Position numbers and translations under genes: made by a program
Notes under the pieces: generated by a model
Seen by the model: the letters and a program-made list of their open reading frames with translations, nothing else
The model's database searches: none
What the model was told of the DNA's origin: nothing
Shown here: positions 1 through 32,000 of the stretch, piece by piece
Numbering within the stretch: the stretch's first letter is position 1
How the letters are laid out: the number at the start of each line of letters is the position of its first letter
Source: an uncultured Opitutales bacterium
Lineage (GTDB): Bacteria > Verrucomicrobiota > Verrucomicrobiia > Opitutales > Intestinicryptomonadaceae
Assembly: GCA_934660865.1 (NCBI GenBank)
Contig: CAKUIA010000005.1
Span: 30,001-62,000 of the forward strand
Direction of reading: 5' to 3'
Length of the DNA stretch: 32,000 nucleotides

Positions 1-2256
1 GCGGTTGGCTATTCTTTGGACGAATTAAGAAACGACATTACAAAGGAAACCCCCGCAAGCTTCGAGCCGGCAATAGACTATGTTGTGGCAAAAGTTCCGC
101 GCTTTGCTTTCGAAAAATTTGCGGGCGCCGACAACACCCTTACAAGCTCGATGAAGAGCGTAGGCGAAGTTATGTCGATTGGCCGCAGCTTTAAGGAATG
201 TCTGCAAAAGGCGTTGCGCTCGCTTGAAATAGGCGCGCGCGGCTTGGGCGGCGGCGGCAAATTCGGCGGCCATGAAATTACCGATATGTCGGTTATAAGC
301 AAAGGGCTTGTAAGGCCTACCGCCGAAAGAATTTTCTATATGCGCTACGCCATTTTGGCGGGCATGACAACCGAGCAAATCAGCGACCTTACAAAGATAG
401 ACCCCTGGTTTGTCCGCGAAGTTGAAGGCATTGTGCGCATAGAACAAACATTGGCAAAAGAGGGGCTTTTGGGCCTTGATAAAGACCTGCTGGAAAAAGC
501 GAAAAAGGCGGGCTTTACCGATTTGCAAATCGCCACAATCTGCAATACGAAAATCAGGAACATCAAAAAACTGCGCGAAAATTTCGGCATAAATACGGTA
601 TACCGTTTGGTAGACACCTGCGCCGCCGAATTCGAGGCGTTTACCCCCTACTATTATTCTTCGTACGGGGTCGAAAACGAACTTAAGCCCAGCAATAAAA
701 AGAAGATTATGATTATAGGCGGCGGCCCCAACAGGATAGGCCAGGGCATAGAGTTCGACTACTGTTGCGTGCATGCGTCTTTTGCGCTTAGGGAAGCCGG
801 CTACGAAACGATAATGGTAAACTCGAACCCCGAAACGGTTTCGACCGACTACGACACTTCCGACAAGCTATTCTTCGAACCGCTAACGCTTGAAGACGTG
901 CTTGAAGTTTACAAACAAAACAAGTGCGACGGCGCAATAGTACAATTCGGCGGTCAAACCCCGCTAAACTTGGCGGCCGAATTGCAGGAAAACGGCGTAA
1001 ATATCATAGGCACATCGCCGGAGTCTATAGACGCCGCCGAAGACCGCGAAATTTTCAAACACATAATAGAAAAGTTGCACCTAAGGCAGCCCGTAAACGC
1101 AACGGCAACTACCCCCGAAGAAGCCTACAAGCTTGCGGGGCAGATAGGCTTTCCGATATTGCTTAGGCCCTCGTTCGTATTGGGCGGCAGGGGTATGTTT
1201 ATAGTATACGGCATGGACGACATGAAGAAGGTTATAAGAGACGCCTTCGAAGCCGCCCCCGGCAAGCCCGTATTGCTCGACAAATTCCTTGAAGACGCCA
1301 TAGAGCTTGACGTAGACGCGATTTCCGACGGCGAAACGACCGTTATAGGCGGCATGCTAGAGCACATCGAATACGCGGGCGTACACTCGGGCGACGCGGC
1401 AATGGTGCTGCCCCCGCACACCCTTTCGGAAAACGTGCTAAACGAAGTGCGCAAGGCTACCTACGACTTGGCCAAAGAGCTTAAGGTTGTGGGCCTAATG
1501 AACATTCAGTTTGCAATCAAAAAGGGCGAAGTCTACATTTTGGAGGTAAACCCGAGGGCTTCGAGAACGGTTCCGTTCACGTCGAAGGCCATAGGCGTGC
1601 CGCTGGCCAAGATTGCAGCCCGCGTAATGGCGGGCGAAAAGCTGAAAGACTTGGGCTTTACAAAAGAAGTGAAAATCCCCTACATAGCGGTAAAGGAAAG
1701 CGTATTCCCGTTTGTCCGCTTTAGCGGGGCTACCATTATGCTTAGCCCCGAAATGAGGTCTACGGGCGAAGTTATGGGGCTGGACAAAGACTTGGGAACG
1801 GCCTTTGCAAAGAGCCAGATTGCCGCGCAACCCGGCTTGCCGAGTTCGGGCAACGTATTCTTGTCGGTAAAAGACCACGACAAGGAAATGGCTGTAGAAA
1901 TCGCAAAATCGCTCGACAAACTCGGCTTTAAGATTTTCTCTACGGCGGGCACTGCAAAGCTTTTGGCCGACAACGGCATTCCCGTAACGAGAACATACAA
2001 GCTTAACGAAGGGGCGCGCCCGAACGTTATAGACATGATTAAGAACGACGAAATGTCGCTTATAATCAATACCCCATCGGGTATGTATCCTTTGCTCGAC
2101 GAAAACCTTATAAGGCAGGAGGCCCTCTTAAAGAAGGTTTGCATTATAACCACGATGATGGGCGCCTACGCCGCAATTAAGGGCATAGAGGCTATGCGAA
2201 GCAAAGACCTAAGCGTAAAATCGCTACAAGAATATATGCAACAGTTAAAGAAATAA
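1..2256 (+). CDS. carB: Carbamoyl-phosphate synthase large subunit, 5'-truncated by the window edge (about 750 C-terminal aa)
   Basis: Frame 1 is open from base 1. AVGYSLDELRNDITKETPASFEPAIDYVV is CarB-internal sequence, so the Met at 16 is not the start. Second ATP-grasp half present (KIMIIGGGPNRIGQGIEFDYCC, ILEVNPRASRTVPF), plus the C-terminal MGS-like allosteric domain (VFLSVKDHDK...LIINTP). Confidence 0.95.
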   Translation, partial: AVGYSLDELRNDITKETPASFEPAIDYVVAKVPRFAFEKFAGADNTLTSSMKSVGEVMSIGRSFKECLQKALRSLEIGARGLGGGGKFGGHEITDMSVISKGLVRPTAERIFYMRYAILAGMTTEQISDLTKIDPWFVREVEGIVRIEQTLAKEGLLGLDKDLLEKAKKAGFTDLQIATICNTKIRNIKKLRENFGINTVYRLVDTCAAEFEAFTPYYYSSYGVENELKPSNKKKIMIIGGGPNRIGQGIEFDYCCVHASFALREAGYETIMVNSNPETVSTDYDTSDKLFFEPLTLEDVLEVYKQNKCDGAIVQFGGQTPLNLAAELQENGVNIIGTSPESIDAAEDREIFKHIIEKLHLRQPVNATATTPEEAYKLAGQIGFPILLRPSFVLGGRGMFIVYGMDDMKKVIRDAFEAAPGKPVLLDKFLEDAIELDVDAISDGETTVIGGMLEHIEYAGVHSGDAAMVLPPHTLSENVLNEVRKATYDLAKELKVVGLMNIQFAIKKGEVYILEVNPRASRTVPFTSKAIGVPLAKIAARVMAGEKLKDLGFTKEVKIPYIAVKESVFPFVRFSGATIMLSPEMRSTGEVMGLDKDLGTAFAKSQIAAQPGLPSSGNVFLSVKDHDKEMAVEIAKSLDKLGFKIFSTAGTAKLLADNGIPVTRTYKLNEGARPNVIDMIKNDEMSLIINTPSGMYPLLDENLIRQEALLKKVCIITTMMGAYAAIKGIEAMRSKDLSVKSLQEYMQQLKK

Positions 2257-2260
2257 GACC

Positions 2261-3412
2261 ATGAACGACGCAGTATTGGCATTTGAAGACGGTAGCGTTT
2301 TTAGAGGCAAGGCCTTTGGCGCAAGAAAAACAACTTTGGGCGAAGCCATTTTCAACACATCGGAAATGGGCTATCAGGAATTGCTGACCGACCCGAGCAA
2401 CTACAAGCTTATTCTTACAATGACATTTGTGGAAATAGGCTGCTACGGAATAAACGAGGAAGACGTTGAAAGCGACTCCGTTAAAGTTTCGGGCCTTGTA
2501 GTTGCACAGGAATGCGAAACGCCCAGCAACTGGCGCAGCCAAATGTCGCTCGACGAATATCTTAAAAAGAACGATGTTCCCGGCATTAGCGGCATAGACA
2601 CGCGCGCAATCACAAAAAAGCTTAGGGTTGGCGGCGCGCTAAAGGCGTGTTTGTCTACCGAAGGCATTTCCGACAAAGAGGCCGTAGAGCTTGCCAGAGG
2701 CTGGCAGGGCATTGCGGGCGTAGACTATATCAAGGAAATTACCTGCAAAAAGCCCTATTATTTCGACACCAAAAAAATCAACATCGAGCCTTTCCAGCTC
2801 GGCGGCGTGCACATCAACAAAAAACCGCGCAAGGAAAAGCTGTTTAAGTGCGCGGCCGTAGACTACGGCGCAAAGCTTTCGATTTTAAAAAGCTTGGCCT
2901 ACAGCGGCTTCGACGTAACGGTGTTCCCCGCAACGGCCAGTGCCGAAGAAATTATGGAATTCGGCCCCGAGTGTCTCTTCCTTTCGAACGGCCCCGGAGA
3001 CCCTTCGGTTACAACCTATGCGCACAAAACCGTTGCAAAGCTTATACAGCACTACCCGACTTTCGGCGTATGCTTCGGCCACCAGGTTATAACGCACGCA
3101 ATAGGCGCAAAAACCTACAAGCTTAAGTTCGGCCACCACGGCGGCAACCACCCCGTAAAGAATCTCGACACGGGCAAAATTAACATCACCTCGCAAAACC
3201 ACGGGTTTGCGGCCGACGCAAAGTCAATCGAAAACGCGGGGGCTATTGTAAACGAAATAAACCTAAACGACCATACCGTAGAGGGCTTGCGCCACAAAGA
3301 CCTGCCTTTGTTCTCGGTGCAATACCACCCCGAATCCGCGCCCGGCCCCACAGACGCCTCGTACGTTTTCGACAATTTCTACGACATGGTGAAAAAAACT
3401 CTTGACAAATAG
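2261..3412 (+). CDS. carA: Carbamoyl-phosphate synthase small (glutamine amidotransferase) subunit
   Basis: 383 aa. CarA N-domain (FNTSEMGYQELLTDPSNYKLILTMTF) and class-I GATase region (GVCFGHQV, QYHPES). Starts 4 nt after the carB stop. Confidence 0.95.
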   Translation: MNDAVLAFEDGSVFRGKAFGARKTTLGEAIFNTSEMGYQELLTDPSNYKLILTMTFVEIGCYGINEEDVESDSVKVSGLVVAQECETPSNWRSQMSLDEYLKKNDVPGISGIDTRAITKKLRVGGALKACLSTEGISDKEAVELARGWQGIAGVDYIKEITCKKPYYFDTKKINIEPFQLGGVHINKKPRKEKLFKCAAVDYGAKLSILKSLAYSGFDVTVFPATASAEEIMEFGPECLFLSNGPGDPSVTTYAHKTVAKLIQHYPTFGVCFGHQVITHAIGAKTYKLKFGHHGGNHPVKNLDTGKINITSQNHGFAADAKSIENAGAIVNEINLNDHTVEGLRHKDLPLFSVQYHPESAPGPTDASYVFDNFYDMVKKTLDK

Positions 3413-3443
3413 CAAAAAAAGTAAATTTCTTTGTAAATACAAA

Positions 3444-3521
3444 ATGAAAATCGCGTTTACAAACAACAACTGGTGGCGTTGGTCGGCTAAAATATTAGGC
3501 GGCTGGCTATCCTATTGTTAA
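3444..3521 (+). CDS. trpL: trp operon leader peptide (25 aa, MKIAFTNNNWWRWSAKILGGWLSYC)
   Basis: Hand-translated short ORF, too short for the ORF track. It has 4 Trp codons in 25, three of them in WWRW at 3471-3482. It lies in the 254-nt carA-trpB gap, directly upstream of a terminator/antiterminator pair and of trpB. Confidence 0.8.
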   Translation: MKIAFTNNNWWRWSAKILGGWLSYC

Positions 3522-3582
3522 AACGCACGGCGTTTGGGTTTACAAAAAATAGAACCGAAAAAAGAGGATAAGGCTAACCGCC
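3498..3582 (+). promoter_or_regulatory. Candidate antiterminator of the trp attenuator (3498-3512 pairs with 3566-3582)
   Basis: Hand pairing of GGCGGCTGGCTATCC with GGATAAGGCTAACCGCC gives 12 Watson-Crick and 2 G.U pairs, one mismatch and one 2-nt bulge. The 3' arm overlaps the left arm of the terminator. The 5' arm lies inside the last codons of the leader ORF. Confidence 0.6.
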
Positions 3583-3598
3583 CTATCCTCTTTTTTTT
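3561..3598 (+). terminator. Rho-independent terminator (trp attenuator)
   Basis: Stem GAGGATA(A)GG 3564-3573 pairs with CCTATCCTC 3582-3590 (9 bp with one bulged A). An 8-T run follows at 3591-3598 and an A-run precedes it. It sits about 70 nt upstream of the trpB ATG. Confidence 0.85.
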
Positions 3599-3666
3599 CG
3601 CAACAAACACATTCCTAAAAAATTTAAAAAGCACACAAAAATTTAAAACAAAAAAGGCACAACAAA

Positions 3667-4857
3667 ATGGACAGCAACTACAAGGTAGACAACAACGGTT
3701 ATTACGGCGAATTCGGCGGAGCGTACATTCCCGAAATTTTGCGCAAAAATGTGGAGCAACTGCAAGAGGCATTCTTTTCGGCAATGAAAGACCAAAGCTT
3801 TTTGGACGAATTTTACGCCCTTTTGCGCGACTATGTGGGAAGGCCCAGCCCCCTTTATTTCGCAAAGAAGCTCAGCGAAAAATACGGGGCCAAAATATAC
3901 CTGAAAAGGGAGGACTTAAACCACACCGGCTCGCACAAAATAAACAACGCCATAGGCCAAATTTTGCTGGCAAAAAGAATGGGCAAAACCAGAATTTTGG
4001 CCGAAACGGGCGCGGGCCAGCACGGGGTTGCCACGGCAACCGCCTGCGCGCTTATGGGGCTAGACTGCACCGTATTTATGGGCGAAACCGACATTAAACG
4101 CCAAAAGGCAAATGTCGAAAAAATGCAAATGCTGGGGGCTAAAGTATACTCGGTTACAAGCGGCAACAAAACCCTTAAAGACGCAACAAACGAGGCAATA
4201 AGATACTGGTGCTGCAACCCCGACACCTACTACCTTATAGGCTCGGTTGTAGGCCCGCACCCCTATCCCGAACTTGTAGCGAAGTTCCAGTCGGTTATAA
4301 GCGAAGAGATAAAAAAGCAGCTTCTCGAAAAAGAGGGGCGCGACTACCCCGACTATGTAATAGCCTGCGTTGGCGGCGGCAGCAACGCGGCGGGCGCTTT
4401 CTACAACTTTTTGGACAACCCAAAAGTTAAGCTTATAGCGGCCGAAGCGGGCGGCATGGGCGTACAAACAGGCAAAAGCGCCGCCACTTTGGCCCTGGGC
4501 AGCCTGGGCGTTTTGCACGGCTCTAAAAGCATTGTAATTCAGGACAAAAACGGCCAGGTAATAGAGCCCTATTCGATTTCGGCCGGGCTGGACTACCCAG
4601 GCATTGGCCCGCTTCACGCATATTTGGCAAAGGAAAAGAAAATGACGCCCTGCGCCGTAAACGACGACGAAGCCCTGCAGGCCGCCTATTTGGCGACGCT
4701 AAAAGAGGGCATTATTCCCGCGCTGGAATCGGCGCATGCCCTTGCAATGCTCGAAAAGATTGCCTTTAAGCCGACCGACATTGTGGTTGTAAACGTATCG
4801 GGCCGCGGCGACAAGGATATGCCGACATACTTGGCAAACAGAAAGGTTGTTAAATAA
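3667..4857 (+). CDS. trpB: Tryptophan synthase beta chain (TrpB1 type)
   Basis: 396 aa. [13 protein letters not shown]-lysine motif [29 protein letters not shown]. Confidence 0.95.
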
Positions 4858-4858
4858 A

Positions 4859-6256
4859 ATGGTTAAACTTACCCAAATTGTACGCAAAGTTGCAGGCGAC
4901 TTGCAAACGCCCGTAGGCCTCTACCTAAAAATAAGGGATATAGGCGAAAAGTCGGCGCTGCTGGAAAGCTCGGATTTTCACACCCAAAACAACAGCTATT
5001 CTTTTGTGTGCGCAAAGCCCATAGGCCATTTTAAGCTGGACAAAAACGTGTGCGAAACGGCGTATCCGAACGGCGAAACCGTACGCGAAACCGTGCAGAG
5101 CCATTCTTCTGCAATATCGCTGCTAAAAAAATATTTGGCGAACTACCGGTTCGAAGGCGGCAACCCCCTGCCATCGAACGGGTTTTTCGGCTACACTTCG
5201 TACGACTGCGCCGAGCATTTCGACGCCGTAAAATTCGCCAAGCGCGCCCCCAACGAAAAGGACGCCCCCGAAATGTACTATGTGCTATACCGCTTTACGG
5301 TTTCGCTAAACCATTTCAATAACGAGCTTGTTGTCGTCGAAAACCTGCCCGAGGGCGAAAGCTCGCAAATGGACGAATTTTTGGCCGTAATACACAACAA
5401 CAGTTTTGCCGAATATTCGTTTGAAAGGGTGGGCGCCCCCAACTACGAAACTTCGGGCGAAAAGTTTATGCAAAACGTAGCCGAGGCCATAAAGAGGATA
5501 AAGCTCGGCGACATTTTCCAGATTGTGATTTCGCGCGGGTTTAACACCCGTTTTAAGGGCGACGACTTTAAGGTATACCGCGCCTTGCGCCGCATAAACC
5601 CTTCGCCGTACCTCTTCTATTTCGATTTCGGCGGCTTTAGAATTTTCGGGTCTTCGCCCGAAACGCACTTAAAGATTGTGGGCGACACCGCAAGCATAGA
5701 CCCCATTGCGGGCACGTTCAAAAGAACGGGCAACGACGAAAAAGACTCGCTTTTGGCCGCGGCCCTTTTGAAAGACCCGAAGGAAAATTCCGAGCACACA
5801 ATGCTTGTAGATTTGGCGCGAAACGACCTTTCGAGAAGCTGCCTGCACACAAAGGTTGAATTTTTAAAGCAAATTCAATACTACTCGCACCTGATACACA
5901 TGGTTTCGAGAGTGTCGGCAAAAGTGCCCAGCCCCGACAAAAAGCTAGACGTTCTCGCCGACGCATTCCCAGCCGGCACGCTAAGCGGCGCTCCGAAAAT
6001 AAAGGCCATGCAAATTATAGACGAGCTTGAAAGCGACAGGCGTTCGGTATACGGCGGCTGCATAGGCTTTATAGGCTTTAACGGCGACTTAAACCAGGCA
6101 ATAACCATAAGGACATTCTTCAGCAAAAACAACACCCTGTACTTCAAGGCGGGGGCCGGCATTGTTGTAGACAGCAAGCCCGAAAACGAATTGCAGGAAA
6201 TAAACAACAAACTCGGCGCTTTAATGGCGGCGCTCGACAAGGCCTCGGAGGAATAG
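4859..6256 (+). CDS. trpE: Anthranilate synthase component I
   Basis: TrpE/chorismate-binding family (LLESSD, NPSPYLFYFDF, GTLSGAPKIKAMQII, YGGCIGFIGFNGD). The track start at 4847 is a TTG overlapping trpB. I prefer the ATG at 4859, 1 nt after the trpB stop. Confidence 0.9.
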   Translation: MVKLTQIVRKVAGDLQTPVGLYLKIRDIGEKSALLESSDFHTQNNSYSFVCAKPIGHFKLDKNVCETAYPNGETVRETVQSHSSAISLLKKYLANYRFEGGNPLPSNGFFGYTSYDCAEHFDAVKFAKRAPNEKDAPEMYYVLYRFTVSLNHFNNELVVVENLPEGESSQMDEFLAVIHNNSFAEYSFERVGAPNYETSGEKFMQNVAEAIKRIKLGDIFQIVISRGFNTRFKGDDFKVYRALRRINPSPYLFYFDFGGFRIFGSSPETHLKIVGDTASIDPIAGTFKRTGNDEKDSLLAAALLKDPKENSEHTMLVDLARNDLSRSCLHTKVEFLKQIQYYSHLIHMVSRVSAKVPSPDKKLDVLADAFPAGTLSGAPKIKAMQIIDELESDRRSVYGGCIGFIGFNGDLNQAITIRTFFSKNNTLYFKAGAGIVVDSKPENELQEINNKLGALMAALDKASEE

Positions 6257-6260
6257 CAAA

Positions 6261-6827
6261 ATGAAAACCCTTTTGTTCGACAATTACGACTCTTTTACAT
6301 ACAACATTGCAAACGCCCTTAGGGAGCTTGGCATAGAAAACCTAAGCGTTGCGCGAAACGACAAAATATCGGTCGAAGAAATGAGAAAGTTCGACAAGAT
6401 AATATTTTCGCCCGGGCCGGGCATTCCCAAAGACGCGGGCGTTATGGAAAGCGCAATAAAAGAGCTTGCCTCCGAAAAAACGATATTGGGCGTATGCTTG
6501 GGCCACCAGGCAATAGGCGAAGTTTTCGGCGCAAAGCTGGAAAACCTAAGCCGCCCCTTCCATGCGGTGCAGTCGCAAATGAAAATCGTAAAAACAACCC
6601 CCCTGTTTAACGGCCTAAGCGACGGATTTTTGGCGGGGCGCTACCACTCGTGGGTGGTATCCAAAGAAAATTTCCCCGACTGTCTGGAAATTAGCGCGGT
6701 AGAGGAAAACGGCCAAATTATGGCGCTGCGCCACAAACAATACAATGTGTTCGGGCTGCAATTCCACCCCGAATCCATACTTACCCCCGAAGGGGCCAAA
6801 ATATTGGACAACTTTTTAAAGCTCTAA
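6261..6827 (+). CDS. trpG: Anthranilate synthase component II (glutamine amidotransferase)
   Basis: 188 aa class-I GATase (FDNYDSFTYN, GVCLGHQAIG, LQFHPESILT). Confidence 0.92.
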   Translation: MKTLLFDNYDSFTYNIANALRELGIENLSVARNDKISVEEMRKFDKIIFSPGPGIPKDAGVMESAIKELASEKTILGVCLGHQAIGEVFGAKLENLSRPFHAVQSQMKIVKTTPLFNGLSDGFLAGRYHSWVVSKENFPDCLEISAVEENGQIMALRHKQYNVFGLQFHPESILTPEGAKILDNFLKL

Positions 6828-6831
6828 AAAA

Positions 6832-7827
6832 ATGAAGGCTATTTTAACAAAACTTTTTTCGGGCAAAACGCTAAGCTTCGACGAGGCAAAAAACGTAATG
6901 CTGGGCGTTTCCACCCACGGCTATAACAACGCGCAGCTGGCGGCGTTTATGTCGGTTTTCCTTATGCGCGCCATTGCCCCGCAAGAGCTTTCGGGCTTTT
7001 CGGCGGCAATACGCGAAACGCAAACCAAGCTTAACATAAACGCCGACAACGCGGTAGACATTGTGGGCACGGGCGGCGACGGCAAAGACACATTCAATAT
7101 CTCTACCCTTTCGTGCTTCGTTTTGGCGGGAGCCTCCTACAAGGTTGTAAAGCACGGCAACTACGGCGCAAGCTCGGCAAGCGGCGCCTCGAATGCGCTG
7201 GAAAACTGCGGGGCAAAATTCACAAACAACCCCGACATTCTGCAGCGCTCTTTGGACGAATCGAATATGCTTTATATGCACGCGCCCCTTTTCAATTCGG
7301 CGTTAAAGGTTGTAGCCCCCGCAAGAAAGGAGCTGGGAGTAAGAACGTTCTTTAACCTGTTGGGCCCCCTGCTAAACCCGCTTAAGCCAAAAAATATGCT
7401 GCTTGGCGTATACAGCCTAAAGCTTGTAAGGCTGTATAAATACATACTCGAAAACACGGTTGACAACTACGCCATTGTGCATTCGCTAGACGGCTACGAC
7501 GAAATTTCGCTTACGGGCAAATTCAAAATTGCGTCGTCTAAAAACGAGGGGGTTTTCGCCCCCGAAGACCTTGGGCTGCCGCGCTGCAAACAAAGCGATT
7601 TGGGCTGCCAAAGCAACGCGCAAATTGCCAAGGAAATTTTTATAGACGTTTTAAACTGCAACGCAACGCCGCAGCAGGAAAACTGTGTTTTGGCAAATTC
7701 GGCGGCAGCAATAGGCATACTCGAAAAAGGCAAAAGCTTTGCGGAATGCCTTGAAATTGCGCGCGAAAGCCTGCGCGGCAAAAAGGCGCTGGCGTGCTTT
7801 AAAAAATATTTGGAGATAAACAAATGA
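6832..7827 (+). CDS. trpD: Anthranilate phosphoribosyltransferase
   Basis: 331 aa. DIVGTGGDGKDTFNIST and KHGNYGASSASG motifs typical of TrpD. Confidence 0.92.
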   Translation: MKAILTKLFSGKTLSFDEAKNVMLGVSTHGYNNAQLAAFMSVFLMRAIAPQELSGFSAAIRETQTKLNINADNAVDIVGTGGDGKDTFNISTLSCFVLAGASYKVVKHGNYGASSASGASNALENCGAKFTNNPDILQRSLDESNMLYMHAPLFNSALKVVAPARKELGVRTFFNLLGPLLNPLKPKNMLLGVYSLKLVRLYKYILENTVDNYAIVHSLDGYDEISLTGKFKIASSKNEGVFAPEDLGLPRCKQSDLGCQSNAQIAKEIFIDVLNCNATPQQENCVLANSAAAIGILEKGKSFAECLEIARESLRGKKALACFKKYLEINK

Positions 7828-8597
7828 ACATTCTCGAAACGATTTTGGAAAACAAAAAAGCCGAAGTTGCAGCCGACAAAAAAAGAGTGGCAATTTCCGA
7901 CTTTAACGGCTTTGAATATTTTTCGAGAAAGTGCATTTCGCCGAAGGCAGCGTTTTTAAAAAACAAAACCTCTCTTATTTGCGAATTTAAGCGCAAGTCG
8001 CCCTCAAAGGGCGACATTGCCCCGAACGCCTCTCCCGAAACGCAGATTCCGCAATATATAAAAGGCGGGGCCGCCGCCCTTTCGGTGCTTACCGACAACA
8101 AGTTTTTCGGCGGCTCGGCCAACGACCTGCTTTGCGCCAGAAAGCTTGCAAACATTCCCGTTTTGCGCAAAGACTTTGTTGTAGACGAATACCAAATATA
8201 CCAGGCAAAGGCTTTGGGCGCCGACTTTGTTTTGCTGATAGCGGCCGCCCTAGGCAAAACGCAGTGCAAAGACTACGCCGACATTGCCCACGGCTTGGGC
8301 ATGGAGGTTTTAACCGAATTGCACGATGTTTTAGAGCTTGAAAAGCTGCCCGACTCTTCGGATTTGGCGGGCGTAAACAACCGCAACCTGGCAAACTTTA
8401 AGTGCTCGTTTCAAAGCGCAAAAGATTTGGCAAAGCTTATAGGCAAAAACTTTGTAAAGGTTGCCGAAAGCTCGATAAAAACGCCCGAAGACGTGCGCGA
8501 ATTAAAGAGCATGGGCTTTTCGGCATTTCTCATAGGCGAAAGCCTTATGCGCAGCGGCAATCCAGCGGCAACAATCCAGGAATTTTTAAAGGAATGA
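7824..8597 (+). CDS. trpC: Indole-3-glycerol-phosphate synthase
   Basis: 257 aa. ICEFKRKSPSKG, LSVLTD..FFGGS, LRKDF motifs. ATGA overlap with the trpD stop. Confidence 0.92.
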   Translation: MNILETILENKKAEVAADKKRVAISDFNGFEYFSRKCISPKAAFLKNKTSLICEFKRKSPSKGDIAPNASPETQIPQYIKGGAAALSVLTDNKFFGGSANDLLCARKLANIPVLRKDFVVDEYQIYQAKALGADFVLLIAAALGKTQCKDYADIAHGLGMEVLTELHDVLELEKLPDSSDLAGVNNRNLANFKCSFQSAKDLAKLIGKNFVKVAESSIKTPEDVRELKSMGFSAFLIGESLMRSGNPAATIQEFLKE

Positions 8598-9211
8598 AAA
8601 TAAAAGTTTGCGGATTAAAAGACGCCGAAAACGCGACAAATGTTGCAAAGCTAAATGCGGATATGCTGGGCTTTATCTTCTACGAAAAGTCGCCCCGCAA
8701 CGCGTTCGGCATTAAGGCAAGTTTTATAAAAAGCCTAAATGCCGCGCAAAAGGTTGCCGTTTTTGTAGACGAATCCATCGAAAATATCCGCAAAATATGC
8801 GCCGAAAGAGACATTAAAATAGTGCAGCTTCACGGCGGCGAAAGCCCCGAATTTTGCAAAGAGGCAAAGGCTCTGGGCTTTGTTGTAATAAAGGCCTTTC
8901 AAATTTACGACAAAGGCGATTTCGAAAAAATTGCCGACTACGCTTCGGTTTGCGACTATGCGTTGCTCGACACCAAGTGCGACACCTACGGCGGCAGCGG
9001 CAAAAAATTCAACTGGGGATTGCTTGGAACATACCGATGGCAACTGCCCTTTATTTTAAGCGGCGGCATTTGCGAAGACGACGCCGAAGATATTTTGAGC
9101 ATAAAAAACAAAATGTTTTGCGGGGTAGATTTAAACAGCCGCTTTGAAAACGGACAAATGCTAAAAGACTGCAACAAACTTAAAAACTTTATGGAAAAAA
9201 TTAGAGGATAA
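8594..9211 (+). CDS. trpF: Phosphoribosylanthranilate isomerase
   Basis: MKIKVCGLKDAENA... is the typical TrpF N-terminus. The track ORF from 8402 is an out-of-context K/R-rich extension inside trpC. The ATG at 8594 overlaps the trpC stop (ATGA). Confidence 0.9.
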   Translation: MKIKVCGLKDAENATNVAKLNADMLGFIFYEKSPRNAFGIKASFIKSLNAAQKVAVFVDESIENIRKICAERDIKIVQLHGGESPEFCKEAKALGFVVIKAFQIYDKGDFEKIADYASVCDYALLDTKCDTYGGSGKKFNWGLLGTYRWQLPFILSGGICEDDAEDILSIKNKMFCGVDLNSRFENGQMLKDCNKLKNFMEKIRG

Positions 9212-9215
9212 AAAA

Positions 9216-9989
9216 ATGAACAAACTAAACGAATTGCTCGCAAAAAAAGACAAGAACCTGCTTTCGGTATATTTTACCGCGGGCTACCCGAACTTGAACG
9301 ACACTACAAAGATAATAGAGGCCCTCGACAAAAACGGCGTAGACCTTATAGAAATAGGCCTGCCCTTTTCCGACCCCATTGCCGACGGGCAAACCATTCA
9401 GGAAAGCTCGCATTTGGCCCTCGTAAACGGAATGACAACACAGCTTATGTTCGAGCAGCTTAAAACGCTGAAAAACACGAATGCGGTTTTAATTTTAATG
9501 ACCTATTTAAACTTGGTTGTGCACTACGGCTTTGAAAACACATTAAAGATGTGCAAAGAGTGCAACATTTCGGCGATGATTTTGCCCGACTTGCCGCTTG
9601 AAGAATACGAGCGCGACTACAAAGCCCTTTGCGAAAAATACGGCATAAAAATCGTTATGCTCATAAGCCCCGAAAGCTCAGACGAAAGGATAAGGGCCAT
9701 AGACAACGCAACAGATTCGTTTATCTATATGGTTTCAAGCGCGTCGGTAACGGGCACAAAAGACGATTTCGACGAAAGGCAGTGCGCATATTTTAAACGC
9801 ATTAGCGATATGAACCTAAAAAACAAACGCCTTATAGGCTTCGGCATTTCCAACAAAAAAACAAAGGATAAGGCCAACAAATATTCTTCGGGCGTTATAA
9901 TAGGCAGCGCCTTTATAAAAGCATTGGCGCAAGAACCGAACAACCCCGAAAAGGCGGTTAAAATTTTTCTTGAAAAACTGGAAAAGTAA
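9216..9989 (+). CDS. trpA: Tryptophan synthase alpha chain
   Basis: 257 aa. YFTAGYP, DLIEIGLPFSDPIADGQTIQ, GFGIS motifs. AGAGGA Shine-Dalgarno-like sequence upstream. Confidence 0.93.
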   Translation: MNKLNELLAKKDKNLLSVYFTAGYPNLNDTTKIIEALDKNGVDLIEIGLPFSDPIADGQTIQESSHLALVNGMTTQLMFEQLKTLKNTNAVLILMTYLNLVVHYGFENTLKMCKECNISAMILPDLPLEEYERDYKALCEKYGIKIVMLISPESSDERIRAIDNATDSFIYMVSSASVTGTKDDFDERQCAYFKRISDMNLKNKRLIGFGISNKKTKDKANKYSSGVIIGSAFIKALAQEPNNPEKAVKIFLEKLEK

Positions 9990-10142
9990 AAACGTTTAAA
10001 ACAAAATTTTGCATGGAGCTGCACGGTTGCAACACCCGAAAAACGGCTCTGTTATAAAAAATTGCGGTGCACAGCAAAAAAAGCTTGTATCGCAATTTTT
10101 TTCGATTAACCTATAAATCGTTTAATACTTGATAATAACACT

Positions 10143-10706
10143 ATGGCTAATTTTATAGAAACACAAATAGACGAACTGCGCGCCGTTTTGGAAAGCGCAA
10201 AAGCACTTGCCCCCGAAATCGAAAGGGCGGCATTATACGCCAGCGAATGTATAAACAACGGCGGCACAATATTTTCGTGCGGCAACGGCGGCAGCGCGGC
10301 CGACGCAATGCACCTGGCCGAAGAGCTTTCGGGCAGATACAAGAACAACCGCAAAGCGCTCCGCGGCTTGGCCCTGAATGCCGACCCTACCGCCATAACC
10401 TGCATCGCAAACGACTTCGGCTACGACAACCTTTTTTCGCGCCAGCTTGAAGCCTTCGGCAAAGAGGGCGACTTGCTTGTTTTGTTCAGCTCTAGCGGCA
10501 ATTCAAAGAACCAGCTTAACGCCATAGAGCAGGCAAAGCAAATGGGGGTAAAAACCTTTTTGGTTACAGGCAAAAGCGGCGGCATTTGCAAAGGCAAGGC
10601 CGACTTTGAAATTGTAGTGCCCTCGAACACCGGCGCAAGGGTGCAGGAAGTACATACAATGGTGCTGCACATCTTAATTGAGTATATCGAAAAGAATTTG
10701 AAATAA
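10143..10706 (+). CDS. gmhA: SIS-domain sedoheptulose-7-phosphate isomerase (GmhA family)
   Basis: 187 aa, colinear with E. coli GmhA as I recall it (SCGNGGSAADAMHLAEELSGRY, NDFGYDNLFSRQ, SSSGNS, QEVHTMVLHILIE). Confidence 0.85.
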   Translation: MANFIETQIDELRAVLESAKALAPEIERAALYASECINNGGTIFSCGNGGSAADAMHLAEELSGRYKNNRKALRGLALNADPTAITCIANDFGYDNLFSRQLEAFGKEGDLLVLFSSSGNSKNQLNAIEQAKQMGVKTFLVTGKSGGICKGKADFEIVVPSNTGARVQEVHTMVLHILIEYIEKNLK

Positions 10707-10726
10707 AAACGAGAGGAAAATTATAT

Positions 10727-12949
10727 ATGAAACTTAAAGCAACCGCATTGTTTGCTTCGGCTGTAATTGCCGCGGCAGGCTGTTTTGGGGTGGAAAATCC
10801 CGCAAAATACGTTAAACCCTTTGTGGGAACCGCCTATGTAGGCCACACGTTCCCCGGGCCTACAATGCCCTTCGGCTTGGTTCAACCCGGGCCCGAAACG
10901 GGTCAATATAACTGGAAATACTGCAGCGGCTATAACTACGACGACAAAGCCATAATTTCTTTCGGGCAAACGCACATGAACGGCACGGGCTGCCCCGACT
11001 TTGGCGACGTTGCCTTTATGCCCTTTGTGGGCGACCCCGTTAAAAAGTCGTACAAAAGCGCGTTCGACAAGAAAAACGAAAGCTCGGAAATAGGCCTATA
11101 CAAAGTTTACCTGGACGACGCCAAGGCGGAGGTAAAAATTACCGCAACCGAGCGCGTTGCCTTCTACGAAATTAAGTTCGACGAAGATAACGGCGGGTTG
11201 TTTTTTAACTTCCAAAGCGGCATGGGCGGCAATCCGGCGCGCCGCGTGCTGGAATGTTCTATCGACACCGAAACCGTAAAGCCCACAACGCTTTTCGGCG
11301 AAATCGAGGCTCTGTTTAACGACAATGCCCCCAATGCGATTTCGGGCTACGTAAGAACGGCGGGCTTTACAAATCGCAAAGTTTATTTTTACGTTGTTTT
11401 CGACAAGCCCATTTTAAAGCTTACTCAGGTAAAAATGGGAGCTGCCACCGAAAAGGGACCTAAATGGGCCTTGCAGTTCGGACTTAAAAAAGGAGAAACG
11501 CTAAAGGTTAAAATTGCAATGTCTACGGCGTCTAAAGAGGGCGCAAAGCTTAACATGAAAAGCGAGCTAGACGGCTGGAACTTTAAGCAAACCGTTGCCG
11601 ACAACAAGGCAAAGTGGAACAAAATTTTGGGCTTGATAGACGCAAAGGGCGACGAGGCTTCGCTTGAAAACTTCTACACAAGCATGTACCACTTGTTTGT
11701 GCAACCCAACAATTTGTGCGATGTAGACGGCTCGTATACGGCCACAAACGGCCAGGTTAAAAAGTCGCCCACAAAAAGCTACCATAGCTCGTGGAGCTTG
11801 TGGGACACCTACAGGGCGGCCCACCCCCTATACACAATCCTGACCCCCGAAAAGGTAGACTTGTTTGTAAACGACATGCTTGCCCACTACGAAACAAAGG
11901 GCTATTTGCCCGTTAACGTATATTGGGGTTTTGAAACGCATTGCATGATAGGCAACCACGCAATAAGCGTAATCGGCGAAGCAATAGTTAAGGGCTTTAA
12001 CGGTTTCGACCGCCAAAAGGCTCTGGACGCAATGGTAGTTTCCTCTACCGTTCCCCACAAAAAGTCGCCGTGGGTAGACTACGAAAAATGCGGCTATTTC
12101 CCCTTCGACGTGATGAAAACCGAATCGGTTTCGTCTACAATGGAGGCAACCTACAACGACGCATGCGTAGCAGCTTCCGCAAAGGTTTTGGGCAACAAGT
12201 TCATTGAAGAGCACTTTACAAAGCGCGCAAACTTCTACAAAAACCTGTTCGACCCGACCACAAAATTTATGCGCGGCCGCGACAGCAAGGGCAACTGGAG
12301 AGAACCCTTTAGCCCCTTCCAATTCTCGCACGCAGAAACCTTTGGCGGCGACTACACCGAAGGCAGCGCCTGGCAGTACACCTGGCACGTTCAGCACGAC
12401 CCAATGGGGCTTATAAAGCTTTTCGGCTCGAACGAAGCTTTTTGCGAAAGGCTTAACCACCTTTTTGTTGCCGAAGACGGCAACAAGAACGCACGCAAAA
12501 GCGCCGACATTACGGGCTTAATCGGCCAATACGTTCACGGCAACGAGCCCAGCCACCACATTGTATACCTCTTTGCTTTGGCCGACCAGCCCCGCAGAAC
12601 GGCGGAATTGGTAAGGGAAGTTTTCGACAAATTCTACCTAAACAAGCCCGACGGCCTTTGCGGCAACGACGACTGCGGCCAAATGAGCGCATGGTATATA
12701 TTCTCGGCAATGGGTTTCTACCCCGTAAGCCCAATTTCGGCGGAATATGTTTTGGGCGCACCCCAGCTTGAAAAGGCGGTTATAAACCTTAAAGACGGCA
12801 GGAAATTCGAAATTGTCGCCCGCAATTTCTCGAAGGAAAACAAATACGTTAAGTCGGTAAAACTTAACGGCAAACCCTACAACAAAAAGACAATCTCGCA
12901 CAAAGACGTAATGAACGGCGGCGTGCTAGAGTTTGAAATGTGCAAATAA
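10727..12949 (+). CDS. GH92 family alpha-mannosidase, secreted (possible lipoprotein)
   Basis: 740 aa. Canonical GH92 motifs (YVKPFVGT, GHTFPGPTMPFGLVQPGPET, GQTHMNGTGC, GNDDCGQMSAWYIFSAMGFYPV). Signal peptide with AAAGC, a lipobox-like cysteine. Starts 20 nt after gmhA. Confidence 0.9.
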   Translation: MKLKATALFASAVIAAAGCFGVENPAKYVKPFVGTAYVGHTFPGPTMPFGLVQPGPETGQYNWKYCSGYNYDDKAIISFGQTHMNGTGCPDFGDVAFMPFVGDPVKKSYKSAFDKKNESSEIGLYKVYLDDAKAEVKITATERVAFYEIKFDEDNGGLFFNFQSGMGGNPARRVLECSIDTETVKPTTLFGEIEALFNDNAPNAISGYVRTAGFTNRKVYFYVVFDKPILKLTQVKMGAATEKGPKWALQFGLKKGETLKVKIAMSTASKEGAKLNMKSELDGWNFKQTVADNKAKWNKILGLIDAKGDEASLENFYTSMYHLFVQPNNLCDVDGSYTATNGQVKKSPTKSYHSSWSLWDTYRAAHPLYTILTPEKVDLFVNDMLAHYETKGYLPVNVYWGFETHCMIGNHAISVIGEAIVKGFNGFDRQKALDAMVVSSTVPHKKSPWVDYEKCGYFPFDVMKTESVSSTMEATYNDACVAASAKVLGNKFIEEHFTKRANFYKNLFDPTTKFMRGRDSKGNWREPFSPFQFSHAETFGGDYTEGSAWQYTWHVQHDPMGLIKLFGSNEAFCERLNHLFVAEDGNKNARKSADITGLIGQYVHGNEPSHHIVYLFALADQPRRTAELVREVFDKFYLNKPDGLCGNDDCGQMSAWYIFSAMGFYPVSPISAEYVLGAPQLEKAVINLKDGRKFEIVARNFSKENKYVKSVKLNGKPYNKKTISHKDVMNGGVLEFEMCK

Positions 12950-12956
12950 TTTTACT

Positions 12957-13937
12957 ATGGCTAAATACTTATTGGGGATAGACGTCGGCGGCACAAAGTG
13001 CGCCGTTACCCTCGGCATTCTCGACGAAAGGGAAAACATTAAAATTTCCGCTAAGGAAAAGTTTGCAACTTTTGTCGGCAATCCGAAAAAAACAATAGAC
13101 ACGTTCTTTGAAGTCTCTAAAAAGATTTTAAAGAAGGCAAAACTGCAAAAGTCGGACATTTCCGCCATAGGCATAAGCTGCGGCGGGCCGCTCGACAGCA
13201 AAAGGGGCGTTGTTATGTCGCCGCCGAACCTGCCGGGCTGGAACAATATAGAAATTGTAAAGGCTTTCGAAAAGGAATTCGGGGTAAAAACCCTGTTGCA
13301 AAACGACGCAAACGCATGCGCTTTGGCCGAATGGAAATTCGGCGCTGGCCGCGGCTTGGACAACGTTGTGTTTATGACGTTCGGCACCGGATTGGGCGCG
13401 GGTCTTATTTTAGACGGCAAGCTCTATTCGGGCACAAACGACAATGCGGGCGAAGTGGGCCACGTAAGGCTTGCCGATTTCGGCGGCACGGGCTACGGCA
13501 AATGCGGCTCGTTTGAAGGCTTTTGCAGCGGCAGCGGCATTGCGCAAATCGGCAAAATGAAGGCTATGGAAAAGCTGCAAATGGGCCAAACGGTTGCATT
13601 TTGCAAAGATCTTTCTTCGTTGAACGACATAAACGCAAAAGTTATTGCCGACTGCGCCGACAATGGCGACGCCCTTGCAAAGGAAGTATACGCAATTAGC
13701 GGACACTATCTGGGCATAGGCCTTTCGATGATAATCGACATACTAAACCCGCAAGCCGTTATTATTGGCAGCATATTCACAAGGTCTAAAAAGCTTTTGT
13801 GGAGCGAGGCTAAAAAGGTTATCGACAAAGAAGCCCTGCCCGTTTCCGCAAAGGTATGCAAAGTTTTGCCCGCCGCCCTCGGCGAAAATATAGGCGACTT
13901 TGCCGCCCTTTCGCTTGCAGCCTACGCGCTTAAATAA
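12957..13937 (+). CDS. ROK-family sugar kinase (substrate unknown: hexose or N-acetylhexosamine)
   Basis: MAKYLLGIDVGGTKCAV, LQNDANACALAE and GEVGH motifs of ROK kinases. The track start at 12933 is a TTG overlapping GH92, so I chose the ATG at 12957 (7 nt after the GH92 stop). The zinc motif is non-canonical (GKCGSFEGFCSG). Confidence 0.85.
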   Translation: MAKYLLGIDVGGTKCAVTLGILDERENIKISAKEKFATFVGNPKKTIDTFFEVSKKILKKAKLQKSDISAIGISCGGPLDSKRGVVMSPPNLPGWNNIEIVKAFEKEFGVKTLLQNDANACALAEWKFGAGRGLDNVVFMTFGTGLGAGLILDGKLYSGTNDNAGEVGHVRLADFGGTGYGKCGSFEGFCSGSGIAQIGKMKAMEKLQMGQTVAFCKDLSSLNDINAKVIADCADNGDALAKEVYAISGHYLGIGLSMIIDILNPQAVIIGSIFTRSKKLLWSEAKKVIDKEALPVSAKVCKVLPAALGENIGDFAALSLAAYALK

Positions 13938-13960
13938 AAAATTTTAAACATTTACCCAAC

Positions 13961-14000
13961 AAAGCACCGTTAAAGCATTTTTGCTTTTGGTGCTTTTTTT
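13961..14000 (+). terminator. Rho-independent terminator after the gmhA-GH92-ROK unit
   Basis: AAAGCACC 13961-13968 pairs with GGTGCTTT 13989-13996. An inner AAAGC/GCTTT stem extends it, and a T-run follows to 14000 and beyond. Confidence 0.75.
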
Positions 14001-14040
14001 GTTTTTGCGAAAAAAGAAAATTTTAGGCGCTTAAAATATT

Positions 14041-14069
14041 TTGACAGCACAAAAACTTTACCGTAGCTT
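14041..14069 (+). promoter_or_regulatory. Sigma-70-like promoter candidate for the GH2 gene
   Basis: TTGACA (14041-14046), 17-nt spacer, TAGCTT (14064-14069). About 55 nt upstream of the ATG. The GCCGCG/CGCGGC hairpin at about 14085-14102 would lie in the 5'UTR. Confidence 0.45.
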
Positions 14070-14125
14070 TTTTCCACATTAAACGCCGCGCGTGTTCGCG
14101 GCAAAACAGATTAACAGCAAAATAT

Positions 14126-16969
14126 ATGATGAATACAAAAACCATAATTTCGGCATTGGCCTTAGGCTCGCTTTCGGTAGCTACGGCATTTGCCGTAGAC
14201 AACTACGGGCTTCGCAGGGCGCAGCCGCAGGATATGCTGCCAAAGGCAAAGGCCGCCCCGCAAACGTCGCAGCGCAAGCCTTTTGCAAAGGTGCAAAACA
14301 AGTTTGTGGAAAAGTCGCACAACTCGTTCGCGTTAAGAGACGGCTGGACAATGTTCGAAGAAGACTGCATTGTGTCTTCGCCGGCAAACATTTTTGCCGA
14401 CAATTTTTCGGCGGGCGAAAACGAATTTAACGCAACAGTTCCCGGCACAATACTGCAAACGCTTGTAGACAGCGGCGTGTATCCAAACCCCTACTACGGC
14501 CTGAACAACTTTTACATTCCCGACACAATATGCCGCAAAAACTGGTTCTTTAGAACCGAGTTTGAGCTGGGAAACCTTGCAAACAAAGGCGAAAACATAC
14601 AGCTTGTTATTAACGGCATAAACTACAAAGCCGACATTTGGCTAAACGGCAAAAAGCTGGGCCAAACAAAAGGCGCCTTTATAAGGGGCTATTTCGACAT
14701 AACAGACATTGTAAACAAAAGCGGCAAAAACGTTTTGGCGATAAGGGTATGCCCGCCGCCGAATGTAGGCATTGCGCACGAAGAGTCTGACCGCTCGGGA
14801 CAGGGCCCCAACGGCGGCACAATGTGCCTAGACGGCCCGACTTTTATATGCTCGGAAGGCTGGGACTGGATACCCACCATACGCGACCGCAACAGCGGCA
14901 TTTGGCGCGACATAGAAATTAAATTCACAAACTCGGCCTCTATCGGCGACGCCTTTGTAAAAACCGACTTAAATTTGCCCGAATGCAGCTTGGCAAAAAT
15001 TTCGGCAAGCGTTCCCGTATCGAACAAATCCAACGCAAAAAAGACATTTACCGTTAAATGCACAATAGACGGCAAAACGCTCGAAAAATCGGTTTCGCTT
15101 AAGGCAAACGAAAGCAAAGACGTTGAATTTGAAATGCAAATGCAAAATCCCAAGCTTTGGTGGCCGAACAATATGGGCGAGCAGAACCTGTATTTTGCCG
15201 ACATTTCGGTTTCCGAAAACGGCGTTGTAAGCGACAAAAAGCTTGTGCGTTTCGGCGTAAGGGAAATCAGCTATTTGATGATGGTAGACCTTCCCGAAAA
15301 GAACGGTTTTTTTGCCGAATTTAACCCCATAGAGGGCTACAAAAACAAAACTTCGCCGTTCGACAATTCCAAACGCCGCGAAGTTGTCGACAGAATGGTT
15401 GCCCCCAAAGTTTTAAAAGACGCCAATTTAAGCGCATTTACCCCCTCTACCGAAAAAACGCCGTATTTGATCGTAAAAATAAACGGCAAAAAAGTGTTTG
15501 TAAAGGGCGGCAACTGGGGTATAGACGACGCAATGAAACGTATTTCGCGAGAAAAGCTAATCCCATATTTCGAGCTTCAAAAGAGGCAAAACTTCAACAT
15601 AATCCGCAACTGGACGGGCGAAACAACGCAGGAGGAATTCTACGAACTTTGCGACGAATACGGCATGCTTGTTTGGAACGATTTTTGGTCGTCCACGCAA
15701 AACTACAACCTAAGGGCGCAAGACGAAGCCTTGTTTGTTGAAAACGCAAAAGATGTTGTTTTGCGCTACAGAAACCACCCGTCCATAGTATTCTGGTGCC
15801 CAAAAAACGAGGGCTATGTAACCGAAGAGCTTAACGCCGACTTGGCAAAGCTTATTGCCGAATGCGACGGCACACGCTACTACATACCAAACTCGCGCTT
15901 TGTGAATATGAGAACCAGCGGCCCATACCGCTACTTTAAAGACGCAGCCTTTTACTACGGCGGCACAAGCCACGGGTTTAACACCGAAATAGGCAGTTTT
16001 TCGATACCTACGGCGGAAACGGTTCGCAGCTTTATCCCCAAAGAAGACCTTTGGCCGGTAAGCGACACATGGGTTCACCACGACCTGCACAACGGCCATT
16101 TTAGACAGGAATATTATAGCGCCCTGGAAGACGACTTCGGCAAAAAAAGCCGAAACGAAGCCGAATTTTGCGCAAAGGCGCAGGTGCTTAACTACGAATC
16201 GTACAGGGCAATGTTCGAGGGCCGCTTTGCGCATTTGTGGGACGACACAACGGGCCTTATGCTGTGGATGAGCCACCCCGCCTGGCCGAGCATGACCTGG
16301 CAGACATATTCGTGGGACTACGAAACTACGGGCGCATATTTCGGCACAATGAAAGCCTGCCAGCCGATACACGTTCAAATGAATTTAAGCGACTTTAAGG
16401 TTGTTGTAGTAAACAACAACTACGAGGCTATGCCCGACATTACGGTTTCGGCCAAAGTATATTCGGCAAAGGGCGAACTGCTTTGGCAAAAATCGCAGAA
16501 GGCAACGCTTTTGGCGAACGACAAAACCGAAACCTTTAAGGTTGAATTCCCCGAAAACTTAAACGAGTGCGTTCTAATTAGAACAACCCTTGAAAAGTCG
16601 GGGCAAATTTTGGCGCAAAACGACTATTGGAAAAACCCGAAAAACCCATCCGACAGAAGGGCAATGCTGAAAGTCGGCAAGCCCGAATTGGCGATAGAGG
16701 GCGAAATTAGGGAAAGCCAAAGGAACGGCTTTGCCGTTTACGAATTTACCCTTAAAAACAAAAGCGCGTTTACGGCGTCGTCGGTAAAGCTAAACGCCCG
16801 CAACGCCAAGGGCGAAAGAATTTTGCCCGCGTATTTTTCGGACGGCTTCTTTAACCTTTTGCCGAACGAAAGCGTGAAAATTTCGGCGGAAATTCCCGCC
16901 GAAAAGAAGGTGGGCAAAATTTACTTTACCTACGAAACACTTACAAAAACAACGCCCGAAAAGCTCTAG
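14126..16969 (+). CDS. GH2 family glycoside hydrolase, beta-mannosidase / exo-beta-glucosaminidase-like clade, secreted
   Basis: 947 aa. Signal peptide MMNTKTIISALALGSLSVATAFA. GH2 N-terminal sugar-binding region (VPGTILQTLVDSGVYPNPYYGLNN), TIM-barrel region with WCPKNEG (candidate acid/base NE) and WMSHPAWPS. Confidence 0.85.
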   Translation: MMNTKTIISALALGSLSVATAFAVDNYGLRRAQPQDMLPKAKAAPQTSQRKPFAKVQNKFVEKSHNSFALRDGWTMFEEDCIVSSPANIFADNFSAGENEFNATVPGTILQTLVDSGVYPNPYYGLNNFYIPDTICRKNWFFRTEFELGNLANKGENIQLVINGINYKADIWLNGKKLGQTKGAFIRGYFDITDIVNKSGKNVLAIRVCPPPNVGIAHEESDRSGQGPNGGTMCLDGPTFICSEGWDWIPTIRDRNSGIWRDIEIKFTNSASIGDAFVKTDLNLPECSLAKISASVPVSNKSNAKKTFTVKCTIDGKTLEKSVSLKANESKDVEFEMQMQNPKLWWPNNMGEQNLYFADISVSENGVVSDKKLVRFGVREISYLMMVDLPEKNGFFAEFNPIEGYKNKTSPFDNSKRREVVDRMVAPKVLKDANLSAFTPSTEKTPYLIVKINGKKVFVKGGNWGIDDAMKRISREKLIPYFELQKRQNFNIIRNWTGETTQEEFYELCDEYGMLVWNDFWSSTQNYNLRAQDEALFVENAKDVVLRYRNHPSIVFWCPKNEGYVTEELNADLAKLIAECDGTRYYIPNSRFVNMRTSGPYRYFKDAAFYYGGTSHGFNTEIGSFSIPTAETVRSFIPKEDLWPVSDTWVHHDLHNGHFRQEYYSALEDDFGKKSRNEAEFCAKAQVLNYESYRAMFEGRFAHLWDDTTGLMLWMSHPAWPSMTWQTYSWDYETTGAYFGTMKACQPIHVQMNLSDFKVVVVNNNYEAMPDITVSAKVYSAKGELLWQKSQKATLLANDKTETFKVEFPENLNECVLIRTTLEKSGQILAQNDYWKNPKNPSDRRAMLKVGKPELAIEGEIRESQRNGFAVYEFTLKNKSAFTASSVKLNARNAKGERILPAYFSDGFFNLLPNESVKISAEIPAEKKVGKIYFTYETLTKTTPEKL

Positions 16970-16991
16970 TTTTTTTAGGAAAGCACACTAC

Positions 16992-17027
16992 AAAAAGCGT
17001 TTGCCGAGCTTGGCAAACGCTTTTTTT
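16992..17027 (+). terminator. Rho-independent terminator of the GH2 gene
   Basis: GCGTTTGCC 16997-17005 pairs with GGCAAACGC 17012-17020 (9 bp, 6-nt loop), followed by 7 T. Confidence 0.85.
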
Positions 17028-17057
17028 ATGCAAGATATTCCGCGCAAACTTTGGCGC

Positions 17058-17096
17058 AAAAAACGCCCGCCCGAATAAAAAATCGGGTGGGCGTTT
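17058..17096 (-). terminator. Rho-independent terminator of the UAP1-like gene
   Basis: An 11-12 bp GC-rich stem (17063-17074 with 17083-17094, one G.U), followed on the minus strand by 6 T. It lies 22 nt after the stop at 17118. Confidence 0.8.
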
Positions 17097-17117
17097 GCAA
17101 AAAATTTTGCAATTATG

Positions 17118-18524
17118 CTACTGCAAATATTGCGGTTTCGAAAAATCCACACACGGCTTTAGCTTTGCCCATTGCGATTTAAAATCGGCAAAGTTGCAGG
17201 CAAAAAGCGGGCTTATTTCCAAATCGTGCAGGGGCACGCCGTCGGCGTCTACTGCAATGTCTACGCCGACTTGTTTTAGCCAGTATGCAAACTGCTTTTC
17301 CTGGTCTATTTTGCTTGTAAGCGGCGAATCTTTGCCCTCGGCGTTCTTTATGGGCGAAAACTCTTCGCGCCTTACGCCCTCTATAATTACGGGGTTGTTC
17401 GCCATAGGCAATGCGTCGAAAACAAACATTTCAAACTTATAGCCGTTGGGGCTTTCGGGCTTAATCTTTTGCCCGTTTTTGTCTATATAGGGAATTTTCT
17501 TGTGCGCAATATGGAATGGCAAGGTGGAATTTTTGCCGCATTTTTCGACAAAATCCAGCGATATAACGTGAATTGCCACGCTGCCTGCAACAAACTTCAA
17601 AGACCCGTCGGCATTGCGAAGCTGCTGCATGCTTTCGGGCAAGTCGGAATATTCTACAACGTTAAGACGCCCCTCGTACATGCAAAAATGCCCGACCTTT
17701 TCAAGCGGGTATGCTTTGGGAATCATTTTCGACGACATATCCGAAGCCCCCTTTATGTGGAAGCCCAAAAACGCCTCGTCTACAATGTTAACAATGGGGT
17801 TGTCTACCTGAAAATAGCTTAGGTATTTTACGCCGCGCCTTTTCAATTCGTCAAGCGCGCCGCTTTTTACTATCGCGCGCAAACTGCCGCCGTGGCCGTC
17901 GGGCGAAAGGGCTATTTTGCCCTTGTCTTCCATTATTATTTTGCCGTCGGCCGTAGCTGCGGGCATTCTGCCCTGTTTAAAGAAAATAACGTCGTTTTTA
18001 TCCAGCCCGAAAAAGTTGTTTTCCTCGAAGTGCGCGCGGGTGGCCGCGTCGTTTATATGGCTTGTCATTATAAGCCACGGAATTTTTACGCCGTATTTTT
18101 GCGAAGCCCTTAAAATTTTTTCGGCAAAAACCCGAAACAGGCTTTTGTGCATTATGGGAGTTGCCTTATATGTGCCTTTCGGGCCGTTGTAGCCGAGGCG
18201 GGTTCCCTGGCCGCCGGCAACCACAAAACAGGCAAGCTCGCCGCGCGAAATTGCCGAGGCACCCGCCTTGGCCGCGTCTTCCCACAAGGCTGCGTTGCCG
18301 CCGTTTTCGGGGTTGGCAATAAAGGGGGCGGCCTGCAATTTGCCGTAGTCTATTGCGCTTTTGGGCTGCGCGCCGTTAAGCATTTTGCAAAGCCCGTCAA
18401 ACTCGTTTAAATCTATTTGGGAACAGTCGTCTAGCAGCGATTTTTTTTGCTCGGGAGTAAGCCCGTCAAAAAACTCGAAAACCTGCGCTTGCCCCGCCTT
18501 TTTGAATTTTTCGATTATTTCCAT
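17118..18524 (-). CDS. UDP-N-acetylhexosamine / UDP-sugar pyrophosphorylase, eukaryote-type UAP1/UDPGP family
   Basis: 468 aa, colinear with human UAP1 as I recall it: VVAGGQGTRLGYNGPKG (LAGGQGTRLG), PWLIMTS, FFKQGRMPA, SPDGHGG, YFQVDN, VVEYSDL, HKKIPYID, PNGYKFEMFVFD, EFSPIKNA. Confidence 0.85.
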   Translation of the reverse strand: MEIIEKFKKAGQAQVFEFFDGLTPEQKKSLLDDCSQIDLNEFDGLCKMLNGAQPKSAIDYGKLQAAPFIANPENGGNAALWEDAAKAGASAISRGELACFVVAGGQGTRLGYNGPKGTYKATPIMHKSLFRVFAEKILRASQKYGVKIPWLIMTSHINDAATRAHFEENNFFGLDKNDVIFFKQGRMPAATADGKIIMEDKGKIALSPDGHGGSLRAIVKSGALDELKRRGVKYLSYFQVDNPIVNIVDEAFLGFHIKGASDMSSKMIPKAYPLEKVGHFCMYEGRLNVVEYSDLPESMQQLRNADGSLKFVAGSVAIHVISLDFVEKCGKNSTLPFHIAHKKIPYIDKNGQKIKPESPNGYKFEMFVFDALPMANNPVIIEGVRREEFSPIKNAEGKDSPLTSKIDQEKQFAYWLKQVGVDIAVDADGVPLHDLEISPLFACNFADFKSQWAKLKPCVDFSKPQYLQ

Positions 18525-18760
18525 TTTGTTCCTTTAAATCTTTTTTAATCTATGCCGCCTATAAACGGCAAATATAAAGTTTCCTATCGAACTTTCCAAA
18601 ACAAAAAGCCCTTTTGCGCCCCAAAATTGCGCAAGCAAAGCCCTTGCGGAAAGCTCCGATTATTTTATTAAAAGTTTTACGTAAACTTTAACCAAAGCCG
18701 TGCCTCTTGCAAAACAATTCTCTTGATTGGCGCAGAAATTTTATAGATTATACGCAAACT

Positions 18761-19885
18761 ATGGCCAAGTTGGATAAAGACGGCAAGCTTGCCGATTTGC
18801 TTAGAATCAACCGGAATTTGTCGAAAAAGCTGTTCAGGCTTGACGCGGTTTTTAACGCCCTGCACGAGTCGGTGCTTGTTATGGCGCTGGACAATTCGAT
18901 TTCCTTTGCAAACGAAACGGCAAAAAAAACGCTGTCTATGCCCGACAATTTCGAAGGCTACCCGATATTCAAGATAATACCCGACTTAAAGCCCGATTTA
19001 GACTCGGTAAGAAGCTCGCTTTCGCCGATAACAAAAGAGTTCCAGATAAGCTATCCCGTTCCGCGCTATCTAAAGGCCTACATAGTTCCGCTAGATGGCG
19101 AATTTGCCAACGACGAGCCCCTTTGCGTTATAATTCTTTCGGACGCGACAAAGGAAAAGCTTTCCGAAAAGGAAACCATAGACAACGAAAGGATAAACTC
19201 TATTTTAAAACTCGCTTCGGCAATAGCGCACGAAATAGGCAACCCGCTAAATTCCATGGGCATACACCTGCAGCTTATAAACAGGCTTGCCTCGAAAATA
19301 GACGACGAAAATTTAAAGGCGAAAATTTCCGACAGCATAGGCATTTGCCGCAGCGAAATAAGCAGGCTGGACTCGATAATAAAAAACTTTTTAAAGGCGG
19401 TGCGCCCGCAAAAGGCGCTGCTTGTGGAATGCGACGCGCTTAAGCCCCTGCTGGAAACCGTAAAATCGCTGCAGGCGCAGCTGCAAGACTCGAACATTGC
19501 AGCCGACATACAAGTTCCCTCGCAGCTGCCAAGCGTTTTTGCCGACGAAGCCCTTTTGCGCCAGCTGTATTTTAACCTGCTTAAAAATTCCATAGAGGCC
19601 ATCGGCGCCGACGGGCAAATTACCATAAAAACTTCGTTCGACGACGAATTTTTAAACTTGGTGTTTTGCGATACGGGCTGCGGAATTTCGGCGAAAGACC
19701 TGACGCGCATTTTCGAGCCTTATTTTACAAGCAAGGCAAACGGCAACGGGCTTGGAATGCTTATAGTCGAAAACATAATAAAAGCGCACAACGGCAAAAT
19801 TTCGATAGAAAGCAAAGTAGGCCACGGCACAAAAATTACCATATCGCTAAGAAGGGCGCACCCCGAAATCAGGCAGATACAATAG
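18761..19885 (+). CDS. Cytoplasmic PAS-domain sensor histidine kinase (NtrB/AtoS-like H-box), no adjacent response regulator
   Basis: HisKA H-box SAIAHEIGNPLNSM. HATPase_c N, G1 and G2 boxes (LLKNSIEA, DTGCGI, GNGLGM). No hydrophobic TM segments. The track start at 18707 is a TTG, so I chose the ATG at 18761 (MAKLDKDG...). Confidence 0.8.
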   Translation: MAKLDKDGKLADLLRINRNLSKKLFRLDAVFNALHESVLVMALDNSISFANETAKKTLSMPDNFEGYPIFKIIPDLKPDLDSVRSSLSPITKEFQISYPVPRYLKAYIVPLDGEFANDEPLCVIILSDATKEKLSEKETIDNERINSILKLASAIAHEIGNPLNSMGIHLQLINRLASKIDDENLKAKISDSIGICRSEISRLDSIIKNFLKAVRPQKALLVECDALKPLLETVKSLQAQLQDSNIAADIQVPSQLPSVFADEALLRQLYFNLLKNSIEAIGADGQITIKTSFDDEFLNLVFCDTGCGISAKDLTRIFEPYFTSKANGNGLGMLIVENIIKAHNGKISIESKVGHGTKITISLRRAHPEIRQIQ

Positions 19886-19932
19886 AAAAACATTTTGCGC
19901 AGCCAACGCAAAGCCTTTACACGAAAAAAAAC

Positions 19933-19965
19933 AAAAAGCCCCGCAAAAAACTGCGGGGCTTTTTT
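19933..19965. terminator. Bidirectional rho-independent terminator (kinase on +, zinc-ribbon gene on -)
   Basis: AGCCCCGC 19937-19944 pairs with GCGGGGCT 19953-19960. An A-run lies on the left and a T-run on the right, so it reads as hairpin plus U-tract on both strands. Confidence 0.8.
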
Positions 19966-19986
19966 GCAAAAAAGCGGCTTTGCCGG

Positions 19987-20178
19987 TTATTTTTTGTTTT
20001 TATAGTCGGTTTGGTAGTAGCCCGAACCGTGGAATATTATGCCTGCGCCCTCGCCTATTATTTTACGCAAGGTGTTCTTCCCGCAATAGGGGCACTTTTT
20101 GCGCGGTTTGTCGTTCATGGAATGGAAAATTTCCATATCCTTTTTGCAGTTGTCGCAATGATAATCGTATGTAGGCAT
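19987..20178 (-). CDS. FmdB-family CxxC...CxxC zinc-ribbon protein (63 aa)
   Basis: MPTYDYHCDNCKKDMEIFHSMNDKPRKKCPYCGKNTLRKI matches the FmdB/zinc-ribbon small-protein pattern. The track ORF start at 20265 adds an implausible hydrophobic extension. The ATG at 20178 gives the canonical MPxYxYxC start. Confidence 0.75.
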   Translation of the reverse strand: MPTYDYHCDNCKKDMEIFHSMNDKPRKKCPYCGKNTLRKIIGEGAGIIFHGSGYYQTDYKNKK

Positions 20179-20249
20179 ATCTTTGTATAAATTAAAATTA
20201 AAAGTTCTACACTTGCCCGAAAATATTTCAATAAAAATATAATCAAGCC

Positions 20250-20286
20250 AAATAAACGCGGGCAAAGGTTTTGCACTTTGCCCGCG
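20250..20286 (-). terminator. Rho-independent terminator after groEL
   Basis: Perfect 11-bp stem CGCGGGCAAAG 20257-20267 with CTTTGCCCGCG 20276-20286, followed on the minus strand by TTTATTT. Confidence 0.7.
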
Positions 20287-20314
20287 AAATATTTATGCGT
20301 TAGGTACTACCGAA

Positions 20315-21964
<1,650 letters not shown>

Positions 21965-21967
21965 TTA

Positions 21968-22264
21968 TTATTTTGTTATAACGGCCAAAATGTCGTCTTG
22001 GCGCAACAAAGAATACTTTTCGTCGCCAATCTTAACTTCGGTGCCGCCGTATTTCGAAATCAGAACCTTGTCGCCGACTTTAACGTCGAATGTAAAGGTT
22101 TTGCCGTCTTCGCATTTGCCCGTGCCCAAAGCGACAACTTCGGCTTCCTGCGATTTTTCTTTGGCGGCGTCGGGAATTATGATTCCGCCCCTGATTTGTT
22201 CTTTTTCTTCGGCTTGCTTAACCAAAACGCGGTCGCCGAGAGGTTTAATATTTATTTTTGCCAT
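21968..22264 (-). CDS. groES: Co-chaperonin GroES (Cpn10)
   Basis: 98 aa. [32 protein letters not shown]... is a typical GroES. Confidence 0.96.
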
Positions 22265-22290
22265 GGTATTATTTTTTTGTTTGTTGTTTT

Positions 22291-22337
22291 AAAAAAATAT
22301 GCAAGAGCCGATTTTTTCGCAAAACTGCGGCTCTTGC
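22291..22337 (-). terminator. Hairpin plus U-tract between dnaK and groES (dnaK terminator, possibly also regulatory)
   Basis: Perfect 10-bp inverted repeat GCAAGAGCCG 22301-22310 with CGGCTCTTGC 22328-22337 (17-nt spacer with inner TTTT/AAAA pairing). On the minus strand ATA and 7 T follow. It starts 16 nt after the dnaK stop. Confidence 0.65.
22294..22322 (-). promoter_or_regulatory. Weak sigma-70-like promoter candidate for groES-groEL, nested in the dnaK terminator hairpin
   Basis: Minus strand reads TTGCGA (22322-22317), 17-nt spacer, TATTTT (22299-22294). Only 36 nt separate the hairpin from the groES ATG, so any groES promoter must overlap the hairpin. Confidence 0.3.
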
Positions 22338-22352
22338 AATATTATTTATAAA

Positions 22353-24299
22353 TTACTTGTTGTCCTTTTTGTCGTCGTCTACAACTTCAAAGTCGGCGTC
22401 TACGGGGCCTTGTTTGTTTGTCGAAGACTGTTGTTGCTGCTGCGCCTGCTGGGCTTGTTGAGCCTGTTGGGCGCCCGCGCCCTGCGGATACAAATTCTGG
22501 GCTTCGGCCTGCAAGAGAGCCGTTAGCGCGTCGATTTGCGCCTTAAGCTCCTCCTTTGTGGCGTTCGATTTTGCAAGAACGTCTTTTGCCGTTTTAAGGG
22601 CGGCGTCTATCTTGCTTTTCGAAGCGGTCGGAACTTTGTCGCCTGCGTCTTTAAGCTGTTTTTCGATACTGTAAACCGCGTTGTCCAACTGGTTTTTAGT
22701 TTCGATAAGCTCTTTTTGGGCGTTGTCTTCGGCGGCGTGCATTTCGGCTTCCTTACGCAACTTTTCTATTTCCTCCTTCGACATGCCGCTGGAGTTTGTA
22801 ATAGTTACGTTCTGCTCTTTGCCGGTGCCCTTGTCTTTTGCCGAAACGTGCAAAATGCCGTTTGCGTCTATATCGAACGTTACTTCGATTTGGGGCAGAC
22901 CGCGCGGAGCGGGAGCTATGCCGTCGAGCCTGAAGTTGCCGATAAGCTTGTTGTCTTTTGCCAAAGGTCTTTCGCCCTGCAATACCCTGATGTCTACAGC
23001 CGTTTGGTTGTCCGAATAGGTGGAAAATACCTGGCTTTTCTTTGCGGGAATTGTGGTATTTCTGTCTATCATTGCAGTAGATACGCCGCCTGCGGTTTCT
23101 ATGGCCAGTGTCAGGGGAGTTACGTCGAGCAAAAGAACGTCGTTAACTTCGCCCTGCAATACGCCGCCTTGAATTGCCGCGCCGCGAGCTACAACTTCGT
23201 CGGGGTTTACGCCCTGGTGGGGGGCTTTGCCTGCCAGCTGGGCCGCAATTTCAACAATCTTGGGCATACGGGTCATACCGCCGACGAGAACCAACTCGTT
23301 AATGGAGCTTTTTGTAAGGTCTGCGTCTTTAAGGCACGCTTCGAAAGGCGCCATTGTGCGGTTTGCCAAGTCTTCGGTAATCTGCTCGAGCTTTGCCCTT
23401 GTAAGGGTTACATTCAAGTGTTTCGGGCCCGAAGCGTCGGCCGTAATAAAGGGCAAGTTAATGTCGGTTTGTTGGGCTGTAGAAAGCGCAATCTTGGCCT
23501 TTTCGGCTTCCTCCTTTAACCTTTGCAGTGCCATGGGGTCTTTGCGCAAGTCTATGCCGTTTTCCTGCTTAAAGCCGTCTACCAACCAGGATATTATAGC
23601 TTCGTCCCAGTTGTCGCCGCCTAAGTGCGTATCGCCGTTGGTGGCTTTAACTTCAAATACGCTGTCGGCAATTTCCAATATGGAGACATCGAAAGTACCG
23701 CCGCCTAAGTCGTATACGGCAATGGTTTCGTCTTTGTCTTTATTGTTGTTTAAGCCGTAGGCCAAAGCGGCCGCAGTGGGCTCGTTTATAATTCTAAGAA
23801 CCTCCAAGCCCGCAATCGTGCCCGCGTCTTTTGTAGCCTGACGCTGTGCGTCGTTAAAATAGGCGGGAACGGTAATAACGGCCTTTGTAATCTTTTCGCC
23901 CAAATATGTTTCGGCGTCGGCCTTCATTTGTTGGAGAATGTCGGCCGAAATCTGTTCGGGGGTAAAGCGCTCGGTTTTGCCCGCAACTTCGCATTCAATC
24001 AAAACTCCGCCATTGGGGCCTTCTACTACCTTGTAGGGAAGGTTTTTGGCTTCTTCCTGAATTTCGCTAAATTTGCGGCCTATTAAACGCTTTGCCGAGA
24101 AAATCGTGTTGTGGGGGTTTGTTATGGCCTGCCTTTTTGCGGCTTGACCAACCAAACGTTCGCCCGTTTTTGTAAAAGCGACAACCGAAGGAGTTGTACG
24201 CGCTCCCTCTCTATTGGGGATAACCTGCGACTGGCCGCCTTCCATAACAGCCATGCAGGAGTTTGTTGTACCTAAGTCAATACCTAATATTTTACTCAT
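22353..24299 (-). CDS. dnaK: Molecular chaperone DnaK (Hsp70)
   Basis: 648 aa from [18 protein letters not shown] (canonical DnaK N-terminus, AAGGAAA 7 nt upstream). The 52 extra residues in the track ORF (start 24455) are intergenic read-through. [20 protein letters not shown] and the C-terminal [10 protein letters not shown] tail are present. Confidence 0.96.
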
Positions 24300-24311
24300 A
24301 CCATTTCCTTT

Positions 24312-24327
24312 AGCATATTCCGTGCCA
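24312..24327 (-). promoter_or_regulatory. Near-consensus sigma-54 (-24/-12) element immediately upstream of dnaK
   Basis: Minus strand reads cTGGCACGgaatATGCTa against the consensus TGGCACG-N4-TTGCW. The GG and GC doublets are at the exact spacing and only the first T of TTGC differs. Confidence 0.35.
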
Positions 24328-24364
24328 GTTTTAAGATTTTTACATAACTGGCTATTTATAAATG

Positions 24365-24394
24365 TATATCGGAGCTTTTCGCGGTTTTTTGCAA
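24365..24394 (-). promoter_or_regulatory. Sigma-70-like promoter candidate for dnaK
   Basis: Minus strand reads TTGCAA (24394-24389), 18-nt spacer, GATATA (24370-24365). It would give a 5'UTR of about 60 nt. Confidence 0.35.
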
Positions 24395-24445
24395 AAATTT
24401 TCGTTTGCCGCAGTGCGACATATTGTCGCGCCTGCCCGCGCAAAG

Positions 24446-24474
24446 TGTGCCACAAAGGCGGCTAATTTGGCACA
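24446..24474. repeat. Inverted repeat TGTGCCA-N15-TGGCACA in the dnaK/GH28 divergent region
   Basis: Perfect 7-bp arms at 24446-24452 and 24468-24474. It lies 120-160 bp upstream of the sigma-54-like element. Confidence 0.6.
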
Positions 24475-24476
24475 GT

Positions 24477-24503
24477 GCGCAGCAGTTTTGCAAACTGCCG
24501 CGC
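24477..24503. repeat. 27-bp near-perfect palindrome (12-bp arms, 3-nt centre)
   Basis: GCGCAGCAGTTT-TGC-AAACTGCCGCGC. There are 11 Watson-Crick positions and one G.T position when folded. It is intergenic and follows no coding end, so it is not a terminator. Confidence 0.6.
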
Positions 24504-24531
24504 AAGCTGCGATTATTAAAAGTTTTTAGCA

Positions 24532-24559
24532 TTGACTAGCTAAGTTATGCCCCTATCAT
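24532..24559 (+). promoter_or_regulatory. Sigma-70-like promoter candidate for the GH28 gene
   Basis: TTGACT (24532-24537), 16-nt spacer, TATCAT (24554-24559). The ATG is at 24572, so the leader would be very short. Confidence 0.4.
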
Positions 24560-24571
24560 TCGCATTCAATT

Positions 24572-26023
24572 ATGAAGTATATATCGTTAAAAACATCTGT
24601 TATGTTCGCCTTAATGGGGGCGGCAACTTCGCTTTTCGCGGAATCGCAAGACGTTAAAAATTTCGGCGCAAAAGCCGACGGCGCGTTCGACAACACCGCC
24701 GCAATTCAGGCCGCAATAGACAAATGTAGCGCAACGGGCGGCGGCGAGGTTATTTTCTCGGAAACGGGAACGTATATGACAAGCACTTTCGACATTAAGG
24801 ACAACGTTTGCCTTAATATTCCCGTTGGCACCATATTAAAGGGCAACCCGCCCAATAAAAACTACAGGTTGCATGCGCTTGTTGCGGCAAACAAGGTAAG
24901 CAACATCGGCATTACCGGCGGCGGCATAATAGACGGCAACGGAGCCAGCTTTGAAATAAGAGACTGCGCACCCAACAGGGCAAGGCTTGTTTCCATAAAC
25001 GACTGCAAAAACGTAAAGATAGAAAACATAACGCTGCAAAATCCCGCCACTTGGACGCTTTCGCTAGGCTATAACGACACGGTTATAGTAAAGAACGTAA
25101 AGCTTTTCTCGATTTGCAACTTCAACAACGACGGCATAGACATTGCCTCGAAAAACGTTGTAATTAGCGACAGCATTATAACCTGCGACGACGACGGCAT
25201 TTGCATTAAAAATATGCGCAAAGACCGCAAATTTGTCGTGGAAAATATTACCGTTAAAAACTGCGTGGTTGCCTCGAACTGCAACGCCTTTAAAATAGGC
25301 ACCGAAACTTGGGGCGACATTAAAAACATCACGGTTTCAAACTGCGTTGTGCGCCAAACGCCCTTTTCGCACCTAAGAAACTGGAACAAGAAAAACCAAA
25401 AGCAAAAATACTTTTTCCTTGAAGAATCGAACAATGCAATTACGGGCATTGCGATAGAATCGGTAGACGGCGCGCAGGTTGAAAACATCGCATTTTCGAA
25501 CATGGTGCTTACGGGCGTTCAGTGCCCCCTGTTCATAAGGGTTGGCCACCGCAACAAGGACGAAAAGAAAAGCGCCATACGCAATGTTGTAATTAAAAAT
25601 GTCATCGCAAAAAGCGCAAGCTGCATACCCAACACGATTTCGAGCATACCCGAACACACTCTAGAAAACGTTGTAATTAGCGACAGCATTTTCGACATGA
25701 AAGGCTGTGTAGACGAAAGGACGAACGAAACTCTCGCAAGCAAGCCCGTGCCCGAAAACATAAAAAGCTACCCCGAAGTTAGAAGCTTTGGCATAGTTCC
25801 CGCCTACGGTTTTTATATGCGCCACGCAAAGAACATTACCGTAAACAATGTTCAGGTGCGCTACCAAAAAGAGGACTTTCGCGCCCCATTCTATTGCGAC
25901 GACATAGACTACCTTCGCATAATGAACTGCAAAATACAGCCCTCGGCAAACGGCGACGAAGACCCAATCGTTCTTAAAAACGTTAAAAACGCGTCTTTAA
26001 AGAACAATTCGCCATTGCTGTAA
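24572..26023 (+). CDS. GH28 family glycoside hydrolase (polygalacturonase-like parallel beta-helix), secreted
   Basis: 483 aa. Signal peptide ...ATSLFAESQD. NFGAKADGAFDNTAAIQAAIDKC start of the pectate-lyase fold. NNDGIDI and CDDDGICIK catalytic Asp motifs. NAFKIGTE (RIK-like). Confidence 0.88.
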   Translation: MKYISLKTSVMFALMGAATSLFAESQDVKNFGAKADGAFDNTAAIQAAIDKCSATGGGEVIFSETGTYMTSTFDIKDNVCLNIPVGTILKGNPPNKNYRLHALVAANKVSNIGITGGGIIDGNGASFEIRDCAPNRARLVSINDCKNVKIENITLQNPATWTLSLGYNDTVIVKNVKLFSICNFNNDGIDIASKNVVISDSIITCDDDGICIKNMRKDRKFVVENITVKNCVVASNCNAFKIGTETWGDIKNITVSNCVVRQTPFSHLRNWNKKNQKQKYFFLEESNNAITGIAIESVDGAQVENIAFSNMVLTGVQCPLFIRVGHRNKDEKKSAIRNVVIKNVIAKSASCIPNTISSIPEHTLENVVISDSIFDMKGCVDERTNETLASKPVPENIKSYPEVRSFGIVPAYGFYMRHAKNITVNNVQVRYQKEDFRAPFYCDDIDYLRIMNCKIQPSANGDEDPIVLKNVKNASLKNNSPLL

Positions 26024-26044
26024 TCAAGCAATAAAAGGCGCAAA

Positions 26045-26088
26045 ACAAAAAACCCGAAGCCTGCAAAAAGCTTCGGGTTTTGTTTTTT
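26045..26088. terminator. Bidirectional rho-independent terminator (GH28 on +, leuA on -)
   Basis: Perfect 10-bp stem AACCCGAAGC 26051-26060 with GCTTCGGGTT 26070-26079, flanked by A-rich sequence on the left and T-rich sequence on the right. Confidence 0.85.
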
Positions 26089-26112
26089 ATTATAAATTAG
26101 AATTTTGTCGGG

Positions 26113-27804
26113 CTATTCGCCTGCACGGCTTAAATTTACCGCCGAAACCAGCGCCTTTAAGCCCGCAAGCTCTATGCTTGGGTCTACACCGCAGGCCCAG
26201 AAAAGCCCGCCCGAATTTTTCTCTATGCAAATGTAGGCGGCCGAATTTGAGGCCGACCCCGCCCCTATTGCATGCGAGCGGTAGTCTTTTACCTTAAAAT
26301 CTTTTAGCCCGGCCTTTTCCATTGCATTTACAAAGGCGTTGATTGGCCCGTTGCCGGAGGCCGCAATTTCCGCCGCAATGCCGTTTACGGTAATATTTGC
26401 AGCAAGGTTAACGTTCGAGCTGTCGGCGTCGGAAAGCTTTTCCACCTTATGGCTTATAAGCTTTATCGGGCTTGAAAGGTTTACAAACCTGTCGCAAAAC
26501 AGCTTGTATATTTCGTTTGCCGAAAGCTCCTTGCCGAGTTTGTCGGCCTGGGCATTGACATAGTTGCCAACTTCGGGGTGCATGGCCTTTGGCAGGTCGA
26601 AGCCGAAATCGGTATTCAAGATATAGGCTACGCCGCCCTTGCCGCTTTGCGAATTTATGCGTATAATGGCCTCGTAGTCTCTGCCTATGTCTTTGGGGTC
26701 TATCAGCAAATAGGGAACCTCCCAAGCGCAGTTTTCGTCGCCCGTCTTTTTGCGCATGTCCATACCCTTTTTAATGGCGTCTTGGTGCGAGCCGCTAAAG
26801 GCGGTAAATACCAAGTCGCCCGCATAGGGCAGGCGCGGCGGCACTTTCATTGAGGTGCATTTTTCGTATTCGCGCACAATTTCGGGCAGGTTCGAAAAAT
26901 CAAGCTCGGGATCTACGCCCTCGGCAAACATATTTAGGGCAACGTTTACAATGTCGAGGTTGCCCGTTCTTTCGCCGTTGCCGAAAAGCGTGCCCTCTAC
27001 CCTGTCGGCACCCGCAAGCAGGCCAAGCTCGGTAGAGGCAACGCCCGTGCCCCTGTCGTTGTGGGTGTGCACGCTAATAAGCACGGTTTGCCTGTCCGAA
27101 ATATGGCGGCTTACCCACTCTATTTGGTCGGCATAAACGTTGGGCATTGCATACTGCACGGTTTCGGGCAAGTTTATTATAATTTTGTTGTCTACCGTAG
27201 GCTGCCAAACCGCCTTTACCGCCTCGCATATTTCAAGCGCAAATTCAACTTCGGTATCCGAAAAGCTTTCGGGCGAATATTCAAGCGTAATTTTTGTGCC
27301 CTCTTTTTCGGCGGCTTTGGCGTATTCTTTAACAATCTTTACGCCGTTTACGGCCAAGTCGACAATCTCGGCCTTGCTCATTTTAAATGTAATTTTGCGC
27401 TGCAGTACCGATGTGCTGTTGTATAGGTGCACAATGGCGTGTTTTGCGCCCTTTAGGGCGTCGAATGTGCGCTTTATCTGCGCGGGTTTGCTTTGCGTTA
27501 AAACCTGAAGCGCAACGCCTTCGGGCACAAGATTGCCCTCTATAAGCCTTCTTAAAAAGTTGTATTCGGTGTCGCTTGCGGCGGGAAAGCCCACTTCTAT
27601 CTGCTTAAAGCCAACTTTTAGCAAGGTGTTGTACAACTCAAGCTTTTCCTCTATATTCATAGGGGTGGCCAATGCCTGGTTGCCGTCGCGCAAATCTACA
27701 CTGCACCAAATCGGCGCTTTTGTAATATGCGCCGAGGGCCACTTTCTGTCGGGCAGGCTTACAAAGCTGCTCCTTTTGTATTTTCTCAACAGTTCCTTGT
27801 TCAT
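26113..27804 (-). CDS. leuA: 2-isopropylmalate synthase, long (type 2, actinobacterial-like) form
   Basis: 563 aa. RKWPSAHITKAPIWCSVDLRDGNQAL, HTHNDRGTGVA, GNGERTGN, and the C-terminal LeuA allosteric/dimerisation domain. Confidence 0.93.
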   Translation of the reverse strand: MNKELLRKYKRSSFVSLPDRKWPSAHITKAPIWCSVDLRDGNQALATPMNIEEKLELYNTLLKVGFKQIEVGFPAASDTEYNFLRRLIEGNLVPEGVALQVLTQSKPAQIKRTFDALKGAKHAIVHLYNSTSVLQRKITFKMSKAEIVDLAVNGVKIVKEYAKAAEKEGTKITLEYSPESFSDTEVEFALEICEAVKAVWQPTVDNKIIINLPETVQYAMPNVYADQIEWVSRHISDRQTVLISVHTHNDRGTGVASTELGLLAGADRVEGTLFGNGERTGNLDIVNVALNMFAEGVDPELDFSNLPEIVREYEKCTSMKVPPRLPYAGDLVFTAFSGSHQDAIKKGMDMRKKTGDENCAWEVPYLLIDPKDIGRDYEAIIRINSQSGKGGVAYILNTDFGFDLPKAMHPEVGNYVNAQADKLGKELSANEIYKLFCDRFVNLSSPIKLISHKVEKLSDADSSNVNLAANITVNGIAAEIAASGNGPINAFVNAMEKAGLKDFKVKDYRSHAIGAGSASNSAAYICIEKNSGGLFWACGVDPSIELAGLKALVSAVNLSRAGE

Positions 27805-27833
27805 ATTTAGTGTGTTATTCCATTTTATCGCAT

Positions 27834-27875
27834 AAAAAAAGGCAACGCTATTTTATATAATATGCGCCGCCTTTT
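27834..27875 (-). terminator. Rho-independent terminator (leu attenuator)
   Basis: Minus strand reads AAAA-GGCGGCGC (27871-27864), 15-nt AU loop, GCGTTGCC (27848-27841; 6 GC and 2 G.U pairs), then 7 T (27840-27834). It ends 29 nt before the leuA ATG. Confidence 0.7.
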
Positions 27876-27916
27876 CTTTTAAAAAGTGTGTTTTTTTAAA
27901 TGCAAAATCAGCGCAC
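27862..27916 (-). promoter_or_regulatory. Candidate antiterminator of the leu attenuator (27916-27904 pairs with 27875-27862)
   Basis: Hand pairing of GTGCGCTGATTTT (last two sense codons, stop and 4 nt of the leader) with AAAAGGCGGCGCAT gives 9 Watson-Crick and 3 G.U pairs and 1 mismatch. It sequesters the left arm of the terminator. Confidence 0.5.
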
Positions 27917-27973
27917 TGCAACGGCTTCGAGACGAAGTCGCAACAATAGCCCGGATAATGCAATGTTTTTCAT
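27908..27973 (-). CDS. leuL: leu leader peptide (21 aa, MKNIALSGLLLRLRLEAVAVR)
   Basis: Hand-translated short ORF, not in the track. It has 6 Leu codons in 21 (tta, cta, ttg, ttg, ctt, ctc) clustered as LSGLLLRLRL. It lies directly upstream of a terminator/antiterminator and of leuA. The ATG is 1 nt after the phosphohexomutase stop. Confidence 0.65.
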   Translation of the reverse strand: MKNIALSGLLLRLRLEAVAVR

Positions 27974-27974
27974 A

Positions 27975-29927
27975 TTAGCTTAATTTAGAACGAATATCGG
28001 CTTCTTTGCCGAGCGAGTCAAGCAATTTGTCGAGATTTTCGCGCGCGTCGGCTTTCGCCTTTAAAAGGGCTTCGTCGCTAGAGGCCGCTTCTTTGGCAAA
28101 AACATAGAACTTGATTTTCGGCTCCGTGCCCGAAGCTCTAACTGCAATCTTATAGCCGTTTTCAAGCTCGTAAAAGAAGAATGTTTCTTTGGGAACTGCA
28201 ATGTTGTCGGCGTCTAAAATCGTGTCGGTTGCAAAATTGGTAAATTTTGCGACTTTTTGCCCCGCCAATTCCTTTAGGGGCTGTTCTACCAAGCTTTTTA
28301 GAATGTTGGCAATCTTTTGCGAGCCGCTTGCGCCCTCGTAGTAAATGCTCTTTAAATCCTCCAAAAAGTATCCGTATTTTTTGTAGATTTCGTCGAGATA
28401 CTCCTCCACGCTTTGGCCTTTGCTTTCCAAGTCGGCAAGCATTTCCGAGAACATTATCACCGCCGAATTTGCGTCTTTGTCTCTAAGCGAGTCTACGCCC
28501 AAAAAGCCGTAGCTTTCCTCGTCGCCCATAACAAAGAATGTGGAATATTTCTGCAAAAGCTTTGCCCTTTCAAGATACTTCGAGTTGCGGTAGTCGAAAT
28601 CGGGCATGGCGGCCAAAAGCTTTTTTTCGTAGGCGAGCATGCGCGCGCCAATCCATTTAAAGCCCGTAAGAACGTTTATGCACTTTACGCCCTCGCCCTC
28701 GGCTATGGCGTCCTGCAAGGGCGTTGTTACAAACGACTTTATTATTGCGCAGTTTTTCGGGCTCTCGATTATGCCGAGCTTTTTCATTTTGCCTATTCTG
28801 TAGGCTATAAGCAGCGCCCCTATGGTATTTCCCGTAATCAGGCGCATTTTGCCGCTTTTTGTGCGAATGGCCGCCCCCATTCGGTCGGCGTCGGGATCGG
28901 TGGCAACAAGGCACTGCGCGCCGCATTTTTCGGCCAAAGCCATACCCATCGACATTGTTTCGGGATATTCGGGGTTTGGCTGCTTTACCGTGGGGAAACG
29001 CGGGTCCATAACCATTTGCTCTTCCACAAAAACGGGGTCCAGCCCGAAGTGGCGCATAACCTTAGGGCACATAACCGCCCCCGTGCCGTGTATTGCCGAA
29101 TATACTATTTTGGGCTTTCTTTCCCTTAAAATTTCCTTGTCTACAACGCAGTCTTCTATGCTCGAAACATAGTCGTTTTCCACGCTTTCGGGAACGGTTA
29201 AAACACCGGCGGTATCTATTGCAACAAACTTTGCGGCCTCGGCCAGCGGTGTTTTGTTTACGTTGTCTACAATACCTTCGGCGTGGGGGCTTGTTGCCTG
29301 CGCACCGTCGTTAAAGTAAACTTTGTAGCCGTTGTCGGAGGGCGGGTTGTGCGAGGCGGTAATAACAATGCCCGCGGTTGCGTTCATTTTCCTTACCGTA
29401 TACGAAAGTTGCGGGGTTGAACGTGCGCCGCAAAAGACGTAGGCAGTTCCCCCCATTTTTGTCCAAACGCTTGCGCACAAGTCGCAAAAGTGTTTCGAAA
29501 AGTGGCGCACATCGTGCGCAATTACCAGCAGGGGTGTGCCCGACTTCGTGTTTTTGCAAAATTCGGCGCAATATTTATACAGGCCCAAAGTTGCCCTTGC
29601 CACGATAATGTCGTTCATATTGTTCGAGCCTACCGCCGCATGCTCGGGCGTGCCCTGTGCGGAAACTTTGCCCAACTCGAATTTTGTGGGGTTTTTTGCG
29701 ATGGTTTTGCCGCGCATACCGCCCGTGCCGAACGCCAAGTTTTTAAAAAAGCGGTCGTTTAACTCGTCAAACTTTTTTTCGGACAGCAATTCGCCTATCG
29801 AATTTAACGCCCAATCCTCCAAAAAGCCGCCGCCAACCCAGTCTTTTAGGTTTTGCGCCGCGCTATCTAGCAGTTTATTGTCGTTTTTTGCGGAATCAAT
29901 TTGCTCTAATAAAAGTTTAACGTTCAT
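27975..29927 (-). CDS. Alpha-D-phosphohexomutase, PgcA/PGM2-like (phosphoglucomutase/phosphomannomutase family)
   Basis: 650 aa. FGTGGMRG and active-site serine loop ITASHNPPSDNGYKVYFNDG. Metal-binding DPDADR. GDEESYG sugar-binding loop. Confidence 0.9.
   Translation of the reverse strand: MNVKLLLEQIDSAKNDNKLLDSAAQNLKDWVGGGFLEDWALNSIGELLSEKKFDELNDRFFKNLAFGTGGMRGKTIAKNPTKFELGKVSAQGTPEHAAVGSNNMNDIIVARATLGLYKYCAEFCKNTKSGTPLLVIAHDVRHFSKHFCDLCASVWTKMGGTAYVFCGARSTPQLSYTVRKMNATAGIVITASHNPPSDNGYKVYFNDGAQATSPHAEGIVDNVNKTPLAEAAKFVAIDTAGVLTVPESVENDYVSSIEDCVVDKEILRERKPKIVYSAIHGTGAVMCPKVMRHFGLDPVFVEEQMVMDPRFPTVKQPNPEYPETMSMGMALAEKCGAQCLVATDPDADRMGAAIRTKSGKMRLITGNTIGALLIAYRIGKMKKLGIIESPKNCAIIKSFVTTPLQDAIAEGEGVKCINVLTGFKWIGARMLAYEKKLLAAMPDFDYRNSKYLERAKLLQKYSTFFVMGDEESYGFLGVDSLRDKDANSAVIMFSEMLADLESKGQSVEEYLDEIYKKYGYFLEDLKSIYYEGASGSQKIANILKSLVEQPLKELAGQKVAKFTNFATDTILDADNIAVPKETFFFYELENGYKIAVRASGTEPKIKFYVFAKEAASSDEALLKAKADARENLDKLLDSLGKEADIRSKLS
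27993..28021 (-). promoter_or_regulatory. Sigma-70-like promoter candidate for leuL-leuA, embedded in the 3' end of the upstream coding region
   Basis: Minus strand reads TTGACT (28021-28016), 17-nt spacer, GATATT (27998-27993). About 20 nt upstream of the leader ATG. Confidence 0.45.
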
Positions 29928-30001
29928 AGCTTAATGGTTTTAATCGCATTTTTTGGAAAATCAACAAGTAAACATCTTGTTTTGTAAAAAAATTTTTCGC
30001 G

Positions 30002-30030
30002 TTGACTATGCTTTAAAGTAAAATTTTTAT
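30002..30030 (+). promoter_or_regulatory. Sigma-70-like promoter candidate for the GDPD gene
   Basis: TTGACT (30002-30007), 17-nt spacer, TTTTAT (30025-30030). ATG at 30041. Confidence 0.35.
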
Positions 30031-30040
30031 GTAAACACAT

Positions 30041-30868
30041 ATGATGAACACGAAAAATTTTAAAATCGGAATTTTAACGGTGGCGTTAAGCGCATTTGGC
30101 GCAGGCGCATTGCAGGCCGGCTATGTTGTAGCCCACAGGGGAGAATCGCATTTGCGCCCGCAAAATACAACCGAGTCCATGTCGCTTGCCTGGCAAAACG
30201 GTATAAAGTATGTAGAGGGCGACTTCCATTCGACAAAGGGAGGCGACATTGTTTGCGTGCACGTTCAGCACGAGTTCGAAGAATTTTACGGCATAAAAAA
30301 GCCCATTGCTTCGCTTACAAAAGACGAAGTTGCCAACGCCAAGCTTGCCAACAAAAGATGGGAAAAATACAACGGCCTGCCGCTGCCTAAAATAGAGGAT
30401 ATTTTTAAGATTCAGCCCAAAGACGGCGTTTTGGTTTTGGAAATTAAGAATATGGACGAAACCTTTATGCAAAAGGTAGACGCCGCAAGAAAGGCGAACA
30501 ATTTGCCCAAAAGCGCGATTGTGTTTATTGCCTTTAACTTTAACCATCTTGTTTCCGTAAAAAAATTCGACAAAGACTATAAATGCCTTTGGCTTTACGG
30601 CCTTAACGAAAAGAACGTTAAAAAAGACCTTACCCCCGACAAAGTAATCAAACGCATAAAAGCCGCGGGCTTTGAGGGCGTAGACGTAGGCGGCACAAAG
30701 TTTATAGACGAAGACTATGTACAGGCATTTAAACAGGCAAACCTTGAATTTTTGGTTTGGACTGTAGACAGCGACGCGGAAGCCAAACGCCTTTTGGAAA
30801 TAGGCGTAGACGCCATTACAACCAACCGCGCAACCGACATGAAAAAGAAGCTGCGCCTGGGCAGATAG
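30041..30868 (+). CDS. Glycerophosphodiester phosphodiesterase (GDPD) family protein, secreted
   Basis: 275 aa. Signal peptide. VVAHRGESHLRPQNTTESM...EGDFHSTKGGDIVCVH matches the GDPD HRG...EN...E.D core. C-terminal VWTVD...GVDAITTN. Confidence 0.8.
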   Translation: MMNTKNFKIGILTVALSAFGAGALQAGYVVAHRGESHLRPQNTTESMSLAWQNGIKYVEGDFHSTKGGDIVCVHVQHEFEEFYGIKKPIASLTKDEVANAKLANKRWEKYNGLPLPKIEDIFKIQPKDGVLVLEIKNMDETFMQKVDAARKANNLPKSAIVFIAFNFNHLVSVKKFDKDYKCLWLYGLNEKNVKKDLTPDKVIKRIKAAGFEGVDVGGTKFIDEDYVQAFKQANLEFLVWTVDSDAEAKRLLEIGVDAITTNRATDMKKKLRLGR

Positions 30869-30915
30869 TTTAAGATCCAACAAGATTTTGCAAAAAAACA
30901 AGGAAGAAGAAATTG

Positions 30916-32000
30916 ATGAAAAAACTGTCTATATACCTATCCATATTGATGATGGCCACCGCCGCGCAAGTTGGCATTGGCGCGGAGAAAGCCGTAGCGC
31001 CAATCGACTACACAAACCTGCTTTTGGGAACGGATATTTTCCCCTATCCCGAATTGGCGGGGCACAATTCGCAAGACCCCGATTTCGGGCTATATGCCAA
31101 CGAAATTGTCGGCCCCAGAATGCCCGACGGAATGGTGTCGCCTTCGCCTTTAACAAGCTTTAGGGGCATAACATACCATGCGCGCGGCGCGGGCTATTGC
31201 CACTCCGACAAATACATTATAGGCTTTTCGCAGCTAAATACCGAGTATAACTCGTATATGAACCCGATAATAATGCCCGTTGTAGGCAGGCTTTATACGG
31301 CTTCGGGCGACGCCGACGACACCGTTGGCTACCGCGTGGAAAAAGATTCGGCAACAGAAATCGCAAAGCCGTATTACTACACTGTTCAGCTGAAAAACGG
31401 CGTTAAAGCCGAAATTACAACCACAAAGCACGTCGGGTTTTACCGCTACACATTCCCAAAAAGCGTAAAATCAAAAATTTTGCTGGATTTGGCGGCAACC
31501 CACAAGCACTCGAAAATTACCGACGCCTGGCTAAAGGTTGTAGACAACAACACCGTTGAAGGCTACCAAAAGCTTGATTTGCCGCAGTCTTTTAACTACT
31601 ACGGCAACAATGTATATTTTGTAGCAAAGTTCGACAAGCCCTACCGCTGCTTCGCCTTGTGGAACGACAAGCAGATATACCAAACCGACTGGGCGTTAAG
31701 GCAGGTAGAAAAATCGGGAGGGGTATCAAAACTCGGCATGTTCGGCGACTACTGCACAAGCGAGGGCGAGCAAATACAAGTTAAAATTGCAATCTCGCCC
31801 ATAAGCATTAAAGACGCGTATGCCAAGCTCGAAAGCGAAACTCCTAATTGGGATTTTGCGGCCACAGCCGAAAAATGCAAAAACGCATGGGAAAATCTCT
31901 TCTCGAAAATACAGGTTGAAGGCGGAAGCGACGACCAAAAAGCCCTGTTTTACACTTCGATTTTGCGTTGTGCAAGGTTTGCCGAAGTGGAAAACATAAG
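30916..32000 (+). CDS. Second GH92-family protein, divergent N-terminus, 3'-truncated by the window edge
   Basis: Not in the ORF track because it has no stop in the window. I translated frame 1 from the ATG at 30916 to 32000 and found no stop. Signal peptide MKKLSIYLSILMMATAAQVG. GH92 N-domain signatures EIAKPYYYTVQLKNGVKAEITTTKHVGFYRYTFP and ISPISIKDAYAKLESE...FYTSILR. Confidence 0.8.
   Translation, partial: MKKLSIYLSILMMATAAQVGIGAEKAVAPIDYTNLLLGTDIFPYPELAGHNSQDPDFGLYANEIVGPRMPDGMVSPSPLTSFRGITYHARGAGYCHSDKYIIGFSQLNTEYNSYMNPIIMPVVGRLYTASGDADDTVGYRVEKDSATEIAKPYYYTVQLKNGVKAEITTTKHVGFYRYTFPKSVKSKILLDLAATHKHSKITDAWLKVVDNNTVEGYQKLDLPQSFNYYGNNVYFVAKFDKPYRCFALWNDKQIYQTDWALRQVEKSGGVSKLGMFGDYCTSEGEQIQVKIAISPISIKDAYAKLESETPNWDFAATAEKCKNAWENLFSKIQVEGGSDDQKALFYTSILRCARFAEVENI

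Follow-up and report, generated by a model that had tools for sequence, protein, structure and literature searches.

A probable leader-peptide attenuator in front of a trpB-first tryptophan operon in an uncultured Opitutales bacterium

Introduction

The trpL leader of Escherichia coli is the textbook ribosome-mediated attenuator. The lineages in which leader-peptide attenuation has been recognised so far are the Proteobacteria, the Actinobacteria, some Firmicutes and, by prediction, the Bacteroidetes. The abstract of Vitreschak et al. 2004 reportedly mentions attenuators in Bacteroidetes/Chlorobi.

The closest catalogued element is Rfam family RF01692 ('Bacteroid-trp'), the Bacteroidete tryptophan peptide leader RNA (Weinberg et al. 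2010, Table 1; PMC2864571). Bacteroidetes were not covered by Naville & Gautheret 2010, and our full-text literature searches returned no paper that described or tested a Bacteroidetes trp leader experimentally. The trp leader attenuators of Corynebacterium glutamicum and Streptomyces venezuelae have some experimental support, according to the work cited in PMC4833913.

The stretch analysed here (the window) is 32,000 nt long and comes from a metagenome-assembled genome (MAG) of an uncultured gut member of the Opitutales (Verrucomicrobiota); the genomes nearest to it bear the label 'Opitutales bacterium'. A preliminary description had proposed an attenuator in front of its trp operon and had held that attenuation outside Proteobacteria is mostly predicted. 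Outside Proteobacteria the kind is in fact known: its Bacteroidetes version is catalogued (PMC2864571), and work cited in PMC4833913 supports it experimentally in Actinobacteria.

Results

The locus

The gap between the end of carA (3412) and the start of trpB (3667) was 254 nt, as had been reported, and held a 25-codon ORF directly 5' of trpBEGDCFA, with codons enriched for the amino acid that the operon makes (Table 1). Neither reading of the sequence nor a terminator scan revealed a terminator between the carA stop codon and this leader.

Scans for sigma-70 and Bacteroidetes promoters upstream of the leader gave no convincing promoter. A possible promoter region contained TTGACA (3402-3407) and two sequences close to TAnnTTTG, the -7 motif of Bacteroidetes, namely TAAATTTC (3422-3429) and TTTCTTTG (3426-3433). 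Exact copies of this motif were present in most Bacteroidales relatives, 25-41 nt 5' of the leader ATG, and the four genomes of the window clade had only one-mismatch versions. One of 31 sites in the region varied in this clade.

Table 1. Features of the leader, its surroundings and the trp operon (positions in the window)
Feature	Position	Strand	Basis or remark
carA, carbamoyl-phosphate synthase small subunit	2261..3412	+	NCBIfam TIGR01368, E = 4e-133; upstream gene
Possible promoter region, uncertain	3402..3433	+	TTGACA and two approximate -7 motifs of Bacteroidetes type
Leader ORF, trpL-like, 25 codons plus stop, MKIAFTNNNWWRWSAKILGGWLSYC	3444..3521	+	ATG 3444, TAA 3519-3521
Putative regulatory Trp codons W10, W11, (R12), W13	3471..3482	+	Read from the sequence
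1:2 hairpin, anti-antiterminator, possibly also pause hairpin	3472..3511	+	Part of the minimum free energy (MFE) fold
Segment 2, antiterminator 5' strand, GGCGGCUGGCUAUCCU	3498..3513	+	Folding
Two small hairpins (3521-3535, 3537-3556) enclosed by the antiterminator	3521..3556	+	Folding, clade alignment
Intrinsic terminator (attenuator): A-tract 3558-3563, stem-loop 3564-3590, U8 3591-3598	3558..3598	+	Folding, terminator scan
Segment 3, antiterminator 3' strand	3565..3582	+	Folding
A-rich spacer, 5' UTR of trpB	3599..3666	+	30 of 68 sites variable in four clade genomes
trp operon, trpBEGDCFA	3667..9989	+	NCBIfam matches
trpB	3667-4857	+	NCBIfam
trpE	4847-6256	+	NCBIfam
trpG	6261-6827	+	NCBIfam
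trpD	6832-7827	+	NCBIfam
trpC	7824-8597	+	NCBIfam
trpF	within ORF 8402-9211	+	NCBIfam
trpA	9216-9989	+	NCBIfam

The leader ORF and its Trp codons

Four of the 25 codons encode Trp (3471-3473, 3474-3476, 3480-3482 and 3504-3506), three of them in the sequence WWRW, exactly where the preliminary description had placed them. Of the 293 short ATG ORFs that the window contains, the leader ORF alone had at least three Trp in four residues. When the carA-trpB gap was shuffled with its dinucleotides preserved, none of 20000 shuffles gave an ORF that was as Trp-dense. The start context (CAAA-ATG) was like that of other genes in the window, and the leader lacked a Shine-Dalgarno sequence. In the window clade, 2 of the 78 sites of the ORF varied, and the change at codon N9 was synonymous.

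The choice between terminator and antiterminator might instead be set by a trans-acting factor, such as a TRAP-like protein, the uncharged tRNA of a T-box or a small RNA. Nothing specific points to such a factor here, except that trp operons of other phyla are regulated in this way. No T-box and no other Rfam family matched the leader region, either at gathering threshold or at E <= 10, and the gap contained 3 GAG/TAG triplets, compared with about 11 needed for TRAP, which bears out the earlier statement that features of either system are missing. The conserved element is, moreover, a reading frame with Trp codons, in which the change at N9 keeps the residue. We regard a trans-acting factor as extremely improbable.

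The terminator

The hairpin between the leader ORF and trpB, the first structural gene, was confirmed as a strong intrinsic terminator followed by eight T. In the stem, 3564-3570 and 3572-3574 were paired with 3580-3582 and 3584-3590. The energy of the core was -13.8 kcal/mol, and that of the stem with its A/U extension was -20.0 kcal/mol. With an A-tract on one side and a U-tract on the other, the hairpin has the form of a terminator whichever strand is read. One of its 41 sites varied in the window clade.

Three mutually exclusive helices

The region 3440-3600 folded with z = -5.0, and none of 200 shuffles folded equally well. Besides the terminator, two helices that exclude one another could form. 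The 1:2 hairpin, which had not been part of the earlier description, paired 3472-3477, 3481-3485 and 3487-3490 with 3495-3498, 3500-3504 and 3506-3511, and had an energy of -17.0 kcal/mol in isolation. The Trp codons fall in the 5' half of this hairpin, and the 3' half doubles as the antiterminator strand.

The antiterminator was formed by 3498-3512 and 3566-3582, with precisely the 12 Watson-Crick and 2 G.U pairs that had been counted by hand. One further A-U pair (3513-3565) extended it, giving a duplex of -21.7 kcal/mol. Segment 3 spans the 5' arm of the terminator together with the loop, and reaches 3 nt into the 3' arm. Neither segment 2 (16 nt) nor segment 3 (18 nt) had a variable site in the four clade genomes. 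The enclosed hairpin 3521-3535 had different loops in the clade (ACG, AAA and AAAA) on an invariant stem.

Taken alone, the antiterminator complementarity was modestly unusual and weakly significant: 22 of 200 leader shuffles paired as well, and so did 46 of 63566 genomic 19-mers, which corresponds to a chance of about 4% that one would be suitably placed. Comparison of the leader-terminator duplex (RNAduplex) with dinucleotide shuffles, locus by locus, gave z of about 0 to -2. This test was too weak to discriminate, and therefore alignment covariation and the genomic 19-mer background were used instead.

The fold was then dependent on where a ribosome was placed, as the preliminary description had anticipated. 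With no ribosome masked, the RNA folded into the 1:2 hairpin and the terminator. When the footprint was masked at W10, W11 or W13 and the transcript ended at 3582-3590, the antiterminator was the MFE structure (-28.6 kcal/mol, compared with -26.6 when the terminator was forced). Masking at the stop codon gave the terminator fold. For the full-length RNA with a free U-tract, -34.4 kcal/mol was obtained with the terminator and -28.3 with the antiterminator. Since the terminator fold is the more stable once the whole U-tract has been transcribed, antitermination must be kinetic. At equilibrium, the MFE structure with a stalled ribosome kept the terminator in 62 of 66 distinct leader sequences, and thus thermodynamics alone does not demonstrate the switch.

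It could be asked whether the antiterminator is in fact a shorter one, GGCGG (3498-3502) with CCGCC in the terminator loop and upper 3' arm (3578-3582), or another pairing altogether. The segment 2 of Bacteroidales pairs with the terminator loop and 3' arm and not with the 5' arm; in the window the long helix is only marginally above chance and is represented by four near-identical genomes. These points favour a shorter pairing. However, 5 bp would be too few to hold a loop of about 75 nt closed without further pairing, the full helix was the MFE structure under ribosome masking, and the invariance in the clade extended over both segments in their entirety. An attenuator with such an antiterminator is unlikely, and we retained the long helix.

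Relatives, conservation and covariation

A trpB-first operon preceded by a short ORF with WW or WWW and by a terminator was found at 77 loci, 73 in Bacteroidales and 4 in the window clade, which represent 66 distinct leader sequences. The WW or WWW was at the place equivalent to 3471-3482. The conservation upstream of trpB-first operons that had been suggested as a check was thus observed for the short ORF, the Trp codons and the terminator. The operon order trpB-E-G-D-C-F-A was common to the window and the leader-bearing Bacteroidales loci.

In an alignment of 64 sequences, the terminator was 96% paired, and 11 of its 13 pairs had compensatory changes. The Bacteroidales antiterminator was 85% paired, and its key pair was GC in 48 sequences, AU in 12, GU in 4 and unpaired in none. 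The Bacteroidales 1:2 helix was 82% paired, with compensatory changes in 6 pairs. A third subgroup (L164) had another sequence and the same logic, with CGGUGUA pairing with UACACCG.

The compensatory changes that had been asked for were therefore present in all three helices in Bacteroidales; the helices of the window type are represented by four near-identical genomes, and the TrpB relative that comes after these, with an identity of 73% or less, has other helices. Sister lineages were sought by a genome scan, a metagenome scan and a search of 5.8 billion proteins; the relatives returned were either 98-99% identical or no more than 73% identical. One candidate intermediate (P0034) was rejected because it is a TrpB from Bacteroidales in which an internal stretch is duplicated.

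Within the window clade, the leader and terminator were about 97% invariant, compared with 44% variable sites in the downstream spacer. The gene carA was upstream in the window clade only, and in none of the 73 Bacteroidales loci. It is therefore trpB, and not carA, that the element accompanies.

These results bear on the simplest alternative, that the hairpin and U8 are a constitutive terminator of carB-carA, the short ORF arose by chance, and trpB is transcribed from a promoter in the spacer 3599-3666. No other terminator lies between the carA stop codon (3412) and the hairpin, the two tracts make the hairpin bidirectional in appearance, and there is no clear promoter upstream of the leader; these points speak for a carBA terminator. 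On the other hand, a Trp-dense ORF was not produced by shuffling, the leader and terminator precede trpB at the 73 Bacteroidales loci where carA is absent, and it is the leader that is conserved, while the spacer with the supposed promoter varies. The two roles are also compatible, as an attenuator may end carBA transcripts as well. We judged a purely constitutive terminator very unlikely.

Detection by covariance models

RF01692 (gathering threshold 49 bits) gave no match in the whole window at this threshold, and none to positions 3380-3700 or to locus L001 at E <= 10. Among the 17 Bacteroidales loci scanned, four were above threshold and served as positive controls (L003, 76.8 bits; L017, 79.6; L006, 70.3; L023, 69). 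Three clear members of the family (L004, L025 and L087) were also below the threshold, which indicated that the Rfam model is narrow.

A broader model of Bacteroidales trpB leaders (R1) was built from 62 sequences. Its top match in the window was 3447-3599, with 25.1 bits (E about 1.6e-4) and the 1:2 helix unaligned; L001, L002 and L081 scored 29-30 bits. For comparison, plain terminators scored 19-27 bits, with 24-27 bits as the noise range, and held-out Bacteroidales loci 57-82 bits; the scores of the window and these three loci (25-30 bits) were at noise level. A second match (16987-17116, minus strand) was rejected as a leader, and proved to be two terminators in tandem between convergent genes.

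The element is therefore of a kind already catalogued, with RF01692 as its Bacteroidetes version, and the window copy is unrecognised by any Rfam model. The epithet 'untracked' in the preliminary description holds for the copy and not for the kind.

Discussion

Proposed mechanism

The element is very probably a ribosome-mediated (leader-peptide) attenuator, which would set read-through into trpBEGDCFA by the supply of charged tRNA-Trp. This is the stall switch originally suggested.

The promoter would overlap the 3' end of carA, or transcription would read in from carBA, and the leader would be translated by a ribosome coupled to the polymerase. When Trp is scarce, the ribosome would stall at W10, W11 or W13, and its footprint over segment 1 (about 3472-3490) would block the 1:2 hairpin. 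The free segment 2 could then pair with 3565-3582 once the 5' arm and loop of the terminator emerge. With the antiterminator formed, the terminator would be unable to fold, and the polymerase would go on into trpB.

When Trp is ample, the ribosome would reach the stop codon and mask the 3' half of segment 2. The stop codon is 7 nt past segment 2, and a terminating ribosome would therefore cover only about 9 of its 16 nt. Alternatively, the 1:2 hairpin may reform after the ribosome is released. In either case, the terminator (3564-3590 and U8) would form, and the transcript would end near 3598.

Origin and meaning

The TrpB of the window grouped with Bacteroidota, and all named relatives of its LeuA were from Verrucomicrobiota. 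These groupings indicate that the trp operon and its leader probably came by horizontal transfer.

The same window contains a second attenuator, a Leu-rich leader and terminator upstream of leuA. This leader is conserved in a Verrucomicrobiaceae MAG. Conservation between Opitutales and Verrucomicrobiaceae may mean that attenuation is native to the recipient phylum.

Taken together, a Bacteroidales trpBEGDCFA operon with its attenuator may have moved into an Opitutales gut lineage behind carBA, where the RNA was rebuilt almost from scratch and the Trp-codon sensor was kept, in a phylum already using leader-peptide attenuation natively. What was rebuilt would be the sequences of the helices, the peptide, which became longer, and the antiterminator, which now swallows the 5' arm and loop of the terminator. 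We offer this joint reading tentatively, as having slightly less than an even chance of being right.

If true, this would be, as far as could be found, the first description of leader-peptide attenuators in Verrucomicrobiota, and would add a fifth major lineage to those using this mechanism. The locus would also be a case study of an attenuator surviving a cross-phylum transfer: a regulatory leader could move between phyla with its operon and be strongly selected though its RNA sequence is remodelled. RF01692 recognises a minority of Bacteroidales trpB leaders and none of the window clade, so that annotation of gut metagenomes misses such leaders. As a mechanism, this is textbook attenuation, and current understanding is not challenged.

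Comparison with known systems

The element resembles RF01692 in its position directly 5' of a trpB-first operon (trpB-E-G type) and in its short ORF, in which WW(W) comes about 8-10 codons past the ATG after Asn/Lys-rich codons (IAFTNNNWWR in the window and LFITNNAWWR in locus L016). In both, the 1:2 hairpin begins at or just past the Trp codons, an intrinsic terminator lies 38-72 nt past the stop codon, and the terminator loop is complementary to segment 2.

It differs in the length of the leader (25 codons with a fourth Trp, compared with mostly 15-21 in Bacteroidales), in the stop codon, which is after segment 2 and not inside it, and in unrelated helix sequences. The window antiterminator (15 pairs) takes the 5' arm and loop of the terminator and the upper end of its 3' arm, whereas that of Bacteroidales (about 9 pairs) takes the loop and the 3' arm. 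The host is also of another phylum, Verrucomicrobiota and not Bacteroidetes, although the TrpB itself is Bacteroidota-like.

The actinobacterial trp leaders are likewise leader-peptide attenuators of trp genes outside Proteobacteria. They belong to another phylum and are unrelated in sequence to the window copy.

The element follows the same logic of four segments (1:2, 2:3 and 3:4) as E. coli trpL (RF00513, Trp_leader). In both, segment 1 carries tandem Trp codons, the antiterminator makes use of the terminator 5' arm, and the terminator forms with a ribosome at the stop codon as well as without translation. RF00513 did not match the leader region of the window at E <= 10, and there was no sequence or covariance-model similarity. 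The window leader has 25 codons with WWRW, compared with 14 codons with WW, lacks a Shine-Dalgarno sequence, and is followed by trpB and not trpE as the first gene. Unlike that of E. coli, its antiterminator also engages the terminator loop.

Organization of the trp leader

The gap between carA and trpB is followed by a complete trp operon, trpB, trpE, trpG, trpD, trpC, trpF and trpA, ending at 9989. The gap was found to contain what the preliminary description had read in it: a short ORF with Trp codons, and a hairpin followed by a U-tract. The alternative pairing proposed there, 3498-3512 with 3566-3582, was reproduced with its 12 Watson-Crick and 2 G.U pairs. It could be lengthened by one A-U pair (3513-3565), and the duplex energy was -21.7 kcal/mol.

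Features of the trp and leu leader regions (window coordinates)
Feature	Position	Strand	Remarks
carB	16-2256		window begins within gene
carA	2261-3412		downstream of carB
carA-trpB gap			254 nt
Trp leader ORF	3444-3521		ATG start; product MKIAFTNNNWWRWSAKILGGWLSYC
Leader Trp codons	3471-3473, 3474-3476, 3480-3482, 3504-3506
trp terminator hairpin	3564-3590		A-tract 3558-3563 before, eight U 3591-3598 after
trpB	3667-4857		first gene of trp operon
leuA	26113-27804	minus
Leu leader ORF	27973-27908	minus	MKNIALSGLLLRLRLEAVAVR, 6 Leu in 21 residues
Leu leader terminator	27871-27864 x 27848-27841	minus	GGCGGCGC x GCGTTGCC, then U7

The minimum free energy (MFE) fold of 3440-3600 (-51.6 kcal/mol, z = -5.0) contained a third helix, absent from the earlier description. 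This hairpin (3472-3511, -17.0 kcal/mol) is formed between the Trp-codon region and the antiterminator strand. Helices 1:2 (this hairpin), 2:3 (antiterminator) and 3:4 (terminator) were thus all present, giving the element the complete four-segment arrangement known from classical attenuators.

The genes run carB then carA, 4 nt apart (16-3412), opposite to the customary carAB order. A-rich stretches, often CAAA-ATG, precede start codons in the window (e.g. 3444, 3667, 6261, 7824, 18524 and 27804), and the start context of the leader ORF matches this pattern. Shine-Dalgarno-like motifs at gene starts were few and inconsistent.

The leader was the sole ORF with three Trp in four residues among the 293 short ATG ORFs on both strands of the window. 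No Trp-dense ORF arose in 20000 dinucleotide-preserving shuffles of the gap. The identity of the terminator was unambiguous. Taken alone, the antiterminator stood out only modestly: among 200 shuffled leaders, 22 matched its pairing with the terminator, and 46 of 63566 genomic 19-mers equalled its pairing with 3563-3584, which corresponds to a chance of about 4% for one such match in the roughly 60 available positions. The case therefore stands on the combination of features and the comparative evidence, not on that helix.

Folding with a masked ribosome footprint

A ribosome was simulated by masking 30 nt around the A site before refolding. Without a ribosome, the 1:2 helix and the terminator formed. 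With the A site at W10, W11 or W13 and a transcript 3' end at 3582-3590, so that the U-tract was still within the polymerase, the antiterminator was the MFE structure (-28.6, versus -26.6 with the terminator forced). Two small hairpins, at 3521-3535 and 3537-3556, lay within it. Placing the ribosome on the stop codon masked 3504-3533, and the terminator formed. These outcomes were as the proposed switch predicted.

Once the U-tract was free, the terminator fold was more stable (-34.4 versus -28.3), so the choice must be made kinetically, as it is in other attenuators. Across the 66 distinct leader sequences from trpB loci, folded at equilibrium with the ribosome stalled, 62 still had the terminator.

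Constraint within the clade

Three loci (L001, L002 and L081; two labelled Opitutales bacterium), with TrpB 98-99% identical, belong to the window's own clade. In the alignment of the four genomes (A3), the leader ORF varied at 2 of 78 columns (K2R, and a synonymous change at N9), the terminator at 1 of 41 and the 31 nt before the leader ATG at 1 of 31. From the stop codon to the terminator 4 of 37 varied, three of them in one hairpin loop, and in the terminator-trpB spacer 30 of 68. This tenfold difference is direct evidence that leader and terminator are under selection in this lineage. Both antiterminator strands were invariant at every base; this fits the model without discriminating.

Conservation and covariation in relatives

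A TrpB genome scan and a metagenome scan gave 160 loci. Beyond the clade, the next TrpB matches were at most 72% identical and from Bacteroidota. A short WW/WWW ORF (e.g. MNLSVVNKFWWWHLQLQQS) lay upstream of trpB in 77 loci (66 distinct sequences), and in all 77 a hairpin with a T-run followed 38-72 nt past the leader stop codon. All those with readable gene order were trpB-first operons. Conservation of the tandem Trp codons, which the preliminary description had proposed to test, was thereby confirmed. Only in the window clade was carA upstream, which argues that the leader unit belongs to trpB, not carA.

Most Bacteroidales copies carried the Bacteroidetes promoter motif TAnnTTTG at 25-41 nt before the leader ATG. 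In the leaderless loci (Cytophagales, Flavobacteriales) trpG precedes trpB; these loci are uninformative on leader absence in those orders. In the termite symbiont Candidatus Azobacteroides, a leader model match of 79 bits (L024 2028-2176, L106 1528-1676) lay about 825 nt before the TrpB match, with something else or a longer spacer between them. P0034 (L161 173-1615), a Parabacteroides-like TrpB, was rejected as an intermediate relative. Residues ~224-311 are internally duplicated, hence its call as 480 aa and its inflated bit score; the duplication is probably an assembly artefact.

Compensatory changes were seen in all three helices of the Bacteroidales relatives (alignment A1, 64 sequences). 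In the terminator, 96% of cells were paired, and 11 of 13 pairs showed compensatory changes. The 1:2 helix (CUUAC..GUGAG plus an inner stem) was 82% paired, with six compensatory pairs. The antiterminator, formed by leader GUCGUGAGU and the terminator loop plus 3' arm ACUCACGAC, was 85% paired, versus 23-49% with the partner columns slid. Its central pair was GC in 48, AU in 12, GU in 4 and unpaired in none. Segment 2 includes the UGA stop codon in these leaders, and pairing with this segment accounts for the unusual conservation of the terminator loop (ACUCAC). The L164 subgroup (TrpB of 406 aa, 72% identical) kept the same geometry with unrelated sequences (CGGUGUA x UACACCG).

Taken together, the anatomy, masking folds and relatives support the reading of the window element as a classical tryptophan leader-peptide attenuator, whose functional steps we infer from them.

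Origin of the operon and a second candidate before leuA

The GroEL, TrpB and CarA clusters of the window carry the NCBI name '[Opitutales bacterium]' (an order of Verrucomicrobiota), on contigs of up to 527 kb. The named relatives of LeuA (26113-27804) were all Verrucomicrobiota, whereas those of TrpB (operon at 3667-9989), none above 73% identity, were all Bacteroidota. With this phylogenetic discordance, the operon and its leader look horizontally acquired. A lineage with a 72%-identical CarA (L165, L166) kept the carB-carA order, with the trp operon absent behind it. From these sequence comparisons we infer that Bacteroidales were the source of the trpB-first operon and leader, and that the unit was placed behind carA on arrival. 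Between carA and the leader there is no terminator, so carBA transcripts may also stop at the attenuator.

The region upstream of leuA (27834-27973, minus strand; fold z = -3.9) is a candidate second leader-peptide attenuator. Its Leu-rich ORF begins 1 nt past the stop codon of the PGM-like gene upstream, and a hairpin follows that spans the Leu codons. No Rfam family matched this region at the gathering threshold. A Verrucomicrobiaceae MAG (L170 1366-1500, LeuA 66% identical) carried MKKFLALSLLLIRLRLELGNGQL and a terminator in the same place before leuA. The leader was absent in two other relatives, L167 (its cluster is 69% identical to an Opitutales-labelled one) and L169. These findings point to a Leu attenuator family that is conserved in Verrucomicrobiota and apparently uncatalogued, and leader-peptide attenuation thus appears native to this phylum too.

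Comparison with the Bacteroid-trp family

Bacteroid-trp (RF01692) is listed as a probable cis-regulatory RNA of Bacteroidetes in Table 1 of Weinberg et al. 2010 (PMC2864571). Some long 5' UTRs in the B. thetaiotaomicron transcriptome are described as having sORFs 'reminiscent of leader peptides' (PMC7366714). No experimental test of RF01692 was found in the literature searched. For Corynebacterium and Streptomyces, both outside Proteobacteria, trp attenuation is cited as having experimental support (PMC4833913).

RF01692 exceeded its gathering threshold of 49 bits in 4 of 17 Bacteroidales loci scanned (L003, L017, L006 and L023, 69-80 bits). When seven loci were rescanned at E <= 10, three fell just under the threshold (L063, L008 and L016, 44-48 bits) and three (L004, L025 and L087) were unmatched. 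The model therefore detects only part of the Bacteroidales trpB leader family (L003-L139; alignments A1 and A2). The window copy gave no match even at E <= 10.

A broader covariance model, R1, was built from 62 Bacteroidales leaders. Its best window match was 3447-3599, at 25.1 bits (E ~1.6e-4), within the 19-27 bits of plain terminators. The other clade members scored 29-30 bits and held-out Bacteroidales leaders 57-82. A match of 18.9 bits within 16970-17117 was false: the minus strand there carries two hairpin-plus-T-run terminators in tandem. That site is a convergent intergenic region flanked by a plus-strand GH2 gene and a minus-strand UDPGP gene. Membership of the window copy in the family is unproven at the sequence level.

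The window leader resembles the Bacteroidales family in its position ahead of a trpB-first operon, in spacing and logic, and in the 5' half of the leader (TTACAAAYAAC...TGGTGGCG; IAFTNNNWWR in the window, LFITNNAWWR in L016). It differs in having 25 codons and a fourth Trp, helices of unrelated sequence, and a stop codon 7 nt past segment 2. Its antiterminator takes the terminator 5' arm, the loop and the first three bases of the 3' arm, whereas that of Bacteroidales takes the loop and 3' arm. The element is probably a divergent, Rfam-undetected relative of Bacteroid-trp in a Verrucomicrobial genome, in which only the apparent cross-phylum transfer, the RNA remodelling and the candidate Verrucomicrobial Leu leader would be new to specialists.

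Follow-up and report, generated by a model that had tools for sequence, protein, structure and literature searches.

Does the short, leucine-rich reading frame that precedes a solitary leuA gene in an uncultured Opitutales bacterium (Verrucomicrobiota) specify the leader peptide of a transcription attenuator? Leader-peptide attenuation has been described mostly in Proteobacteria, with further cases in Actinobacteria and some Firmicutes; our literature search found no earlier report of it in Verrucomicrobiota. The leuA gene and the Leu leader and terminator preceding it lie on the minus strand of the 32,000-nucleotide stretch of DNA that was analyzed (the window), and the original prediction, made from this DNA alone, was that they form a leucine attenuator built like one at the trp operon of the same window. 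We present evidence in support of this proposal from codon statistics, RNA folding, conservation among strains, analogous leuA leaders in other genomes, and the trp leader itself. The leuA leader is likely to be a ribosome-mediated transcription attenuator through which the availability of charged tRNA-Leu governs leuA transcription. Translation of the frame, a working terminator, a kinetic switch and a response to leucine are inferred from the sequence. The element very probably represents a long-known type of switch with a textbook mechanism, here in Verrucomicrobiota, and it leaves knowledge of the attenuation mechanism itself unchanged. The features of the locus are collected in Table 1.

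Table 1. Positions in the window of the leuA locus, its leader elements and the trp leader
Feature	Position	Strand	Basis or remark
leuA, long 'yeast/actinobacterial'-type 2-isopropylmalate synthase, 563 aa	26113..27804	-	profile matches
Intrinsic terminator, helix 3:4 + U7	27834..27877	-	predicted fold -18.0 kcal/mol
Region 3, terminator 5' arm, AAAAGGCGGCGCAU	27862..27875	-	common to antiterminator and terminator
A/U-only spacer hairpin, UUUAAAAA...UUUUUAAA	27878..27900	-	folding
Helix 1:2, anti-antiterminator, possibly a pause hairpin	27901..27962	-	folding
Region 2, antiterminator 5' arm, GUGCGCUGAUUUU	27904..27916	-	spans codons 20-21, stop codon, 4 U
leuL-like leader ORF, MKNIALSGLLLRLRLEAVAVR + UGA	27908..27973	-	ORF reading; strain conservation
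Regulatory Leu codons UUA(6) CUA(9) UUG(10) UUG(11) CUU(13) CUC(15)	27929..27958	-	
pgm-like gene, phosphoglucomutase/phosphomannomutase family, 650 aa	27975..29927	-	PGM_PMM domains
Candidate sigma-70-like promoter, TTGACT / 17 nt / GATATT	27993..28021	-	consensus scan only
Trp leader, MKIAFTNNNWWRWSAKILGGWLSYC, WWRW	3444-3521		upstream of trpBEGDCFA; ORF + folding

The leuA locus and its leucine-rich leader frame

The product of leuA, the first committed enzyme of leucine synthesis, matches TIGR00970 with 740 bits (cut-off 697 bits) and NF002991 with 786 bits. There are no other leu genes nearby, so leuA is solitary. We guess, from genes for pectin and glycan degradation in the window, that the bacterium is probably of gut origin. 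Immediately upstream of leuA, the minus strand does contain the 21-codon frame that had been predicted (27973-27908), with an ATG at 27973-27971, 21 sense codons, and a UGA stop at 27910-27908. Six leucine codons fall within ten residues, at codons 6, 9, 10, 11, 13 and 15, and are interleaved with the rare arginine codons CGA (codon 12) and CGU (codon 14). Among the genes of the window, UUA, CUA and CUC each contribute 7-9% of the Leu codons, and CGA and CGU account for 2.6% and 5% of Arg codons. The leucine enrichment had been regarded as statistically weak, a reservation that proved unfounded: six or more Leu in ten residues occur in 17 of 47,344 stop-free six-frame windows (0.036%), and the leader is the sole frame with such a cluster among the 151 short ATG-initiated ORFs (10-40 aa) of the window.

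The stop codon of the pgm-like gene (TAA, 27977-27975) ends 1 nt ahead of the leader ATG. There is no Shine-Dalgarno sequence at this ATG, and many genes of the window likewise have none. The resulting TAAtATG layout suggests translational coupling of the leader to pgm; ribosomes finishing pgm could reinitiate on the leader, in which case the attenuator would be intra-operonic and its input dependent on pgm translation. Near its 3' end, the pgm-like gene contains a candidate promoter that matches the consensus at 9 of 12 positions and would start a transcript approximately 13 nt before the leader ATG. The invariance of this promoter across eight strain haplotypes says little, because the site lies within coding sequence. 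Downstream of the leader, the U-run is followed after 29 nt by the leuA ATG (27804), which leaves little room for a separate promoter. A weak TTGCCT (27845-27840) / 17 nt / TGGAAT (27822-27817) match between terminator and leuA was considered as such a promoter and rejected, since it fails the rules of the promoter scan owing to the missing A at position 2 of the -10 element.

Three alternative helices and the predicted switch

The folding analysis that had been recommended gave a whole-leader fold better than 200 of 200 shuffled sequences (z -4.7), with three mutually exclusive predicted helices, designated 1:2, 2:3 and 3:4. The minimal two-helix layout of the original prediction therefore has to be extended by a third helix, 1:2 (27962-27901), and the same is true of the trp leader. 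In helix 1:2, the 3' end of the leader (27929-27913) folds back on the Leu-codon block (27949-27933), and an outer stem joins 27962-27954 to 27909-27901. The predicted energy of this helix is -24.7 kcal/mol (z -3.0), a value equaled by 1 of 200 shuffles.

Helix 3:4 is the predicted intrinsic terminator, which ends, as had been noted, with seven T 29 nt before leuA (end of the U-run, 27834). Its core pairs GGCGGCGC (27871-27864) with GCGUUGCC (27848-27841) through six G-C and two G.U pairs; the core is lengthened inward by a UAUU/AAUA stem and outward by A4/U4 pairing, and seven U (27840-27834) follow. A simple terminator scan of the window did not list this terminator, an omission that we attribute to the loop limit of 3-8 in the scan, as a bulged inner stem lies within the outer one, and that we do not count against the terminator.

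Helix 2:3, the putative antiterminator, pairs region 2 (27916-27904) with region 3 (27875-27862). A base-by-base count reproduced the predicted nine Watson-Crick and three G.U pairs with one mismatch (A/G), and the 5' arm indeed overlaps the end of the leader ORF. When the 5' part of the leader is masked and the 3' arm of the terminator is absent, the minimum free energy (MFE) structure pairs 27916-27909 with 27869-27862 at -16.4 kcal/mol. The duplex alone reaches -14.4 kcal/mol versus -11.5 +/- 2.3 for shuffled sequences, of which 12% are as good, and it was rejected as stand-alone evidence (shuffle test p = 0.12); it is this pairing, not the leucine enrichment, that is the statistically weak part of the proposal. 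The A/U-only hairpin between regions 2 and 3 would form the tip of the antiterminator stem-loop, or a small separate hairpin in the terminated fold.

In equilibrium folding, the terminator fold (-24 to -26) is favored over the antiterminator (-16 to -18), and antitermination must therefore be kinetic. The same preference would suit a constitutive partial terminator that merely sets the pgm:leuA ratio within one operon, with a reading frame that is perhaps coupled to pgm, as the TAAtATG layout suggests, and is blind to leucine. Such an arrangement, however, leaves unexplained the cluster of Leu codons and their strict nucleotide invariance among strains, as well as the recurrence of Leu-rich short ORFs specifically before leuA across phyla (both described below), and we give it very little credence.

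The attenuation model that we favor would operate as follows. A transcript carrying the 21-codon leader would arise from the promoter inside the pgm-like 3' end or from the pgm promoter. With leucine plentiful, the ribosome would reach the UGA codon and its footprint would lie over region 2; region 3 would then pair with region 4 to form the terminator, and polymerase would stop at the U7 tract, at approximately 27834, before leuA. If the leader were not translated, helix 1:2 would sequester region 2 and termination would result as well. With leucine scarce, a ribosome stalled at any of the six Leu codons would open helix 1:2 on its 5' side. The footprint of a ribosome extends about 12 nt 3' of the A site, and 27931 is the first position of the last Leu codon, so that the 3' edge of the stalled ribosome would lie at about 27919, just short of region 2. 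Region 2 would thus be free to pair with region 3 before region 4 is made, and the antiterminator would permit read-through into leuA.

Conservation among strains and leuA leaders in other genomes

Comparative support for the leuA leader element comes from strains of one species, represented by eight haplotypes with a LeuA identity of 96.8%. These strains differ at 3.5-5.9% of positions in the 170-nt spacer versus 13-19% of third codon positions in the flanking genes, an approximately 3-fold higher conservation of the spacer (binomial p ~6e-6). By this measure the spacer is under purifying selection, including the 100 nt from the pgm stop codon to the terminator. None of the variable sites falls in a Leu codon, in the stems of the terminator or in the core of the antiterminator. 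All six Leu and both Arg codons (27958-27956 and 27949-27929) are nucleotide-invariant; the variable sites within the Leu-codon span (27953-27951) belong to codons 7-8. The start, stop and frame of the leader are kept in all eight haplotypes, while codons 4, 8, 19 and 20 vary, changing the peptide outside the Leu block (I4F, G8T, A19V, V20M). A variable peptide with a kept frame, start and stop is typical of leader-peptide behavior.

The substitutions within the leader also bear on its predicted structure. Helix 1:2 is kept in all haplotypes, with energies of -25.5, -25.0 and -24.1 for the variants, and four substitutions at paired positions retain or better the pairing: C27918U converts a G-C to a G.U pair, U27920A gains a pair, G27916A converts U.G to U-A, and A27901G converts U-A to U.G. 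The G27916A change replaces G.U by A-U in both helix 1:2 and helix 2:3. Region 3 is invariant, as are the terminator stems, the sole change in the terminator (27855) being in its loop, and indels are confined to the A/U-only spacer hairpin.

The footprinting of leuA upstream regions that had been suggested thus gave positive results at the strain level; beyond the species, at 65-71% LeuA identity, it found no leader. Seven loci of the nearest LeuA relatives (L087, L088, L090, L092, L096, L098 and L099) have no Leu leader upstream of leuA, and two further loci (L094 and L095) have a different leader candidate. The protein collection has a gap in LeuA identity between 71% and 97%, which makes a deeper covariation analysis of the leader impossible at present, and the best among the matches listed in a scan of genome contigs was 61% identical. 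In the closest relatives, which share an argG-ugd-leuA synteny, the gene preceding leuA is followed by an ordinary terminator 35-50 nt upstream of the leuA ATG, and a leader ORF is missing.

This arrangement in the relatives is one that the hairpin and U7 of the window might simply share. They would then be the plain terminator of the pgm-like gene, the Leu ORF would be a chance frame in its 3' UTR, and leuA would have its own promoter. The L099 locus has, read by eye, a fair TTGATT-17-TAAATT match overlapping its U-run, to which the TTGCCT-17-TGGAAT site of the window is a weak analogue, and the antiterminator pairing alone is not significant. On the other hand, the window site fails the scan criteria, and this interpretation must accommodate a Leu cluster that is a 1-in-1000-scale event placed exactly before leuA, purifying selection on the 100 nt that separate the terminator from the pgm stop codon, a significant hairpin that joins the Leu codons to the antiterminator arm, and a like-built Trp leader within the same window. 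We consider it improbable.

An attenuator at leuA is also in keeping with what precedes the gene elsewhere. In 33 of 76 genomes, which span several phyla, long-type leuA is preceded by a short ORF with at least five Leu in ten residues, compared with 2 of 76 on the antisense strand and 0 of 68 in a control region; Leu-rich leader ORFs are thus common before this leuA type. Seventeen Verrucomicrobiota loci, mostly annotated as Limisphaerales / subdivision 3, have leaders of the MNRNLNLNLLLNALLLRRAAVGF type with a consensus of helix 1:2 plus terminator. In these leaders the terminator is 99% paired, and the pairing of leader end and terminator arm is 86% in register versus 27-53% when slid. They resemble the window leader in phylum, leuA type and three-part design, and in both the leader 3' end is the predicted partner of the Leu codons and can itself pair with the 5' arm of the terminator; the terminator of these leaders likewise lies a short way, ~50 nt, before leuA. 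They differ in that the sequence is GC-rich with CUG codons rather than AU-rich with mixed codons, and the start codon is GTG in most members rather than ATG. A covariance model (R1) was built from the 17 members (alignment A2). Searched against the window with filters off, it gave no match at 27834-27973, and its top matches were ordinary terminators such as 26126-26047. Homology of the window leader to this family was consequently rejected, and the likeness is one of analogy, not membership.

The original prediction had further proposed a regulatory style common to the lineage. This part of the proposal is only partly borne out: the seven closest-relative loci lack a Leu leader, and the Leu leaders of more distant Verrucomicrobiota and of other phyla look unrelated. 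Differently built Leu leaders precede long-type leuA in Limisphaerales, Akkermansia-like genomes, Spirochaetia, Desulfobulbaceae and Actinobacteria, that is, in at least four or five lineages. Because the closest LeuA relatives have no leader and the Limisphaerales family is not detectably related, one may tentatively entertain, with considerable doubt, that the leuA attenuator is a recent independent invention of the Opitutales species, possibly coupled to pgm, and that this leuA type is a hotspot for such events. If this is true, leader-peptide attenuators would have been born de novo repeatedly upstream of long-type leuA, and these leaders provide material for studying the repeated origin of such switches.

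Relation to known leucine leaders and to the trp leader

Of the features of an attenuator, a cognate-codon ORF, a predicted intrinsic terminator structure and helix 1:2 are present in the window leader. None of the 4227 Rfam families matched the leuA leader when the whole window was searched at gathering thresholds, and a search of 27700-28100 at E<=10 returned nothing relevant, including Leu_leader (RF00512) and T-box (RF00230). T-boxes, known Leu leaders and riboswitches are thereby ruled out.

The enterobacterial leuL (RF00512; leuLABCD of Salmonella and E. coli) is nevertheless similar in design. Both have a short ORF with a Leu cluster that includes rare codons, and in both, by prediction for the window leader, 1:2, 2:3 and 3:4 helices overlap and end in an intrinsic terminator, with ribosome position selecting the fold. 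The window leader shares no sequence or covariance-model similarity with leuL, controls a solitary long-type leuA instead of leuABCD, has an ATG lying right next to the stop codon of the preceding gene, and belongs to a member of the Verrucomicrobiota. Its six Leu codons are dispersed, of five kinds and interleaved with Arg, whereas leuL contains four consecutive Leu codons. In the Salmonella leu leader, codon choice affects sensitivity, the native codons being CUA (PMC1183508).

Two actinobacterial systems also place Leu codons ahead of leuA. [quoted passage not shown] 2014). From that account, the resemblance to the window leader lies in the solitary leuA, a Leu run followed by Arg residues, and transcription attenuation, as proposed for the window leader; the difference lies in phylum and sequence, which appear unrelated, and in the alternation of Leu with Arg (LLLRLRL) in the window leader. 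The C. glutamicum LeuA is, we presume, of the same long type as the window enzyme. [quoted passage not shown] 2005, PMC1262725). In the window leader, by contrast, the Leu codons pair with the leader 3' end (27929-27913) and a U7 terminator follows. The base stem of the LEU element is absent from its predicted fold, the leuA start being unpaired in the MFE structure and lacking a Shine-Dalgarno sequence.

The LEU element and the Akkermansia-like leuA leaders (MTSSATALLLLSLRLTQG type), which have hairpins without a U-run, together indicate that several mechanisms exist upstream of long-type leuA. The window leader might accordingly be some other leucine-sensing RNA, such as a T-box, a riboswitch, a protein-binding leader or a translational block like that of the LEU element, with the ORF incidental. 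We find this hardly credible for an AU-rich leader of merely ~140 nt that lacks any T-box, leader or riboswitch match in Rfam even at the permissive threshold, possesses a canonical U7 terminator, and engages its Leu codons with its own 3' end, the leuA start region not being involved.

A ribosome-mediated attenuator at leuA would have a counterpart within the same window. The Opitutales bacterium probably uses leader-peptide attenuation for both trp and leuA, to judge from the two leaders, which gene callers and Rfam overlook together with other small ORFs and attenuators of this kind; their description is thus of value for annotation. The trp leader also folds with a 1:2 hairpin and then a U-rich terminator. 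It shares with the leuA leader the genome, the build (a short ORF of cognate codons, an internal hairpin and a U-rich terminator), and the lack of a Shine-Dalgarno sequence and of an Rfam match; it differs in the amino acid concerned, in having no sequence similarity, and in the full seven-gene operon that lies downstream.

Layout of the pgm-leuA spacer and its leucine codons

The minus-strand spacer between a pgm-like gene and leuA holds a short leucine-rich leader ORF and, behind it, a predicted intrinsic terminator. The leader ATG lies 1 nt past the stop codon of the pgm-like gene (TAAtATG), the AAAAGGCGGCGC arm of the terminator begins 33 nt beyond the leader UGA, and the leuA ATG follows 29 nt past the last U. 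Re-reading of the minus strand reproduced all coordinates and counts of the original prediction, including the proposed pairing of 27916-27904 with 27875-27862 (9 Watson-Crick pairs, 3 G.U pairs and 1 mismatch). LeuA scores 740 bits against TIGR00970 (cut-off 697 bits), and no further leu genes lie nearby. The strong 14-bp terminator directly after leuA is probably bidirectional, because A- and U-tracts flank both of its sides.

Features of the leu and trp loci and of neighbouring genes
Feature	Position	Strand	Description
pgm-like gene	29927-27975	-	phosphoglucomutase/phosphomannomutase family, 650 aa; stop TAA
Candidate promoter	28021-27993	-	TTGACT-17-GATATT match
Leu leader ORF	ATG at 27973; UGA 27910-27908	-	21 codons, MKNIALSGLLLRLRLEAVAVR
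leuA leader terminator	27875-27834	-	AAAAGGCGGCGC-AUAUUAUAUAAAAUA-GCGUUGCC-UUUUUUU; hairpin, then seven U
leuA	27804-26113	-	2-isopropylmalate synthase, 563 aa, long "yeast/actinobacterial" type (TIGR00970)
Post-leuA terminator	26049-26081	-	AAAACCCGAAGC...GCUUCGGGUUUU, before the convergent GH28 gene
GH28 pectinase gene	24572-26023	+	next downstream of leuA, convergent
DnaK ORF	22353-24455	-	700 aa as mechanically called, TTG start
Trp leader ORF	3444-3521	+	MKIAFTNNNWWRWSAKILGGWLSYC, upstream of the trp operon
trp leader terminator	about 3556-3599	+	hairpin and U8
trpB-E-G-D-C-F-A operon	3667-9989	+	

The original prediction had considered the leucine enrichment statistically weaker than the Trp case, a doubt that is not borne out. 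Of the 47,344 ten-residue windows free of stops in the six-frame translation, 17 contain six leucines, and the leader alone reaches this density among the 151 ATG ORFs of 10-40 codons in the window. A scan of short ORFs for amino-acid runs yielded just two that are intergenic and upstream of cognate biosynthetic genes, the Leu leader and the Trp-rich ORF before the trp operon. Three of the six leader Leu codons (UUA, CUA, UUG, UUG, CUU, CUC) are rare, since UUA, CUA and CUC each make up only 7-9% of Leu codons in the window's genes (9,120 codons); interspersed with the leader Leu codons are CGA and CGU, which supply 2.6% and 5% of all Arg codons in the same set. The leu leader of Salmonella is known to use rare regulatory codons (PMC1183508). 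Here, codon choice may equally stem from the pairing needs of the leader hairpin.

The candidate promoter would give a 13-nt 5' UTR, and the TAAtATG junction would also permit transcription to continue from pgm and ribosomes to reinitiate at the leader ATG. No Shine-Dalgarno sequence precedes the two leaders or leuA, and many further genes of the window lack one as well. Were pgm and leuA a single operon, the hairpin might simply be a constitutive partial terminator within it, which we regard as very unlikely.

Alternative helices and ribosome position

The fold energy of the 186-nt leader region is -50.9 kcal/mol, compared with -34.3 +/- 3.5 in shuffles (z -4.7). Its minimum free energy (MFE) fold comprises three elements, a leader hairpin (helix 1:2, 27962-27901), a hairpin of A and U only (27900-27878) and the terminator (helix 3:4, 27877-27835). 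Within helix 1:2 the pairing partner of the Leu/Arg codon block (27949-27933) is the stretch of codons 15-20 (27929-27913). The innermost stem is closed by codon 15, which also encodes Leu, and the stop codon forms part of the outer stem. This hairpin alone reaches -24.7 kcal/mol (z -3.0), a value equalled by 1 of 200 shuffles, and is predicted to sequester wholly the antiterminator 5' arm, region 2 (27916-27904). The element, originally described as a minimal two-helix layout, thus has the classical 1:2 / 2:3 / 3:4 design. The antiterminator duplex (helix 2:3) is worth -14.4 kcal/mol alone; when the intervening segment is dinucleotide-shuffled, 12% of the shuffled versions pair equally well with the terminator arm. 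Since the leucine enrichment is solid and this duplex is unremarkable by itself and depends on support from elsewhere, the weak and strong parts of the original argument were swapped.

Stalling was simulated by masking the RNA up to the ribosome 3' edge at Leu codon 9, 11, 13 or 15 with the terminator 3' arm omitted. In all four cases the antiterminator was the MFE structure, GUGCGCUG (27916-27909) pairing with CGGCGCAU (27869-27862) to close a long stem-loop whose energy is -16.4 to -17.9 kcal/mol. Adding the terminator 3' arm makes the terminator fold the more stable one (-24 to -26), and therefore antitermination would have to be kinetic, as it is in classical attenuator systems. With the last Leu codon beginning at 27931, a ribosome whose footprint extends ~12 nt past the A site would reach to about 27919 and stop 3 nt short of region 2, and one at the leader stop codon would cover all of region 2. 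This modelled geometry fits attenuation. The anatomy, the alternative helices, the statistics and the conservation are what the analysis shows; for the proposed leader-peptide attenuation of leuA we infer that the ORF would be translated, that an active terminator would compete kinetically with the antiterminator, and that leuA would respond to leucine.

The enterobacterial leuL attenuator is the textbook example of this kind. Some other RNA sensor, whether a T-box, a riboswitch or translational control like that of the LEU element, is highly improbable: Rfam scans of the window returned no family covering the element, and the Leu codons are unpaired with the leuA start. The actinobacterial LEU element, by contrast, forms a pseudoknot in which the leuA Shine-Dalgarno sequence is paired with the Leu codons (PMC1262725). 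The nearest case for a solitary leuA is the leuL-leuA attenuator of C. glutamicum, whose leader is quoted in PMC8709942, citing Neshat 2014, as MTSRANLLLLRRGGSQRS.

Conservation within the species and among LeuA relatives

The window's LeuA belongs to a 90% protein cluster with MDY6068155.1 ("MAG: Opitutales bacterium"), and another member of the cluster is identical to it. The order pgm-leader-leuA is present in all ten same-species loci retrieved (L081-L086, L101-L104). In comparisons with L081-L086, 3.5-5.9% of positions in the 170-nt spacer are changed, versus 13-19% of third positions in pgm and leuA codons (binomial p about 6e-6). Aligned with seven of the same-species loci (eight rows), the window shows variable sites at 27964, 27953-27951, 27920, 27918, 27916, 27901, 27897, 27881, 27855, 27829, 27816 and 27814; no change falls in the Leu codons, the terminator stems or the antiterminator core (27915-27904), and small indels fall inside the A/U spacer hairpin. 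Pairing is kept by C27918U (G-C to G.U) and A27901G (U-A to U.G), U27920A gains a new pair, and G27916A converts G.U to A-U in helix 1:2 and the antiterminator alike. Leader hairpin energies remain at -24 to -25.5 kcal/mol across strains. The peptide itself varies (I4F, G8T, A19V, V20M) with start, frame and stop kept, as would be expected if only translation of the Leu codons matters. The TAAtATG junction (27975-27973, minus strand) is invariant in all strains, a hint that the attenuator may be fed by translational coupling or reinitiation.

Among the nearest LeuA relatives the leader is absent. LeuA proteins between 97% and 71% identity are missing from the protein collection, and seven loci at 65-71% identity (L087, L088, L090, L092, L096, L098, L099) have no Leu-rich ORF upstream of leuA. 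Their neighbourhood is different, commonly argG-ugd-leuA, with either the upstream gene's ordinary terminator 35-50 nt ahead of leuA or a spacer of 73 nt. Such an arrangement suggests that the window's hairpin could be an ordinary pgm terminator, the ORF a chance frame, and the U-run the site of an overlapping leuA promoter; the leucine statistics, the selection acting on the spacer and the presence of helix 1:2 contradict this account, which we judge unlikely. Three leaderless loci (L088:1470-1500, L092:1455-1500, L098:1455-1500) share a CTTGCGTTTT motif ~35-45 nt before the leuA ATG that may serve as the -35 element for a proximal leuA promoter; its window counterpart, TTGCCTTTTTTT, lies within the terminator. 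L094 and L095 (1328-1480), with a 68%-identical LeuA, carry a different candidate ORF, MANISYINILAHRLHIEFGNLLLG, which ends LLLG-stop and may be another Leu leader variant. A GAGCGCG...CGCGCUUUUAGUUU hairpin follows ~20 nt ahead of leuA, and then a U-rich tract.

Candidate leader peptides in other lineages and before the trp operon

More distant relatives give the opposite picture. We surveyed 76 GTDB genomes, among the matches listed, with this leuA type and enough upstream DNA for short sense-strand ORFs containing 5 or more Leu in 10 residues no more than 250 nt upstream of leuA. Such ORFs were present in 33 of these 76, compared with 2/76 on the antisense strand and 0/68 in the region 1 kb further upstream. 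Seventeen Verrucomicrobiota loci among the matches listed, many annotated Limisphaerales / subdivision 3, share the leader MNRNLNLNLLLNALLLRRAAVGF, which starts with GTG in most members (L006:2829-2957, L009:2704-2834, L021:2619-2748, L022:2826-2955, L027:2830-2953 and 12 more). Their RNAalifold consensus comprises a 1:2 hairpin, in which Leu/Asn codons face the AAVGF codons, and a terminator, CCCCACUGCC/GGCGGUGGGG, ~50 nt before leuA; this terminator shows 99.4% pairing and six compensatory cells. The leader 3' end pairs with the terminator 5' arm at 86% in register versus 27-53% in slid controls, with a conserved central mismatch and little covariation. Four Akkermansia-like / Verrucomicrobiaceae loci (L037, L047, L050, L052) have a leader M..ATALLLLSLRLTQG ~100-180 nt upstream of leuA, followed by a conserved GCGGCCCGCG...GCCGUCACG-loop-CGGC hairpin region; the lack of a U-run suggests another read-out, possibly Rho-dependent or translational. 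Spirochaetia and Desulfobulbaceae have their own Leu leader forms.

Searched against the window, the Limisphaerales covariance model matched only ordinary terminators and missed the Leu leader; the element would therefore work like these leaders, as an analogue with no demonstrable family membership. It is possible, though we hold this only tentatively, that Leu leaders were born repeatedly and independently before this leuA type, and that the window's is species-young and possibly coupled to pgm translation. We found no report of leader-peptide attenuators in Verrucomicrobiota/Opitutales in full-text literature whose incomplete coverage makes this absence of evidence only.

The DnaK ORF downstream of leuA is ~50 codons too long as called: its profile match begins at residue 53, and the gene call on sister contigs is 650 aa.

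Attenuation by leader peptides in more than one pathway, as originally proposed, is supported by the Trp leader, hairpin and terminator at 3444-3599. This putative trp leader has no Rfam match; its fold (z -5.0) contains an internal leader hairpin and the terminator. The trp operon order, with trpB first, is unusual.
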